This document shows positions 1 to 64,000 of a DNA stretch of 64,000 bases, one piece after another. Within the stretch, counting starts at the first letter, position 1; each line of letters starts with the position of its first letter. The stretch lies in contig CBDCCI010000001.1 in assembly GCA_965214705.1 (NCBI GenBank), forward strand, positions 288,001 to 352,000. Reading direction: 5' to 3'. The notes below the pieces were generated by a model. The model had not been told where the DNA came from, made no database searches, and saw nothing but the letters and a program-made list of their open reading frames with translations. Position numbers and translations under genes: made by a program. This DNA is from Alphaproteobacteria bacterium (GTDB lineage: Bacteria > Pseudomonadota > Alphaproteobacteria > UBA828).

Positions 1-75
1 TCCTTCACCCGAGACCGCGACGTAGAGCCGGGTACGGTATGGCACTTGACCGTCAATCTGAAACACGCGGGCTGA
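1..75 (+). CDS. lptD: 3' end of LPS-assembly protein LptD (partial)
   Basis: Frame 1 reads SFTRDRDVEPGTVWHLTVNLKHAG*, resembling the alphaproteobacterial LptD C-terminal beta strand; lies directly before surA as in the usual lptD-surA operon. Confidence 0.65.
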   Translation, partial: SFTRDRDVEPGTVWHLTVNLKHAG

Positions 76-82
76 GGCGGCT

Positions 83-1051
83 ATGAGATATCTACCGATC
101 GCTCGGGCGGCTCTGCTGTTGTTCGCGCTGCTGCCGATCGTGCTCGTGCCGGTGGACCGTGCGAGGGGCCAGGAGGTCGTGAGGATCGCCGCTGTTGTCA
201 ACAGCGAGGCGATCTCGATCCCCGATCTCGTGCGGCGCATCGACGTCGCCATCGTGTCGTCCCGACTGCAGGTCAGCGAGGAGCTGCGCCGCCAGCTGGC
301 ACCGCAAGTGCTTCGCTCGCTCATCGATGAACGTCTGAAGGTGCAGGAGGCAGAGCGTCTCGGGGTGACCGTCAGCGAGGCCGACATGGCGAACGCGCGG
401 CGGAGCGTCGAGCAACGCAACGGAATCCCGGCCGGCGCGCTCGACGACTTCCTGCGGCGCCAGGGGCTGGACGTCGCCACCGTCGGGGAGCAACTCCGCG
501 CTGAGATCCTCTGGTCCAAGCTTGTGCGCGGCCGCCTGGGTGCCGCGGTCTCGGTCGGTGAGGGCGAAATCGACGAGGCGATCGCCCGGCTTGAAGCCAA
601 CCGAGGGCGACCCGAATATCGTGTCGCGGAGATTTTTCTGGCAGTCGAATTGAGCGAGCAGGAGGACGAGGTCCGCGCCGCCGCCGCGAGCCTCTACAGG
701 CAGCTAACAGGCGGCGCCAACTTCGCCCAGATCGCCCGTCAATTCTCGCAGAGCGCCACCGCCGCGGTCGGCGGCGACATCGGCTGGGTCGTCGAAGGAC
801 AGCTCCCGAGCGAGATCGAGGCCGTGCTCGCCGAGACAGAGCCCGGATCGATTACATCCCCGGTGCGGGCGTTCGACGGTTACTACATCGTCTCGTTGAT
901 TGACCGCCGCGCGGTGCTCGCGGACGTGCCTGCCGCCGGGCTCGATCGGGAGCGGATCCGGCAGGACATCGCGGGACGCAGACTGGAGATGCTCGCGCGG
1001 CGCTACGTTCGCGACCTGCACCGATCGGCGTTCATCGACGTGCGGATTTGA
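83..1051 (+). CDS. surA: SurA periplasmic chaperone / parvulin PPIase
   Basis: Signal peptide, IAAVVN SurA N-domain, one parvulin domain (FAQIARQFSQSATAAVGGDIGW), C-terminal AFIDVRI. Confidence 0.9.
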   Translation: MRYLPIARAALLLFALLPIVLVPVDRARGQEVVRIAAVVNSEAISIPDLVRRIDVAIVSSRLQVSEELRRQLAPQVLRSLIDERLKVQEAERLGVTVSEADMANARRSVEQRNGIPAGALDDFLRRQGLDVATVGEQLRAEILWSKLVRGRLGAAVSVGEGEIDEAIARLEANRGRPEYRVAEIFLAVELSEQEDEVRAAAASLYRQLTGGANFAQIARQFSQSATAAVGGDIGWVVEGQLPSEIEAVLAETEPGSITSPVRAFDGYYIVSLIDRRAVLADVPAAGLDRERIRQDIAGRRLEMLARRYVRDLHRSAFIDVRI

Positions 1052-1929
1052 CGGGCACAAGCGACCCCAGCGGGGAAGACGCCGGCTGCGACGCCCGGCT
1101 GCCGCCGCTCTCCGCCGTCATCGCGCGCCACGGACTGCATCCCAAGCGACCGCTTGGTCAGCATTTCCTCCTTGATCCCAGCCTGTGCGAGAGAATTGCG
1201 CGGACAGCCCAACCCGGCGCGTCGGCCGTCATATTGGAGGTGGGGCCAGGACCGGGCGGACTAACCAGAGCGCTGCTCGCGGCTGGCGCGGCTCGCGTTG
1301 TCGCGGTGGAGAAGGACCGCCGCTGCGTGACCGCGCTCGGCGAGCTCCAGGCGCGCTATCCCGATCGGCTCGAGATCGTCGAGGGCGACGCGCTCTCCTT
1401 CGATATCGCTACTCTGGGGCCCGCTCGCATCGGGATCGTAGCGAATCTCCCCTACAACGTCGGCACGCGGCTCTTATTGCGATGGCTGGAGCAGGTCGAG
1501 CTGATCGAGAGCATGACCCTCATGTTCCAGAAGGAGGTGGCCGCACGGATCACCGCGGCCGGTGGGCGAGACTACGGCGGCCTCTCGGTGCGCGCACAGT
1601 GGCTCTGCACCTGCGAGCGGCTGTTCGACGTGAGCCCGCGCGCCTTCGTGCCGCCGCCCGGCGTGCTTTCATCGGTGGTTCGCCTGGTGCCGCGGGCTGC
1701 GCCGCTCGCGCCGGCGGAGCCCGACGCCCTCGATGCCGTGACCCGCGCGGCATTCGGTCAGCGCAGGAAGATGCTGCGCCGCGCCCTTCGCACCCTTACC
1801 CCGGACCCGCTAGCGCTGCTTCAGAGCGCCGGCATCTCGCCCGAAGCGCGGGCGGAGACGCTCTCGGTTACCGAATTCTGCGCGCTTGCCCGCGCCTGGG
1901 CGACGACGCGGCACACCAGAGCGCTGTAA
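1048..1929 (+). CDS. rsmA: 16S rRNA m6,2A dimethyltransferase RsmA/KsgA
   Basis: LGQHFL, EVGPGPGGLT SAM motif, ANLPYN, MFQKEVA, FGQRRKML. Confidence 0.97.
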   Translation: MTGTSDPSGEDAGCDARLPPLSAVIARHGLHPKRPLGQHFLLDPSLCERIARTAQPGASAVILEVGPGPGGLTRALLAAGAARVVAVEKDRRCVTALGELQARYPDRLEIVEGDALSFDIATLGPARIGIVANLPYNVGTRLLLRWLEQVELIESMTLMFQKEVAARITAAGGRDYGGLSVRAQWLCTCERLFDVSPRAFVPPPGVLSSVVRLVPRAAPLAPAEPDALDAVTRAAFGQRRKMLRRALRTLTPDPLALLQSAGISPEARAETLSVTEFCALARAWATTRHTRAL

Positions 1930-1947
1930 TTCCGCTGGTAATTCCGC

Positions 1948-1976
1948 TTGCCAATGCGTCCGGCACGCCTTAGTCA
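1948..1976 (+). promoter_or_regulatory. sigma70-type promoter upstream of uORF/GNAT
   Basis: TTGCCA-N17-TAGTCA; a start about 7 nt downstream would fall on the ATG at 1984. Confidence 0.55.
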
Positions 1977-1983
1977 CCCTTTC

Positions 1984-2022
1984 ATGCCACGCTGTTCTCG
2001 CGAGCGACGACGAGACCGCTGA
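1984..2022 (+). CDS. putative Arg-rich leader peptide MPRCSRERRRDR
   Basis: ATG...TGA, 6 of 12 codons Arg including CGA CGA CGA; complementary to the GNAT RBS region. Confidence 0.55.
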   Translation: MPRCSRERRRDR

Positions 2023-2087
2023 CACCGCGGCGCCATCGGCGCTGCGGCATCACCACCTTGCCCGTCCGTCGTCGAGAGCAGAGCGCC

Positions 2088-2603
2088 ATGCCCCCCATCC
2101 GTAAAGAGCGGCCGCAAGACGGCCCGGAGATCGAGTCCCTGCTGGACCGTGCCTTTGGCGCGGACCGTCATGCCCGCCCTTCCTACCGCCTGCGAGAAGG
2201 TATCGAGCCCGTGCACAGCCTCTGCCTCGTCGCCGAGGCCGAGGGTCGAATCCTCGGCACGATCCGACACTGGCCTGTACGGATTGGCACAACGGGATCG
2301 GCGCTGCTGCTAGGGCCGATCGCCGTGAACCCGCCCCAAGAGGGACGCGGAATCGGAGGACTACTAATCCGAACCGCACTCGATCGGGCCGCAGCGGCGG
2401 GACACACGACCGTCGTCGCAGTGGGCGCGCAGGGTTATCTCGGCCGTTTCGGCTTCGAGAGCGCAGCGCGCTACGGGATCAACCTTCCTGGCCTCAAGGA
2501 ATCCGGCCGGCTACTCGCGCTGGCGCTTGCCCCTGGTGCCCTCGACGGTGTGAAAGGTGCGATAGAGCGGGTTAGCCCTGAGCCGGCTTCGTGCCCACCG
2601 TGA
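2088..2603 (+). CDS. GNAT family N-acetyltransferase (YhbS-like)
   Basis: AFGADRHARPSYRLREG, LLGPIAV, QEGRGIG acetyl-CoA motif; start placed at ATG 2088. Confidence 0.88.
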   Translation: MPPIRKERPQDGPEIESLLDRAFGADRHARPSYRLREGIEPVHSLCLVAEAEGRILGTIRHWPVRIGTTGSALLLGPIAVNPPQEGRGIGGLLIRTALDRAAAAGHTTVVAVGAQGYLGRFGFESAARYGINLPGLKESGRLLALALAPGALDGVKGAIERVSPEPASCPP

Positions 2604-3243
2604 GTTTGCCCACGAATTCGTCGAGGCCCTTCAGGCGGTCCCGGCGCAGCCGCTCGGCACGGAGCACCGCGCGCACCTCTTCGACGGACCGTTCGAGCGC
2701 AGTGTTGACCACCACGTAGTCGTATTCGTCGTAGTGACTCATCTCGTCGCCAGCGCGGCTCATTCGCTCCGCGACCACGGCGGGCGTGTCCTGAGCACGG
2801 CGCTTGAGTCGTTCTTCCAGCGCCTCCAGCGACGGCGGCAGGATGAAGATGCGGACCAGATCGCCCTTCACGGCCTCGGCAAGCTGCTGGCTGCCCTGCC
2901 AGTCGATATCGAAGACGACATCGCGGCCGGCATCGAGCGCGCTTTCGACCGGGTCGCGGGCGGTGCCGTACCAGTGGCCGAACACTTCCGCGCATTCCAG
3001 GAACGCCCCGCGCTCCCGCAGACGCGTAAACCCGGCCTCGTCGACGAAGTGATAGTCGCGGCCGTCCATCTCGTCCGGTCGCTTGGGCCGCGTCGTGTGC
3101 GAGACCGAGATTTCGACTCCGTCGCCTTCAAGCTCGACCAGGCGGCGGGTAATGGTCGTCTTGCCCGCACCGGAGGGTGAGGACAGTACCAGCAGGAGGC
3201 CGCGGCGCCCAAAGGTCGGATTGTCGGTGGAGACGCTCACCAC
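2572..3243 (-). CDS. gmk: guanylate kinase
   Basis: SSPSGAGKTT P-loop, SVSHTTR, DGRDYHF, DIDWQG. Confidence 0.97.
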   Translation of the reverse strand: MVSVSTDNPTFGRRGLLLVLSSPSGAGKTTITRRLVELEGDGVEISVSHTTRPKRPDEMDGRDYHFVDEAGFTRLRERGAFLECAEVFGHWYGTARDPVESALDAGRDVVFDIDWQGSQQLAEAVKGDLVRIFILPPSLEALEERLKRRAQDTPAVVAERMSRAGDEMSHYDEYDYVVVNTALERSVEEVRAVLRAERLRRDRLKGLDEFVGKLTVGTKPAQG

Positions 3244-4140
3244 CTACTCCACGTTCTGCGCCTGCTCGCGGAACTGGTCGATGGCCGCCTTGAGCGCGAG
3301 GCCGACCTCCGTGAGCGCGGCATGGGAGGCCTTGGAGCAGAGCGTGTTGGCCTCCCGGTTGAACTCTTGCGCCAGGAAATCCAGCTTGCGTCCGACAGCA
3401 CCCCCCTCCTGCAGATGACGTGCCGCCGCTGCGCAGTGGGACCTGAGTCGGTCGATCTCCTCGGTCACGTCGATCTTGACGGCGAGGAGCGCGAGCTCCG
3501 TTGCCAGCCGATCCTCGGACACCGGCGAGACCGCGCCGATCAGAGCCGCCACCTGCTCTCGCAATCGCTCGCCGAGCGCCTCTTGGCGGGAGGGCGCCAG
3601 GGTCTCGGCTTGGCGTGTGAGCACCACGATCTCCTCGATCCGGTCCGTCAGCGCGGCGGCGAGCGCAGTCCCCTCAGCCTGCCGCTCGCGCACCAGCTCC
3701 GCGAGTGCGATATCCAGCGTCTCCAGCAAGGCAGCGTCGTCCTGGGCGCCCTCGGTGTCGTCGGGTGATTCTGCGGTCTCGATGACACCGCGTAGCGCCA
3801 ACATGCCGTCGAGGCGCGGCGGCGCGATGTCGTCCCGCCCGCGGTACTCGGCGGCAAGGTTGATCAACTCGTCGAGCCACGCCCGGTTGACCCGCATCGC
3901 GGCGGCTTCCGGCGCCTGCGAGAGCCTGAGCCCCACCGTGACGTTGCCGCGCCGAAGCCGCGCAGTCACCGCATTCCGCACCGCCGGATCGAGCCGCTCC
4001 AACCCCTGCGGCAGGCGGCAGCGAATATCCAACGCCCGCCCGTTGACGCTCTTGACCTCCCAGCTCCAGCCGGCCGCGCCATCGCTGCCGCTCGCCCGCG
4101 CAAAGCCGGTCATGCTGGAGATTGCGGCCATGTCCCCCAT
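3244..4140 (-). CDS. yicC: YicC/YloC family endoribonuclease
   Basis: SMTGFA start, EVKSVN, GRKLDFLAQEFNREANTLCSK, REQAQNVE end. Confidence 0.95.
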   Translation of the reverse strand: MGDMAAISSMTGFARASGSDGAAGWSWEVKSVNGRALDIRCRLPQGLERLDPAVRNAVTARLRRGNVTVGLRLSQAPEAAAMRVNRAWLDELINLAAEYRGRDDIAPPRLDGMLALRGVIETAESPDDTEGAQDDAALLETLDIALAELVRERQAEGTALAAALTDRIEEIVVLTRQAETLAPSRQEALGERLREQVAALIGAVSPVSEDRLATELALLAVKIDVTEEIDRLRSHCAAAARHLQEGGAVGRKLDFLAQEFNREANTLCSKASHAALTEVGLALKAAIDQFREQAQNVE

Positions 4141-4157
4141 CGACGCGCCTCCCGCCA

Positions 4158-5153
4158 CTACTTCTTTGACGCGGCGCGCTTGGCGCGCCAGCGTGCGACG
4201 TTGCGGTTGTGCTCGTCCAGGGTCTTCGCGAACGCATGCCCGCCGGAGCCGTCGGCAACGAAGTAGAGCGCGTCGGTCTCAGCCGGGTTCAGGACTGCGG
4301 CAAGCGCCGCGCGCCCCGGATTGGCGATGGGGCCCGGCGGCAGACCCTTGTTGCGGTACGTGTTGTAAGGGCTCTCGACCCAGAGGTCGGCGCGTCTGAG
4401 CGCTCGTCCCAACGGCTTCTTGCCGCCGGTCAACGCGTAAATCACGGTCGGGTCGGCCTGCAGCCGCATGCCCTGCCTGAGCCGGTTGTGGAAGACACCG
4501 GCAACCACCGGCATTTCGTCGGCAAGAGCCGTCTCCTTCTCGACCACGGAGGCCAGCACCACGGCATCGTGCGCTTCGTCGAGGCCAACCGCCGGATCAC
4601 GGGCTTCCCACAGTTCGTCGACCAGGCGTGCCATGGCCCGCTGCATGCGCTCGATGAGCACGGCACGGCTATCGCCCAACGCATAGTGATAGGTCTCGGG
4701 CAGGAGCGAGCCTTCCTCCGGCACCTTCAAGATCTCGCCTTCGAGGTCCGGTGCGGCGCGGACCGCGGCCATGACCTCGGCGCTGGTCATGCCCTCGGTA
4801 ACGGTGAGCCGATGCACGACGGTCTTGCCCGTGACCAGCTTCTCCATCACGCCGCGCGGCGTGACCAGCGCCTCGAACACGTACTCGCCGGCCTTGAGCG
4901 CGTGCTGCTTGTCCTCGATCCAGAGCCCGGCGACGAAGAGCAACGGATCGTCGATGACGCCTGCTTCCTCAAGCACGTCTGCGATGTCGAAGGCACTCAG
5001 CCCCTGGGGCAGGACCACGGTGCGCTCATCGCGTGCGGGCCCCGGCGTGTCGAATTGGCTGTGGACGTAGAGCCAACCTGCGATCACGAGGACGACGGCG
5101 AGGCCCACCACGACCGCCACGCCCGTGAGCGGCCATAAGAGGGCGCGCCTCAT
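4158..5153 (-). CDS. mltG: endolytic transglycosylase MltG
   Basis: N-terminal TM, LASVVEKET, LQADPTVIY, SPYNTY, GLPPGPIANPG, YFVADG. Confidence 0.96.
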   Translation of the reverse strand: MRRALLWPLTGVAVVVGLAVVLVIAGWLYVHSQFDTPGPARDERTVVLPQGLSAFDIADVLEEAGVIDDPLLFVAGLWIEDKQHALKAGEYVFEALVTPRGVMEKLVTGKTVVHRLTVTEGMTSAEVMAAVRAAPDLEGEILKVPEEGSLLPETYHYALGDSRAVLIERMQRAMARLVDELWEARDPAVGLDEAHDAVVLASVVEKETALADEMPVVAGVFHNRLRQGMRLQADPTVIYALTGGKKPLGRALRRADLWVESPYNTYRNKGLPPGPIANPGRAALAAVLNPAETDALYFVADGSGGHAFAKTLDEHNRNVARWRAKRAASKK

Positions 5154-5164
5154 CGCCCGCCGCG

Positions 5165-6442
5165 CTAGGAGGGCCGGCCTACGATGACCGTGGCGTTGGT
5201 GCCGCCGAACCCGAAGGAGTTCGACAGCGCCCGCTCGACCTTGCGCTCCTTGGCCTCGTGCGGGACCAGATCGAGATCGCAGCCCGGCGAGGGATTGTCG
5301 AGATTGAGCGTCGGCGGGACCACGCCGTCGTTGATGGCGAGGATGGAGAAGATCAGCTCCACGCTGCCCGCGGCGCCGAGCAGATGCCCGATCGACGACT
5401 TGGTCGACGACATCGAGAGTTTCCCGGCGTCCTCGCCGAAGAGATGCTTGACCGCGCCGAGCTCGATTTCGTCACCGAGCGGCGTTGAGGTGCCGTGGGC
5501 GTTGATGTAGTCGATCTCGTCAGTGTTGAGCTCTGCCGTCCTGAGCGCGTGGGCCATGGAACGGTAGCCGCCCGAGCCGTCCGGTGCAGGCGCGGTCACG
5601 TGGTGGGCATCGCCGCTCATGCCGTAGCCGATGACCTCGGCATAGATCGTCGCGCCCCGTTTCTTGGCGTGCTCGTATTCCTCCAGCACGACTACGCCTG
5701 CGCCCTCGCCCATCACGAACCCGTCGCGCGCCTCGTCCCAGGGGCGGGATGCGCACTCCGGCGTGTCGTTGAAATTGGTTGAGAGCGCGCGGGCTGCCGC
5801 GAAGCCGGCGACCCCGATATGGCAGACGCCCGCCTCCGCACCGCCGGCGACCATGACGTCCGCATCGCCGCGCAGGATGAGGTGCGACGCATCGCCAATC
5901 GCGTGCGCTCCGGTCGAGCACGCCGTCACCACCGAATGATTGGGCCCGCGAAAGCCGTATCGAATCGAGACGTGGCCCGAGGCTAAGTTGATCAGGCTCG
6001 ACGGGATAAAGAACGGGCTGAGCCGCCTCGGGCCCTTCTCGTCTACAAGGACCGTCGCCGCCTCGATGGTCTTGAGTCCGCCGATGCCGGAGCCGATCAT
6101 CACGCCGGTCCGCTCCTGGCTCTCCTCGTCGTCGGGCATCCAGCCCGAATCCTCCACCGCCTCCACCGCGGCACAGAGCGCATAGACGATGAAGTCGTCC
6201 ATCTTGCGCAGGTCCTTGGTGGATACGATATCGGCCGCGTGGAAGCCGCCCTCATCGTCGCCAGAGGGAATCTCGCCCGCGATCTTGACTGGCAGATCGC
6301 TGGGATCGAACCCCTCGATTTGCGCGATGCCCGAGCGGCCTTCGACGAGCCGCTCCCAGCTCAGGCGGACACCGTTCGCCAGCGGCGACACCATGCCGAC
6401 ACCGGTGACCACCACTCTGCGCGCCGGGTCAGCGGTGCGCAT
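5165..6442 (-). CDS. fabF: 3-oxoacyl-ACP synthase II
   Basis: RRVVVTG, TACSTG, NAHGTST, GHLLGAAG, SNSFGFGG. Confidence 0.98.
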   Translation of the reverse strand: MRTADPARRVVVTGVGMVSPLANGVRLSWERLVEGRSGIAQIEGFDPSDLPVKIAGEIPSGDDEGGFHAADIVSTKDLRKMDDFIVYALCAAVEAVEDSGWMPDDEESQERTGVMIGSGIGGLKTIEAATVLVDEKGPRRLSPFFIPSSLINLASGHVSIRYGFRGPNHSVVTACSTGAHAIGDASHLILRGDADVMVAGGAEAGVCHIGVAGFAAARALSTNFNDTPECASRPWDEARDGFVMGEGAGVVVLEEYEHAKKRGATIYAEVIGYGMSGDAHHVTAPAPDGSGGYRSMAHALRTAELNTDEIDYINAHGTSTPLGDEIELGAVKHLFGEDAGKLSMSSTKSSIGHLLGAAGSVELIFSILAINDGVVPPTLNLDNPSPGCDLDLVPHEAKERKVERALSNSFGFGGTNATVIVGRPS

Positions 6443-6511
6443 TCACTGCTCTCCAGCTATCGGGGTCTTGCGCAGGCTGTGTCCGCGCCATCGGCCCCTC
6501 TGGCCGCCCCG

Positions 6512-6751
6512 TCAGGTGATCTGCTCGATGTGGTCGATGGCGTCCTTCACTGTGAGGATTTTCTCGGCGGCGTCATCGGGTATTTCGCAGCCGAACTCCT
6601 CCTCGAAGGCCATCACGAGCTCGACCGTATCGAGACTGTCCGCACCGAGATCGTCGATGAAGCTCGCATTCTCGGTCACCTTTTCCTCTTCGATGCCAAG
6701 GTGATCGACGACGATCTTCTTGACGCGCGCGGCGATATCGTTATCGCTCAT
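6512..6751 (-). CDS. acpP: acyl carrier protein
   Basis: [20 protein letters not shown] phosphopantetheine motif. Confidence 0.98.
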
Positions 6752-6998
6752 GTAACCTTCCCTCGTCGGACTGCGTGAACGGCTACGCCGGTCTCAACCG
6801 GCGGACAGCGGCCCCGTGCGGCTTCCGAATCGCGAGCGGACCATGCCGCGCGGACGGGCGGACGCGGCGCTAGGTAACACATTTCTTGGCGATACTCCAT
6901 ACGCTCGGAAGATGGTGCCGGTACGACGGCAAATTCAAGTATGAAGCCGGCCCGTGAGCCATGAGAGAAGCACCGAATTCACCGCCGCGTACCCGAAA

Positions 6999-7898
6999 AT
7001 GAGCGATCAACGGACCGAATCGAGCGTCGTTCCCGGACGCGGGCGGGTGCTCCTGGGCTCGGCGCTCGTGGCTGCCGCAGGCTTGATGTTCGCCCTCGCC
7101 GGCATGGCCATCAAGATGGCGGGGGAGAGTCTTTCCAGCTTCGAGGTGCTGTTCTGGCGCAACGTGCTGAGCCTTGCGATCCTCGTGCCCTGGGTCATCC
7201 GGCACTGGCCCCGGTCGATGCACCCGGCGCATCGCGGGCTCATGGCGATGCGTGGGATCGCCTTGGTGGCGGCGCTGCTCTGCTACTACCACGCAGTCAG
7301 CGTGCTCCCGCTGGCCGAGGCGGTGCTGCTCAACTTCAGCTCGCCCATCTTCGTGCCGCTCCTGGGGTTCCTTCTGTTCCGATTCGCGCTCGACGGCCGG
7401 GTGCTGGCGGCGGTGCTGATCGGCTTCGCGGGCGTCGCCCTCATCCTCAAGCCAGGGACAGAGTTCTTCCAGTATGCGGCCTTGATCGGGCTGGTCTCCG
7501 GCATGCTCGGCGGGCTCTCTGCCGTCGCGATCTGGCGCATGCCGGCCGACGAGGACCCGTTCCGCATCGCCGTCTACTTTGCGCTCATCGGCATCCTGGT
7601 GACGCTTGCGCCGGTGCTGATGAACCCGACCGTGCCACCGGCCGAGGCCTGGCCCGGCCTGATCATGCTCGGCGTGTTCTCGACCGCCGCCCACGTCCTC
7701 TTCGCGAAAGGCTGCCTGATCGCGCCGACCGACCGGGTCGGCACCTTCATCTACACGGCGGTGGTGTTCGCCGCCGTCTTCGGCTGGCTCTTCTGGGGCG
7801 AGGGCGTGGACTGGCTCATGGCTGGCGGCGCGGTGCTGATCGTTGTCGCCGGCGTGCTCGCCATCCGCGCCGGCAAGCCAAGCCGCAAGCGCGCCTAG
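6999..7898 (+). CDS. DMT/EamA family transporter
   Basis: About 10 hydrophobic segments, two EamA repeats (LPLAEAVLLNFSSPIF; FGWLFWGE); start uncertain (6954 or 6999). Confidence 0.85.
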   Translation: MSDQRTESSVVPGRGRVLLGSALVAAAGLMFALAGMAIKMAGESLSSFEVLFWRNVLSLAILVPWVIRHWPRSMHPAHRGLMAMRGIALVAALLCYYHAVSVLPLAEAVLLNFSSPIFVPLLGFLLFRFALDGRVLAAVLIGFAGVALILKPGTEFFQYAALIGLVSGMLGGLSAVAIWRMPADEDPFRIAVYFALIGILVTLAPVLMNPTVPPAEAWPGLIMLGVFSTAAHVLFAKGCLIAPTDRVGTFIYTAVVFAAVFGWLFWGEGVDWLMAGGAVLIVVAGVLAIRAGKPSRKRA

Positions 7899-8632
7899 AT
7901 CATGGCCATGCCGCCGTTGACGTGGAGCGTCTGCCCGGTAACGTAGCGGGCCTCCTCGCTGGCGAGGTAGACACAGGCGGCGGCGACGTCGCTCCCCTCG
8001 CCGAAGCGTCCGGCGGGGATCGTGCCGAGCAGGGCCTCTTTCTGAGCGTCAGCCAGGGCGTCGGTCATCGCCGTCTCGATGAATCCTGGCGCGACGCAGT
8101 TGGCGGTGACGCCCCGCGCGGCTGTCTCGGCGGCAAGCGCCTTCACCATGCCGGCGAGGCCGGCCTTGGACGCAGCATAGTTCGCCTGCCCGGCGTTACC
8201 GGTGGTCCCCACCACCGAGGTGATGAAGATCAGCCGCCCCCAGCGCTGGCGGATCATGGCGCGCAGACAGGCGCGGGCCAGCACGAAACCGGCGCTGAGA
8301 TTGACCTCCAGAACCTCTTGCCAGTCCTCGTCCTTCATGCGGAGCGCGAGCCCGTCGCGGGTGATGCCGCCGCAATGCACCAGGATGGCGGGGGCACCCA
8401 GCGCTTCCGCCGCCCGCTCGGGCAGCGCCGCGAGAGCGTCCCGATCGGCCAAGTCGCAGGGCACCGCTTGCGCGCCCTCGCCGAGCTTTGCAGCGAGCGC
8501 CTCCAGCGCCTCCGCGCGACGGCCGGAGAGCGCCACTGATGCCCCCTGGCGGTGCAGGGCCTCGGCGATGGCGCTGCCGATGCCGCCCGATGCGCCCGTG
8601 ACCAGCGCCACCTTACCCGACAGATCGAACAT
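7895..8632 (-). CDS. fabG: 3-oxoacyl-ACP reductase
   Basis: TGASGGIG, GITRD, NYAASK, APGFIETAMT, VNGGMAM. Confidence 0.97.
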   Translation of the reverse strand: MFDLSGKVALVTGASGGIGSAIAEALHRQGASVALSGRRAEALEALAAKLGEGAQAVPCDLADRDALAALPERAAEALGAPAILVHCGGITRDGLALRMKDEDWQEVLEVNLSAGFVLARACLRAMIRQRWGRLIFITSVVGTTGNAGQANYAASKAGLAGMVKALAAETAARGVTANCVAPGFIETAMTDALADAQKEALLGTIPAGRFGEGSDVAAACVYLASEEARYVTGQTLHVNGGMAMI

Positions 8633-8664
8633 CCCGTGCCGCTCCCTGCTGCTGCCTGCTGCGC

Positions 8665-9609
8665 TTATGCCGCCCGCCCCAAGAGGGCATCGACGTCAGC
8701 CGCCGTGCCGACCGCGCTCGCGCTCAGGCTCCGGTCGATGCGGCGCGCGAGCCCGGTGAGCACCTTGCCGGCGCCGACCTCGATCAGCGTGCCCACCCCT
8801 TCGCTCGCCATAAGAAGCACGCTCTCACGCCAGCGCACCATCGCCGTCACCTGGCGCACCAGCAGCGCCGGCACCTCGGAGGCCTCGTGGACCGGTCGCG
8901 CGGTCACGTTGGAGACCAGCGGGATGGCCAGCGGACTAAAGGAGACGGTCTCGAACGCCGCCGCCATGGTCTCGGCCGCGGGGCTGAGCAGCGGCGAGTG
9001 GAAGGGCGCGCTCACCGGCAGCATCACAGCGCGCTTGACGCCGTGCTCCGGCGCGAGCGCCACCGCGCGCTCCACCGCTGACGCGGCACCGCTCACCACG
9101 ACCTGGCCGGGCGCGTTGTCGTTGCCGATGACGCAGACCTCGCCCTCGGCCGCCGCCTGGGCGATCGCCTCGGCTTGCGCGAGATCGGCGCCAAGCAACG
9201 CGGCCATGGCGCCTGAACCCACCGGCACCGCCTGTTGCATGGCCTCGCCCCGCAGGCGCAACAGGCGCGCCGCATCACCCAGCGCCAGGCAGCCCGCGGC
9301 GGCGAGCGCGGTGTATTCGCCCAGCGAATGGCCCGCGACGAAGGCAGCGCGCTCTGACAGCCGCCAGCCGCCTTCGTCCTCGAGTGCGCGAATGACCGCG
9401 ACCGAGACCGCCATGAGCGCGGGTTGCGCGTTCCGGGTGAGAGTGAGCTCGCTCTCCTCGCCCTCGAAGATGAGCCGTGAGAGAGGCTCGCCAAGCGCCT
9501 CATCCACCTCCTGAAACACGGCGCGGGCGGCCGGGAAGGCATCGTGCAGGTCCCGGCCCATGCTGACCTGCTGGGAGCCCTGTCCGGGAAAGATGATGGC
9601 CGTCGTCAT
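8665..9609 (-). CDS. fabD: malonyl-CoA:ACP transacylase
   Basis: FPGQGSQ, AGHSLGEY, VSAPFHS. Confidence 0.98.
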   Translation of the reverse strand: MTTAIIFPGQGSQQVSMGRDLHDAFPAARAVFQEVDEALGEPLSRLIFEGEESELTLTRNAQPALMAVSVAVIRALEDEGGWRLSERAAFVAGHSLGEYTALAAAGCLALGDAARLLRLRGEAMQQAVPVGSGAMAALLGADLAQAEAIAQAAAEGEVCVIGNDNAPGQVVVSGAASAVERAVALAPEHGVKRAVMLPVSAPFHSPLLSPAAETMAAAFETVSFSPLAIPLVSNVTARPVHEASEVPALLVRQVTAMVRWRESVLLMASEGVGTLIEVGAGKVLTGLARRIDRSLSASAVGTAADVDALLGRAA

Positions 9610-9700
9610 GTGGGAGACTCTCGCGCTTTCGCGACCCCAACGCGCGCGCCGCTACTGACCACGCAGCCCCAGACCTGTCAAGCGAGCGGCTACTGCCCCG

Positions 9701-9729
9701 CTTGCGATGCAAGAATGATGATGTATAGT
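9701..9729 (+). promoter_or_regulatory. sigma70-type promoter of rpsF operon
   Basis: CTTGCG-N17-TATAGT; followed by a GC-rich leader hairpin (about 9745-9774) that may be the S6:S18 autoregulatory element. Confidence 0.5.
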
Positions 9730-9815
9730 CCGCCGCCTGGGTCTGCCGCCTTGCCTTGGAGCGGGGCGGGCGGCCTGTTACGCGCCGCGACCGACATTCA
9801 GGAGAACAGCGCCGC

Positions 9816-10409
9816 ATGCCGCTCTACGAGAGCACCTTTATCGCGCGTCCCGACATCTCGTCCCAGCAGGTGGACGGCCTTGCCGAGCAGTTTCGCGAGA
9901 TTCTGACGGAGGCCGGCGGCGAGATCGCCAAGACCGAGTATTGGGGCCTGCGCAGCCTTGCGTACCGCATCAAGAAAAACCGCAAGGGCCACTATTACTT
10001 CATGAACATCGATGCGCCGCCGGAAGCGATTTCCGCGATGGAGCACACGATGCGCATCAACGAGGACGTCATCCGCTACCTGACTGTGCGGGTCGACGAG
10101 CACGACCCCAACCCGGCGCCGCTCACCCAGTCGCGCGGACGCGGACGCGATGGCCGCGGTGGACGTGGCGGCCGGTGGGAGGGCCGCCGCCGGGACGACG
10201 ACGGCGAAGGCCGGCGCCGCGAGGGCGACGGCGAAGGTCGGCGCCGCGAGGGCGATGGCGACCGTGGTGAGCGCCCTGCGCGCGAGGACGCTGCGCCTGC
10301 TGCCGATGCAAGCGCCAAGGAGGCCGCGAGCGAGACCCCTGTGAGCGAGGCGCCGAGCAGCGGCGAGAGCACGGCGGACAGCGGCGCCGAGGAGAAGAGC
10401 GATGGCTGA
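9816..10409 (+). CDS. rpsF: 30S ribosomal protein S6 with long disordered C-tail
   Basis: [40 protein letters not shown]; AGGAG SD. Confidence 0.97.
10179..10262 (+). repeat. 27-bp coding tandem repeat (EGRRR-E/DG/DDG) in rpsF tail
   Basis: GACGGCGAAGGYCGGCGCCGCGAGGGC repeated about three times. Confidence 0.8.
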
Positions 10410-10788
10410 AGGCGAACGGACCGAGGGCAGCGCGCCTCCCGCCGGTGCAAGCCGACCGGCACCAGCCGGCGACGGCCGCAGGCAGCATCCCTTCGGCGGA
10501 CCGCGCCACGGCGGCGGGCCGGGCGGCGGCCGCGGCGGCGGAGGCGTGCCGATGGTCTCGTTCCCGAGACGGCCGTTCTTCCGCCGCAAGAAGTCGTGCC
10601 CCTTCAGCGGAACCAACGCGCCCAAGATCGACTATCGGGACGTGAAGCTGCTGCAGCGCTTCCTCTCCGAGCGGGGCAAGATCGTGCCGAGCCGCATCAC
10701 CGCGGTCTCGGCCAAGAAGCAGCGGGAGCTCGCACGGGCGATCAAGCGCGCACGCCATCTGGCGCTGCTGCCCTACGTCATCAAGTAG
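10402..10788 (+). CDS. rpsR: 30S ribosomal protein S18 with Gly-rich N-extension
   Basis: [40 protein letters not shown]. Confidence 0.97.
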
Positions 10789-10857
10789 ATAGACAAACGG
10801 TCTTCGCCCGGCACCGGTACGGCGGGGCGGGCGATCCGCCAAGCGGGGAACAGGGGC

Positions 10858-11547
10858 ATGGAAGTCATCTTGCTCGAGAGGATCGAGAAGCTCGGCGGGA
10901 TGGGCGATATCGTCGGGGTGAAGGACGGCTATGCCCGCAACTTCTTGCTCCCCCGCAAGAAGGCTCTTCGGGCCACGCCCGAGAACATGCAGCGCTTCGA
11001 GCGGGAGCGCGAGGCGCTGGAGCAGCTCAACAGCGACCGCCGCGATGCCGCCGGCTCGGCCGCGGTCCGGCTCGAGGGCGAGAGCATCATCCTCATCCGC
11101 CAGGCGAGCGACACGCTGCAACTCTACGGCTCCGTCAGCGCGCGTGACATCGCCGAGGCGATGGCCGAGCGCGGCGCCGAGGTCCGGCGCCAGCAGGTGC
11201 GTCTGGACCGCCCGATCAAGGCGCTCGGCGTCCACGACGTGCGGATCGCGCTCCACCCGGAGGTGACGGTGACGGTCAAGGTCAACGTCGCCCGCTCGCC
11301 CGAGGAGGCTGAGATTCAGGCCCGCGGCGGCACGATCCTCGATGAGGCGGAGGACGAGGCAGACGAAGCCGCAGAGGGCGAGGCCACGGACGCGGACGCG
11401 CCGGCAGACGACGCACCCGATACGGCGGATGCCGGCGAGGCAACAGAGCCATCCGAAGCCGCTGGTGAATCAACCGAATCAGCCGAAAGTGCCGGCAACG
11501 CGGACAGTCCCTCAGACGAAGACACGGCCGACGCCCAAGCCGAATAA
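10858..11547 (+). CDS. rplI: 50S ribosomal protein L9 with acidic tail
   Basis: MEVILLE, VKDGYARNFLLP, LYGSV. Confidence 0.98.
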   Translation: MEVILLERIEKLGGMGDIVGVKDGYARNFLLPRKKALRATPENMQRFEREREALEQLNSDRRDAAGSAAVRLEGESIILIRQASDTLQLYGSVSARDIAEAMAERGAEVRRQQVRLDRPIKALGVHDVRIALHPEVTVTVKVNVARSPEEAEIQARGGTILDEAEDEADEAAEGEATDADAPADDAPDTADAGEATEPSEAAGESTESAESAGNADSPSDEDTADAQAE

Positions 11548-11562
11548 TCGAGGCCCCGTGCC

Positions 11563-12777
11563 ATGCTGGTTGCGCCCCTGCTCAGGACGTTGATGAGGCG
11601 GGGCACGCTCCGCGTCATCGATGCGCGGGGCAAGCTCCACACCTTTGCAGGCGAGCCGGGGGACACGGTCACCATCCGGCTGCACGACCGCTCGCTCCAC
11701 TGGAAGCTCCTGTTGAACCCGCGCCTCGTCGTCGGCGAAGCCTACATGGACGGCACGCTGACGATGGAGGATGACGCGACCATCCGTGATTTCCTTCACC
11801 TGGTCGGCGCGAACCTCCACCTGCTCGACGAGAACTCGGTCATCAAGGTGCGCAATTGGCTCGCCCAATGGGTGCGCCCGCTGCAGCAGCACAACCCCGT
11901 CGGCCGCGCCCGGCAGAACGTGTCCCATCACTACGATCTCTCGGACGACCTCTACGACCTCTTCCTCGATCCGGACCGCCAGTATTCCTGCGCCTACTTC
12001 GATACACCCAATCACTCGCTCGAGCAGGCCCAGCACGCCAAGAAGCGCCATCTCGCGTCGAAGCTGCTGCTCGACCGGCCGGGCCTCAGCGTGCTGGACA
12101 TCGGCTCGGGCTGGGGCGGGCTCGGCATCTACTTGCACGAGAAGACCGGCGCCAACGTGACGGGGCTGACCCTGTCCAAAGAGCAGCAGGCCTACGCCGC
12201 GGAGCGCGCACAGAAGCTCGGCATCCAGGATCACGTGGCCTTTCACCTGCGCGACTACCGCGAGGACACTAGCACTTACGACCGGATCGTCTCGGTCGGC
12301 ATGTTTGAGCACGTGGGCGTCAAGCACTACGTCGAGTTCTTCCGCAAGGTAGAGCGCCTGCTCAAGGAGGATGGAGTCGCGCTGCTTCACACCATCGCCC
12401 GCTGGGACGGGCCAAGCGTCACCAACCCGTGGCTGCGCAAGTACATCTTCCCCGGCGGTTATTGCCCCTCGCTCTCCGAAGTCTTCGCCGCGCTGGAGCA
12501 GACCGGCCTGAAATCCCTGGACGTGGAGATGCTGCGCCTGCACTACGCCGATACGCTCAAGCACTGGTCGCGCAACTTCCGGGCGAACCGGGACCGGGTG
12601 AAGACGGTCTACGACGAGCGCTTCTGCCGAATGTGGGAGTTCTACCTCGCGGGTTCGGAGGCCGCCTTTCGCCATCAAGACCACATGGTGGCCCAGATCC
12701 AGCTCGCCCGGCGCCAGGATGCGGCGCCTCTGACCCGCGATTACATGGTGGATTGGGAGCGCGCCCACGCCGCTTGA
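11563..12777 (+). CDS. cfa: cyclopropane-fatty-acyl-phospholipid synthase family methyltransferase
   Basis: HHYDLS, YSCAYF, LDIGSGWG, SVGMFEHVG, YIFPGG, RMWEFYLA. Confidence 0.93.
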   Translation: MLVAPLLRTLMRRGTLRVIDARGKLHTFAGEPGDTVTIRLHDRSLHWKLLLNPRLVVGEAYMDGTLTMEDDATIRDFLHLVGANLHLLDENSVIKVRNWLAQWVRPLQQHNPVGRARQNVSHHYDLSDDLYDLFLDPDRQYSCAYFDTPNHSLEQAQHAKKRHLASKLLLDRPGLSVLDIGSGWGGLGIYLHEKTGANVTGLTLSKEQQAYAAERAQKLGIQDHVAFHLRDYREDTSTYDRIVSVGMFEHVGVKHYVEFFRKVERLLKEDGVALLHTIARWDGPSVTNPWLRKYIFPGGYCPSLSEVFAALEQTGLKSLDVEMLRLHYADTLKHWSRNFRANRDRVKTVYDERFCRMWEFYLAGSEAAFRHQDHMVAQIQLARRQDAAPLTRDYMVDWERAHAA

Positions 12778-12810
12778 GTAGGCGAGGCTCCGCGGGCCGG
12801 TTTCGATCCG

Positions 12811-12939
12811 TTTTCCACAGTGTTGTTCACAGCCCAATAGTCAGGACGGGCCGAGGTCGAGCGGGTTTTGCTCGTAACTAGCGGCCTGTGGATAAGGAAA
12901 GCGTGTAAAGAAATTTCCACGATATCCTCAATTGTCACA
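12811..12939. promoter_or_regulatory. DnaA-box cluster upstream of dnaB
   Basis: TTTTCCACA 12811-12819, TTGTTCACA 12823-12831, TGTGGATAA (perfect TTATCCACA on minus) 12887-12895, weaker ATTTCCACG 12913 and ATTGTCACA 12931. Confidence 0.7.
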
Positions 12940-12987
12940 GGCAGAGCTGCGTAGAGCCGCCGGCCACGCACATGTCATAGTGCCGTC

Positions 12988-14487
12988 ATGGCCACCCGAG
13001 TCCCGCTCCAAGAGGCGTCGGCAGAGACGCCAAGCTATCGCTCTCCACCCAGCAACCTCGAAGCCGAGCAGGCGCTGCTCGGCGCGCTTCTAGTCAACAA
13101 CGAGGCCGCCAGCCTGGTCAGCGCTTTTCTGTTGCCGGAGCACTTCTTCCTGCCGGTGCATGGCCGCATCTACGACGCCGTGCTCCGCATGGTCGAGCGC
13201 GGGCAGATCGCCAACCCCGTGACTCTCAAGCACTATTTCGAGCGCGACGAGGCGCTGGAGGAGGCCGGCGGCGGTCAGTATCTGGCCCGGCTTGCCGGCT
13301 CCGCTGTGACGGTGATCAACGCCGAGCACTACGGCCGGGCAATCCACGACTTGGCGCTGCGCCGCTCCCTCGTCAGCATCGGCGAAGAGGTGGTGAACGA
13401 CGCCTATGACGGGCCGCTCGACCAGCCGGCGGCAGAGCAGATCGAAACGGCCGAGCACAGCCTCTACCAACTTGCCGAGGAGGGCCGCGTCGATCCCGGC
13501 GGGCAGCAGTTCGCCGCGCCGCTGACCAGCGCCGTCGAGATGATCAAGCAGGCCTATCAGCGCGACAGTCGGCTCACCGGCGCGCCGACCGGCTTCAACG
13601 ACCTAGACCGAAAGCTCGGCGGACTGCACCCATCAGACCTGATCATCTTGGCCGGCCGCCCCGGCATGGGGAAGACGGCGCTCGCCACCAATATCGCCTT
13701 CAACGCCGCGTCGCGCTACAGCGAGGGCGGCGAGGGGTCGGAGGGCAGACAGCCAGCCGACGGCGCCAGGGTCGCGCTCTTCTCACTGGAAATGTCGGCC
13801 GAGCAACTTGCGACACGGATCCTCGCCGAACAGACAGGAATTTCGTCCGACAAGCTCCGGCGCGGCGAGGTGCGGGACAGCGATTTTGGCAGGATCGTCC
13901 GGGCGAGCCAGGAGATGGAGGGGCTGCCGCTCTTCATCGACGACTCGCCAGCGCTCACCATCGCGGGCCTTCGTGCCCGCGCCCGCCGCCTCAAGCGCCG
14001 CCACGGCATCTCGCTGATCGTCGTCGACTATCTACAGCTCATGCGCCCGACCACCAGCATGCGGCTCAACAACCGCGTGCAGGAAGTCTCGGAGATCACC
14101 CAGGGCCTCAAGGCGCTGGCCAAGGACCTGAACCTGCCGGTGCTGGCGCTGTCGCAACTCAGCCGTGCGGTGGAGCAGCGTGACGACAAGCGGCCGCAGC
14201 TTGCGGACCTGCGCGAGTCGGGCTCGATCGAACAGGACGCGGACGTGGTGATGTTTATTTACCGCGAGCAGTACTATATCGAGCGCAAGGAACCATCTGT
14301 GGAGAATGCTGCCGATCATGCCGAGTGGAAAGAAAAAATGGAGAAAGTCCACAACAAGGCCGAAATCAACATAGCCAAGCAGCGTCACGGGCCGATCAGC
14401 AAGGTGGAGCTCTATTTCAACGCGTTGCTGACCAAGTTCGACAATCTCGACAGGAGCCATGCGTCGGGCGACGACCCCCCGTTTTAG
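12988..14487 (+). CDS. dnaB: replicative DNA helicase
   Basis: EAEQALLG, GRPGMGKT, FSLEMS, DYLQL, LSQLSR, LRESGSIEQDAD, KQRHG. Confidence 0.99.
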   Translation: MATRVPLQEASAETPSYRSPPSNLEAEQALLGALLVNNEAASLVSAFLLPEHFFLPVHGRIYDAVLRMVERGQIANPVTLKHYFERDEALEEAGGGQYLARLAGSAVTVINAEHYGRAIHDLALRRSLVSIGEEVVNDAYDGPLDQPAAEQIETAEHSLYQLAEEGRVDPGGQQFAAPLTSAVEMIKQAYQRDSRLTGAPTGFNDLDRKLGGLHPSDLIILAGRPGMGKTALATNIAFNAASRYSEGGEGSEGRQPADGARVALFSLEMSAEQLATRILAEQTGISSDKLRRGEVRDSDFGRIVRASQEMEGLPLFIDDSPALTIAGLRARARRLKRRHGISLIVVDYLQLMRPTTSMRLNNRVQEVSEITQGLKALAKDLNLPVLALSQLSRAVEQRDDKRPQLADLRESGSIEQDADVVMFIYREQYYIERKEPSVENAADHAEWKEKMEKVHNKAEINIAKQRHGPISKVELYFNALLTKFDNLDRSHASGDDPPF

Positions 14488-14489
14488 TT

Positions 14490-14682
14490 GGCTCAATTCG
14501 TGATCCGTAGGCATGGCCCAAACATCGCGCTGTGGCAGCCGGAATTCAGCCGATTAGTGCGAGGACGCGGTTGAATTCTCTCGCGAGAGGCCGTCTTTGG
14601 CTTCAATTTGCCGACCAGATGCCTCGAGAGGCGCGTGCCCGCGAGCACTGGCAGCCCATGCCTACGGATCACGAATTGAGCC
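14490..14682. mobile_element. non-autonomous MITE, 27-bp perfect TIRs, 8-bp TSD (IS1595-like geometry)
   Basis: GGCTCAATTCGTGATCCGTAGGCATGG (14490-14516) and its exact reverse complement (14656-14682); TTTTAGTT duplicated at 14482-14489 and 14683-14690. Confidence 0.9.
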
Positions 14683-14715
14683 TTTTAGTTCCCTGTCCGA
14701 GACGTATTCGGGCGT

Positions 14716-15216
14716 TTATGCGGCGGCGATCACCGCTCGTTTGGGAGGACGGGCCGGAACCCGCCCGCCCAGCACATCCAGCAACACCTCAACCCTCTCG
14801 CGCGGCGCGAGCCGCAGGACGACCGCCGCGCACTCCACGAAGGGGCCGATCGCGATGGTGACGGCATCTCCCGGCTTCAAATCGGGCGGCGCGGGCGTGC
14901 TCACGCCGTCGGCCCCGGTCGCCTCCCTCAGTGCCGTGACGAATTCTTCGGGCAGCGCCCGAGGGCGCGGGCCGTCGGCGAGAAGCCGCTTTACTCCGAA
15001 GGTGCCGTTGATGGCGCGCCAGGGCTCGCGCCCGATATCGAATTCCACGAACAGGTAGCCCGGGAAGAGCGGCGCGTACCCGCTCTCGAAGCGCTTTGCG
15101 CGGCGCCGGGAGCGTTCCATCACCGGCAGCCATACCCGATACCCCTGGCGCACCAGGTTTACCTCGGCGCGCTGCTCCTGATGGGGCCGCGTGTGGACCA
15201 CGTACCACTTACTCAT
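14716..15216 (-). CDS. rfaH: RfaH-like NusG-paralogue transcription antiterminator
   Basis: MSKWYVVHTRP..EQRA..NL.RQG, PLFPGYLFVEFD, INGTFGV, KOW-like KPGDAVTIAIGPF; subfamily assignment tentative. Confidence 0.8.
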   Translation of the reverse strand: MSKWYVVHTRPHQEQRAEVNLVRQGYRVWLPVMERSRRRAKRFESGYAPLFPGYLFVEFDIGREPWRAINGTFGVKRLLADGPRPRALPEEFVTALREATGADGVSTPAPPDLKPGDAVTIAIGPFVECAAVVLRLAPRERVEVLLDVLGGRVPARPPKRAVIAAA

Positions 15217-15296
15217 CGCTAACCTCCGACCGACTGCAACTGAGGCGCCGGAACTTTGCTGAACCAGAACCACTCCCAGCCATCATACCTCATTTA

Positions 15297-15333
15297 GAAC
15301 AAATAAGGTATATAAATAGAACAAATACTGTAT
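15297..15333. promoter_or_regulatory. four phased half-sites GAAC-N7-GTAT-N7-GAAC-N7-GTAT (LexA-like operator) in AT-rich divergent promoter
   Basis: 22-bp tandem TAGAACAAATAnnGTATAT; resembles the alphaproteobacterial SOS box GAAC-N7-GAAC/GTAC. Confidence 0.5.
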
Positions 15334-15458
15334 ATGAGGCGGTGATGGCAGCCGGTGCTGTGCCACCGATACAGATATGGGGTGCGACAAGGATGGCCGC
15401 GAGAGCCCCGCTCCACTAACATCCCCGCTCGCATGAACTCGAGCCCGCCGGAGAGACG

Positions 15459-16394
15459 ATGAGCACGACATTCAAGGAGACCGAGTGGATCTGGCGCGAC
15501 GGGGAATTCGTCCGTTGGCAGGACGCCACGGTCCATATCCTGGCCACCGCAGTTCAGTTCGGCTCCTCGGTCTTCGAGGGCATCCGCTGCTACGACACCG
15601 CCGGCGGCCCCACCATCTTCCGCTTGGCCGAGCATCTGAAGCGGCTGCGCAATTCCGCGCGCATCTACCGCATGGAAGTCGGCTACAGCGACGAGGAACT
15701 GACCGAGGCCTGCTTCGCCCTGATCCGGCGCAACGACCTCCGCCACTGTTACATCCGGCCGGTAATCATGCGCGGCTATGGCGCGATCGGAATGGACGGC
15801 ATCGGCAGCCCCATCGAGACCTGGATTCCGGCCTGGGAGTGGGGCGCCTATCTCGGTGAAGAGGCCTTGGAGCGGGGCGTCGACGTCTGCGTTTCCTCCT
15901 GGAGCCGCGCCGCACCCAATACCTTCCCCGGCATGGCCAAGGCGACCGGCCATTACAACAACGCGCAGCTCATCAAGTTGGAGGCGATGGCCAACGGCTT
16001 CGTGGAGGCGATCGCGCTCACGCACGACGGGCTGATCAGCGAGGGCAGCGGCCAGAACCTCTTCGCCGTGATGGACGATGCCCTGCTGACGCCGCCGATC
16101 GACGGCAGCAACCTCTCCGGCATCACGCGGAACGCGGTGCTCACGATCGCCGCCGATCTCGACGTGCCGGTGCGCGAATGCCCGATGCCCCGCGAGCTGC
16201 TCTATTGCGCCGACGAGCTGTTCTTCTCCGGCACCGCGGCGGAGGTCACGCCGATTCGCTCCGTCGACCACATCACCATCGGCCCCGGCGGGATCGGCCC
16301 GGTCACGCGGCGCATCCAACGGCGTTTCTCCGACATCGTGAATGGCCGCTCAAACGACGATCACCGCTGGCTCACCCTGGTCCCGCCTGCCTGA
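15459..16394 (+). CDS. ilvE: branched-chain amino acid aminotransferase (fold IV)
   Basis: FEGIRCY, YIRPV, AKATGHY (PLP Lys), EGSGQNLF, LSGITR, GTAAEVTPI. Confidence 0.92.
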   Translation: MSTTFKETEWIWRDGEFVRWQDATVHILATAVQFGSSVFEGIRCYDTAGGPTIFRLAEHLKRLRNSARIYRMEVGYSDEELTEACFALIRRNDLRHCYIRPVIMRGYGAIGMDGIGSPIETWIPAWEWGAYLGEEALERGVDVCVSSWSRAAPNTFPGMAKATGHYNNAQLIKLEAMANGFVEAIALTHDGLISEGSGQNLFAVMDDALLTPPIDGSNLSGITRNAVLTIAADLDVPVRECPMPRELLYCADELFFSGTAAEVTPIRSVDHITIGPGGIGPVTRRIQRRFSDIVNGRSNDDHRWLTLVPPA

Positions 16395-16441
16395 GCCGGG
16401 TCACGATCGTGGGTACGCCCCTTGCGTAAAGGAAATTCGGC

Positions 16442-17242
16442 ATGACCGAGAGCCACGATCGTGCAGCCGCGCTTGCGGACCGGCTCTTCGCCGAGAACGT
16501 CGAGGGCCTGCCGTTCCGTCGCTTCCGCGGCGTCGACTGCCCGGCGTCCCTGGATGAGGGCTATCGCGTCCAGGACCTGCTCAACCAGCGCTTCGCAGAG
16601 GCCGGGCGGGGTGCCACCGCCGGCTACAAGGTGGGCCTCACCTCCGAGGCCATCCAGACCATGTACGGAAGCGACCAGCCGATCAGCGGCGTGGTCTTCG
16701 AGACGGGGGTACACCGCTCGCCCGCCCGGATCGCGCTCGCGGGCTATACTCACCTTGGAATCGAGTTCGAGCTTGCGGTTGAGATCGGAAGCGATTTCAG
16801 GCTTGAGGATGCTCCGTTCTCGCTCGACGACGCGATCGCTCGCGTCGCCGCCTGCATGCCGGCCTTCGAGCTGATCGAGGATCGCAACGCCGACCACGAC
16901 GACGTCGACGCGCTCTCCATCCTCGTGGACAACGCCTGGTGCGCCGGTGTGGTACTGGGATCGCCCCGAACCGATTGGCGATCGCTCGATCTCGCCACCA
17001 CGCCGGTCTCACTCAGGGTCAACGATGGATCTCCGATGCGGGCGGTGACGGGCGCCGCCATGGGCAACCCGCTGAACTCGCTGGTCTGGCTCGCCAACCA
17101 GCTGGCTTCCCGAGAGACGACACTGGAGGCCGGCATGATCGTGATGACCGGGAGTACGCTCGCCACACAGTTTCCCGTTGAGGGCGACCGCTTCGTCTAC
17201 GAGATCGAGGGGCTGGGCGCGGTGGAAATGACGATCGTTTGA
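16442..17242 (+). CDS. 2-keto-4-pentenoate hydratase / FAH family protein
   Basis: GYKVGLTS, IEFELA, PAFELIEDR, DNA, GNPLNSLVWLAN, MTGS. Confidence 0.88.
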   Translation: MTESHDRAAALADRLFAENVEGLPFRRFRGVDCPASLDEGYRVQDLLNQRFAEAGRGATAGYKVGLTSEAIQTMYGSDQPISGVVFETGVHRSPARIALAGYTHLGIEFELAVEIGSDFRLEDAPFSLDDAIARVAACMPAFELIEDRNADHDDVDALSILVDNAWCAGVVLGSPRTDWRSLDLATTPVSLRVNDGSPMRAVTGAAMGNPLNSLVWLANQLASRETTLEAGMIVMTGSTLATQFPVEGDRFVYEIEGLGAVEMTIV

Positions 17243-17259
17243 GCCTTCGATCCAGTCCC

Positions 17260-18408
17260 TCACCCGGCTGAGCCGGGGCGGCGTGTGATGACGACGTCGC
17301 GGTGAACACCGACGCAAAGCAACAGTCCGAGACCCAGCATCAGGCTCAGCATTGCGCTGCCGCCGTAGGAGATCAGAGGTAGCGGCAGGCCCACGATGGG
17401 GATCAGGCCGATCACCATCGCGACATTGAAGAAGACGTGGAAGAAGAACGTGACCGTGATCCCCATGCCCAGCAGGCGGCCGAAGTGGTTGTTGCTGCGG
17501 GCCGAGATCACCACGCCGTAGGTGGCAATCCCCAGGTACAACAGAAGGACGCCGGCCACGCCGAAGAAGCCCAGCTCCTCCGCCATCATCGTGAAGATAA
17601 AGTCGGTCTGCTTCTCCGGCAGGAAGTTGAGGTGGCTTTGCGTTCCCTGGAGGTACCCCTTGCCGAACAGGCCGCCGGAGCCGAGCGCGATCTTCGACTG
17701 CAGGATGTGGTAGCCGGCGCCGAGCGGATCCGCTTCGGGGTTGAAGAACGTGAGAATGCGCGCCCTCTGATATTCGTGCAGGAGCTGCCAGACAACCGGC
17801 CCGGAGCCGAGCGCGAGCACGACGGCGACGCCGATCTTCCACGCCTTGAGCCCGGCCAGGAACAGCATGATCGCGCCGCCGAGCGCGAGCAGTATCGCTG
17901 TCCCCAGATCGGGCTGGCGCAGGATCAGCGCGGCGGGCGCAAGAATCATGAGCAGCGGCGGGAGATAGGTGCGGATGCGGCCGATCCCCTCGAGCGGGAC
18001 ACCGTGGAAGTAGCGCGCGAGCGCCAGGATCAGCGCGATCTTCATGAGCTCCGAAGGCTGCAGCTGGATCACCCCCAGGTCGATCCAGCGCTGCGCCCCC
18101 TTCCCCGCAGCGCCGAGCAGCTCCACACCCACCAGCAGGGCGAAGGCGAGGACGTAGATCGTGTACGCGGCGCGCAGCCAGAAGCCGATATCGATGAGCG
18201 ACACGCCGAGCATCAGCAGGAGACCCGCGCCGAACCAGACCATCTGGCGAGACGCCCAAGGCTCGGTGGCGCCGCCGGAGGCGGAAATCAGCATTCCGAT
18301 GCCGACCGCGCCAACGGTGCAGACGAGAACGACCAGGAACCAGTCGAGCCGAAGCAGCCGTTCGGCGACCCCGAAGCCCTGACGGCTGCTGACTTCGAAC
18401 TGCGCCAT
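17260..18408 (-). CDS. rodA: rod shape-determining protein RodA
   Basis: GAQRWI, QPSELMK, QPDLGTA, GYHILQSKIALGSGG, LPEKQTDFIF, LPLISYGGS. Confidence 0.97.
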   Translation of the reverse strand: MAQFEVSSRQGFGVAERLLRLDWFLVVLVCTVGAVGIGMLISASGGATEPWASRQMVWFGAGLLLMLGVSLIDIGFWLRAAYTIYVLAFALLVGVELLGAAGKGAQRWIDLGVIQLQPSELMKIALILALARYFHGVPLEGIGRIRTYLPPLLMILAPAALILRQPDLGTAILLALGGAIMLFLAGLKAWKIGVAVVLALGSGPVVWQLLHEYQRARILTFFNPEADPLGAGYHILQSKIALGSGGLFGKGYLQGTQSHLNFLPEKQTDFIFTMMAEELGFFGVAGVLLLYLGIATYGVVISARSNNHFGRLLGMGITVTFFFHVFFNVAMVIGLIPIVGLPLPLISYGGSAMLSLMLGLGLLLCVGVHRDVVITRRPGSAG

Positions 18409-20291
18409 CAGGCGGTCTCGTGCGGGCGGATCAGCGCCTCGAGGTTGCGGGCGCGGCCCGAGGGGTCGCGGCGCTGAACCTCACGCAGAATGTCGCGGGC
18501 GATGGGCGCCGCCACGGTGCCGCCGCTGCCGCCATGCTCGACCACGACCGCAACGCAGTAGCGCGGCCGCTCCAACGGCGCGTAGGCAACGAAGAGCGCG
18601 TGGTCGCGCTCCTTCCACGGGCGGTCTTCGTTCTTTATCACCCCAGCGCGGTGCTCGCGTTCGGAGATCCGCCGCACCTGCACGCTCCCGGTCTTGCCGG
18701 CCATGGCCAACGCGGGCTCTTCGATGCGCGCGCGATAGGCAGTGCCCTTGGGCTCGTTCACGACAAAATTCATGCCCTTGCGGACGATGTCCAAATGGGC
18801 GGGCGAAAGCCCCATTGGGTCGAACGTCTCGCTCTCCCGCGGCACCGGCTGTCCGTCTCGGATGACCTCCGCCAGGAGCCGAGGCTCCACCGCGATGCCG
18901 CCGTTGGCGATACGCGCGACCATCACCGCGAGCTGAAGCGGCGTCGTGAGGAGATAGCCCTGGCCGATACCAACGACCAGCGTCTCGCCGCCCTGCCAAG
19001 GCTCGCCAATCATGGCAAGCTTCCACTCGCGCGTCGGCACCAGGCCTGGCTTCTCCCCCGGCAGTTCGATGTCGAGCTTCCTGCCGAAGCCGAAGCGCTC
19101 CGACATCGCCGCGATCCGGTCTATGCCGACGCGCTTTGCCACCTCGTAGAAGTAGACATCGCAGGATTCCATGAGGCCCTGCACCATGGCGACGTGCCCG
19201 TGGCCATAGCGCCGCCAGCAGCGGAACCGGCGTTTTCCGAGTTTTATGGAACCGTCGCAATAGAAACGCTGGTAAGGGCTCACTTCGCCGCTTTCGAGCG
19301 CAGCCAGCGCCACGATCATCTTGAATGTGGAGCCCGGCGAATACTGGCCGGCGATCGACTTGTTGCTGAGCGGGAAGCGCGGATGGCCGATCAGCTCCCG
19401 CCATTGCCGTTGGCTGATGCCGGAAGTGAAGAGGTTGGGGTCGTAGTTCGGCATCGACGCCAGCGCCAGGATCTCGCCCGAATGGACGTCGAGGACCACG
19501 GCCGATCCGCTCTCCTCGCCGAAGCGGGCCGCGACGTACTGCTGAAGCCCGAGGTCGATGGTCAGCATGTGGTCGTCGCCCGGCCGGCCGGTCCTGCGGC
19601 TGAGCTCGCGGATGACCCGGCCGTATGCGTTCACCTCGACTTGCCGGGAGCCGGCCTCGCCTCGCAGTGAGCTCTCCAGCACCTTCTCGGCGCCGTTCTT
19701 GCCGATGCGGAAGTCGGGCAGCGTGAGCAGCGGATCGTCCGTCAGCTCCAAATCGGATTCGTTGACGGCGCCGACGTAGCCCACGATGTGGACCGTATCG
19801 CGGCCGAAGGCGTAGAGGCGGCGGCTGCCTACGTCAATCATCACGCCGGGCAAGTCTGGCGCGTTGACCTCGATTTGCGAGACCTCATCCCACGTCAGAT
19901 TCTCGCGGACCGTGATGGGGACGAATCTCTGCTTGCGCCTGGCTTCGCGCAGGACCCGCTCGCGGTCGTGGTCCTCGATCGGCACCAGCGCTGCGATTTC
20001 GTCCAGCGCCTTGTCGAGATTAAGCGCCGCCTCGGGGACAACGACCAGCCGATAATTCAGCCGGTTCTCCGCAAGCACCTGGCCGAAGCGGTCGAAGATG
20101 CGGCCCCGCGCCGGCGGCAGCAGCTGCATGTTGATGCGGTTCTCGTCGGCGAGCACCTGATAGCGCTCGGAATCCACGACCTGAAGCTGATAGAGGCGCC
20201 CGGCGAGGCCGGCCGTCAGCAGCGCCTGCGCGCCGCCCACGATGATCGCGCGGCGCGTGAAAATGTTGGCGCGTCCCGTTTCGCCCCGCAT
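18408..20291 (-). CDS. mrdA: penicillin-binding protein 2
   Basis: PGSTFK, SCDVYFY, KTGS motifs; between mreD and rodA. Confidence 0.97.
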   Translation of the reverse strand: MRGETGRANIFTRRAIIVGGAQALLTAGLAGRLYQLQVVDSERYQVLADENRINMQLLPPARGRIFDRFGQVLAENRLNYRLVVVPEAALNLDKALDEIAALVPIEDHDRERVLREARRKQRFVPITVRENLTWDEVSQIEVNAPDLPGVMIDVGSRRLYAFGRDTVHIVGYVGAVNESDLELTDDPLLTLPDFRIGKNGAEKVLESSLRGEAGSRQVEVNAYGRVIRELSRRTGRPGDDHMLTIDLGLQQYVAARFGEESGSAVVLDVHSGEILALASMPNYDPNLFTSGISQRQWRELIGHPRFPLSNKSIAGQYSPGSTFKMIVALAALESGEVSPYQRFYCDGSIKLGKRRFRCWRRYGHGHVAMVQGLMESCDVYFYEVAKRVGIDRIAAMSERFGFGRKLDIELPGEKPGLVPTREWKLAMIGEPWQGGETLVVGIGQGYLLTTPLQLAVMVARIANGGIAVEPRLLAEVIRDGQPVPRESETFDPMGLSPAHLDIVRKGMNFVVNEPKGTAYRARIEEPALAMAGKTGSVQVRRISEREHRAGVIKNEDRPWKERDHALFVAYAPLERPRYCVAVVVEHGGSGGTVAAPIARDILREVQRRDPSGRARNLEALIRPHETA

Positions 20292-20292
20292 C

Positions 20293-20808
20293 TCACTCAG
20301 GCCGCGCGGCGGCAAGCACGCCAAGGGGACGGAACAACAGCACGAATATCGGGAAGAGCAGCAACGTCAGCACGACCTGCACGACGATGGGCAGCGGCGG
20401 GACAAGCGCGCCGAAGCAGGCGGAACTGATGATCCAGCTGAGCAGCCCGACCGCCGGCATGACCAGGGAGAAGCCCCACCAAACGACGAGAAACGGCTTG
20501 CCGCGGAAGAACGTGCGTTGCGACGCAACGACTCCCTGAACGATGAGCAGCACCAGCGCCGTCATGCCGAGCGGCGTTGCGGCGAGGAGATCTTGAAGCA
20601 CGCCGATGCCGAAGGTCGCCACGTAGGGGAAACGCTCGGGCCGGTAGATGGTCCAGTAGAAGATCGCCATCACGGCGAAAGCCGGCGTGACCTCGACGAA
20701 CGCCGGCAGCCGCCAGGGGAGCGACGCCGCGAAGACGAGCATCACCGTGACGGTCACCGGGATCGCGCCGCGCACAGAGCGGTCGGCCCATTGCAGCCAG
20801 TCGCCCAT
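20293..20808 (-). CDS. mreD: rod shape-determining protein MreD
   Basis: Hydrophobic, FYWTIYRP, GVLQDLL..PLG; operon position. Confidence 0.9.
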   Translation of the reverse strand: MGDWLQWADRSVRGAIPVTVTVMLVFAASLPWRLPAFVEVTPAFAVMAIFYWTIYRPERFPYVATFGIGVLQDLLAATPLGMTALVLLIVQGVVASQRTFFRGKPFLVVWWGFSLVMPAVGLLSWIISSACFGALVPPLPIVVQVVLTLLLFPIFVLLFRPLGVLAAARPE

Positions 20809-21689
20809 TACCGCAGGCTCCCGGCGCGTTCGGCGCGGCGCGTTTCGGGCAAGACCCCCGGCACCACGTAGTCGAGGACGGTAACGTAATCGAGCCGCTC
20901 CCAGACCACGAAGGGCTGCACCGTCGCGCGGTCCTTGTCGACCGCAGACACGATCCCGACATCGAGCGCCGGCGGGAACATTCCGCCCTCTCCCGACGTC
21001 ACGACGCGATCGCCGGGCTTTGCCCTGGCATCGGTCGCGAGGAAGGCGAGGTAGGGATGCGGGCTGTTGTCGCCGCGCAGGATCGTCCGGTCACGGCTCT
21101 CCTCCAAGACGACGGGAATGCGGGAGTTGAGGTCGGTCAGCAGGAGAATTCGCGCCGTGTGATCGCCGGCCTCCAACACGCGGCCCACCAGTCCGTCGTG
21201 GTTGACCACCGCCTGGCCCTTGCGCACCCCGTGGGATTGGCCCGCGTTGACCAGGACCATGTGGATGAACGGCCCGCCGGAATCCGCGATGACGCGGGCC
21301 GTGACGAAACGCGCCCGCTGGTCCGGCACGACCTTGAGCATTCGCCGGAACATCTCGTTTTCGTAACCGAGCTGCTCGGCCACCGCCTGCCACTTGCGGA
21401 GCTCGGCGTTGTCGTGCGCCAGCTGCTCGTTGCGCTCGTGAACGCTCATGATGCCGTCCAGCTCGTCGAACCCACTGGCGATCGTTGCCGCAGGTTGCGA
21501 GAAGAAGGCGAAAATTGGGGCGACGGTGTCGACAACGCCGACGCGTATCGTCTCCACGACGCGTGGCTCCGCCTGGCTCAGGATCATTAGGGTGATCGCC
21601 GCGCAGGCCAGCATTGCGTAGCCAAAGCGCTGGGCGAAGACCCTGCCCGGCACGGCCAGGACGAGATTGCGCCCTCGGCCTACCCTCAC
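20808..21689 (-). CDS. mreC: rod shape-determining protein MreC
   Basis: TM plus coiled coil, ARVIADSG, GLVGRV, LLTDLNSRIPV, VVTSGEGGMFP. Confidence 0.95.
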   Translation of the reverse strand: MRVGRGRNLVLAVPGRVFAQRFGYAMLACAAITLMILSQAEPRVVETIRVGVVDTVAPIFAFFSQPAATIASGFDELDGIMSVHERNEQLAHDNAELRKWQAVAEQLGYENEMFRRMLKVVPDQRARFVTARVIADSGGPFIHMVLVNAGQSHGVRKGQAVVNHDGLVGRVLEAGDHTARILLLTDLNSRIPVVLEESRDRTILRGDNSPHPYLAFLATDARAKPGDRVVTSGEGGMFPPALDVGIVSAVDKDRATVQPFVVWERLDYVTVLDYVVPGVLPETRRAERAGSLR

Positions 21690-21745
21690 TCAGACCTCCA
21701 AACGTTACGCGGCGAATTCCGAATCGGGCCCGCGTAGCGGGAAAC

Positions 21746-22801
<1,056 letters not shown>

Positions 22802-22850
22802 CTAAACGGCAGCAGGGCAGGCAGGCTGCAGCCGGGGCCCACCCCGTCGT

Positions 22851-24410
22851 TCAAGCTGACAACGCCTCCGGAGCCGTCTTCTGCCGCTTGACCAGAAGCT
22901 TGTTGAGCGCGTGCACATAGGCCAGTACCGAGGCCACGATGGTATCGATATGCGCACTGTGCCCGTTCACTGTTCTCCCGTTTTCCTCCAGCCGCACGCT
23001 CACTTCGGCCTGGGCATCGGTGCCTTCCGTCACCGCATGAACCTGATAAAGCTGTAGCTTGGCCTCGTGCGGGTAAATCGCCTTGATGGCGTTGAAAGCC
23101 GCATCCACGGGGCCGTTCCCGGTGGCTTGCGCCTCCGCCTGCTCGCCGTCGACGGCGAGCGTGAGAGACGCCTCCTGCGGTCCTGACGAGCCGCAGGACA
23201 CCGAGAGGGACCCGAACTTGATGCGATCGTTTGCGCCGGCGACTTCCGTGTCCACCAGCGCGATGATGTCCTCGTCGAAGAGTTCTTTCTTCTTGTCGGC
23301 GAGGTCCTTGAATCTGACGAACGCCTCTTGGAGCGCGTTGTCGCCGAGCTCAGTGTAGCCGAGGCTCCGCAGCTTCTCGCGGAAGGCGTGGCGGCCCGAA
23401 TGCTTGCCCATGACGAGCGTCGACTGCACGAGGCCGACCGATTCGGGCGTCATGATCTCGTAGGTCTGCGCGTCCTTGAGGACGCCGTCCTGATGAATTC
23501 CCGCTTCGTGGGCGAAGGCGTTGGCACCCACGATCGCCTTGTTCGGCTGCACGACGAAGCCGGTCACCGCCGAGACCAGGCGCGAGGCGCGCATGATGTT
23601 CTCGGTCTTCACGCCGGTCTCGAAGCTCATCAAGTCGTTGCGCGTGCGCAGCGCCATGACGATCTCTTCCATCGCGGCGTTGCCGGCGCGCTCGCCGAGC
23701 CCGTTGATGGTGCACTCCACCTGCCGGGCGCCCGCCTGCACGGCGCTCAGCGAGTTGGCGACGGCGAGACCTAAGTCGTTGTGGCAATGGACCGAGAGCA
23801 CGGCCTTGTCGATGTTAGGCACCCGGTCGAAGAGCATGGCGATCAGCGACGCGAACTCCTCCGGCACGGCGTAGCCCACGGTGTCGGGGATGTTGATGGT
23901 GCCGGCGCCGGCCTTGATTGCCGATTCGACGCAACGGCAGAGGAAGTCGTGCTCGGTGCGCGAGCCGTCCTCGCAGGACCACTCGACGTCGTCGGTGAAC
24001 TTGCGGGCGTAGCTCACGCTGTCGATCACGGCCGCATGCACATCCTCGGGCTCCATCTGCAGCTTGACGCGCATGTGGAGCGGACTGGTCGAGATGAAGG
24101 TGTGAATCCGGCCGGACTTGGCTGGCGCGAGTGCTTCGGCTGCGCGGTCGATGTCCCGCCGCCCGGCGCGGGCCAGGCCGCAAACGGTGCTCTCGGTCAC
24201 CACCTTGGCGACCTCGCGGACCGCTTCGAAATCGCCGTTCGACGCGATGGGGAAGCCGGCCTCGATCACGTCGACCCTCATCTCCTCAAGGATCTCGGCG
24301 ATCCGGAGTTTCTCTTCCAGATTCATCGATGCGCCCGGCGACTGCTCGCCGTCGCGCATCGTCGTATCGAATATTCGGACTCGGTTCCCTGTCTCGGTCA
24401 TAACGGGCAT
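22851..24410 (-). CDS. leuA: 2-isopropylmalate synthase
   Basis: FDTTMRDGEQ, HCHNDLG, GLGERAGN, HEAGIHQDG, GKHSG, regulatory GNGPVDA. Confidence 0.98.
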   Translation of the reverse strand: MPVMTETGNRVRIFDTTMRDGEQSPGASMNLEEKLRIAEILEEMRVDVIEAGFPIASNGDFEAVREVAKVVTESTVCGLARAGRRDIDRAAEALAPAKSGRIHTFISTSPLHMRVKLQMEPEDVHAAVIDSVSYARKFTDDVEWSCEDGSRTEHDFLCRCVESAIKAGAGTINIPDTVGYAVPEEFASLIAMLFDRVPNIDKAVLSVHCHNDLGLAVANSLSAVQAGARQVECTINGLGERAGNAAMEEIVMALRTRNDLMSFETGVKTENIMRASRLVSAVTGFVVQPNKAIVGANAFAHEAGIHQDGVLKDAQTYEIMTPESVGLVQSTLVMGKHSGRHAFREKLRSLGYTELGDNALQEAFVRFKDLADKKKELFDEDIIALVDTEVAGANDRIKFGSLSVSCGSSGPQEASLTLAVDGEQAEAQATGNGPVDAAFNAIKAIYPHEAKLQLYQVHAVTEGTDAQAEVSVRLEENGRTVNGHSAHIDTIVASVLAYVHALNKLLVKRQKTAPEALSA

Positions 24411-24482
24411 CCTTTCACCCTGGCGGCTACGACAGTCATCGCGCTCCCCTGGTCGGTCGGCCGATTGCGCACGGCAAACCGC

Positions 24483-24587
24483 TCAGGGGCAGCTAAGTCG
24501 CAGCCCGCGTAGGGTGGAATGTGCCGTGGCCGCAGCGTCGCGCAAGTGGTGCGTGCCTGCCGGCTCAGTCTCCGTCGGCACCGTCAT
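24483..24587 (-). promoter_or_regulatory. putative leuA leader peptide / attenuator (34 aa, ends ...TLRGLRLSCP*)
   Basis: Leu codons CTA, CTG, CTT near the stop (CTA and CTT rare at this GC); CCCCTG at the stop pairs with CAGGGG about 35 nt downstream. Confidence 0.6.
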
Positions 24588-24749
24588 CGGACCATGGCCC
24601 TCGACCCCATTCGCACGACACAAGCAGCCATCCGGTGCGGCACAAGATCGGTCCGCCGCCCGGGTTCTGGGAACTTGTACGCCCAACTCCTTGGGCGAAG
24701 CAACGAATTTGTCGCCTTGCGGTGGTGCCCCTGCTTGTGCCGAGAGTCG

Positions 24750-25769
24750 TCAATTCTTGCTGCGATCGACCAGCCGGGCCTCGGCGATCCACGGCATCAT
24801 CGCACGGAGCCGCTCGCCCACCTCCTCCAGCGGATGCTCGGCGGCACGCGCGCGCATCGCCTTGAAGGAGGACTGGCCCGCGGCGTTCTCGGTCATCCAT
24901 TCGGTGGTGAACCGGCCGTTCTGAATGTCCGCGAGGATCGTCTTCATGCGCTCCCGCGTCGCGTCGTCGATGACCCGCGGCCCGCGCGTGTAATCGCCGT
25001 ACTCGGCGGTGTTCGAGATCGAGTAGCGCATGTTGGCGATGCCGCCCTCGTACATCAGGTCGACAATCAGCTTGACCTCGTGAAGGCACTCGAAATAGGC
25101 CATCTCGGGCGCGTAGCCGGCGTCCACCAAGGTCTCCCAGGCGGCGGTGATCAGGGAGGTCAGGCCGCCGCAGAGCACCACCTGCTCGCCGAAGAGATCG
25201 GTCTCGACCTCCTCGCGGAAGCTGGTCTCGATAATGCCGGCGCGGCCGCCACCAATGCCAGACGCATACGAAAGGCCGATCTCCTTGGCATTGCCCGAGG
25301 GATCGCGCGCCAGCGCGAGCAGGCAGGGCACGCCGCCGCCCCGCTGATATTCCGAGCGCACCGTATGACCTGGACCCTTGGGCGCCACCATGAAGACGTC
25401 GAGATCGGGCCGGGGCTCGATCAGGCGGAAGTGGATGTTGAGCCCGTGGGCGAAGGCCAGCGCCGCGCCTTCCTTCATGGAGCCGTGCAGCACGTCGGCA
25501 TAGAGCTGGCGCTGAAGCTCGTCCGGGGTGAGCAGCATCACGACGTCGCCGAAGCGCGCGGCCTCCTCGATATCCATGACCGTGAGCCCGGCGGCTTCCA
25601 CCTTCGCCGCGCTCGCCGAGCCCGGCCTGAGCCCCACGGCAACGTCCTCGACGCCGCTTTCCTTCAAGTTGTTCGCGTGCGCGAAGCCCTGGCTGCCGTA
25701 GCCGATGATCGAGACCTTCTTCGACTTGATCAGGTTCAGATCGGCATCGCGATCGTAATAGACCCGCAT
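24750..25769 (-). CDS. ilvC: ketol-acid reductoisomerase
   Basis: [37 protein letters not shown]. Confidence 0.99.
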
Positions 25770-25811
25770 CGTGCTCTCCCAAGTTGGCGTTGCGTGCGGC
25801 CCGCGGCCGCG

Positions 25812-26318
25812 TCAGATCGATTCCTTGCCGCGCGTGATCGCGACCACGCCCGTGCGCGATATCTCTGTCAGCCCGAGCGGCGTCATCAGCCGGATGAAGG
25901 CATCGATCTTGGTGCCCTTCCCGGTCATCTCGAACACGAACGAGTCGATTTCGCTGTCGACCACGTGGGCGCGGAAGATATCCGCGATCCGAAGCGATTC
26001 GACCCGCTTCTCGCCAGTGGCGACGACCTTGATCAGCGCGAGCTCGCGCTCGATGTAGGGGCCCTCGCTGCCGAGATCGGAGACCTTGTGGATCGGTACC
26101 AGTCGGTCGAGCTGCGCCTTGATCTGCTCGATGACCATGGCCGAGCCGGAGGTCACCAGATTGATGCGCGAGAGGCGCTTGTCGTGCTCGACCTCGGCGA
26201 CGGTCAGGCTCTCAATATTGTAGCCGCGGCCCGAGAACAGCCCGATGACCCGCGCCAGCACGCCGGGCTCGTTCTCCACGAGCACGGAAAGCGTGCGGCG
26301 CTCGGCGTCGTCGGTCAC
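25812..26318 (-). CDS. ilvH: acetolactate synthase small subunit
   Basis: VENEPGVLARVIGLFSGRGYNIESL, ERELALIKV, RTG; GTG start after GGAGAG. Confidence 0.97.
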   Translation of the reverse strand: MTDDAERRTLSVLVENEPGVLARVIGLFSGRGYNIESLTVAEVEHDKRLSRINLVTSGSAMVIEQIKAQLDRLVPIHKVSDLGSEGPYIERELALIKVVATGEKRVESLRIADIFRAHVVDSEIDSFVFEMTGKGTKIDAFIRLMTPLGLTEISRTGVVAITRGKESI

Positions 26319-26434
26319 GGCCGTTCTCTCCGGGCCGCCTGCGGGCGGGCGTCCCGCCGGTGCCGGCACTCAGGCAGGCCGGACGGCGGCTTGGCGTTTC
26401 GCGTCATGGATCGGCTCGGTCGGCGCCCTGGGTC

Positions 26435-28228
26435 CTAGACGAGCACCATCCCGTCTTCCGAGCGCTCTTCGAGCTCGCCGTGCTCGGGCCCCAGCTTCAT
26501 CTCGTAGTGCGCGGCCCCGGCCGGGATCATCGGATAGACGTTCTCTTCCTTGTCGACGAGGATGTCGGCGATCACCGGGCCCGGTGTCTCGATCATGGCC
26601 TCGATCACGCCGTCCACCTCCTCGGGCCGGCGGGCGCGCAGGCCGGTCGCCCCGAACGATTCCGCCAGCTTCACGAAATCGGGCAGCGAATCCATGTAGC
26701 TCTCGGCGTAGCGGCCGCCGTGGAAGAACTCCTGCCACTGGCGCACCATGCCCATGTATTCGTTGTTGAGCAGGAAGGTCTTCACCGGCAGCCGGTACTG
26801 CACCATGGTCGAAAGCTCCTGGATCGTCATGAGCAACGACGCTTCGCCGGCGATGTCGATGACGAGCGAGTCCGGATGGGCCACCTGCACGCCCATCGCG
26901 GCGGGGAAGCCGTATCCCATGGTGCCGAGGCCGCCCGAGGTCATCCAGCGGTTGGGCTCCTCGAACTTGAGGAACTGCGCCGCCCACATCTGGTGCTGGC
27001 CCACCTCGGTGGTGAAGTAAGAGTCCCGCCCCTTGGTGGCCTCGTAGAGCCGCTGCAGCGCGTACTGTGGCTTGATGGTGTTGCTGGAGTTCTTGTAGCG
27101 CAGGCAGTCGCGCCCACGCCACTTGTCGATCTGCCGCCACCACGCCGCCACCTGGGCGTTTGGCTCCGCGCCGCTTGCCTCCCACTCGGCCAGGATGGCG
27201 TCGAGCGCGAGACCCGCATCGCCGACCATGGCGACGTCCACCGGCACGTTCTTGTTGATGGACGAGGGGTCGATGTCGATCTGCACCTTGGTCGAGCCGC
27301 GCGAGAAATCGGCGAGCCGGCCGGTCACGCGATCGTCGAAGCGGGCGCCGACCGCGATCATCAGGTCGCACTCGGCCATCGCCATGTTGGCCTCGTAGGT
27401 GCCGTGCATGCCCAGCATGCCGAGGAAGAGCGGGTCGGATCCCGGATAGCAGCCGAGCCCCATCAGCGTGTTGGTGATGGGATAGCCCGTGCGCTGCACC
27501 AGCGCCGCGAGACTCTGCGCCGCGTCGGGCCCCGCGTTGATGACGCCGCCGCCCGCATAGAAGAGCGGGCGCTTGGCGCGCGTCAGCAGCTCGACCGTGC
27601 GCTTGACCGCGTCCGCATCGGGCGCGCGCTGCGGCCGGTAGGAACGGTGCTCCAACCCGTTGCCCGGCGCCGCACACTCGGGGACGTAGGGCGCCTTGGC
27701 CATGACCACGTCCTTCGGCAGGTCCACGACCACGGGGCCGGGCCGGCCGGCGCTCGCGATGTAGTAGGCCTCGCGGATCACCTGGCAGAGGTTGTCGACT
27801 TCCTTGATGAGATAGTTGTGCTTGGTGCAGGGGCGGGTGATCCCCACCGTGTCGGCTTCCTGAAAGGCGTCATTACCGATCATGTGGGTCGGCACCTGCC
27901 CGGTCAGGCAGACGACGGGAATGCTGTCCATCAGCGCGTCGGTGAGGCCTGTGACGCTGTTGGTGGCGCCGGGCCCTGAAGTGACCAGCACCGTGCCCAC
28001 CTTGCCGGTGGAGCGCGCGTAGCCCTCGGCCGCATGGACCGCGCCCTGCTCGTGCCGCACCAGAATGTGGCGTAGCTCGTTCTGCTTGAAGATGGCGTCG
28101 TAGATGGGAAGTACCGCGCCGCCGGGATAGCCGAACACGACGTCTACGCCGAGATCGACCAGCGTGCGAACGACTAGCTCGGCCCCGGTCAGCTCTGCCG
28201 GGGCGTGATCCTCGGCATCCGTTGTCAC
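26435..28228 (-). CDS. ilvI: acetolactate synthase large subunit
   Basis: FGYPGGAVL, RHEQGA, TSGPGATN, MLGMHG, GQHQMW, SGGLGTMG, GMVRQWQ. Confidence 0.98.
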   Translation of the reverse strand: MTTDAEDHAPAELTGAELVVRTLVDLGVDVVFGYPGGAVLPIYDAIFKQNELRHILVRHEQGAVHAAEGYARSTGKVGTVLVTSGPGATNSVTGLTDALMDSIPVVCLTGQVPTHMIGNDAFQEADTVGITRPCTKHNYLIKEVDNLCQVIREAYYIASAGRPGPVVVDLPKDVVMAKAPYVPECAAPGNGLEHRSYRPQRAPDADAVKRTVELLTRAKRPLFYAGGGVINAGPDAAQSLAALVQRTGYPITNTLMGLGCYPGSDPLFLGMLGMHGTYEANMAMAECDLMIAVGARFDDRVTGRLADFSRGSTKVQIDIDPSSINKNVPVDVAMVGDAGLALDAILAEWEASGAEPNAQVAAWWRQIDKWRGRDCLRYKNSSNTIKPQYALQRLYEATKGRDSYFTTEVGQHQMWAAQFLKFEEPNRWMTSGGLGTMGYGFPAAMGVQVAHPDSLVIDIAGEASLLMTIQELSTMVQYRLPVKTFLLNNEYMGMVRQWQEFFHGGRYAESYMDSLPDFVKLAESFGATGLRARRPEEVDGVIEAMIETPGPVIADILVDKEENVYPMIPAGAAHYEMKLGPEHGELEERSEDGMVLV

Positions 28229-28329
28229 GGCGATCTCCCTTCCGCACAAGCGCGAACGGCCCACCCTTGCGGCAGGGTCGGCCGGCCAGCGCTGGCACGC
28301 CCCACAGCGCGCCCGTCTTCGGAGGGCGG

Positions 28330-28358
28330 ACAGTAGTCCTTCGCCCTCAGCCGGTCAA
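28330..28358 (-). promoter_or_regulatory. sigma70-type promoter of ilvI overlapping miaA stop
   Basis: TTGACC-N17-TACTGT on minus strand. Confidence 0.65.
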
Positions 28359-29288
28359 TAGCAGGCGTTCGACGAGGGCAAGAGATTCCCGTTTCGATTC
28401 CGCGCGATAACGGTCCGGCATACGGACGTCGCCCGGCATCTGGGTGCGGAACCAGGTGGTCTGGCGCTTGGCATAACGGCGCGTCGCCTGCCTGCCGAGT
28501 TCGATCGCCCGCTCCAGCGTGGTGACGCCGCTCAGGTGATCGAGCAGAGCGCGGACGCCGACCGCCTTCATCACCGGCAGCCTGGGATCGAGCCCGCGAG
28601 CCTTGAGGCGTGCCGCCTCGTCGAGCGCGCCCGCCGCCATCATGTGCTCGAAACGCTCGTTGCAGGCGTCGTAAAGCGCATCGCGCGGCGGTTCGATGAC
28701 GAGCACGGCCGCGTGGCCTGTGTAGTGATCGTGCTGCTCCGCCTGCCACGCGAGCAGCGAGCGCCCGGTGGCCTCGATCACTTCGTAGGCCCGCATCACT
28801 CGCTGGCTGTCGCCGGGTTCGAGCTGCCCGGCCGCGTCCGGGTCGCGGGCAGCGAGGCGTGCGTGGAGGCCGGCGCTGCCCTCGCGCTCGTAGAGCGTGC
28901 GCACCGCCTCGCGCACGGCCTCGGGAATCTTCGGCACCGGCGCCAGGCCTTCGAGCAGCGCCCGCAGGTAAAGCCCTGTTCCGCCAACCAGAATAGGCAG
29001 CGCGCCATCGCCCTGCGCGCGCTCGATCTCTGCCATCGCCAGAGCGCGCCAGCGACCAGCCGAGCAGCGCTCGGCGCCGTCGAGCACGCCATAGAGCCGG
29101 TGCGGCGCGCGCGCCCGCAGCGCAACGTCCGGCCACGATGTGAGGATCGGCAGGTCGCGGTAGAGCTGCATGCTGTCGGCGTTGACGACCACGCCGCCGA
29201 AGCGCTCGGCTGCGTCGGCCGCGAGTGCCGACTTGCCGCTCGCCGTCGGGCCGCCGATCACCAGGATCGTAGGGGGACCCTCGGCCAC
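28347..29288 (-). CDS. miaA: tRNA dimethylallyltransferase
   Basis: GPTASGKS, NADSMQLY, VGGTGLY, TRRYAKRQ.TW. Confidence 0.98.
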   Translation of the reverse strand: MAEGPPTILVIGGPTASGKSALAADAAERFGGVVVNADSMQLYRDLPILTSWPDVALRARAPHRLYGVLDGAERCSAGRWRALAMAEIERAQGDGALPILVGGTGLYLRALLEGLAPVPKIPEAVREAVRTLYEREGSAGLHARLAARDPDAAGQLEPGDSQRVMRAYEVIEATGRSLLAWQAEQHDHYTGHAAVLVIEPPRDALYDACNERFEHMMAAGALDEAARLKARGLDPRLPVMKAVGVRALLDHLSGVTTLERAIELGRQATRRYAKRQTTWFRTQMPGDVRMPDRYRAESKRESLALVERLLLTG

Positions 29289-29305
29289 AGCGTCGTCACC
29301 TGCCT

Positions 29306-30538
29306 TCAGGACGTGAGCAGCGAGACCAGTCCGTCGGCGAGCTTGGGCTCGAACCAGGTGGTTTTCGGCGGCAGGATCGCGCTGGCGTCGGCGACCGCCA
29401 TGAGATCCTCCACCGAGGTCGGATGGAGCGAGAAGGCGACCGTCGCCTCGCCGCCGTCGACCGCCGCCGCGAGTGCGTCGATCCCGCGCCCGCCGCCAAC
29501 GAAGTCGATCCGCTCATCGAGCCTGGGATCGACGATGCCGAGGATTGGCCCGAGCACCAGGCACGCCAGCAGCGAAACGTCGAGGCGGTTGACCACCGGG
29601 CCGCCGGCGGGCGCCAGAGCCTCGGCTGCGAGCCGGTACCAGCGGCCCTCGACATACATGCCGAATTGGGCCGGCGTCGCGGGCTCCACCGGCCCGTCCG
29701 CCGGCTCGCAGCGCAGCGTCTCGCCGACCGCGCGAAGAAATGCGTCGGGCGTGAGCCCGTTCAGGCCCTGCACGATCCGGTGATAGCCCAGAATCCGCAC
29801 CTCGTCGGCCGGGAAGCTCACCGTCAACAGGCGGCCGGCGGCTTCTCCCGTCCCCGCTCCCATCGCCTGGGCCGCCATCTGCGCGGCGGCGGCGCGGTGG
29901 TGACCGTCGGCGATGTAGAGCGCGCCGATCCGGTCGAATTGCCCTGTCAGCGCGTCGATCTCGTCCGCACCGTCGATGGACCAGAGCGTGTGAGTCACCG
30001 TGCCGTCGAGCACGGCGCGGCAGAGCGGCGGCCCTCCGCAGGCCGCGGCTAACAGGCGGCGAACCTCTTCGTCCGGCCGGTGAATTGTGAGGACAGGGCC
30101 GGTCTGCGCGCCGAGCGCCGCAATATGACGGGCCCGGTCTTCTACCTTGGTCGGCCGGGTCAACTCGTGCCGCTTGACCGCACCCTCCTCGTAGGCGGCG
30201 AGCGAGGCCGCCGCCACGAGCCCGGTCTGCGTGCGACTGTCTGCCTTCATGCGGTATGCGTAGAAGCGGGAGGCCGAGTCGCGGATCAGGACTCCACTCT
30301 CAATCATCCGCGCGAAGCCCGCCGCAGCCCCTTCGTAAAGTTCGGGCGCGCCGGGCGGCGTCTCGGGCGGCAGGTCGATCTCGGGCCGGGAGACGTGGAG
30401 GAAGCTCAGCGGCCGGCCCTCGGCGGCGGCGCGGGCCTCGTCCGTCGACATCACGTCGTAGGGCGCCGCCGCCACCGCATCGGCATGCTCCGGGGCCGCG
30501 CGAAGCCCCGCGAAGGGCGCGAGCAGCCGCTCGCTCAT
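29306..30538 (-). CDS. DUF1015 family protein (ParB-like)
   Basis: PYDV, SFLHV, HELT, YIADGHHR, PPKTTWFEPKL. Confidence 0.88.
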   Translation of the reverse strand: MSERLLAPFAGLRAAPEHADAVAAAPYDVMSTDEARAAAEGRPLSFLHVSRPEIDLPPETPPGAPELYEGAAAGFARMIESGVLIRDSASRFYAYRMKADSRTQTGLVAAASLAAYEEGAVKRHELTRPTKVEDRARHIAALGAQTGPVLTIHRPDEEVRRLLAAACGGPPLCRAVLDGTVTHTLWSIDGADEIDALTGQFDRIGALYIADGHHRAAAAQMAAQAMGAGTGEAAGRLLTVSFPADEVRILGYHRIVQGLNGLTPDAFLRAVGETLRCEPADGPVEPATPAQFGMYVEGRWYRLAAEALAPAGGPVVNRLDVSLLACLVLGPILGIVDPRLDERIDFVGGGRGIDALAAAVDGGEATVAFSLHPTSVEDLMAVADASAILPPKTTWFEPKLADGLVSLLTS

Positions 30539-30578
30539 TTGTTGCGTCCCTTGCTCGCCACGTCCTGCCTCACTGCAC

Positions 30579-30773
30579 CTAGTTGACGAGCCAGACCAGC
30601 AGGAGGCCCGCCAACGCCGCGCCCGTGCCGATGGCGCGGATCCGGCCCGAAGGCTGCGCCAGCACGCGAGCGATGCTACGCCGCATGGCCTCCGGAAACA
30701 GCGCGTAGAGCCCGCCCTCGATAACGAAGATAAGCCCGATTGCGGTCAGGAAGGCGGTGAGCCCGTCGCTCAT
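30579..30773 (-). CDS. DUF2065 family small membrane protein
   Basis: AIGLIFVIEGGLYALFP; directly after hflC. Confidence 0.88.
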   Translation of the reverse strand: MSDGLTAFLTAIGLIFVIEGGLYALFPEAMRRSIARVLAQPSGRIRAIGTGAALAGLLLVWLVN

Positions 30774-30832
30774 AGCCGGATCGTTGGGGGTGGCCGTGGG
30801 ACGGCCTTGCACCGGCGCGAGGCCGGGGCGCG

Positions 30833-31747
30833 TCACTCAGGTGCCGCCGGGGCGGGCGCCTGAGGCTGCACGATATTGTCGAAGAAGCGGAAGAACTCGC
30901 TGTCGGGCGACAGCACCATGCTCGTGTCGCCATCGCCGAGGGCTTCGCGATAGGCCTGCATGGCCCGGTAGAAGGCGTAAAACTCGGAGTCGCGTCCATA
31001 TGCGTCGCGCGAGATGCGCAAGGCTTCTTCGTCGCCCTCACCGCGCAGGGTCTGGGACTCGCGCTCCGCCTCCGCGAGGAGCACCACACGCTCGCGATCA
31101 GCGCGCGAGCGGATGCGCTGCGACTCTTCCTCGCCCTGCGCCCTGAACTCCTTGGCCTCGCGCTCACGCTCGGTCTGCATGCGCTGGTAGACGGCCTGGC
31201 TGTTCTCCTCCGGCAGGTCAGCGCGGCGTATGCGCACGTCGATCACATCGACGCCGAAGCCGGTAGACTGACGGTTCACCTGGTCCCTGATCTCGGTCAT
31301 GAGCTGCGCACGCTCGCCCGAGAGCACGGTGATCAACTCGACCGTACCCAGCACCTGCCTCGTGCTGGCGTTGAGGATCGCGCCGAGTCTCGCACGCGCT
31401 ATCGCCTCGTTGCCGACGGACTGGAAGAAGCGCAGAGGATCGATGATCCGGTAGCGGATGAAGGCGTCGACCACCAGCCGCTTCTGATCGCCGAGAATCA
31501 TCTCCTCCGCCGGCGCGTTGAAGTCCAGCACGCGCTTCTCGAAGTACTCGACGTTCTGGACGAAGGGTGTCTTGAAGCGGAGCCCCGGCTCGTCCGTGCC
31601 CCACTGGTTCACCACCTTGATGGGCTCACCCAGCTGCAGGAGAATCGCCTGCTGATCCTCGCGCACCTTGTAGGTGGAGATCAGAAGCAGGATGATCGCC
31701 ACGAGGATGACCGCGGCGCCGATAATGAATTTGAGCCGGGTACTCAT
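30833..31747 (-). CDS. hflC: FtsH modulator HflC
   Basis: PGLRFKTPF, DQKRLVVD, DVRIRRADLP, RMQTER, FYAFYR, LSPDSEFF. Confidence 0.96.
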   Translation of the reverse strand: MSTRLKFIIGAAVILVAIILLLISTYKVREDQQAILLQLGEPIKVVNQWGTDEPGLRFKTPFVQNVEYFEKRVLDFNAPAEEMILGDQKRLVVDAFIRYRIIDPLRFFQSVGNEAIARARLGAILNASTRQVLGTVELITVLSGERAQLMTEIRDQVNRQSTGFGVDVIDVRIRRADLPEENSQAVYQRMQTEREREAKEFRAQGEEESQRIRSRADRERVVLLAEAERESQTLRGEGDEEALRISRDAYGRDSEFYAFYRAMQAYREALGDGDTSMVLSPDSEFFRFFDNIVQPQAPAPAAPE

Positions 31748-31750
31748 GGT

Positions 31751-32884
31751 CTACTGCGTGTCCCCCGTGCCCTGCCGGCGCTGAAGCTCGGGTAGCGGCA
31801 GGTAGGGCACGACTCCGCTACCACCTTGCGCCGCAGAATCGATGATGATCTTGTCGATTCCGCCGAGCACCTCCTCCATCGTCTCCAGATACATGCGCCG
31901 GCGGACGACATCCATGTTCTGCGCATATTCGCTGTAGACCGAGAGGAAGCGCGCCGCCTCACCCTGGGCCCTGGCGACGACTTCCTCCTTGTAGGCCGTG
32001 CCCTCCTGCACGAGGCGCTCAGCGGCGCCGCGCGCCCGCGGGATGATGTCGTTGCGGTAGGCTTCGGCTTCGTTCTTGGCCCGCTCCTGGTCGGCGCGCG
32101 CCGCCTGCACGTCACGGAAGGACGCGATCACAGCCTCCGGCGGCGCGATGTCCTGCGGCTCGATCTGAGTGATCTCGATGCCGGCGCCGTAATAGTCCAG
32201 GACCTGCTGCGTGAGCTGGTGGGTCTGCTGTGCCAGCAGCAGGCGTTCCTCGGCGAGCGCCGACTGCAGGCGGGTCTTGCCGATCACCTCGCGCATCGCG
32301 CTCTCGGCCGCGTCCTTCACCGTGCGCTCCGGCGCCTGGATGTTGAACAGGAACTGGCCGGCATCGCGGATGCGCCAGAAGGCGGTGAACTTCACGTCGA
32401 TGATGTTCTCGTCGCCGGTCAGCATCAGGCTCTCGTCGGGCACCGGCCGCGTGAACGCCCCCCGTTGGGAATCGACCAGGGTCCGGTAGCCGATCTCGGC
32501 CCGGTTGATCTTGGTCACCTTGGGCAGGATAACCGTCTCGAATGGCCACGGCAGGTGGTAGTTGAGGCCCGGCTGGGTGGTCTTGGTCCACTCGCCCCAG
32601 CGCAGCACCACGCCCTGCTCGTCGGGCTCGACCCGGTAGAAACCGGTCAGCAGCCAGATGCCGATGGCGACGAGGAGCAGCAGGATGAGCCCGCGGCTAC
32701 CGCGTAGCCCGGGCATCCACCTGCGGAAGCGATCCTGGCCGCGCCGCAACATCTCTTCGAGGTCGGGCGGAGGTGGTTGCCCACCACCACGCCGGCCGCC
32801 GCCGCCCGGCGAGCGCCCCCACGGGCCGCTGTTGCCGCCGCCGCTTTGCCAGCCGCCCCCGCCACCTTGGCTAGACCAGGGCAT
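31751..32884 (-). CDS. hflK: FtsH modulator HflK
   Basis: MPW..GPWG, PPDLEE, MLTGDENII, RRMYLETME, VVPYLPL. Confidence 0.96.
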   Translation of the reverse strand: MPWSSQGGGGGWQSGGGNSGPWGRSPGGGGRRGGGQPPPPDLEEMLRRGQDRFRRWMPGLRGSRGLILLLLVAIGIWLLTGFYRVEPDEQGVVLRWGEWTKTTQPGLNYHLPWPFETVILPKVTKINRAEIGYRTLVDSQRGAFTRPVPDESLMLTGDENIIDVKFTAFWRIRDAGQFLFNIQAPERTVKDAAESAMREVIGKTRLQSALAEERLLLAQQTHQLTQQVLDYYGAGIEITQIEPQDIAPPEAVIASFRDVQAARADQERAKNEAEAYRNDIIPRARGAAERLVQEGTAYKEEVVARAQGEAARFLSVYSEYAQNMDVVRRRMYLETMEEVLGGIDKIIIDSAAQGGSGVVPYLPLPELQRRQGTGDTQ

Positions 32885-33015
32885 GGGTCAGCCTTTCTCC
32901 CAAGGCTTTGCATGTCGTCATGGGCGCCTTATAAGTCATGCGGTTGCGGCACGCAACGACGCACACACATCCCTGCTGTCGCGTCTTGCCGTGACCCCCC
33001 GGTCGGAGTGGAACG

Positions 33016-34179
33016 ATGGCGTCGGTCACCAAGGATCAGGTTCTGGCGGCGCTCGCTGACGTCCTGGACCCGGACAGCGGACAGAGCGTGGTCGCGAGCG
33101 GCCTCATCAGCGGAGTCGTGGTGAAAGACGGCAACGTGGGCTTCGCGCTGGAGGTCGATCCGGACCAGGGCGCGGCGAAGGAGCCGCTGCGAAAGGCCTG
33201 CGAGACTGCGGTGGAGCGGCTCTCCGGCGTGCTTTCGGTGACGGCCGTGCTCACCGCCGAGCGGCCAGCAGGCGGCCAGGCGCAGGGACAGGGCCGCGGT
33301 CATTCGCATGGCCACGGCCACGGTCACGCCCACGGCGGGCAGGCCCAGGCGCGGGCGCCGCAGGCCGATCAGCTCCTGCCAGGGGTGAAGAGCGTCATCG
33401 CCATCGCATCCGGCAAGGGCGGCGTGGGCAAGTCGACGACTGCCGTCAACATCGCGACCGCGATGGCTGCCCAGAATGTCCGAGTCGGTCTGCTCGACTG
33501 CGACATCTACGGGCCTTCGATTCCGCGCATGCTCAACCTGAGTGGCCAGCCGGAGATGGTGGGCGAGCGCACGCTCCGCCCCATGGCGAACTACGGGATC
33601 AAGTGCATGTCCATCGGCTTTCTGGTGGCCGAGGATACCGCCATGATCTGGCGCGGGCCCATGGTGATGCAGGCGCTGGAGCAGATGATGCGGGACGTCG
33701 ATTGGGGCGAGCTCGACGTGCTGCTCTGCGACCTGCCGCCCGGCACCGGCGATGCGCAGCTCACCATGGCGCAGCGGGTGCCGCTCACCGGCGCGGTGAT
33801 CGTCTCCACGCCGCAGGATATCGCCCTGCTCGACGTGACGCGGGGCATCAACATGTTCCAGCAGGTCAACGTGCCGATCTTCGGGGTCGTCGAGAACATG
33901 AGCTATTACGTCTGCCCCGCGTGCGGCCACCGGGCCGAGCTGTTCCACCACGGCGGGGCGCGCGAGACCGCGCGCCGGCTCGGCGTGGACTTCCTGGGCG
34001 AGATACCGCTCGATATCTCGATCCGGACGACGTCCGATGCGGGCCGGCCGATCGTGGTCACCCAGCCCGAGAGCCCCCACGCCGAATCCTATCGGCAGAT
34101 CGCCGCTGGCCTGATCGACAAGGCCACCTCGGCGGTGAGCGGCGCCGGCCGCGCCCAGCCCCGCATCGTCATGATGTGA
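33016..34179 (+). CDS. mrp: Mrp/ApbC Fe-S cluster carrier ATPase
   Basis: SGKGGVGKST, DIYGPS, WRGPM, DLPPGTGD, STPQ, ENMS..CPACG. Confidence 0.96.
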   Translation: MASVTKDQVLAALADVLDPDSGQSVVASGLISGVVVKDGNVGFALEVDPDQGAAKEPLRKACETAVERLSGVLSVTAVLTAERPAGGQAQGQGRGHSHGHGHGHAHGGQAQARAPQADQLLPGVKSVIAIASGKGGVGKSTTAVNIATAMAAQNVRVGLLDCDIYGPSIPRMLNLSGQPEMVGERTLRPMANYGIKCMSIGFLVAEDTAMIWRGPMVMQALEQMMRDVDWGELDVLLCDLPPGTGDAQLTMAQRVPLTGAVIVSTPQDIALLDVTRGINMFQQVNVPIFGVVENMSYYVCPACGHRAELFHHGGARETARRLGVDFLGEIPLDISIRTTSDAGRPIVVTQPESPHAESYRQIAAGLIDKATSAVSGAGRAQPRIVMM

Positions 34180-34191
34180 GCGCACCCGTCG

Positions 34192-34878
34192 ATGGCGAAC
34201 AGGCGGTCGGACGGCGTTCTCTCAAGACTAGCGGCCCTTTCGGGCCGCAGGCGCTGGATCGGCGCCGGCATTGTCGCCCTGCTCTTGGCAGCGCTGGTAG
34301 CGGCCGGGTGCACGCCCTCGGTTCCGGATCGTCAGCAGGACCTTTGCGCCGTCTTCCACCAGCATCCCGACTGGTACGACTACGCCAAGGAGGCGGAGGA
34401 CACGTGGGACGTGCCGGTTCACATTCTCATGGCCTTCGTGCATCACGAATCGAGCTACCGGAGCGATGCGCGGCCGCCACGCAAGTACGTCCTCTGGTTC
34501 ATCCCGTGGGGGCGCGTGTCGTCAGCCAAGGGGTACGCCCAGGCGCAGGACCCGGCCTGGGAGGACTACACGAACGAGCGCGGCTCCTTCTGGCGCAGCC
34601 GCTCTGACATGGAGGACGCCCTCGATTTCATCGGCTGGTACAACCACGGGACGTCGCGTCAGCTCGGCATCGCCAAGACCGACGCACGCAACCTCTATCT
34701 CGCTTATCACGAGGGACGCGGCGGCTACCGGCGCGGCACCTGGAAAGAGAAGCCCAAGTTGCAACAAATCGCGAAGCGGGTGGCCGAGACCGCCAGTCGC
34801 TACGAAGCGCAACTCAAGCGCTGCGAATCGGAATTCCGCTGCGATTCCTGGTGGGAGGTGTGGCCCCTCTGTAGCTAG
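34192..34878 (+). CDS. SLT-like transglycosylase lipoprotein
   Basis: Lipobox AAGC, HESSY, SSAKGYAQA, DFIGWY, YLAYHEG. Confidence 0.75.
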   Translation: MANRRSDGVLSRLAALSGRRRWIGAGIVALLLAALVAAGCTPSVPDRQQDLCAVFHQHPDWYDYAKEAEDTWDVPVHILMAFVHHESSYRSDARPPRKYVLWFIPWGRVSSAKGYAQAQDPAWEDYTNERGSFWRSRSDMEDALDFIGWYNHGTSRQLGIAKTDARNLYLAYHEGRGGYRRGTWKEKPKLQQIAKRVAETASRYEAQLKRCESEFRCDSWWEVWPLCS

Positions 34879-34908
34879 GGCGTGTCCGTCTTTGACGGAC
34901 GCGCGACA
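34876..34908. repeat. 33-bp TAG-terminal palindrome, copy 1
   Basis: TAGGGCGTGTCCGTC-TTT-GACGGACGCGCGACA; begins at the SLT gene stop codon. Confidence 0.6.
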
Positions 34909-34990
34909 GGCCGCGACTGCGGCCCGCCGCCCCTGCGGCGCCCTCGCGGAGGTGTCGGCCGTAGGCCGGCTGCCGTGAGCGATAAATAGG

Positions 34991-35023
34991 TAGAGCGTTT
35001 CCGTGCAAAGCGGAAACGCTCTA
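34991..35023. repeat. 33-bp TAG-terminal palindrome, copy 2
   Basis: TAGAGCGTTTCCG-TGCAAAG-CGGAAACGCTCTA, perfect 13-bp stem; right end is the thyX stop. Confidence 0.75.
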
Positions 35024-36064
35024 GGGCTCCCGCCCCAGCACCGCCATAAGCTCGCGCCACTCGCGCTTGGAGAGGCCGCTGTTCTCCTGATCAACCACCT
35101 CGCCCGCCAGCATGCGCTTGACCACGTCGAGCCCGCCTCTCGAGAGCGATGCGGCATCCATCCCATAGTCCCGAAAGGCCTCGTAGGTCGCCGGCACCCA
35201 GCGCGCGACGACCTTGTCGAGGATCACATCGGCATAGGCGCGGATCTCGTACTGGGCGTGGGCGTCGGCCCGCAGCGACAGGAAGTGCAGCAGGTTGTGC
35301 AAATCGATTTTCCAGTAGAACTGGGTGTAATAGTTGACCGGCAGCGCCGCCCGCGCGAGCTCGCGGGCGAGGCCGGCGCGGTCGGGGTCCTTCTTCTCGC
35401 CGTCCTCGTTCTCGTTGAGCAGGTTCTCGTAGACGCCGTAGGCACGGGTTGAGATCCAGTCGAGGCGCGAGAGCGCCTGGCGGGCCTCCGCGTCCGCCAG
35501 CGAATCGTCCCGGCCCTGCTTGTTGGCGGCGGACTGCGCGGCCAGCTCCTGACGAGTCTCCGCCGCCTCCCGCCACCCGAACAGGTCGTCCATGCCGCTG
35601 CTGCTGGCCCGCTGGCGGTCGATCTGCTCTTCCCGGACAGACTGGAGATGCGCTGGGTCGGGCACGTAGAATTCGCGGTCGAGCCTGGAGTAGCGCGCGG
35701 AATACTCGTTGACGCTGGCGGTGCGGTGGCGGAGCCACTGGCGGGCGACGAAGATTGGCGCCTTGATGTGCAGCTTGAGCTCGCACATCTCGAAGGGCGT
35801 CGTGTGACGATGGCGCAGGAGGTAGCGGATCAGCGCGCGGTCCTCCCGCACGCGCCGCGTGCCCGCGCCGTAGGAGACCCGCGCCGCCTGCACGATGGCG
35901 GCATCGTCCCCCATGTAGTCGATCACCCGGACGAAGCCGTGGTCGAGCACGTCGAAGCGCTCGTAGAGGATCGACTCCAGCGCCGGCACCGTGGCGCGCC
36001 TGGTCTTCTCCCAGGCGGCGCGCTGGGCCTCGATCTCCGCCCGCTTGTGGTCGTCGATCGGCAT
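35021..36064 (-). CDS. thyX: flavin-dependent thymidylate synthase
   Basis: [30 protein letters not shown] signature, ARELAR, HAQYEIR; start placed at MPIDD. Confidence 0.96.
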
Positions 36065-36189
36065 GGGCGAGGGACGTCTCCGGTGAGGTCGAACGGCAAT
36101 CCGCGTTGCGATCATACCGCGCTCCCACAACCGTGTGCACAGGTGCCGCGGCCACTTCCCATACGCGCTTCGAGCACCTATATTGTCGG

Positions 36190-36470
36190 GGTCGGCGGGA
36201 GACCGTCGACTATGGCGATAAACGCTGCTCGAAATAAGCGTTGCGGACCCGGGGGCAGTACCCGGCGCCTCCACCATCCCTTGAGCGGGCGGCTCAAGTT
36301 GCGGGGGCGAACCAGGATCGACGTGCGTGGTAAAGGTGTGGTTTTCGCCCGGCATGGTACCGCCGTTATCGGGCCAACTCAGAGGTGCGAACGACAATGA
36401 AGTCGCACTCGCTGCCTAGCATCGCTAGGTAAGCGCGGCTTGGGGGGCGCCGGGCAACAGAAGCCCCCCG
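36190..36470 (+). ncRNA. ssrA: two-piece (circularly permuted) tmRNA; tag [10 protein letters not shown]
   Basis: Acceptor piece ending GGACCCGGGGGCAGTACCCGGCGCCTCCACCA (36276), hairpin intervening segment, GGGGGCGAACCAGGATCGAC (36303), tag frame 36387-36419, 3' GGGGGG..GGCAACAGAAGCCCCCC; CCTATAT -10 upstream; 5' end approximate. Confidence 0.95.
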
Positions 36471-36499
36471 CTAACCCGGCGTTCCGGCCGGGACCATAA

Positions 36500-36640
36500 A
36501 TCACTGGGCACTCATACGAACGAGAAGCTTCGCGTGCGTTTCGCGCGACGCAGGCCGTGACCGTGGCGAGGCTTCCGGGCTAAGCTAACCGGTGGCGGCG
36601 AACCGGCGTGGTTTGGGGGCATCGGGCAACGGCAGCCCCG
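36500..36640 (+). ncRNA. diverged second copy of the tmRNA tag domain and 3' structure
   Basis: GGGCACTCATACGAACGAGAA aligns with GGGCCAACTCAGAGGTGCGAACGACAA; GTGGTTTGGGGGCATCGGGCAACGGCAGCCCC aligns with GCGGCTTGGGGGGCGCCGGGCAACAGAAGCCCCCC. Confidence 0.6.
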
Positions 36641-36667
36641 GTTGAGAGGGTGGACACGGACGCGGCA

Positions 36668-37297
36668 ATGAGCAAGGACCTCATCGGTTACAACACGCTG
36701 GTCGAGAACGGCCTGCGCTCGGTGGTTCGCGAGGCGCTCCGCCGCGTCGCAGAGGAGGGCTGGCCCGGCACCCACCACGCCTACATCACCTTCAAGACCG
36801 CAGCCCCCGGCGTCGAGGTGCCGGATTTCCTCCACACGCGCTACCCGGACGAGCTCACGATCGTGCTTCAGCACCAGTTCTGGGGCCTGGAGGTCGAGGA
36901 CGATTCCTTCTCCGTGACGCTGAGCTTCAACAAGGTGGGCCAGCGCATCGTCGTCCCCTTCGCGGCGCTCACCAGCTACGCCGACCCGTCGGTCAAATTC
37001 GGTTTGCAGTTTGGGGTCGCGCCAGAGGCGCGCGGAGAAATGACCGCGCCGGAGGCGCGCGGAGAAATGACCGCGCCGGAGGCGCGCGGAGAGATGTCCG
37101 CGCCCGAGGCGAGCGAAAAACCAGCGAAGCGGAAGGCGCGCGGAAAGAAGGCTGAGCCGGAAGCGCGCGCAACAGGGTCGGTGCCGGCAGCGGGTGGGGA
37201 AAAGGCCCCGCCAGAGGCGGAAGCGGAAGCGAATACGGACGCGCCGGGGTCGAACGGCGAGAAAGTCGTTGCGCTCGACCACTTCCGCAAGAAGTAG
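36668..37297 (+). CDS. sspB: ClpXP adaptor SspB (alphaproteobacterial type)
   Basis: PGTHHAYITF, YPDELTIVLQHQFW, DPSVKFGLQF, C-terminal VVALDHFRKK ClpX-binding motif; follows ssrA. Confidence 0.95.
   Translation: MSKDLIGYNTLVENGLRSVVREALRRVAEEGWPGTHHAYITFKTAAPGVEVPDFLHTRYPDELTIVLQHQFWGLEVEDDSFSVTLSFNKVGQRIVVPFAALTSYADPSVKFGLQFGVAPEARGEMTAPEARGEMTAPEARGEMSAPEASEKPAKRKARGKKAEPEARATGSVPAAGGEKAPPEAEAEANTDAPGSNGEKVVALDHFRKK
37019..37111 (+). repeat. 27-bp coding tandem repeat (APEARGEMT x3.4) in SspB linker
   Basis: GCGCCGGAGGCGCGCGGAGAAATGACC near-perfect copies at 37019, 37046, 37073. Confidence 0.9.
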
Positions 37298-38071
37298 CTA
37301 CTCCTCCCACTCCAGGTTGCCGCAGACCCCGATCAACTGCCCGGTGATGTTGCTCGCCGAATCCTGCGCCAGAAAGAACGCGGTGTCGGCGACCTCCTCG
37401 CTGGTGATCAGCGCGCGCGTGGAGATGAAGCTGACGTAGCGCTCGTGCGCTTCCTCGACCGTCTGCCCCCGCTCCTTGGCGAGGTGCGTGATCAGGCGCC
37501 GCCCGCGCGGGTTGTCGATGATGCCGGGCAGGATGGCATTGCAGCGGATGCCGGAAGGGCCGAGCTCGCGCGCGAGGTTCATGGTCATGCCGTCCACCGC
37601 GCACTTGGTGGTGATGTAGGAGGTCCTGAGCGGCATCCCCACGCGGGTGGAGGCGGTGGAGATATTGATAATCGCGCCCGAGCCCTGCGCCTTCATCACC
37701 GGCACTGCCCGCTTGATGCAGTGGAACATGCTGTTGAGGTTGACGTCGATCACGCGCTGCCACTCGTCGTCCTCGATCTCCTCCACCGGCGCGCGCGGGC
37801 CGCTGATGCCGGCGTTGTTCACCAGCACGTCGAGCCTACCGAGGGCCGCGAGCCCCTCCTCGAACCAGCGCGCGACCGCTTCCGCCGAGCCCACGTCGGC
37901 GATGCTGCCGGACATGCCGGGGTTGGCGCCGAGCACATCCTCCAGGCTCTCTTCGGTGAGGCAGCACATGTGAACGCGGGCGCCGGCGGCATGGAAGCGC
38001 TCGGCCACCGCGCGGCCGATGCTGCGGCCGGCACCGGTGACCATCACGGCCTGTGGGGTGTCGCTCGCCAT
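37298..38071 (-). CDS. SDR family oxidoreductase
   Basis: TGAGRSIG, NNAG, YITTK, ITGQLIGVCG. Confidence 0.92.
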   Translation of the reverse strand: MASDTPQAVMVTGAGRSIGRAVAERFHAAGARVHMCCLTEESLEDVLGANPGMSGSIADVGSAEAVARWFEEGLAALGRLDVLVNNAGISGPRAPVEEIEDDEWQRVIDVNLNSMFHCIKRAVPVMKAQGSGAIINISTASTRVGMPLRTSYITTKCAVDGMTMNLARELGPSGIRCNAILPGIIDNPRGRRLITHLAKERGQTVEEAHERYVSFISTRALITSEEVADTAFFLAQDSASNITGQLIGVCGNLEWEE

Positions 38072-38294
38072 GGCAGGCTCCTGGGCTCGCGGGGATGACA
38101 GCGCGAGGATAGGGTGGCGGCGGGCACGCGCCAAACTCTCCGCGCCGTTGCCCTTGGGCACTTTGTGCGTCAACGGGGCTCACGTGGGCGTGACCCCGGA
38201 CGGCGGCCGATTGCACTGCGAGCCCCGCACCACTACGTCATCATTGTCCCGCTGCGGCCTCTTGCCTGCGGCGGTCAACGCGAAGGGCTTCCCG

Positions 38295-39767
38295 ATGGAC
38301 GAATCCCGGCACATGACGCCAGACGAGTTCCGCCGGTGCGGAGCCGCACTCATCGAGCGCATCGCCCGCTACATGGAGGAGGTGGAGCAGTACCCCGTGC
38401 TCTCGCAGGCGGAGCCGGGATCGGTCCGCGCGCGCCTGCCAAGTGCCGCGCCCGAACAGGGCGAGCCTTTCGCCGACCTGCTGCGCGACATCGACGAGAT
38501 CGTCCTTCCCGGTCTCACCCACTGGCAGTCGCCCAACTTCTACGCCTACTTCCCGGCGAACGCCTCGGGCCCGTCGATCCTCGGCGATCTGCTCTCTTCC
38601 GGGTTCGGAGTGCAGGGCATGCTCTGGGCCACGAGCCCGGCGTGCACCGAGCTCGAGACCCATGTGCTCGACTGGCTGGTCGATCTGCTCGGGCTGCCGG
38701 AGGGATTCAAGTCGAGCGCGGCCGGCGGCGGCGTGATCCAGGACAGCGCCTCGAGCAGCACGCTCACCGCGCTTATCGCCGCGCGCGAACGGGCGAGCGC
38801 CGGCACGGTCAACCGGCATGGCGCGGGCCGCGGCCCGGACGGCGCGGAGGGGCCGCGGCTCACCGTCTACACCTCCCGGCACGCGCACTCATCCATCGAG
38901 AAAGGGGTGAAGATTGCGGGCCTGGGGCGGGAGAACCTGCGGCTCATCAATGCTGACGAGCGCCATGCGATGCAGGTCGACGCGCTGGAGGCCGCAATTG
39001 CCACGCACCGCGCAGCCGGGGCCGTGCCTGCGATGGTGTGTGCGACCGTGGGCACGACCTCCTCCGGCGCGGTGGACCCGCTCCGCGCCATCGGCGCGCT
39101 CTGTCGGCGGGAGGGCATCTGGCTCCATGTCGATGCCGCGCACGCCGGCAGCGCCACCATCTGCCCCGAGCACCGGGGCCTGATCGACGGGCTGGAGCAC
39201 GCCGACAGCTACACCTTCAACCCGCACAAGTGGCTGCTCACCAACTTCGACTGCAGCTGCTTCTGGGTCGCCGACCGCGCCGCGCTGATCGAGGCGCTGA
39301 GCGTGCTGCCGGAATACCTGCGCAACCGCGCGACCGAATCGGGCGCGGTGATCGACTACCGCGACTGGCAAATCCCGCTCGGCCGGCGCTTCCGTGCGCT
39401 CAAGCTCTGGTTCGTGATCCGCCACTACGGCGCTGAGGGCCTGCGCGCCCACGTGCGGAACTGCGTCGCGTTGGCCGACTGGTTCGCCGCGCAGGTGGAG
39501 GCGCACGCCGAGTTCGAGCTGGCGGCACCGGTCTCGGCCGGACTGGTCTGCTTTCGCCACCGCGCGGGCGATGCGCTCAACGAGGCCCTGATGAACCGGC
39601 TCAACGAATCCGGCGCGCTCTACCTCACCCACACCTGGCTCGACGACCGGCTCGTGCTGCGCCTTGCGGTGGGCGGGACAGCGACCCGCCGCGCGCATGT
39701 CGAGAAGGCCTGGGCGCGGATCGTCGAGACCGCCGGCGCGCTTTCCGCCGAGGAGTTTGCCGCCTGA
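38295..39767 (+). CDS. PLP-dependent aromatic L-amino acid decarboxylase (DDC-like, group II)
   Basis: PGLTHWQSPNFYAYFP, SPACTELE, GGGVIQ, HVDAA, FNPHKWL, DYRDWQIPLGRRFRALKLW. Confidence 0.92.
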   Translation: MDESRHMTPDEFRRCGAALIERIARYMEEVEQYPVLSQAEPGSVRARLPSAAPEQGEPFADLLRDIDEIVLPGLTHWQSPNFYAYFPANASGPSILGDLLSSGFGVQGMLWATSPACTELETHVLDWLVDLLGLPEGFKSSAAGGGVIQDSASSSTLTALIAARERASAGTVNRHGAGRGPDGAEGPRLTVYTSRHAHSSIEKGVKIAGLGRENLRLINADERHAMQVDALEAAIATHRAAGAVPAMVCATVGTTSSGAVDPLRAIGALCRREGIWLHVDAAHAGSATICPEHRGLIDGLEHADSYTFNPHKWLLTNFDCSCFWVADRAALIEALSVLPEYLRNRATESGAVIDYRDWQIPLGRRFRALKLWFVIRHYGAEGLRAHVRNCVALADWFAAQVEAHAEFELAAPVSAGLVCFRHRAGDALNEALMNRLNESGALYLTHTWLDDRLVLRLAVGGTATRRAHVEKAWARIVETAGALSAEEFAA

Positions 39768-39837
39768 GCGATTCGAAGGCGGGCGCCGCAGACCGCCGGC
39801 GTGGTAAAGGAGGCCCGCAACCGGAAAGGGCACGGCC

Positions 39838-41244
39838 ATCACCGACACATCGGCGGAGACCCGGCGCGAGACGGACTCGATCGGCGCGATCGACGTGCCG
39901 GCCGACGCCTACTGGGGCGCTCAGACCCAGCGCAGCCTGCAGAACTTCAGGATCGGCGGCGAGCGCATGCCGGCGCCGCTGATCCGCGCGCTCGGCATCG
40001 TCAAGCAGGCGGCGGCGCGGGTGAACGTCGAGGCCGGCCTGATCGATGCCGACCTGGGTGCTGCGATCGGCGAGGCGGCCGGAGAGGTGATCGCGGGCTC
40101 GCTCGACGCTCACTTCCCGCTGGTGGTCTGGCAGACCGGCTCGGGTACCCAGAGCAACATGAACGCCAACGAGGTGATCGCCAACCGGGCCTGCGAGATG
40201 CTCGGCCAGCCCATGGGCCAGAAGACGCCGGTGCACCCCAACGATCACGTCAACCGCAGCCAGTCCTCCAACGACACCTTCCCGACCGCGATGCACATCG
40301 CCGCCGTGGAGCAGTGCCATCACCTGCTGCTGCCGGCGCTGGAGCATCTGCACCAAGCGCTCGCGGCGAAGTCGGAGACCTTCGCCGAGATCGTGAAGAT
40401 CGGCCGGACCCACCTGCAGGACGCGACGCCGCTCACCCTCGGCCAGGAGTTCTCCGGCTACGCGACGCAGGTGGAGTATGGGATCGAGCGCGTGAAGGCG
40501 GCGCTGCCCAGGCTTTGCGCGCTGGCCCAGGGCGGCACCGCCGTCGGCACCGGGCTCAACACCAAGGCGGGCTTCGATGCGCGCTTCGCGGCCGAGGTCG
40601 CGGCGCTCACCGGGCTCCCGTTCCGCACCGCCGAGAACAAGTTCGAGGCCATCGCCGCCAACGACGCGGTGGTCGAGATGTCGGGCGCGCTCAACACCGT
40701 GGCCGCGAGCCTGATGAAGATCGCGAACGACATCCGGCTGCTGGCGTCGGGCCCGCGCTGCGGCCTGGGCGAGCTCGAGCTGCCGGCCAACGAGCCCGGC
40801 TCCTCGATCATGCCGGGCAAGGTGAACCCGACCCAGGCGGAGGCGCTCACCATGGTGGCGGCCCAGGTGATGGGCAATCACGTCGCCATATCGGTGGGCG
40901 GCGCCAGCGGGCACTTCGAGCTCAACGTGTTCAAGCCCGTGATGATCTACAACCTGCTGCAGTCGATCCGGCTGATCGGCGACGGTGCGCGCAGCTTCAC
41001 CGACAACTGCGTGGCGGGCATCGAGCCCAACCGCGCGCGCATCGACCGGCTGCTGCACGAATCGCTCATGCTGGTGACCGCGCTCAACCCCCACATCGGC
41101 TACGACAACGCCGCCAAGGTGGCGAAGAAGGCCCATGCCGAGGGTACGACGCTGAAGGAGGCCGCGCTTGCGCTTGGCGTGGTGAACGAGGCCGACTTCG
41201 AGCGCTGGGTCGACCCCACCAAGATGACCGGGCCGACACCGTAG
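39838..41244 (+). CDS. fumC: class II fumarate hydratase
   Basis: [51 protein letters not shown]; start apparently ATC (see findings). Confidence 0.96.
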
Positions 41245-41274
41245 AGCGCGTCCGTCAGAGACGGACTCGCACTA
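41242..41274. repeat. 33-bp TAG-terminal palindrome, copy 3 (possible bidirectional terminator)
   Basis: TAGAGCGCGTCCGTC-AGA-GACGGACTCGCACTA; left TAG is the fumC stop, right CTA is the argB stop. Confidence 0.75.
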
Positions 41275-42174
41275 ATCCGGCACGATCATGGTGCCGGTGC
41301 CGTGCTCGGTGAAGAGTTCCAGCAGGATCACGTGCGGCACGCGGCCGTCCAGAATGTGGGCGGCGCCGGTCGAGCGCTTGATCGCCGTGAGACAGGTTTC
41401 GAGCTTCGGGATCATGCCGCCGCTGACCGCGCCGCCAGTGAGCATCTTCTGCGCCTCGCCGGTGGTCATCTGGCTGATGAGCGCGCCGTCGCCGTCGAGC
41501 ACGCCGGGAACGTCGGTGAGCAGCAGCAGCTTGATGGCGGAGAGCGCGGAGGCAATGGCGCCGGCTGCGGTATCGGCATTGATGTTGTAGGTCTCGCCGC
41601 CGGCGCCCACGCCGATCGGCGCGATGACCGGGATGATGTCGGACCCGCCCAGATGGTCGAGCAACTCGACGTTGATGCGTTCTGGCTCGCCGACGAAGCC
41701 GAGGTCCACCACGCGCTCGGCGCCGGTCTCGGCATCCCGCTTGCGCCGCTTGAGCGCCGTCGCCTCGATGAGCCGGCCGTCCTTGCCGCTGAGGCCGATC
41801 GCGGTGCCGCCCTCCGCGTTGATCGTGGTGACGATCTGCTTGTTGATGGAGCCGGCGAGCACCATCTCGACGACCTCGATCGCCGCCGCGTCCGTAACGC
41901 GCAGACCGTCGACGAAGTCGCTCTCGATCCCCAGGCGGGCGAGCATCTTGGCGATCTGCGGACCGCCGCCGTGGACCACCACCGGGTTGATGCCGACCTG
42001 CTTCAGCAGTACGACGTCACGCGCAAAGCTCTGGGCGAGCGCAGCATCGCCCATGGCGTGGCCGCCATACTTGATGACCACGCTCCGGCCCGCGAAGCGC
42101 CGCATGTAGGGCAGCGCCTCGGAGATCGTGGCCGCGGTGCGCAGCCAGTGTTTGGTGTCGCTGATGCGCTGCAT
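41272..42174 (-). CDS. argB: acetylglutamate kinase
   Basis: [38 protein letters not shown]. Confidence 0.98.
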
Positions 42175-42246
42175 GGGATGCCTGGTCGGTCGCAAGCGCC
42201 GGCGCTGTAGGCGGCGCCCGGCGGCCGCGGATCACTAAACTATTCT

Positions 42247-42921
42247 TTACGCTGTGGCCAGCGCCGCGAGGTGGCTCCTGAGCGCTGCGATGCCGTCGCC
42301 CGTGCGTGCGCTGGTGGCGATCAGCGAGGGATAGGCGGCGACGTGGACAGCAAGTGCCGCCTCGATGGCGGCGACCTGCGCGGTCAGGGCCTCGGGCGTC
42401 AGCTTATCGCACTTTGTCAGCACCGCGAGGAAGGAGACGGCGCTCTGGTCGAACGCAGCCATGACCGGCTCATCGGCTGCGGTGATGCCGCGCCGCGCGT
42501 CGAGCAACAGGCAGACCCTCCGGAGCGTCGGCCGGCCGCGCAGGTAGGACTCAGCCAGCCGGGTCCAGGCCTTGATCTTGGTCTTGGAGGCGGCGGCGTA
42601 GCCGTAGCCCGGCAGGTCCACGAGCATGAGCCGGCCGTCGAGGTCGAAGAAGTTCAGCTCCCGCGTGCGCCCCGGTGTGTTGGAGGTGCGCGCCAAGGCG
42701 CGGCGCCCGGTCAGCGCGTTGACGAGGCTCGACTTTCCGACATTGGAGCGGCCGGCGAAGGCAATCTCGGGGAGCGCGGGCGCGGGCATTCCGTCGAGCC
42801 CAGCGACGCCCGCGACGAAGCGGCAGGGCCGCGCAAACAGCCGCCTACCAGCTTCTAGCGCCGCCGCGCGCGCTTCCGCGTTCTCTGCCGCCTCGGCCTC
42901 GGCCGGTCCTGGCTCGTCCAT
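42247..42921 (-). CDS. engB: ribosome biogenesis GTPase EngB/YihA
   Basis: GRSNVGKSS, TPGRT, DLPGYG, TKCDK. Confidence 0.97.
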   Translation of the reverse strand: MDEPGPAEAEAAENAEARAAALEAGRRLFARPCRFVAGVAGLDGMPAPALPEIAFAGRSNVGKSSLVNALTGRRALARTSNTPGRTRELNFFDLDGRLMLVDLPGYGYAAASKTKIKAWTRLAESYLRGRPTLRRVCLLLDARRGITAADEPVMAAFDQSAVSFLAVLTKCDKLTPEALTAQVAAIEAALAVHVAAYPSLIATSARTGDGIAALRSHLAALATA

Positions 42922-45641
42922 TCGCCGCCGTCAGCGGATGCGCCGGGAGCTGACTCCTGCGCGGGTGCGTCGCCGTCCCCGGCCGCATCCCCGCTCACCG
43001 CCTCAGTCTCATGGGCCGGCGCCTCATCGGCAGGGGCTGCGTCGGCGGGCGCCGCATCGCCGTTTGCGTCGGTGGGAGCGTCTCCCTCCTCGGTGGCGCG
43101 GGCGGCGGCGCGCTCCGCCCTGCGCTGCCTGCGCGATTTCTGGGGCTTTGCCTTGGGCGCGGCCGCGGGCGTGGGCCTGGACGCCCCCTCGGCCGGGGGA
43201 ATCCCGAGGCCAGCCTTCAGGCGATCCATCAGGCCCGCGGGCTGGTCGGCGGCCGGCGCGGACTTGCGCTGGCGTGCGGCCTTTTGCCTCTGCTTGCGGG
43301 CCAGGGCCTTCTTCCGCGCGATGCGTGCCCGCTCGAGGGCGGCGCGCTTGGCCGGCGACATGGTGCTCCGGCTCTCGCCCGTTTCCTCGCCCTTTGCCTC
43401 ACCCTTGCGCTCGGCGCGTGGTCGGGCGGCACTCTTGGCACGCGTCTTCTGACCACCGCCCGATTCTGAACGCCGGGTCCGTGTCGAGCCCTCCGCCTTC
43501 GCACTGCCACCCGATGCCTGCGTTGAGCCGGACTTGCGGCGGGGTGCCTCGCCCTGGCGCGCGGGTCGGTCGCTTCGCGTTTCGCCAGCCTTGCGCGCGG
43601 CTCCCTCGCGGCGTGGCTCTCTATCCTGACGCGGAGCGCTGTCACGCCGCGCTTTGCTTGTCCGGGGCTGGGACTTGCGGGCGCGTGCTGCGGTGTCCCG
43701 CTGCGTCGTCCCTTCGCGACGGGCCGTGTCCTCGCCCGCGGCACGCGCGCTTTCCTTGGCCGGATCGGGGCGCTTGGTCTTCTTGCGGGAAGAGCGGCTT
43801 GGTTTCAGCAGCGTGCCCTTCTCCGCCGCCTCCTTGATCTTTTTGATCTTCTCGGCGTCCTCGGCGAGGCTCTGGCGGGTGATGCCCATCCGCCGCATGA
43901 TCAGCCATTGCTGGCCGATGGAGAGCACGTTGTTCCAGGTCCAGTAGACCACCAGCCCGGCCGGGAAGCGCGCGAACAGGAAGAGGAAGATGATGGGCAG
44001 CGCCATCATGATCTTCTGCTGAATCGGCTCCATCGGCTGTGGGTTGAGCTTCATCTGGAGCCACATGGTCGCACCGAAGATGAGCGGCCAGATGCCCACC
44101 AGCAGGAACTCCGGCGCCGGCCATTCAAGCAAGCCGAAGCCGGTGATGAAGGTCATCGGGTCGGGCGCGGAGAGGTCGTGGATCCAGCCGAAGAAGGGCG
44201 CGTGCCGCATCTCGATGGTGACGAACAGCATGTAGTAGAGGGCGAAGAACACCGGTATTTGCGCGAGCAGCGGCAGGCAGCCGGCCACCGGATTGGCCTT
44301 CTGCTCGCGGTAGAGCTTCATCAGCTCGCTGTTCATCCGCTGCTTGTCGTCCTTGAAGCGCTCACGCAGGCGGATCATCTCCGGCTGGAGCTTGCGCATC
44401 CGGCTCATGGACGCGTAGGCCTTGTTGGCCAGCGGGAACAGCAGCACCCGCACGCAGATGGTCAGCAGCAGGATGGCGACGCCAAAGTTGCCGGTCACCC
44501 GGTTGAAGAAGTCGATGACGTAGAACATCGGCTTCGACAGGAACCACGCCGGGCCGAAATCGACGGAGAGATCCAGGCGATCCGCGCCCAGCGTCTCCTC
44601 ATAGTTATCGAGAAGGCTGATCTCCTTGGCGCCGGTGAAGAGGTGCGAGGTGAGCGAGATCGCCTGCCCCGGACTCACCGTGAGCGGGTCGGCCTCGTAG
44701 ATGGTCTGGAAGGAATCTTCCGTGCCGCCGTCGACCGGCACGTACTCGAAGCTGCCGTGGAACGGCACCTGCTGATCGGGGATGAGCGCCACCAGCCAGT
44801 ACTTGTCGGTTATTCCCATCCAGCCGCCCGTCGCGTCGTAGCGGTACTCGGCGCCGGCGCGGGGGTTCTCCACCTTGGCGTCGTAGGCGTCGCGCATGTC
44901 GTCGTAGTCGGCGTCTTGATAGTCCTCGCCGAAGACGCCGAGCGCGCCGTCCTGGAAGATGAAGAGCGGCTTGAACGGCAGGATTGACTCGGTGGCGTCG
45001 CTGAACCGCGCGATCCGCGAATAAGGCGTGAGCGCCAGCGGCGCGCCGGTGGTGTTGAGCACCGATTGGGTGACGGTGAAGACGAAATTCTCGTCGATGT
45101 CGATCTTGCGTGTGAACTTAAGCCCGGCGCCGTTGTCCCAGCGGAGCGTGACCGGCCGGCCGGGCGCGAGAGTGAGCTTGTCGGCATCCCAGAGGGTGTC
45201 GGGTTGGGGGAGCGCAATGCCCTCGTTGGCCGCAATCCAGCCGAAGTCCGCAAAATAGGGACGCACTGCGTCGCGGGGCTGGAGCAGCACGATGTTCGGG
45301 CTCTCCTCGTCTGCCTCCTCGCGATAGTCGAGCAGCGTGATGGAATCGATGCGCCCGCCGAGGCGCGCAATCGAGCCGCTCAGCCTGGGCGACTCGATCT
45401 GGATGCGGGGGCTGTCGATGCCCGCTTGGCGCAACTCCACCTGAGCCGGGTCGTCCACGTCGGGCACCACCTGATCCAGCGACGGCGGCGCCGTCCCCGG
45501 CGTGGGCTGCTCCGCGGCGCGCCGCGGCCGCTCATCCGGCGGGAACAGCGCCGGCATGAGGAATTGCCAGCCGACGAGGACCACGAAAATCGCGCCGATG
45601 GCGATGATGAGATTGCGCTTGTCTTGGCCGCTGCCGAACAT
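42855..45641 (-). CDS. yidC: membrane protein insertase YidC with very long C-terminal tail
   Basis: GWMGITDKYW, GNFGVAI, SMSRMRKLQP, NPVAGCLP, PFFGWIHDLSAPDP, PAGLVVYWTWNN. Confidence 0.96.
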   Translation of the reverse strand: MFGSGQDKRNLIIAIGAIFVVLVGWQFLMPALFPPDERPRRAAEQPTPGTAPPSLDQVVPDVDDPAQVELRQAGIDSPRIQIESPRLSGSIARLGGRIDSITLLDYREEADEESPNIVLLQPRDAVRPYFADFGWIAANEGIALPQPDTLWDADKLTLAPGRPVTLRWDNGAGLKFTRKIDIDENFVFTVTQSVLNTTGAPLALTPYSRIARFSDATESILPFKPLFIFQDGALGVFGEDYQDADYDDMRDAYDAKVENPRAGAEYRYDATGGWMGITDKYWLVALIPDQQVPFHGSFEYVPVDGGTEDSFQTIYEADPLTVSPGQAISLTSHLFTGAKEISLLDNYEETLGADRLDLSVDFGPAWFLSKPMFYVIDFFNRVTGNFGVAILLLTICVRVLLFPLANKAYASMSRMRKLQPEMIRLRERFKDDKQRMNSELMKLYREQKANPVAGCLPLLAQIPVFFALYYMLFVTIEMRHAPFFGWIHDLSAPDPMTFITGFGLLEWPAPEFLLVGIWPLIFGATMWLQMKLNPQPMEPIQQKIMMALPIIFLFLFARFPAGLVVYWTWNNVLSIGQQWLIMRRMGITRQSLAEDAEKIKKIKEAAEKGTLLKPSRSSRKKTKRPDPAKESARAAGEDTARREGTTQRDTAARARKSQPRTSKARRDSAPRQDREPRREGAARKAGETRSDRPARQGEAPRRKSGSTQASGGSAKAEGSTRTRRSESGGGQKTRAKSAARPRAERKGEAKGEETGESRSTMSPAKRAALERARIARKKALARKQRQKAARQRKSAPAADQPAGLMDRLKAGLGIPPAEGASRPTPAAAPKAKPQKSRRQRRAERAAARATEEGDAPTDANGDAAPADAAPADEAPAHETEAVSGDAAGDGDAPAQESAPGASADGGEWTSQDRPRPRRQRTRKRARRR

Positions 45642-45661
45642 GGATCGCTCGCCCGCCCCGC

Positions 45662-45928
45662 TCAGCGGGGGGCACGCCTCCAGGGAGTGCTCAAGATACG
45701 GAGCGGGCGCTCCGGCACCTCATCGACCCCGCCGGGACAATAGGGATTGCACCGCAAGATCCGCCAGGTCGCGAGCGCCAGGCCGAAGACCACGCCATGC
45801 CGCCTGAGCGCGGTCATCGCATAGTGCGAGCAGGTCGGCTCGAAGCGGCAGCTCGGCGGCAGGAGGGGCGAGATGAAATACTGGTATCCGCGGATCAGGC
45901 CCACGATCAGTAAAACGATCGGTTTCAT
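45662..45928 (-). CDS. yidD: membrane protein insertion efficiency factor YidD
   Basis: [24 protein letters not shown]. Confidence 0.96.
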
Positions 45929-46353
45929 GCGTCTCCCGCTCTCGGGCCCGCTTCGCGCGACCGGCCGGCGGCGGCTCGCCGTCTCCGGTCAGGTGCTCGA
46001 TCGCCCGGCCGCGCGCCGACACGCGCCAACGCCGCGGCCAGATCATCAACCAAAGCGTCGAACGGGCGGGTCAGCGTGGCAGCACGCGCGATGACGACGT
46101 AGTCGCAGCCGCTTTGCGCCGAGGCCGGCATAACATGGGCCACCGCCGCACGCAATCGGCGCTTGGCGCGGTTGCGCGCGACTGCGTTGCCGATCCGCCG
46201 GCTCGCGGTGTAGCCCACGCGCACCAGCCCCTGCTCGGCGTCCGCCTCGGGCATGGGTGCCGCCTGCAGCACCAGCCCAGGCGCTGCCCAACGCCGTGCC
46301 GCCGCCCGCACGCGCAGGAAGTCGCGCCGTTTCTTGAGCGTGGCGATGCGCAT
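45925..46353 (-). CDS. rnpA: ribonuclease P protein
   Basis: [31 protein letters not shown]. Confidence 0.96.
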
Positions 46354-46482
46354 CGACGTTGCTTCCGGTCGGGCGGTTATCTTCGTTGCCGTGATATGCG
46401 GTTGCGCGCGGCACGACGCGATTGGCCTGCGAGCATCGAGCATTCCGGAAGTAGCGACAGGCGAGGCCGGGCCTCGCCGGCC

Positions 46483-46617
46483 TCAGACGGCTAGGCGCTT
46501 GCGCCCCTTGGCGCGCCTGCGCGCGAGCACGCGCCGGCCGGCCACGGTCTTCATGCGCTGCCTGAAACCATGGCGCCGCTTGCGCACGATGTTGCTCGGC
46601 TGATAGGTCCGCTTCAC
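46483..46617 (-). CDS. rpmH: 50S ribosomal protein L34 (absent from ORF track)
   Basis: GTG start; [44 protein letters not shown]. Confidence 0.98.
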
Positions 46618-46667
46618 GCCTCGTCTCCGCCCCCAACACGGTCTCTCGCGAGCGCCGGGGCCGCCGC

Positions 46668-46696
46668 TGTATAAGCGCGTGCCCGGTCCCTGTCAA
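46668..46696 (-). promoter_or_regulatory. sigma70 promoter of rpmH operon
   Basis: TTGACA-N17-TATACA on minus strand. Confidence 0.75.
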
Positions 46697-46720
46697 CGCG
46701 CCCGCTGCGACGCAGCAGGC

Positions 46721-47671
46721 TCAAGGAGGGATGCGGCCGGCGAGCCAGTCCTCGATCAGCCGGCGGGAGATCGAGTAGCGGCCCGGTAGGCGAAACTCGT
46801 CGCTGTCGCGGCGGCCGAGCAGGTCGCGCCGCTTGTACCAATGGGCGTACTCCAGCTCGGTCTCGTCGACCGCGATCTCGCGGGAGAGCGCCTGCGCCAT
46901 GAAGCCCACCATGAGCGTGCCGGGGAAGGGCCAGGGCTGCGAGGAGTGGTAGCGGACATCGCCCACGCGCACGCCGCTCTCCTCCTCGATCTCGCGGGCA
47001 ACGCATTCCTCCAGGCTCTCGCCGGGCTCCAGGAAGCCCGCGAGGGTCGAGTGCATCCCCGGCGGCCAACGCGACTGGCGGCAGAGCAGACATTCGTCGC
47101 CGTCATGAACCAGCGTGATAACCGCCGTGTCGGTGCGCGGAAAATGGACCGCGCCGCAGTCCTCGTTGGTGCAGCGCCGTTGGTGGCCGGCCTCGAGCGC
47201 CGCCGCCGGCGATCCGCAGGCGCCGCAGAAGCGATGCCGCCGGTGCCAATAGGTCAGCCCCCGCGCGTAGGCGATGAGCGCGGAATCGGCCCCCGGCACG
47301 ATCTGCACCAGCTCGCGCAGGTCCATCATCTCGCCGCCGGGCGAGCGCGCGAGCAGGGACCCGGCCTCCACGTGAGAGAGATCGACCACGAAATGCGCCG
47401 CGCCGGCGGCACCCTCCTCGACCTCCACGCCCAGCAGCGTGGGCTCGGCGCTGCCGTCGAGCAATCCGTCGAGGGTCTCGCGGTAGTGGATGACGGGGCG
47501 GGGCTCGGGACCCAAACGGACCACGGCGTTCTGCCGCCAGATCGCGACGTAGCGGGTGGACGGGTCGTCGAAGCGGGCCTTGAGCCACGCCGCGTCGGTC
47601 CGCCGATGCGCGGCCCGGTCGAGCGGCATGCCGGCGAGCACGTTGGAGCCGATGCGAGTAAGGCCGGTCAT
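46721..47671 (-). CDS. nudC: NADH pyrophosphatase / NAD-cap decapping enzyme NudC
   Basis: FCGACG zinc ribbon, FPRTD, AGFLEPGESLEECVAREIEEESG Nudix box, SQPWPFP. Confidence 0.95.
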   Translation of the reverse strand: MTGLTRIGSNVLAGMPLDRAAHRRTDAAWLKARFDDPSTRYVAIWRQNAVVRLGPEPRPVIHYRETLDGLLDGSAEPTLLGVEVEEGAAGAAHFVVDLSHVEAGSLLARSPGGEMMDLRELVQIVPGADSALIAYARGLTYWHRRHRFCGACGSPAAALEAGHQRRCTNEDCGAVHFPRTDTAVITLVHDGDECLLCRQSRWPPGMHSTLAGFLEPGESLEECVAREIEEESGVRVGDVRYHSSQPWPFPGTLMVGFMAQALSREIAVDETELEYAHWYKRRDLLGRRDSDEFRLPGRYSISRRLIEDWLAGRIPP

Positions 47672-47796
47672 CCCCCAAACTCGCACACCGATAGACCCAT
47701 TCATACCCCCAGCCCGCCCAGCGCTTGGACCGATGGCTGCGGGGTCTATAGTAGGTGCGAGTTGTCCCGGACTGCGAAAACTCTGAGTTCTTGGCG

Positions 47797-48664
47797 ATGA
47801 GCACCGCTCTCTACGTCCCGCTCGACAATCGCGGGATCGTCTCCGTGGACGGTCCCGAGGCGGTCCCCTTCCTCCAGGGATTGATCTCCAACGATATCGA
47901 GCGTGTGACCGAGGCGCGCGGCATCTACGCGGCGCTGCTGACACCCCAGGGCAAGTTCCTCCACGATTTCTTCGTGCTGCGGCAAGGGGATGGCTACCTG
48001 CTCGACTGCGAAGGGCCGCGCGTCGGCGATCTCGGGGGCCGGCTGGTGGCCTACAGGCTGCGTGCCGACATCCAGCTCGCGGACGCGACCGAGGATTTTC
48101 AGGTGGTGGCGCTCTTCGGCGGGGAGGGCGCTGACGATGCGTTCGGCCTGCCGTCCGGCGAAGGCAGCGCGGTGCCGTGCGAAGGCGGCACCCTCATGCG
48201 CGATCCCAGGCACGCGGCGCTGGGGCTTCGCGCGGTCCTGCCCCGCGACGTGGACCTCGCGTTCCTGGAAGAAGCGGGCTTCGCCAAGGGCCACGTCGCC
48301 GACTACGAGCGCCACCGCATCGCCCACGGTGCGCCCGACGGCAGCCGCGACATGGAGGTCGGCCGGGCGACGCTGATGGAGTGCGGTTTCGAAGCGCTCA
48401 ACGGCGTCGACTTCGAGAAGGGCTGCTACGTCGGCCAGGAGCTGACGGCACGCACCAAGCATCGCGGCCTGGTGCGCCGGCAGCTCGCACCCGTTGCGCT
48501 GGACGGGCCGCTGCCGCCCAGCGGCACGCCGATCATGGCGGGCGAGCGGGAGGTGGGCGAGATCCGCTCAGGGCTGGACGACGTCGCGCTCGCGGTGCTG
48601 CGCCTGGAAAGGATCGCCGCGGCTGCCGAGGCGGGAGAACCGCTCACCGCAGGCGAAGCGCGGG

Positions 48665-48687
<23 letters not shown>
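47797..48687 (+). CDS. ygfZ: folate-binding Fe-S/tRNA modification protein YgfZ
   Basis: FLQGL, LTPQGK, KGCYVGQE signature. Confidence 0.95.
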
Positions 48688-51358
<2,671 letters not shown>

Positions 51359-51407
51359 CGCTCAGAGTCCCGTCCCGGACATGCCTGTTGGCAGAGCAGC
51401 CCTCTCA

Positions 51408-51498
51408 TCGTCATGGCCGGGCTTGTCCCGACCATCTCGTCGCGCCAGGCGATGCTGTGCGTATTCGTGGATGCCCGGATCAAGTCCGGGCATGACGA
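51408..51498. repeat. alphaproteobacterial REP/RPE-like palindromic doublet
   Basis: CGTCATGGCCGGGCTTGTCCCGACCATC ... GTGGATGCCCGGATCAAGTCCGGGCATGACG: two inverted GTCATG-type units, each with an internal hairpin. Confidence 0.85.
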
Positions 51499-51542
51499 AA
51501 GGGGGGACGCTGGAAGCGGTCATGTCCGTTTCTGGGCCACGC

Positions 51543-53633
51543 TCAGCCCTCGATCTTCGAGAAGTCGGCGACGCGATCCAGCGTGGCGCGGATTTGCGAG
51601 AGCATCAGGAGCCGGTTGCGTCGCAGTGCAGGGTCGTCGCAGTTGACCGTGACGTTGTCGAAGAAGGCGTCGATGGGAGCGCGGAGTGGCGCCATGATCG
51701 TAACTGTGTGGTGGAACGCTTCTTTACTAAGCATGTGCTCAGCTAGTTGGTTGGCCTTGAAGATTTGCTCGTTGAGGGCGCGCTCGTCCTCCTCGGTGAA
51801 GAGCGTTGGATCGGGCTCGCCTTCGTAGCACCTGCCGTCCTTTTTCTCCTCGATCCGCAGGATGTTAGCGGCACGACGATAGGCAGTAAGCAAGTTGGCA
51901 CTGTCCTCGCTGTCGAGGAAAGACGTGAGCGCGTCGACGCGAGCTAGCAGGCGCACCAGATCGTCTTCACCGCCCTCCACTGCAAAGACGGCGCTGACGA
52001 GATCGTGGCGAACGCCCTTATCTCGAAGAGCTACCTTGAGTCGATCAGCGAAGAATGCGAGCAGCGCGTCGCGGGTGGCCTCCGGCACCGGTTCCGCCGG
52101 CAGCAGATTGTCGTAACCGTCAAGTGCCTTTGACAGCACGCCGGCGAGTGAAAGCCGCAGCCGGTTCTCGAGGATGAGTCGAATGACCCCGAGGGCAGAA
52201 CGGCGCAGCGCGAAGGGGTCCTTGGAGCCAGTAGGCCGCTCGTCGATCGCGAAGAAGCCAGCCAGGGTGTCAAGCTTGTCCGCGAGCGCAACAGCGACGC
52301 TCACCGGCTCCGTCGGAATTAAGTCGTCCCGCCCCTGCGGTGCGTAGTGCGAGGCAATGGCCCTGTATACTTCCGGGTTCTCCGGCTTGTCTTGTCGCTC
52401 CGCGTAGAGGCTACCCACAAGCCCCTGAAGCTCCGGGAACTCGCCCACCATCTGGGTCACGAGATCGGCCTTGCACAAGAGTCCGGCGCGCGCTGCGTTG
52501 TCAGGGTCGGCCCCCTCGATCCTCTGGCAGAGGGTGCGCGCCAGCCTCGCAACGCGCTGCGCTTTCTCGTGCATGGAGCCGAGGCGGGCATGGAAGACCA
52601 CACCCTCAAGCTGCGGCAGGCGGTCGATGAGTTTCTGTCGCTTGTCTTGCTCCCAGAAGAACTGGGCATCGGCTAGGCGCGCGCGCAGCACCCGCTCGTT
52701 GCCGGCGATGACAGCAGCGCCGTTCTCCGCAGTCTCGGCATTCGAGACCATGACGAAACGCGGTGGAGCCTGAAGGATCCCTCTCGTTATGGGGAAGTAA
52801 CGCTGATGCGTTCTCATCGCGGAACGCAGCACCTCCTCCGGCAGGTCCATGAAGCGCTGGTCGAAGCGGCCCATCAAGACCACCGGCCATTCCACGAGGC
52901 CCGCGTTCTCTTCCACCAGCCCGTCGTCCTGGGCGAGCACGAAGCCCGCGCTTTCTGCAAGGGCTTCGGCCTTGGTCCTAATTTTTTGCTCCCGCTCCTC
53001 CGGGTCCAGCATCACCTTCGCGGCTTCGAGGGTAGTCTCGTAGTCGTCCGCACGCTTGATGGAGATCGGTCCGCCGGAGAGGAAGCGGTGGCCCTGTGTC
53101 GCGCGTCCGCTCTCGATCGTGCCGAAGCGGAAGGGCACCACATCGCCACCCAACAGGCAGAGGATCGAGCGGATGGGGCGCACCCAGCGCACGCCACTCC
53201 CATCCCAACGCATGGACTTGGGCCAGGAGACGGCGACCAGAGCCTGTGGCAACAGGTCGGCGAGGAGGTCGGAGGTGGGGCGTCCCTTCTCCTGCGTGAC
53301 CGCGAACCAGACCGGGCCCTTGGGAGTCTCCCGCTGCTCGCAGTCGTCGAGCGTGAGGCCGGTGGACTTGAGGAATCCGTCTATTGCCTTCTGTGGCGCA
53401 TCGACGCGCGGGCCCTTGCGCTCCACCGTGATGTCGGGTTGCACCGCCGGCAGTTTGGGTACGATCAGAGCTAGACGGCGCGGCGTCGCGAAGGACTGCA
53501 CGCCCTCGGCGTCGAACACGAGACGGGCCTCCTCCAGCCGGGAGAGGACCTGCTTCTTCAACTGGTCCGCACCGCCCTCCTGCATCCGCGCGGGGATCTC
53601 TTCGGACAGAACCTCCAGCAGCAGGTCAGGCAT
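51543..53633 (-). CDS. glyS: glycine-tRNA ligase beta subunit
   Basis: EEIPA, TPRRL, WPKSMRW, WVRP, GNERV, KADL...EFPELQG, PTGSKDPFALRR. Confidence 0.98.
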   Translation of the reverse strand: MPDLLLEVLSEEIPARMQEGGADQLKKQVLSRLEEARLVFDAEGVQSFATPRRLALIVPKLPAVQPDITVERKGPRVDAPQKAIDGFLKSTGLTLDDCEQRETPKGPVWFAVTQEKGRPTSDLLADLLPQALVAVSWPKSMRWDGSGVRWVRPIRSILCLLGGDVVPFRFGTIESGRATQGHRFLSGGPISIKRADDYETTLEAAKVMLDPEEREQKIRTKAEALAESAGFVLAQDDGLVEENAGLVEWPVVLMGRFDQRFMDLPEEVLRSAMRTHQRYFPITRGILQAPPRFVMVSNAETAENGAAVIAGNERVLRARLADAQFFWEQDKRQKLIDRLPQLEGVVFHARLGSMHEKAQRVARLARTLCQRIEGADPDNAARAGLLCKADLVTQMVGEFPELQGLVGSLYAERQDKPENPEVYRAIASHYAPQGRDDLIPTEPVSVAVALADKLDTLAGFFAIDERPTGSKDPFALRRSALGVIRLILENRLRLSLAGVLSKALDGYDNLLPAEPVPEATRDALLAFFADRLKVALRDKGVRHDLVSAVFAVEGGEDDLVRLLARVDALTSFLDSEDSANLLTAYRRAANILRIEEKKDGRCYEGEPDPTLFTEEDERALNEQIFKANQLAEHMLSKEAFHHTVTIMAPLRAPIDAFFDNVTVNCDDPALRRNRLLMLSQIRATLDRVADFSKIEG

Positions 53634-53636
53634 GGC

Positions 53637-54509
53637 CTACTTCGACCCCGCCAGCCAGGCCTCGCAGCAGGCCTTGGCCAGCGCGCGCACGCGCCCGATA
53701 TAGGCCGCGCGCTCCACCACGCTGATCGCGCCGCGCGCATCCAGCAGGTTGAAGAGGTGGCTGGCCTTCATGCACTGGTCGTAGGCCGGCAGCGCCAGCG
53801 GCTTGTCGCCCGAGAGCAGCGCGGTGCACTCGGCCTCCGCGTCCTCGAAGTGGCTGCGCAGGCGGTCGATATCGGCGTGCTCGAAGTTGAAGGCTGAGAA
53901 CTCGCGCTCGGCACGCAGGAACACGTCGCCGTAGACCGTGCCGTGGCCGTCCCAATCCAGGTCGTAGACGTTGTCGACGCCCTGCACGTACATGGCGAGG
54001 CGCTCCATGCCGTAGGTGAGCTCGACCGGGACCGGGTCGCAGTCGATCCCGCCCACCTGCTGGAAGTAGGTGAACTGGGTGACCTCCATGCCGTCGCACC
54101 AGACCTCCCAGCCGAGGCCCCAGGCGCCCAGCGTCGGGCTCTCCCAATCGTCCTCGACGAAGCGGATGTCGTGGGCGTGAACGTCGATGCCGAGCGCGCC
54201 CAGGCTGCCGAGGTACTGGTCCTGCACGTCCTCGGGCGCGGGCTTCAGGAGCACCTGGAACTGGTAGTAGTGCTGGAGCCGGTTGGGGTTCTCGCCGTAG
54301 CGGCCGTCGCCGGGCCGGCGGGAGGGCTGCACGTAGGCCGTGCGCCAGGGCTCAGGCCCCAGGCTGCGCAACGTGGTCGCGGGATGGAAGGTGCCGGCGC
54401 CGACCTCCATATCGTAGGGCTGCAGGATGACGCAGCCGCGCTCCGCCCAATAGGCCTGCAGGCCAAGGATGAGCGACTGGAACGACCGGTCGCGGCTGTT
54501 GGCGTCCAT
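53637..54509 (-). CDS. glyQ: glycine-tRNA ligase alpha subunit
   Basis: [39 protein letters not shown]. Confidence 0.99.
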
Positions 54510-54609
54510 CGAAGGTCAACGATTCGGATAAATGGGCGGGCGGACAATGCCCCCCGCTTAGGCAGCGGTCAACCGCGCGGATGCCCCGCAGTTGCCGCGG
54601 GAGTGTGCG

Positions 54610-54762
54610 TTAGCGGCGGTTGTCGTCGATGTTCTGATGCTCCTCGTGCTCGAGCGGCTCCGCGGCCTTGGCCTTGGCGCGCACCCGGCCGATTGCCTTG
54701 AAGCCGAACCAGACGGCCGCAATCAGCACCACGAGGATTAGCAGCTTCATCGGGCTAAACAT
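54610..54762 (-). CDS. 50-aa single-TM small protein (absent from ORF track)
   Basis: MFSPMKLLILVVLIAAVWFGFKAIGRVRAKAKAAEPLEHEEHQNIDDNRR*; GAG upstream, GC-rich third positions. Confidence 0.65.
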   Translation of the reverse strand: MFSPMKLLILVVLIAAVWFGFKAIGRVRAKAKAAEPLEHEEHQNIDDNRR

Positions 54763-54891
54763 GTCTCACGCTCCCGTCACACGACGCACCGCGCAGCTAG
54801 GGCCGCCAGCGCACCGCCCTGTTTGACGGTCACTCTGAAGCCCCCGCGCGGGCAGGTCAAGCGTTGTCTCGGAGTTGTGAACTGGGCGGGA

Positions 54892-54920
54892 TTGACGCTG
54901 CACGGGCTAACAGCCATCGT
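54892..54920 (+). promoter_or_regulatory. sigma70-type promoter giving a probably leaderless glycosyltransferase mRNA
   Basis: TTGACG-N17-CATCGT, with GTG start exactly 7 nt downstream. Confidence 0.5.
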
Positions 54921-54927
54921 CCGCCCC

Positions 54928-55629
54928 GTGCCGCCCGCCTTCAGCATCGTGATTCCGACCCTCGACGCCGCCGGCGTGCTCGGCGCGACCCTTGCCGACA
55001 TCGCACCCGGCGTCGCCCGGCTTGAAGAGCGCGGGACGGCGGCCGAGGTCGTGGTCGCCGACGGCGGCTCGCGGGATGGCACCGCCGACGAAGCCCGCCG
55101 CCACGGCGCGCGCGTGGTCGAGACGGAGGCCGGCCGCGGCCGGCAGCTGGCGGCGGGAGCGGAGGCGGCAGGAGGCGCGTGGCTGCTCTTCCTCCACGCC
55201 GACACGCGTCCGGCACCGGGGTGGGACGCGGAGGTGAACGCCTTCATCGCCCAGCCCGCAAACCAAGGCTGTGCCGCTTGCTTCCGCTTCGCCCTCGACG
55301 ACCGGGCCGTCGCCGCGCGCCTGCTGGAGCGGCTGGTGGCGCTGCGGTGCTGGTTGTTCGCGCTGCCCTATGGCGACCAGGGGCTCCTGATCCACCGCAG
55401 CCTGTACGAGGCGCTGTGCGGCTTCCGCCCGCTGCCGATGATGGAGGATGTGGACCTCGTGCGCCGGATCGGCCGGCGGCGGCTCGCCTACCTGGCGACG
55501 CCGGCAGTCACCTCGGCCGTGCGCTTTCGGCACGCGGGATACCTGCCCCGCATGCTGCGCAATCTCTGCTGCCTGCTGCTCTTCTCCTTCGGCGTGAGGG
55601 CCGAGACGGTGGCGAGGCTCTACGGATGA
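54928..55629 (+). CDS. GT2 glycosyltransferase (TIGR04283-like)
   Basis: SIVIPTL, DGGSRDGT, GRGRQL..G, LFLHADT, PYGDQG, MEDV. Confidence 0.85.
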   Translation: MPPAFSIVIPTLDAAGVLGATLADIAPGVARLEERGTAAEVVVADGGSRDGTADEARRHGARVVETEAGRGRQLAAGAEAAGGAWLLFLHADTRPAPGWDAEVNAFIAQPANQGCAACFRFALDDRAVAARLLERLVALRCWLFALPYGDQGLLIHRSLYEALCGFRPLPMMEDVDLVRRIGRRRLAYLATPAVTSAVRFRHAGYLPRMLRNLCCLLLFSFGVRAETVARLYG

Positions 55630-56387
55630 GGCGCCACCTCGCGATCTTCGTCAAGGAGCCAAGGCTCGGCCGGGCCAAGGCGCGCCTCGCCCGCGATGTC
55701 GGGCACGGAGAAGCCTGGCAGTTCTATCGGAGGCTGGTGCGCCGGGTGCTGCCGCCGCTCGCCCGCGATCCGCGCTGGAGCGCGTGGCTGGCGACGACGC
55801 CGGACCACTGGCGCGGGCAGGAGCCCTTCTGGCCCTTCGCCCTGCCCCACCTTGAGCAGGGCTCAGGCGATGTCGGCCAGCGCATGCTATGCGTCTTCCG
55901 CAGCCTGCCGCCGGGGCCCGCGATCATCGTCGGCAGCGACATTCCGGGCCTCACGCCTGCCCACGTGGCGCGCGGCTTCGCGGCGCTGGGCCGCGCCGAC
56001 ATGGTGCTGGGACCTGCGGAGGACGGCGGCTATTGGCTGATCGGGTTGGGGCCGCGGGCCCGCGCAATCGACCCCTTCCAGGGCGTGCGCTGGTCGAGCC
56101 CGTGGGCGTTGGCCGATACCGAGCACGCGCTGCCTACGGGGTTTCGGCTCGCGCTGGTCGACCGCCTTGCCGATGTCGACGACGGGGCCGCGTATTGGAA
56201 TTGGCGTGCCCGCACGAGGGGGACTTCAAGCCCCTGCACTCAGGCGAGCGACTCTTTGCGTTTGCGCGCTCAGGCGAGTGAGTCGTTGATTTCGCGCGCT
56301 CAGGAGAGCGCGACGCACTCGATCTCGATGTCGAACTCCATCGGCCAGGACGCCATGGCGACGAAGGTCCTCGCCGGCGGGTCGTGA
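55626..56387 (+). CDS. DUF2064 / TIGR04282-like glycosyltransferase
   Basis: IFVKEP..G.AK.RL, QGSGDVGQRM, IVGSDIP, GPAEDGGYWLIG, VRWSS, LADVD; ATGA overlap with upstream GT; C-terminus runs on into ridA. Confidence 0.82.
   Translation: MRRHLAIFVKEPRLGRAKARLARDVGHGEAWQFYRRLVRRVLPPLARDPRWSAWLATTPDHWRGQEPFWPFALPHLEQGSGDVGQRMLCVFRSLPPGPAIIVGSDIPGLTPAHVARGFAALGRADMVLGPAEDGGYWLIGLGPRARAIDPFQGVRWSSPWALADTEHALPTGFRLALVDRLADVDDGAAYWNWRARTRGTSSPCTQASDSLRLRAQASESLISRAQESATHSISMSNSIGQDAMATKVLAGGS
56232..56310. repeat. three degenerate 30-bp direct repeats
   Basis: CTCAGG(C/A)GAG at 56239, 56269, 56299. Confidence 0.65.
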
Positions 56388-56692
56388 GGGAAGTAGCGCC
56401 CGTAGATCTCGTTCACGATCCGGTAGTAGGCTGCGTTGGTGACGAAGACCTGGCACTTCACCACGCGGTCGAGCGAGGAGCCCGCGCTCTCCAGCGTGTG
56501 CTTCAGCACCTCCATCACCTGCTCGGTCTGCACGTCGATTCCGCCCTTCACCATTTGGCCTGAATCGAGATCAAGGGGCGGCAGACCCGAGACGTAGAGG
56601 AAGCCGCCCGCGCGCACGCAGGGCGAGAGCGGCACGCCGATCTCGCGTATCGCGTCTGAGAGCTTGGGGATCTCGACGATTTCCTTTTCCAC
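56300..56692 (-). CDS. RidA/YjgF family protein
   Basis: LYVSG, QTEQVM, SLDRVVK, NEIYGRYF, PARTF, DIEIECVA. Confidence 0.92.
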   Translation of the reverse strand: MEKEIVEIPKLSDAIREIGVPLSPCVRAGGFLYVSGLPPLDLDSGQMVKGGIDVQTEQVMEVLKHTLESAGSSLDRVVKCQVFVTNAAYYRIVNEIYGRYFPHDPPARTFVAMASWPMEFDIEIECVALS

Positions 56693-56704
56693 CTTCTCCT
56701 CCTC

Positions 56705-57253
56705 TTAAGCAGCGCCTCGGCGCTCCGTTTCTTGCAAGCGCGGCATCAGCTCGACCAGGTTGCAGGGGCGCCAGCGGTAGTCGAGCTGGTAGCGCAGGAT
56801 CTTGTCCCAGCCGTCCTTGCAGGCGCCCGGCGAACCGGGCAGCGCGAACAGGTAGGTGCCGCCGGCGACACCGCCCGTGGTACGCGACTGCAGGGTGGAC
56901 GTGCCGATCAGGTCGTAGCTGAGCTGGCGGAACAGCTCGCCGAAGCCGGGTATCTCCTTCTCGTAGACGTCGTGGAAGGCCTCCGGGGTAATATCGCGGC
57001 CGGTCACGCCGGTGCCGCCGGTGGCGATCACCACGTCGACTTCGGGATCGGCGATCCAGCCCCGGAGCGCCGCCACGATCTCCGCCCGCTCGTCGGCTAT
57101 GATGCGGCGGTCGGCGACGTGGTGGCCGGCGCCTTCGATCCGCTCCACCAGCACCCGGCCCGAGCGATCCTCGGCGAGCCCGCGGCTGTCCGAGACCGTG
57201 AGCACCGCGATGTTGACGGCGCGGAAAGGCCGCTTCTCGTCGATCCCGATCAT
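56705..57253 (-). CDS. moaB: molybdenum cofactor biosynthesis protein B
   Basis: IAVLTVSD, DRSG, TGGTG.T.RD.TPEA, GFGELFR, LPGSPGAC, PCN. Confidence 0.95.
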   Translation of the reverse strand: MIGIDEKRPFRAVNIAVLTVSDSRGLAEDRSGRVLVERIEGAGHHVADRRIIADERAEIVAALRGWIADPEVDVVIATGGTGVTGRDITPEAFHDVYEKEIPGFGELFRQLSYDLIGTSTLQSRTTGGVAGGTYLFALPGSPGACKDGWDKILRYQLDYRWRPCNLVELMPRLQETERRGAA

Positions 57254-58089
57254 GGCGCCGTCTCTCCATTCTTCATCTTGTCCTCGATGTCCAGCAGGTC
57301 GCGCCAGACCTCGCGCTTCGCAGACGGTGTGCGCAGCAGGTAGGCGGGGTGGAATGTCGCCGTGGCCTGGATCGTCCCCTCCATGCGCGGGGTCGCGAAG
57401 GGGAACCACTGGCCCCGCAGGCGGGTAATGCCCTCCCGCCGGTTGAGCAGAGCCTTCGCGGCGATGCCGCCCACCAGCACCAGGATGCGGGGCGCGATCA
57501 GCTCGATCTGGCGCTCCAGGAAGGGCTGGCAGATGGCGAGCTCCTCGGCGGTGGGCGAGCGGTTGCCGGGCGGCCGCCAGGGCAGCATGTTGGTGATGTA
57601 GACGGCTGAGCGGTCGAGGCCGATGGCGGCCAGCATCCGGTCCAGCAGCCGACCCGCCGGCCCGACGAAGGGGAGGCCCTGGCGGTCCTCCTCGGCGCCC
57701 GGCGCCTCGCCCACGATCATCAGCGCCGCTTGGGGGTTGCCGTCGCCGATTACGGTGTTGGTCGCCGTGCGCTTGAGCGCGCAGCCGTCGAAGGCGCGCA
57801 CGGCCGCCACCAGCTGATCGAGACTGATGCAGGCTGCGGCGATCTCCTGCGCGCTCCAAGTGGCATCACCGGGCGGAAGCAGGGGTGCGGTCGGTGGTGG
57901 CTGTGCGGGCCCGGCGGCTGGCGGCGGGGACGCCGCGACGGGCTCGGGCGTTGGCGGGGGCGTGGCTGCAATAGCCTGCTCGTCGGCTGCTTCCCGGTAG
58001 CGATCGCGCGGCGCGTGGTCGATCGCCTGGTCGACGCCGGCAAGCGTGTACCACTCCAGAAGCGCCCGGATCGCCTGGTCACCGCTCAT
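57250..58089 (-). CDS. family 4 uracil-DNA glycosylase
   Basis: GEAPGAEED, PFVGPAG, PWRPPGNR, HPAYLLR. Confidence 0.94.
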   Translation of the reverse strand: MSGDQAIRALLEWYTLAGVDQAIDHAPRDRYREAADEQAIAATPPPTPEPVAASPPPAAGPAQPPPTAPLLPPGDATWSAQEIAAACISLDQLVAAVRAFDGCALKRTATNTVIGDGNPQAALMIVGEAPGAEEDRQGLPFVGPAGRLLDRMLAAIGLDRSAVYITNMLPWRPPGNRSPTAEELAICQPFLERQIELIAPRILVLVGGIAAKALLNRREGITRLRGQWFPFATPRMEGTIQATATFHPAYLLRTPSAKREVWRDLLDIEDKMKNGETAP

Positions 58090-58195
58090 CCAAGGCACGA
58101 TATCAGACCCGCCCCGCGCGGGCGATTGCAACGCCCGGCCCGGCGGCTCAGGATGGGGCGAACCGGCCATTCACACGCGGCAGGGGGAGAGAGGG

Positions 58196-59206
58196 ATGAG
58201 CGACTACGAGATTTTCGACGCGGGCGATGTGGTGCTGCAGAAGGGCGCGACGCTCAGGGACGCCAAGCTCGCCTACAAGACCTACGGCACGCTGAACGCC
58301 AAGAAGGACAACGTCATCATCCAGCCGACCTGGTATTCCGGCCATCACACCGACGTGGAGTGGACCATCGGCGAGGACCAGGCCCTCGACCCCCGGCAGT
58401 ACTTCATCATCGTGCCGAACATGCTGGGCAACGGCCTCTCGTCGTCGCCAAGCAACACGCCGGCGCCCTACGACAAGGCGCGCTTCCCCGGCGTGACGGC
58501 CTGCGACAACGTGCGCCTGCAGCACCGGCTCGTCACCGAGGTGTTCGGAATCGAAAGGATCAAGCTCGTAACCGGATGGTCCATGGGCGCGCTGCAGACC
58601 TTCCACTGGGGCTGCCTCTACCCGGACATGGTGGAGCGCATCGTGCCGACCTGCGGCTCCGCCAAGTGCTCGCGCCACAACTTCGTGTTCCTGGAAGGCG
58701 TGAAGGCGGCGCTCACCGCCGACGACGCGTGGAACAACGGCTGGTACGACGCGCCGCCCACCAAGGGGCTCCGCGCCATGGCGCGGGTCTATGCGGGCTG
58801 GGGTTTCTCCCAGACCTTCTACCGGGTGGAGGAGGACCTCAAGCTCGGCTTCTCATCGCTCGAGGATTTTCTGGTCGCGTTCTGGGAGGGGTTCTTCATT
58901 CACAAGGACGCGAACAACCTGCTCGCCATGCTGTGGACTTGGCAGAACGGCGATATTGGCGACAACGAGCTCTACAGCGGCGACTTCAAGAAGGCGCTCG
59001 CCGGGATCAAGGCCAAGGCCATCGTCATGCCGGGGCGCACCGACCTCTACTTCCCGCCGGAGGACAGCGAGATCGAGGTCGCCAACATGCCGAACGCCGA
59101 GCTGCGCGTGTTCGAGTCCTACTACGGCCACTTCGCCTCGAGCTTCCTCAACCCGGCGGACGTGGACTTCCAGAACGAGGCGATCAGAGAGATTTTGGTA
59201 AGCTAA
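58196..59206 (+). CDS. homoserine O-acetyltransferase-like alpha/beta hydrolase
   Basis: YKTYGTLN, GNGLSSSPSN, GWSMG nucleophile elbow, DLYFPP, GH. Confidence 0.85.
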   Translation: MSDYEIFDAGDVVLQKGATLRDAKLAYKTYGTLNAKKDNVIIQPTWYSGHHTDVEWTIGEDQALDPRQYFIIVPNMLGNGLSSSPSNTPAPYDKARFPGVTACDNVRLQHRLVTEVFGIERIKLVTGWSMGALQTFHWGCLYPDMVERIVPTCGSAKCSRHNFVFLEGVKAALTADDAWNNGWYDAPPTKGLRAMARVYAGWGFSQTFYRVEEDLKLGFSSLEDFLVAFWEGFFIHKDANNLLAMLWTWQNGDIGDNELYSGDFKKALAGIKAKAIVMPGRTDLYFPPEDSEIEVANMPNAELRVFESYYGHFASSFLNPADVDFQNEAIREILVS

Positions 59207-59249
59207 AATTGGCGAGCGAGATGAATGTCGCTCGAAGAGGGGGGACCGT

Positions 59250-59594
59250 TCAGGCGGCGTCGCGGGGACCGGAGCGCCAGGTAACGGCCTCACGCAGGCC
59301 GTCGAGCAGCCCTTCGAGCCGCGCCATGCGCTCCCGCAGCTCCGCTTGGCCTTCGCGCAACTCTGTTTGCCCCTCGCGCAAGGCAGCGATGTCGTCCTTC
59401 AACTCCGAGCGCAGGCCGGCAATGTCACCCTTCAACTCTGAGCGCAGCTCGGCGATGCTACCCTCGAGTCTGCGGGCATCGCCCTTAGCTTCTGCACGAG
59501 TGGACCGCATGTCCCCGCGCATCCACGCGAAGAGCCCGATGACCAGGGCGGCGAGGCCCACGAAGCCGCCGATCTCGACCATGACGGCCCACAA
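59250..59594 (-). CDS. N-terminal TM, coiled-coil hypothetical protein
   Basis: Hydrophobic GGFVGLAALVIGLFAW then 11-aa repeats IAELRSELKGD/IAGLRSELKDD and LREGQ repeats, ending RMARLEG. Confidence 0.75.
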   Translation of the reverse strand: MWAVMVEIGGFVGLAALVIGLFAWMRGDMRSTRAEAKGDARRLEGSIAELRSELKGDIAGLRSELKDDIAALREGQTELREGQAELRERMARLEGLLDGLREAVTWRSGPRDAA

Positions 59595-59725
59595 TCACCC
59601 GCGCGTTGAGCGCTCGTCAACGAGAAAGCTGCGGATATGACACGATCGTCATATCCGTGGACAGCGATGGTTATATCGGGTGGGCCACGCCAAAGTGATG
59701 GAGATAGGTTTCCGTCAGCAAAGCC

Positions 59726-60484
59726 CTACCCCCGCCCGATGAAGGGCATCGCCGTCGCCATCACGGTCATGAACTGAACGTTGGCATCGAGCGGCAGGCG
59801 CGCCATGTAGACCACCGCCTGGGCCACGTTCTCCACCGCCATGGTCGCCTCGGAGGCGATGGAGCCGTCGGCCTGCGGCACCCCCTGGCTCATGCGCTGG
59901 GTCATCTCGGTCGCCGCGTTGCCCACGTCGATCTGACCGCAGGCGATGTTGTACTTGCGCCCGTCGAGCGAGGTGGAGCGGGTGAGGCCGGTCACGGCGT
60001 GCTTGGTCGACGTGTAGGGCGCGGAGTTGGGCCGGGGCACGTGGGCGGAGATCGAGCCGTTGTTGATGATGCGCCCGCCCATGGGCTCCTGCGCCTTCAT
60101 GATGCGGAAGGCTTCCTGGGTGCAGAGGAAGATGCCGGTGAGGTTGGTATCGACCACCTGCTGCCACTTGTCGAAGCGGAGGTCCTCCAGCGGCACGGCC
60201 GGCGCGCTGATGCCGGCATTGTTGAAGAGCAGATCGAGCCGGCCGAACGCGGACATCGTTTCGGCGAAGAGCGCCGCGACTTGCTCTCGCTTGCCGACGT
60301 CGCAGGTCACGGCAATCGCCGTGTCCGCGCCCGCGTCGGCCTCGGCGATGGCTGCCTCCAGCGTATCCTGCCGGCGGCCGGAGAAGCCCACGGACCAGCC
60401 GTCCGCCAGCAGCGCGTGCGCCGCCGCCTTGCCGATGCCTTGCCCTGCGCCCGTGACGAGGGCGACCTTGCGATCCACGTTCAT
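59726..60484 (-). CDS. SDR family oxidoreductase
   Basis: [32 protein letters not shown]. Confidence 0.93.
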
Positions 60485-60587
60485 GGGCGATGTTCCCGCA
60501 TTCTTGCCGCCGGAGGCGGCGTGCATATCCGTTTCGAGGCGCCGCATATAGCATGGCGCCATACCATCGCGAAATCGGGCGGGAGTG

Positions 60588-62201
60588 TCATCGTGCGCGC
60601 TTGCGCGGGCGGAGATCGTGGCAGCCCGCAACCTCGCGCGGGTCGGTGCCCTCGGGGAAGAGCTTCACCTTCTGCACTTTCTGCGTGCTGGTGACTGGCA
60701 GCGTATCGAGAAACAGCAGGTAACCCGGCGCCTTGTAGTAGGCCAGCCGTTCCAGGCACATATCCTGCAGCGCCTCAGCCGCATCCCGATCCGCGCCCGC
60801 ACCTGGCGCCGGCACGATGCAGGCCATGACCTCCTCCTGGCGGAGCTCGTCGGGCACGGCGATGACCGCCGCCTGGGCCACGCGCTCGTCGGCCTGGAGC
60901 ACGGCCTCGACCTCGGCGGCGGCGATGTTCTCCCCGCTGCGGCGGATGATGTTCTTCTTGCGATCGACAAAGCAGAGCATGCCGTCGGCGGCCTGGGTCA
61001 CGACGTCGCCGGTGTGGAACCAGCCGCCCCGCCATGCCTCCTCGGTGGCCGCCGGGTCCTTCAGGTAGCCGGAGAAGAGACCGCTGCGCGGATTGTCGCC
61101 GGTCATCCGCAGCGTAAGCTCGCCCGGAGCGCCGGACGGCACCGCGCGGTCTTCGTCGTCCACCACCCGCACCTCGCAGCCGGAGAGCGGGCGGCCGAAG
61201 GCACGCGTGTCGGTCTGCCGCGGCTCGACGCTCGCCCAGGTGGGCATCGCAACCTCGGTCATGCCCCAGCCCTCGATCAGCGGAAAGCCGAAGCGCGCCT
61301 CGAAGGCCTCGTGGTGCTTGGGGTCGATGCCGGCGCCCGCACCGAAGCGGACGGCATGGGCACGGTCTTGCGGCCCCGGCGGCAGGCTGAGCAGCAGCGG
61401 CGGCATGATGCCCAGATAGTGGATGATCGTGGCCCCGGTAGCGGCTACATCGGCCCACCAGCTCCGGGGGTGGAAGCGGTCTGCCATGACGATGCAGCCG
61501 GCCGCGCTCAGCATCGCCATGCTGCCGATGGCGAGCGCGTTGGCGTGGTGGAGCGGCAGCGGGTTGAGCAGCCGCTCGCAGCCGTCGGCCAGCGCCATCA
61601 GGCCGCCGGCCTCCCGATACCAGCGGGCCGCGTTGAGGAAGTAGCGGTTGGTGAGGATGCAGCCCTTGGGTCGGCCGGTGGTGCCGGAGGTGTAGAGCAG
61701 CGCCGCCTCGTCATCGATGCTGGGTGCGCCGCCCACGCCTGCGCCGCCAGGAGGCGCCGGCAGCCGGGCCGGGAGAGCGGCGGCATCGACGATGGGCACC
61801 GAAGCGGCGCAGAGGCGGACCGCAGCCTCGACATCGGCCAGCCGCTCCGGCACCGAGACCACGAGCGCGGCCTCGGAGTGGTCGAGGAGATAGACCATCT
61901 CGTCCTGCAGGTAGGCCGGGTTGATGGGCACGATGCCGCAGCCGAGCGCGTTGAGCGCCCACCAGTGAAGGTGGAAATCAGGCCGGTTCTCCAGCAGCAG
62001 CGCGACGCGGTGGCCACGGCCGTAGCCTGCCGCGCGATAGAGGGCGCGGAGCGCCGCGACCCGCTCGCGCGCCACGCGGTAGCTGATCTCGACGCCGTCC
62101 GGATGGTAGGGCCTGCCCGCCATGGGCGGCGCGCAGAGGCAGCCGCCCTCCGGCACCCGCCGGGCCGCCGCCTCGAACAGGTCGAACACCGTCGCCGTCA
62201 T
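60588..62201 (-). CDS. AMP-forming acyl-CoA ligase (CaiC-like)
   Basis: [42 protein letters not shown]. Confidence 0.92.
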
Positions 62202-62299
62202 CGCCGCTCCGTTTGTTGACCGCCGCACCTGCGGGAAACTACCTTCTCGCCCGCCGATGACGCGTGCCGGACCCACCGGCCGCCGCCGGCGCGGAGACC

Positions 62300-63055
62300 A
62301 TGCCCATGGGCGCCATCGAGGACAAATTCTTCCACCAGCCCGCTGGCGAGGTGACGTTGCTGCCGCCGATCGATATCGACCTGGGGCGGACGGCGCTGAT
62401 CGTGATCGACATGCAATATCACGACGCCCACGCGGAACAAGGCGTCGTCGCCGCGCTGGAAAAGCTCTATCCGGGCTCCACCGCCTACTACGCCGAGCGA
62501 CTGTCGACGGTGGTGCCCGCCATCCGCCGCCTGCTCGACCACGCCCGCGCCACGAACCTCCAAGTGATCCACGTGGTGGTCGGCTCCAGCCACCGCGACC
62601 TGCGCGACTTCAACAAGCGGATGCGGCACTGGATTCTCGATTTGCAGGAACGCTCGGGCATGGCCGACTTCTACTGGACCGAATCGCCCACCTACCGGAT
62701 CCTCGAGGAGCTGACGCCGGCAGACGGCGAGACCGTGTTCCAGAAGCGGAGTTTTGGGGCCTTCAACAGCACCAATTTCGAGAACCTGCTGCGCGAGATG
62801 GGGATCGATACCCTGCTGGTTACCGGCTGCGTCACCAACTACTGCGTCGAGACCACCGTGCGCGACGCGGCGGACCGGGGCTTCGCGGTCGCGGTGATCG
62901 ACGAGGCGGTGGCGGGCTTCAGCCAGGAATCGCACGACGCGACGCTGGCCTCGCTCAGGGGCGGTTTCGCCGCGATGATCCCGACGGTCGCGGACACGGT
63001 GGCGATGCTGGACGAGCTCGCGGGCCGCAGCACTGCGCGCGCTGCAGCCGAGTAA
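62300..63055 (+). CDS. isochorismatase-family cysteine hydrolase
   Basis: ALIVIDMQ (Asp), QKRSFGAF (Lys), GCVTNYCVETTVRDA (Cys). Confidence 0.9.
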   Translation: MPMGAIEDKFFHQPAGEVTLLPPIDIDLGRTALIVIDMQYHDAHAEQGVVAALEKLYPGSTAYYAERLSTVVPAIRRLLDHARATNLQVIHVVVGSSHRDLRDFNKRMRHWILDLQERSGMADFYWTESPTYRILEELTPADGETVFQKRSFGAFNSTNFENLLREMGIDTLLVTGCVTNYCVETTVRDAADRGFAVAVIDEAVAGFSQESHDATLASLRGGFAAMIPTVADTVAMLDELAGRSTARAAAE

Positions 63056-63065
63056 GGGGCGAGGC

Positions 63066-63314
63066 ATGGGCAGTTTCTACGCGCCCGATCTTGGCCGCAA
63101 TCCGGACGATCCCTTCGCGCGCGATGCGGACGGCAAGCTGATCCGCCGCGCCTTCTGGCTCGACATGAGCGACCGCTCCCTGGTGCTGGCGATGACGCAA
63201 GGCATCGGCGCCGCGCTGAGCAACGATCACAAGCGCGCCCACCTCGCGGACATCGGCCGCGCCCACGTGATCGACCAAGTGTGCGTGCAGGAGATCCTGC
63301 CGCCCGAGAGATAG
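63066..63314 (+). CDS. hypothetical protein, 82 aa
   Basis: GAGG SD, host-like codon use, 10 nt after the hydrolase stop. Confidence 0.75.
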   Translation: MGSFYAPDLGRNPDDPFARDADGKLIRRAFWLDMSDRSLVLAMTQGIGAALSNDHKRAHLADIGRAHVIDQVCVQEILPPER

Positions 63315-63318
63315 AAGG

Positions 63319-64000
63319 CTACGGCTCCGCCGGTGTCTCCGGCTGGCGCCTGGCCGCGTGGATCAGCAGGGCAACGCCCGCCAGCATCAGCACCGCGGCG
63401 GCCCAGACGTAGGCGCTGTGGCTCTCCTGGAAGAAGAGAATGCCCCAGCCAAGGCCGGCCACCACCACCACGTAGTTGAACTGCGAGAAGAACACCGGGC
63501 CGGCCGCGCGCACGATGATCAGGAAGGTGATGTACATGGTGATGGTGACGCCAGCGGCGCCCAGGATCGCGAGATCGGCGACGGTGTCCGGCCCCGGCAC
63601 CACGTAGGTCTCGCCGAGCCCGATCATCACCGGCGCCAGCATGATCGCCGCCGCGGTCACGATGCCGCTCGCGAAGGTGAGCACCGGTGTCTCCGGCGGG
63701 TCGATCACGGCCGCGAGATTGTTGGTCAGCGCGAAGGAGGCGGGCGCCAGCAGGGCGAGCAGGAACCACACCACCATGCCGGGCTCGGGCAGGGAAAACG
63801 TCGGGATTGCCATCAGGAGGATGCCGACCACACCGCACAGCACGCCGATCAGGCTCAAGGCGCGCACCCGTTCCAGCCGGAGCGCGAGCGCGATCAGATA
63901 GGTGATGGGCGGCGAGAGGATCACCACCATGGAGAGGATGCCGGTCGGCAGCTTCGGCGCGAGCCAGGTGATCAGCGCGATCGGCGCGGCGATGCCGAAG
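63319..64000 (-). CDS. DMT/EamA family transporter (5' truncated by window)
   Basis: Multiple TMs, AGPVFFSQFNY, WGILFFQE; frame open to the window end. Confidence 0.85.
   Translation of the reverse strand, partial: FGIAAPIALITWLAPKLPTGILSMVVILSPPITYLIALALRLERVRALSLIGVLCGVVGILLMAIPTFSLPEPGMVVWFLLALLAPASFALTNNLAAVIDPPETPVLTFASGIVTAAAIMLAPVMIGLGETYVVPGPDTVADLAILGAAGVTITMYITFLIIVRAAGPVFFSQFNYVVVVAGLGWGILFFQESHSAYVWAAAVLMLAGVALLIHAARRQPETPAEP

Follow-up and report, generated by a model that had tools for sequence, protein, structure and literature searches.

An upstream open reading frame (uORF) carrying consecutive CGA arginine codons precedes a GNAT acetyltransferase gene in the window, the whole 64,000-nucleotide stretch of alphaproteobacterial DNA that was analyzed. 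This CGA leader is a real and undescribed codon-specific variant of ribosome-dependent translational attenuation. It is probably a ribosome-speed switch that turns on the GNAT gene when CGA codons are read slowly. It is very likely that the leader is a translated, CGA-dependent cis-regulator. The full version of the model, in which a codon-specific translational attenuator takes the supply of Arg-tRNA as its signal and releases the ribosome-binding site (RBS) of the GNAT gene as its output, is put forward with moderate confidence, the output being predicted by RNA folding.

Comparison of the related loci indicates that the sensor is codon decoding, and not an arrest peptide or a stop codon, because the peptide, the uORF length, and the stop position vary but the CGA codons are fixed. 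The conserved unit, as defined from sequence, is a promoter, a start codon approximately 0–3 nt from the predicted transcription start site (TSS), six to eight free codons, and CGA-CGA. The new aspect is the use of one rare codon pair, neither a peptide nor an aptamer, as a conserved sensor.

Organization of the leader in the window

The elements of the leader are listed in Table 1. All of the motifs named in a preliminary description of this DNA, including TGTTCTC at 1993 and GAGAGCA at 2074, were recovered in place. The TSS predicted from the position of the promoter is at approximately 1984. A scan with an E. coli-type promoter consensus identified no site in the region 1000–4000, and the assignment of the promoter to 1948–1976 is based on positional conservation. 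A simple scan detected no intrinsic terminator at the leader. A longer, 22-codon uORF starting at 1954 was rejected: it overlaps the promoter and is present in only five of 13 clade relatives.

Table 1. Coordinates of the CGA leader elements and the flanking genes in the window.
Feature	Position	Strand	Description
rsmA/ksgA	1048..1929	+	Upstream neighbor, context only; defines the syntenic set; TIGR00755 above cut-off
Predicted sigma-70-like promoter	1948..1976	+	-35 TTGCCA 1948-1953, 17-nt spacer, -10 TAGTCA 1971-1976
uORF, putative sensor	1984..2022	+	12 codons, leaderless or nearly so; ATG 1984, TGA 2020-2022
CTC of the outer stem (helix 1)	1997..1999	+	Within the uORF; pairs with GAG 2076-2078 of the SD-like tract
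CGA-CGA-CGA	2005..2013	+	Codons 8-10 of the uORF; putative sensor codons and 5' arm of the RBS-sequestering stem
CGACGACG and partner CGTCGTCG	starting at 2005 and 2067	+	Complementary arms of the window leader
GC-rich inner hairpin	2025..2047	+	3' of the uORF stop; predicted to draw the two stem arms together
CGTCGTCG	2067..2074	+	3' arm complementary to the CGA run; immediately 5' of the SD-like tract
SD-like purine tract and spacer of GNAT	2074..2087	+	GAGAG 2074-2078, AGAG 2080-2083; predicted to be occluded
GNAT acetyltransferase gene	2088..2603	+	171 aa, YhbS/HqbA family, Pfam GNAT; putative regulated gene

The region 1926–1948, across the rsmA stop codon and the start of the -35 site, contains an 11-nt tandem duplication with a period of 12, which is shared by locus L004 and present as a single copy in L005 and L006. 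Upstream of the leader, surA directly abuts rsmA (83–1929) with no gene between them, both in the window and in its clade; the two genes usually have pdxA between them. The GNAT reading frame is open through the window leader (1992–2087), which accounts for a longer GNAT call from TTG-2058; this feature is not conserved. Downstream, the GNAT gene is convergent with gmk, yicC, mltG, and fabF. The 3' ends of the GNAT and gmk genes overlap by 32 nt (2572–2603), and no terminator is predicted there.

Conservation of the promoter, the uORF, and the CGA pair

Related loci were collected by a GTDB scan with an alignment of 43 of 120 listed GNAT homologs as the query. The best 80 of 578 confirmed relatives were kept, and counts among them are not a census. 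Grouped by neighboring genes, these best 80 of 578 comprise 22 loci with rsmA upstream, five behind ornithine decarboxylase (odc), 49 that belong mostly to a Rhodobacterales clade, and four others (L016, L022, L026, and L057). The uORF is present in 29 of the best 80 of 578 relatives and absent from 46 of the 49 Rhodobacterales-clade loci among them. The uORF-bearing loci are related and represent approximately 10–13 lineages rather than 30 independent cases, according to a quick tree. The GNAT genes that have the leader are only approximately 47–60% identical to that of the window. The record of L024 is labeled Oceanobacillus (Bacillota), and its GNAT and the neighboring gene group in the Rhodobacterales clade; the record is probably mislabeled or contaminated.

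The initial 26 loci were chosen after the CGA pairs had been seen and thus form a biased set; two selection-independent tests were then run. The uORF ATG, frame, and stop are retained in all 14 loci of the window's clade. The promoter, the ATG, and an in-frame CGA-CG[A/G] pair, positioned mostly at codons 8–9, are present in 22 of 22 rsmA-syntenic loci among the best 80 of 578 relatives. The stretch searched in each of the 23 syntenic loci, including the window, contains exactly one TTG-N17/18-TA site, which is located 7–10 nt 5' of the uORF ATG. In a promoter-anchored test, the first ATG was in frame with CGA-CG[A/G] in 25 of 25 loci (the 23 syntenic ones, L022, and L026), and L016 and L057 lack a TTG-N17/18-TA site under the anchoring rule. 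The distance from the ATG to the CGA pair is 21 nt in 20 loci, 24 nt in one, and 27 nt in four, always whole codons. Lengths that are not multiples of three occur in the spacer between the -10 element and the ATG (7, 9, 10, or 34 nt) and in the distance from the CGA pair to the GNAT gene. The conservation of the ATG and of the frame suggests that the uORF is translated.

A pattern scan of both strands of 750,823 bases (87 loci and the window) gave 23 matches, all of them at the CGA leader. Controls on the same bases yielded no matches with the pair in frames +1 or +2 and zero to two matches for other Arg pairs. The pattern was derived from these leaders, and its informative outcomes are the lack of matches elsewhere and the frame control. 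Together with the 22 syntenic loci, the scan bears out the earlier proposal that a uORF is conserved close to, or directly at, the predicted TSS. No second gene with a CGA leader was found in the 750,823 bases, and the argB-like gene of the window does not have one. A looser motif occurs in approximately 1% of random 230-nt stretches and in four of the 54 remaining loci. Three of these matches, in L027, L028, and L043, are short uORFs that end at the CGA pair or one codon past it, and the fourth falls within odc. In L084, from a plasmid of Sphingomonas paeninsulae, the start of a distant GNAT homolog is overlapped by an ORF (approximately 2847–3000) that carries CGA-CGG at codons 6–7; this ORF may be either a variant or a chance occurrence.

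The uORF had been described as leaderless. A strictly leaderless start at every locus is not supported, because the spacer between the -10 element and the ATG is 7 nt in seven of the 23 syntenic loci and 9–10 nt in the other 16, which corresponds to transcript leaders of about 2–3 nt if the TSS is located as predicted. Leaderless initiation is used in Caulobacter, and its efficiency is reported to drop with each added leader base (PMC8459731); therefore, loci with the 9–10-nt spacer may initiate less well. In the same class of bacteria, trpL of S. meliloti is a leaderless attenuator ORF (PMC10117765).

When 30 loci are aligned on the pair, 29 of them have CGA as its second codon. The codon after the pair encodes Arg in 21 loci (CGA in 19), Gly in six, Gln in two, and is a stop in one. 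In contrast to the fixed codons, each position before the pair is occupied by at least six different residues, the uORF length varies from 8 to 40 aa, and the peptides are unrelated outside the window's clade. The motif RRR(D/E)x-stop, which had been suggested as the conserved unit, is thus restricted to the 14 loci of that clade. Whatever the length of the uORF, its stop is positioned 63–98 nt 5' of the GNAT start (27 loci), and C exceeds G in the stretch after the stop in most loci. The uORFs at L017 3865, L018 3875, and L033 3866 end with Ala-Pro-Pro-(Pro/Arg) after the CGA pair, possibly a second slow motif; at the end of the L041 uORF, Leu replaces the second Pro. Frameshifting or readthrough from the uORF into the GNAT gene was rejected because the offset between the two frames differs among the loci (0, 1, and 2 in 15, 7, and 8 of 30).

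In L016, the uORF and the stem are retained after relocation together with the GNAT gene to another locus. The leader and the GNAT gene (1985–3992) lie there behind genes that we take to be glnB-glnA-like. The leader has no promoter of its own at this locus, indicating that it travels with the GNAT gene.

RNA folding and predicted release of the ribosome-binding site

The segment 1984–2100 folds as a long rod with a predicted energy of -52.4 kcal/mol (z = -3.86), and none of 200 shuffled sequences is equally stable. When 160 stretches of 107 nt were sampled from the window, 30 contained an 8-bp perfect inverted repeat, which is therefore not rare by itself. Each of the two outer stems proposed in the preliminary description is present, but they cannot both form in full at once, since both use G2074. 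The conserved register combines CTC 1997–1999 paired to GAG 2076–2078 with the 8-bp CGA stem CGACGACG/CGTCGTCG.

Across the 14-locus clade (13 distinct sequences), 97% of the cells of the three helices are paired. Helix 1 (CTC/GAG) has 96% of cells paired in the 13 distinct sequences and no compensatory change. The inner hairpin 2025–2047 has 97% of cells paired, and one of its nine pairs is changed on both sides, in five sequences. Covariation had been anticipated for CGACGACG/CGTCGTCG; however, no pair of this stem is changed on both sides. Distant loci either have the partner at another place or lack it, and within the clade the CGA stem does not vary, so that it provides no covariation evidence.

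The effect of a ribosome on the structure was modeled with a footprint of 28 nt, an assumed size, and the energetic cost of opening the GNAT RBS was calculated. In the window, the predicted cost is 21.0 kcal/mol without a ribosome and 13.5 kcal/mol with a ribosome at initiation. It decreases to 6.8 and 8.5 kcal/mol when the first and second CGA, respectively, are in the A site. The minimum is broad and extends from about three codons before the first CGA to one codon after it. A pause at the leader stop, which had been considered as a trigger, is disfavored by a cost of 14.7 kcal/mol at the stop versus 6.8 kcal/mol at the first CGA. With the footprint at the first CGA, opening the window RBS becomes 14.2 kcal/mol cheaper, and a decrease of 14 kcal/mol is reached at none of 300 random positions and in none of 41 window genes. 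The decrease is at least 7 kcal/mol in 14 of 14 clade loci. For the window's clade, the earlier idea that a ribosome pausing on the CGA run would free the GNAT RBS thus finds support in silico.

Outside the clade, only nine of 16 loci have a predicted decrease of at least 3 kcal/mol; the corresponding figure for random positions is 47 of 300. In 25 of 30 loci, the predicted partner of the CGA pair lies no farther than 45 nt from the GNAT start, with offsets of approximately -3 to -29. In eight of 15 representatives, the CGA pair pairs near the RBS better than in at least 37 of 40 shuffled sequences, with partner offsets that differ. In the other seven (L017, L018, L026, L027, L028, L043, and L057), predicted sequestration of the RBS by the CGA pair is no better than in shuffled sequences, and L022, L026, and L057 have no predicted RBS effect. 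The CGA-codon sensor is thus more widely kept than the RBS stem. Therefore, the Azospirillum-like loci must use an output other than the RBS stem. This output is possibly Rho, because the uORF stop stays 63–98 nt before the GNAT gene.

CGA usage and the proposed mechanism

In 53 ORFs of the window, CGA accounts for 69 of 1530 Arg codons, and none of the 136 Arg-Arg pairs is CGA-CGA. The preliminary description rightly considered CGA rare, but AGA, with 28 occurrences, is the rarer of the two Arg codons. In the flanking genes of the leader loci, CGA makes up 252 of 3868 Arg codons (6.5%), and CGA-CGA makes up five of 434 Arg-Arg pairs. According to papers on enteric bacteria, CGA is read by tRNA-Arg(ICG) through an inefficient I:A wobble, which is assumed to apply to these hosts. 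The modifications s2C32 and m2A37 are reported to restrict the reading of CGA by ICG tRNAs in E. coli (PMC6103715). Slowing of ribosomes by CGA-containing Arg pairs is documented with an attenuator assay in Salmonella (PMC4046918, PMC11805395); such pairs strongly de-attenuate the his leader (PMC4046918), and CGA-CGA is described as slow even without starvation (PMC11805395).

In the proposed mechanism, the predicted, conserved promoter would start the transcript at the uORF ATG or 2–3 nt 5' of it, and a ribosome would translate the uORF. The ribosome would then reach CGA-CGA at codons 8–9, to be read slowly by tRNA-Arg(ICG). With an ample supply of charged and decoding-competent tRNA-Arg(ICG), the ribosome would clear the CGA codons and terminate at the stop, after which the folding model predicts that the uORF re-pairs onto the GNAT RBS (OFF). 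When this tRNA is scarce, most simply because of arginine limitation, the dwell on CGA would cover the 5' arm, and the RBS would be open (ON). The uORF peptide would be a by-product. The mechanism presumes that the hosts read CGA as described in the papers, that the dwell time would set GNAT translation, and that arginine limitation would be the natural trigger. The signal is probably the supply of Arg-tRNA(ICG), with tRNA modification and polyamines as possible alternatives. CGA is not needed for arginine sensing as such, because frequent Arg codons sense equally well in orf34 of Salmonella.

As a reader of arginine supply, the leader would represent an alphaproteobacterial arginine attenuator; as a reader of wobble-decoding competence, it would form a feedback loop that acts on tRNA function. 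In both cases, the leader is the first physiological handle on the acetyltransferases of the YhbS/HqbA family.

The GNAT target and its genomic context

The GNAT protein belongs to the YhbS/HqbA subfamily by profile and fold. Its best match in the PDB is E. coli YhbS (4RS2), with a profile E-value of 4e-23 and a TMq of 0.81. The structure model of GNAT (pLDDT 91) superimposes on 4RS2 with a Z-score of 21.2 and an rmsd of 2.2 over 156 aligned residues at approximately 31% identity. The next structural neighbors after YhbS are Eis (Z 16.8) and AAC(2') (Z 15.8), both scoring above the N-acetylglutamate synthases, which lie amid generic GNATs (Z approximately 14.5, rmsd 2.6, 128 aligned). The profile match to the N-acetylglutamate synthase 5YGE has an E-value of 5e-5 over 61 positions only.

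An NCBIfam search of the window assigned no ArgA family to the GNAT, the fold searches singled out no substrate class, and the ESM Atlas contained generic GNAT/YhbS clusters only. A search for fused GNAT forms that could hint at a substrate, which is weak evidence in any case, returned one uninformative match of 373 aa among 8000 scored candidates. All 84 GNAT sequences compared have R27, R36, and R60, and 82 have R141, with R36 biased by its position within a search pattern. The conserved arginines hint at an anionic acceptor. According to PMC10710024, HqbA of E. coli is an Hfq-binding protein for which no acetylation substrate has been assigned.

Members of the same GNAT family follow odc in Rhizobiales and Thalassospira, in some loci with homospermidine synthase (hss) behind. 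The hss label is presumptive and stems from our recognition of the L002 protein. An odc-GNAT operon under an ar45/speF leader occurs in five of the best 80 of 578 GTDB loci and in four plasmid records. In L055 and L077, GNAT-hss is flanked by two copies of odc, each with its own ar45 match. An ar45/speF-like leader was seen by eye at the odc-GNAT operon of L085 (Thalassospira marina, approximately 1540–1856). The ar45 family is listed for Rhizobiales (PMC3346310). The operon context loosely ties the GNAT family to ornithine/polyamine metabolism. If the switch works as proposed, the GNAT would tentatively be expected to act in arginine/ornithine/polyamine metabolism, and the foremost, if speculative, guess at its activity is that of a short N-acetylglutamate synthase.

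Alternative explanations

It is possible, though unlikely, that the same switch gauges the quality of I:A wobble reading, as set by I34, s2C32, and m2A37 of tRNA-Arg(ICG) or by the polyamine level, and that the GNAT feeds back on it. This reading is kept alive by the strict use of CGA, whereas Salmonella orf34 accepts any Arg codon. It also agrees with the limitation of CGA reading by s2C32 and m2A37 in E. coli (PMC6103715), with the odc-GNAT operons under ar45/speF leaders (five of the best 80 of 578 loci and four plasmid records), and with R27, R36, R60, and R141, which could suit an anionic substrate. However, a literature search for a link between polyamines and CGA decoding returned only unrelated matches, the only conserved neighbor related to RNA modification is the rRNA methylase gene rsmA and none is a tRNA-modification gene, and the text of PMC10710024 gives no acetylation substrate even for E. 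coli HqbA. Its strongest form is a shade more doubtful: the leader would be a dedicated I:A wobble gauge that reads the competence of tRNA-Arg(ICG), through modification or polyamines, and not arginine, and the GNAT would in turn influence the translation machinery or the pool of polyamines. If true, it would constitute a one-codon homeostatic loop common to several alphaproteobacterial lineages and provide a first function for the enzyme family.

Sensing of antibiotics or of general translation stress before a detoxifying acetyltransferase, in the manner of ermDL with its +X+ motif or of toiL, is improbable. R-E-R and R-R-R are +X+ macrolide-arrest motifs (PMC12583479), L014, L020, L022, and L026 read R-L-R, and toiL is reported to respond to many drug classes by RBS release (PMC12121999). 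The structural proximity of the GNAT to Eis and AAC(2') points in the same direction. Nevertheless, +X+ is missing from five of the 30 uORFs (L018, L027, L028, L033, and L041) and does not need CGA codons, and the GNAT gene occupies a fixed core-genome locus across lineages, unlike a resistance gene.

More improbable still is a translated uORF whose output is not a conditional RBS switch but termination by Rho within the C-rich stretch after the stop, or else a constant damping of GNAT expression. The constant position of the stop before the GNAT gene (63–98 nt in 27 loci), the excess of C over G after it, the lack of an intrinsic terminator at the window leader, the lack of a predicted RBS effect in L022, L026, and L057, and the constitutive slowness of CGA-CGA (PMC11805395) would fit such an output. 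The large decrease in RBS opening cost in the clade is nonetheless far beyond the background, and Rho may follow RBS occlusion rather than replace it, as in toiL (PMC12121999).

Conservation of CGACGA as an RNA or DNA motif, such as a stem arm or protein site, with an incidental ORF is very improbable. In its favor, the run in the clade has a perfectly complementary partner that is conserved to the same degree. Against it, all 25 promoter-anchored loci have the ATG in frame and differ in length by whole codons only, other frames give no matches, and the partner strand shifts among lineages while CGA-CGA stays.

Comparison with known leaders

The CGA leader belongs neither to SpeFL nor to the Erm leaders nor to the Rfam families speF and ar45, since for each of them it lacks a defining feature that was tested. 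It resembles the polycysteine leaderless attenuators of mycobacteria, such as Ms5788A, in which a leaderless short ORF stands first in the transcript, at least two consecutive codons specify the same amino acid, and a paused ribosome blocks the duplex that hides the RBS, resulting in a translational ON-switch (10.1101/834739). The CGA uORF is predicted to start at, or about 2–3 nt from, the 5' end of its transcript. In contrast to Ms5788A, the amino acid is Arg and not Cys, the codon is fixed as CGA, the hosts are Alphaproteobacteria, and the 750 kb examined contain a single GNAT target instead of a known biosynthetic regulon. An in-frame run of at least two Arg codons, CGA-CG[A/G], as in the polycysteine type, is present in 22 of 22 syntenic loci among the best 80 of 578. 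Relief of the RBS by a paused ribosome is predicted in silico for 14 of 14 clade loci and not for seven of 15 lineage representatives.

SpeFL captures ornithine. The Salmonella orf34/SpeFL has 34 codons with Arg at positions 12–13, and rare and frequent Arg codons sense arginine equally well in it (PMC6386406). Two consecutive Arg codons that control mRNA structure are common to orf34/SpeFL and the CGA leader, which shares the ornithine/polyamine link through GNAT operons elsewhere. However, orf34 precedes the ornithine decarboxylase gene speF and encodes a conserved peptide (PMC6386406), whereas the downstream gene is GNAT in all 30 CGA-leader loci, the uORFs are 8–40 aa long with variable residues, and the CGA pair is located mostly at codons 8–9. 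Stalling near codons 7–10 of a short uORF exposes the RBS in ErmCL/ErmDL, and the window uORF contains +X+; yet the Erm leaders need peptide and drug and precede resistance methylases (PMC12583479), whereas here the codon is conserved and +X+ is missing in five of 30 loci. Ligand sensing by the peptide, for which ErmCL and SpeFL had been the suggested precedents, is disfavored because the peptide is not conserved.

The ar45 (RF02347) and speF (RF00518) leaders head odc-GNAT(-hss) operons and contain an invariant CGACG[A/G], but they are long structured RNAs, for which PMC1273637 and PMC3346310 identify no ligand, and their CGACGR has no consistent in-frame start. A hidden uORF homologous to that of the CGA leader was rejected, as the nearest in-frame start is 3 to 59 codons off in ten ar45-type leaders; three of the ten have a TTG three codons upstream of CGACGR, and the rest are without a consistent start. 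No Rfam family matches the window leader or 12 other CGA-leader loci. The speF and ar45 models gave no match anywhere in the window, including 1880–2160 at E-values up to 10, and among 19 loci they match odc leaders only. Two matches with weak E-values, one to a generic hairpin rich in GC and one to a short piece of an lncRNA, were discarded.

No uORF control was seen for E. coli YhbS/HqbA (4RS2), which is of the same subfamily, in the text of PMC10710024; Hfq binding is known for the E. coli protein, and the likeness of the window GNAT is one of sequence and fold. No description of the CGA leader was found in the CC-licensed PMC and bioRxiv literature. Term searches in the main texts of the alphaproteobacterial uORF and Ribo-seq papers PMC13285730, PMC4117421, and PMC10117765 found no mention of it; their supplements could list one. 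A blastn search of the leader against plasmids found nothing.

Two further RNA-related features are present in the window. The leuA leader contains a 34-codon ORF on the reverse strand (24483–24587); Leu codons lie close to the end of this ORF, which is a candidate for encoding a leuA leader peptide. A permuted two-piece tmRNA, ordinary for Alphaproteobacteria, is located at 36152–36510.

Follow-up and report, generated by a model that had tools for sequence, protein, structure and literature searches.

A solo MITE end and a degenerate copy of the ssrA terminal hairpin in the spacer between a permuted tmRNA gene and sspB

The ssrA-sspB junction

The window, a stretch of 64,000 nucleotides from an alphaproteobacterial contig, contains a permuted (two-piece) tmRNA gene, ssrA, followed on the same strand by sspB and preceded by a divergently oriented thyX-like gene (Table 1). 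The tmRNA gene is complete, as the original prediction had it, and single: in addition to the full-length alpha_tmRNA match, the newer Rfam model tmRNA_permuted matches 36214-36419 with 147 bits, and across 34000-39000 Rfam gives no second tmRNA match, the sole one ending at 36472. ARAGORN places its tmRNA* at 36182-36510, reaching 38 nt beyond the end of the Rfam model, and we consider the Rfam boundary the better guide to the 3' end of the gene; the overrun at 36473-36510 may have encouraged a reading in which the tmRNA continues downstream. The terminal hairpin of the gene, here called T, is strongly conserved, its last 34 nt being identical in all eight loci compared and its last 40 nt nearly invariant across 23 loci. 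A consensus scan lists a promoter-like site at 36156-36184, inside the span of the alpha_tmRNA model. The 5' side of T (36443-36454) is also 92% complementary over 12 nt to 36261-36272, the 3' strand of the T arm and acceptor stem, which may reflect chance or a pairing in the precursor. The assignment of sspB comes from Pfam, an NCBIfam search of the gene being without a match; its linker (37018-37115) is built from 3.6 tandem copies of a 27-nt unit with 92% match, which encodes a nine-residue motif resembling APEARGEMT.

Table 1. Features of the thyX-ssrA-sspB region, in positions of the window
Feature	Position	Strand	Basis
thyX-like gene (flavin-dependent thymidylate synthase), divergent from ssrA	35021..36064	-	Pfam Thy1, 176.7 bits
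ssrA, permuted (two-piece) tmRNA gene, single and complete; tag of 10 protein letters (not shown)	36152..36472	+	Rfam alpha_tmRNA, 236 bits, model positions 1-355 of 355
T, ssrA terminal hairpin; six G-C pairs, loop with GGGCAAC	36433..36472	+	last positions of the Rfam model
Lineage-specific filler holding the resume-like motif	36473..36542	+	in L001-L003 only, of 23 loci; chance-level likeness to the tmRNA gene
Spurious open frame TNEKLRVRFARRRP*	36516..36560	+	closed by the TGA that the repeat motif CCGTGACC contains
Solo MITE end, one ~40-nt terminal inverted repeat from a ~270-nt family, outward toward sspB	36543..36582	+	nhmmer match C2:324544-324588 = window 36544-36588, E 3.8e-13
Short, variable stretch; complementary in part to the 5' half of S, with which it makes a quasi-palindrome	36587..36605	+	RNAalifold helix 1; mean pairwise identity 0.707 (nine S-bearing loci)
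S, degenerate copy of T (paralogous fragment from the 3' end of ssrA)	36606..36639	+	alignment score 33, 0 of 500 shuffles; unique in the window's own genome
Native sspB upstream region including the ribosome-binding stretch	36640..36667	+	alignable to the sequence directly after T in outgroup loci; mean identity 0.893
sspB (ClpXP adaptor for tagged proteins)	36668..37297	+	Pfam SspB, 139.9 bits

The anatomy of the junction and its distribution among relatives can be read directly from 23 related loci, from each of which the junction was extracted. sspB follows ssrA directly in 21 of 21 genomes of the genus and in most of the relatives sampled, and the adaptor gene neighbours ssrA in Caulobacter as well. 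The locus is like other alphaproteobacterial ssrA-sspB pairs in that a permuted ssrA is followed directly by sspB, and differs from them in that the gap has grown by insertions from about 20 nt to 195 nt (36473-36667). Across the 23 loci the gap ranges from about 17 to 445 nt: it measures 17-21 nt in L019, L021 and L022, 44-76 nt in L024, L020, L017 and L018, and 124-445 nt in the rest of the genus. The MITE end, hereafter the repeat end, is found in 16 of the 23 loci (L001-L016), and S can be aligned in nine (L001-L003 and L008-L013). Tested against the T of the same locus, S is significant in eight of the 20 loci long enough to be tested; L013, where the locus is cut inside T, is not significant alone. 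In L004-L007 and L014-L016 the scores against the locus's own T lie at the level of shuffles, and candidate remnants of S in L004, L006 and L016 were rejected, their best scores being at shuffle level (190, 193 and 216 of 300). The sequence 3' of S aligns with the sequence directly after the gene end in outgroup loci.

A flank tree was computed for 22 loci from thyX and the start of sspB, with L013 (cut locus) and L023 and L025-L030 (distant) excluded. This tree is poorly resolved, with six of 19 inner branches open, and is too weak to order events. It recovers the S-bearing group with an SH-aLRT value of 88, with L007 nested inside it, and gives L021 and L022 a very long branch, for which a non-homologous upstream region is the probable cause.

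The stretch between ssrA and sspB was originally read as a paralogous segment of the tmRNA gene, that is, as a tandem second tag domain with its own resume-like context, open frame, extra hairpins and 3' structure. We aligned three parts of the spacer locally to the tmRNA gene, comparing each with 500 dinucleotide-preserving shuffles. The third part (36587-36668) scores 33, pairing 36606-36639 with 36433-36467, a score reached by none of the 500 shuffles. Within this pairing lies a direct repeat of 28 nt (36440-36467 versus 36612-36639, 82% identity), and the second G-run/GGGCAAC/C-run element of the original prediction is present. The first part (36473-36542), which holds the supposed resume-like context, scores 16, a value at chance level that 271 of the 500 shuffles equal, and its best local match differs from the one originally named. 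The match at the resume codon comprises 10 nt with nine identical, a kind of match expected about twice per comparison of this size by our own arithmetic. The second part (36543-36586), covering the repeat element, likewise scores 16, also at chance level (equalled or bettered by 289 of 500 shuffles). Paralogy with the tmRNA gene thus holds for 36606-36639 and does not extend to 36473-36542 or 36543-36586. Small palindromes are visible around 36575-36606, in agreement with the extra hairpins, and the partner strand of the tRNA-like part is missing from the region, as had been noted.

Searches of the spacer as a whole point in the same direction. Searched alone with cmscan at the laxest filters and E up to 10, 36473-36668 gives no match to any tmRNA family, the two Rfam matches that it does give (E 0.5 and 1) belonging to unrelated families. 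RNA folding of the spacer is no better than that of shuffles (z = 0.29, with 109 of 200 shuffles at least as stable) and reveals no pseudoknot-like structure; Tandem Repeats Finder reports no array in the spacer, and the consensus scan no promoter-like or terminator-like site within it. A direct repeat of 7-9 nt, GCTAACC, occurs just after T and again just after the repeat end; its length is what we would expect by chance in 200 nt, and it was left out of the argument for that reason.

The tag-like frame and the MITE terminal repeat

Comparison of 36150-36900 with 41 related genomes reveals that query positions of about 378-437 (36527-36586 of the window) match dozens of unrelated places within the genus. 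In the window's own genome, 26 blastn-short matches stack on 36543-36582, and there are none elsewhere in the spacer. A repeat-end profile made from 22 copies, six from the window's own genome and 16 orthologous ones from relatives, gives 101 nhmmer matches in that genome at E<=10, of which 33 fall below 1e-3. Repeat-end matches pair divergently in sixteen cases, 13 of them with a spacing of 192-220 nt, and the 13 full elements so delimited align over about 270 nt, with terminal inverted repeats of about 40 nt and in two orientations or subtypes (e.g. C1:580874-581147 and C3:2604320-2604593). Copies begin and end with TA, and a TA duplication is indistinguishable from the element's own termini. 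Being a short element with terminal inverted repeats and many copies, the ~270-nt repeat is a MITE family. Its interior contains a 15-nt stretch that is like the loop of S with one mismatch; this stretch is not among the blastn-short matches at E<=1, and we treat the likeness as a coincidence.

The position of the repeat end bears directly on the tag-like frame. An open frame does exist at 36516-36560, and it translates to TNEKLRVRFARRRP* as originally predicted. Its last six codons, including the stop, fall within the terminal repeat of the MITE (from 36543), and in relatives the repeat matches extend back to 36527 of the window, which takes in five further codons of TNEKLRVRFARRRP. tmRNA tags as a general rule end in a hydrophobic degron of the Ala-Ala type. 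In this genome the TNEKLRVRFARRRP frame starts with Thr, and it has neither a resume codon of the alanine type nor an end of the Ala-Ala type; nothing in it resembles a degron-coding tag. The tag-like part is found in three of the 23 related loci (L001-L003), in all of which the frame is open and the DNA is 94-96% identical. The peptide tails that it would add in these three loci (TNEKLRVRF, ANEKLRARL and TNDGLRARP, each followed by ARRRP* from the repeat) differ by non-conservative changes, and in short-spacer loci the same stop closes quite different frames.

These data allow us to evaluate the proposal that the segment is a second, alternative tmRNA tag module adding a basic, non-degron tail. 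In its favour are the existence of the open frame and the 10-nt stretch that resembles the resume region. Against these stand the missing covariance-model match, the chance-level likeness of the upstream context, the initial Thr, a stop codon that comes from a mobile-element repeat, the restriction to three of 23 loci with no conservation of the peptide among them, the lack of a pseudoknot-like structure and the absence of the tRNA-like partner strand; we regard such a module as vanishingly improbable. More generally, of the characters tested for a tmRNA coding domain of the alphaproteobacterial two-piece type, namely covariance model, tag frame, conservation and terminal helix, none is present. 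A full-text literature search found no description of a tandem second tag domain in a permuted tmRNA gene.

The repeat end as a candidate sspB promoter

The pattern of conservation within the repeat end is suggestive of a different function. In 16 of 16 orthologous repeat ends, the blocks CCGTGACC and GCTAAGCT are invariant and occur at a fixed spacing, with variation in the bases between and around them. Upstream of sspB the repeat end has a mean identity of 0.915 over the 16 loci, versus 0.473 for the 12 nt that precede it. We further examined the placement of solo repeat ends in the window's own genome (including C1:3850227, C3:1577225 and C1:2431072), accepting gene starts near them only with third-position G+C support. 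Thirteen of 19 have such a start, co-oriented, no more than 120 nt downstream of them, compared with 767 of 3000 random positions. An earlier control, which counted any ORF of >=90 aa as a gene, was dropped: 1178 of 2000 random positions pass it, an uninformative outcome in a G+C-rich genome, and the third-position G+C test took its place.

Based on the invariant blocks separated by a varying spacer, and on the placement of solo ends upstream of co-oriented genes, we infer that the repeat end at 36543-36582 may act as an outward-reading promoter that drives sspB, and that solo repeat ends of this family may generally carry such a promoter. The repeat end can be read as a -35/-10 pair, GTGACC and TAAGCT separated by 18 nt, with four of six and three of six matches to a consensus that is that of E. 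coli; a sigma-70 consensus scan does not list the repeat end as promoter-like. The -10 regions of alphaproteobacteria differ from the E. coli consensus. The spacer is like known MITEs with solo ends carrying outward promoters in that 36543-36582 is a terminal inverted repeat, at least 13 full copies are present in the genome and solo ends favour sites just upstream of co-oriented genes; it differs from them in that only one end is present here and that the putative promoter activity follows from the conservation pattern and was not seen by the sigma-70 consensus scan. In L019, L021 and L022, with their gap of about 20 nt, sspB transcripts probably come by read-through from ssrA or from a promoter within that gene.

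We looked for expression data that cover the junction. No RNA run of this organism was found, the RNA runs containing at most 0.19 of the sampled words, and four sequencing runs of unspecified kind do contain the stretch. In metatranscriptome X1, a mixed sample whose library may hold DNA, a 200-nt contig joins 36346-36485 to 36552 onward and comes from a short-spacer relative; a second contig from X1 covers 36577-36709, contigs of mixed samples being prone to break at repeats.

Rate of change and origin of the hairpin copy

Rates of change were measured directly in the nine S-bearing loci, a sample chosen by having S, which is also the feature whose rate was measured. Mean pairwise identity is 0.843 for S (minimum 0.606) and 1.000 for T, the latter over the eight loci with a full T. 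In the same nine loci the codon positions of sspB have mean identities of 0.962 (first), 0.978 (second) and 0.829 (third). When the T-like helix is moved onto S, 68.2% of cells are paired and no compensatory pairs are found; the same pairing percentage is obtained with controls slid by -1 and +3. Six of the nine copies of S keep the loop motif GGGCAAC intact, and in three it is altered. Given an identity near that of sspB third positions, a helix that is not kept and a loop that has changed, S evolves as unconstrained sequence would, at close to the neutral rate and without the constraint that holds T invariant. Weak constraint on S may nevertheless exist, since its conservation is not below that of third codon positions (0.843 vs 0.829). 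The search for conservation and compensatory change has gone against a retained tag module, the tag-like part being confined to three of 23 loci and S to nine, with a T-like helix in S that has no compensatory pairs.

RNAalifold proposes an alternative hairpin between the 5' half of S and the nucleotides immediately upstream; it has 13 pairs, is 94% paired and shows compensatory changes at three pairs. The paired percentage is reached by 10 of 500 shuffles and the compensatory-pair count by 40 of 500; the hairpin was derived from the same sequences on which it was scored, and related sequences yield such values without constraint. It is a weak hint, and would represent S together with a partial inverted copy of it, a quasi-palindrome, and not evidence of function. 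One could alternatively suppose that the S-containing stretch is a functional leader hairpin of sspB, derived from the tmRNA end, which tunes translation or stability, possibly via a factor that recognises the tmRNA terminus. The location of S after the conserved repeat end and ahead of the start of sspB, the high pairing and three compensatory pairs of the RNAalifold helix and the fact that S is still recognisable in nine species would be consistent with this. However, S is missing in seven of the 16 repeat-end loci and in all seven outgroup loci, the tmRNA-like helix and loop motif are not maintained, S diverges at a rate similar to that of third codon positions, folding of the spacer as a whole is no better than for shuffles and the covariation lies within the range of unconstrained related sequences, and we consider a leader function very unlikely. 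A yet slimmer prospect is that in the nine species the captured copy of the tmRNA terminal hairpin and its inverted partner form a long stem that couples sspB expression to a factor or nuclease handling the tmRNA 3' end, in which case the level of the SspB adaptor would track that of tmRNA. The original alternatives of a retained tag module or a tmRNA-mimic leader of sspB accordingly find little to recommend them, there being no covariance-model match, a frame that is mostly mobile-element repeat and present in three of 23 loci, and a helix that is not kept.

With respect to its origin, S lies downstream of ssrA on the same strand and matches its last ~35-40 nt. Integration of islands into tRNA and tmRNA genes is known to leave a restored gene and a displaced 3' fragment in the same orientation, as two reports describe it (PMC4383910, PMC4131195). 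S could by analogy be the displaced original 3' end of ssrA: a site-specific integrative element would have inserted into the gene end, brought a replacement T and later been almost entirely deleted, leaving the repeat end and filler. The alignment of the sequence after S with that directly after T in outgroup loci fits this scenario, as it implies that S sits at the ancestral gene-end position relative to sspB. Several observations are at odds with it. The 133 nt between T and S consist of filler and MITE end and contain neither an integrase nor any other element gene, and in none of the 21 genomes of the genus are ssrA and sspB separated by an island. Among 49 genomes of the order, matches to the ssrA end number exactly one in 47 and none in two, and never is there a second. 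Two distant genomes with a gap of 2-4.5 kb between ssrA and sspB carry metabolic genes there (P450, flavin oxidoreductase, MFS transporter, metal hydrolase and dipeptidase genes) and no integrase. The ssrA end (36380-36480) has no match in a phage collection and the spacer none in a plasmid collection, both collections being limited. S moreover shows the states of the ingroup T and not those of the outgroup, with the base T rather than C before the G-run and, in three of nine loci, GCT rather than ACT after the C-run. Finally, the repeat end is present in 16 loci and S in only nine, the other seven having no significant remnant. We regard displacement by an integrative element as unlikely.

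We infer instead that S most likely arose as a later, local duplication of the ssrA end, in favour of which are the ingroup-specific states of T that it bears and the wider distribution of the repeat end; template switching is a possible route, as suggested by the partial inverted copy that adjoins S. The earlier notion of a decayed former piece thus survives to the extent that a 34-nt copy of the ssrA 3' hairpin is present and evolves like sequence without constraint, but what was copied is the terminal hairpin only, not the coding piece. Of recombination with a foreign tmRNA, which had been proposed along with it, no sign was found: there is no integrase between the copies, no second copy elsewhere in 49 genomes of the order and no match in the limited phage and plasmid collections. 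S resembles the ssrA and tRNA-gene fragments found beside intact genes (the Islander tDNA-plus-fragment signature; PMC4383910, PMC4131195) in being a short, degenerate, co-oriented and non-functional 3' copy downstream of the gene. It differs from them in that the gene end and the fragment are only 133 nt apart, with no integrase, island or foreign donor seen, and in that the gene is permuted, which makes the coding piece's terminal hairpin, and not a tRNA-like acceptor or T arm, the end that was copied.

Together these observations make it likely that 36473-36667 is an intergenic spacer between a single functional tmRNA gene and sspB, composed of a decaying ssrA 3' fragment and a MITE end, and not a second tmRNA module. 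The ancestral-type arrangement would be one with ssrA and sspB about 17-76 nt apart, as in the wider family. In this genus the gap would have been filled by the MITE terminal inverted repeat, which would supply most of the apparent tag frame and its stop, and by S, a duplicate of ~34-40 nt of the ssrA terminal hairpin placed after a partial inverted copy of itself. The repeat end would be the only part of the spacer that looks selected, as an outward promoter for sspB, and S at most a passive passenger in the sspB leader. The region is ordinary and adds one more example to two known kinds, ssrA fragments next to ssrA and solo MITE ends. As a caution, a mobile-element end and a short duplication of a gene end can mimic a tag frame and a tmRNA hairpin beside a real tmRNA gene, and such fragments can mislead annotation, as in the 38-nt overrun of ARAGORN. 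The junction also offers a small, clean example of fast change between ssrA and sspB within one genus (~17 to ~445 nt), and points to a testable instance in which a proteolysis adaptor gene would have gained its promoter from the end of a mobile element. Among the longer spacers (~238-445 nt), those of L014, L015, L016 and L007 contain further short repeats, such as a G+C-rich palindromic unit that is repeated in L014, and an A+T-rich stretch is common to L014-L016.
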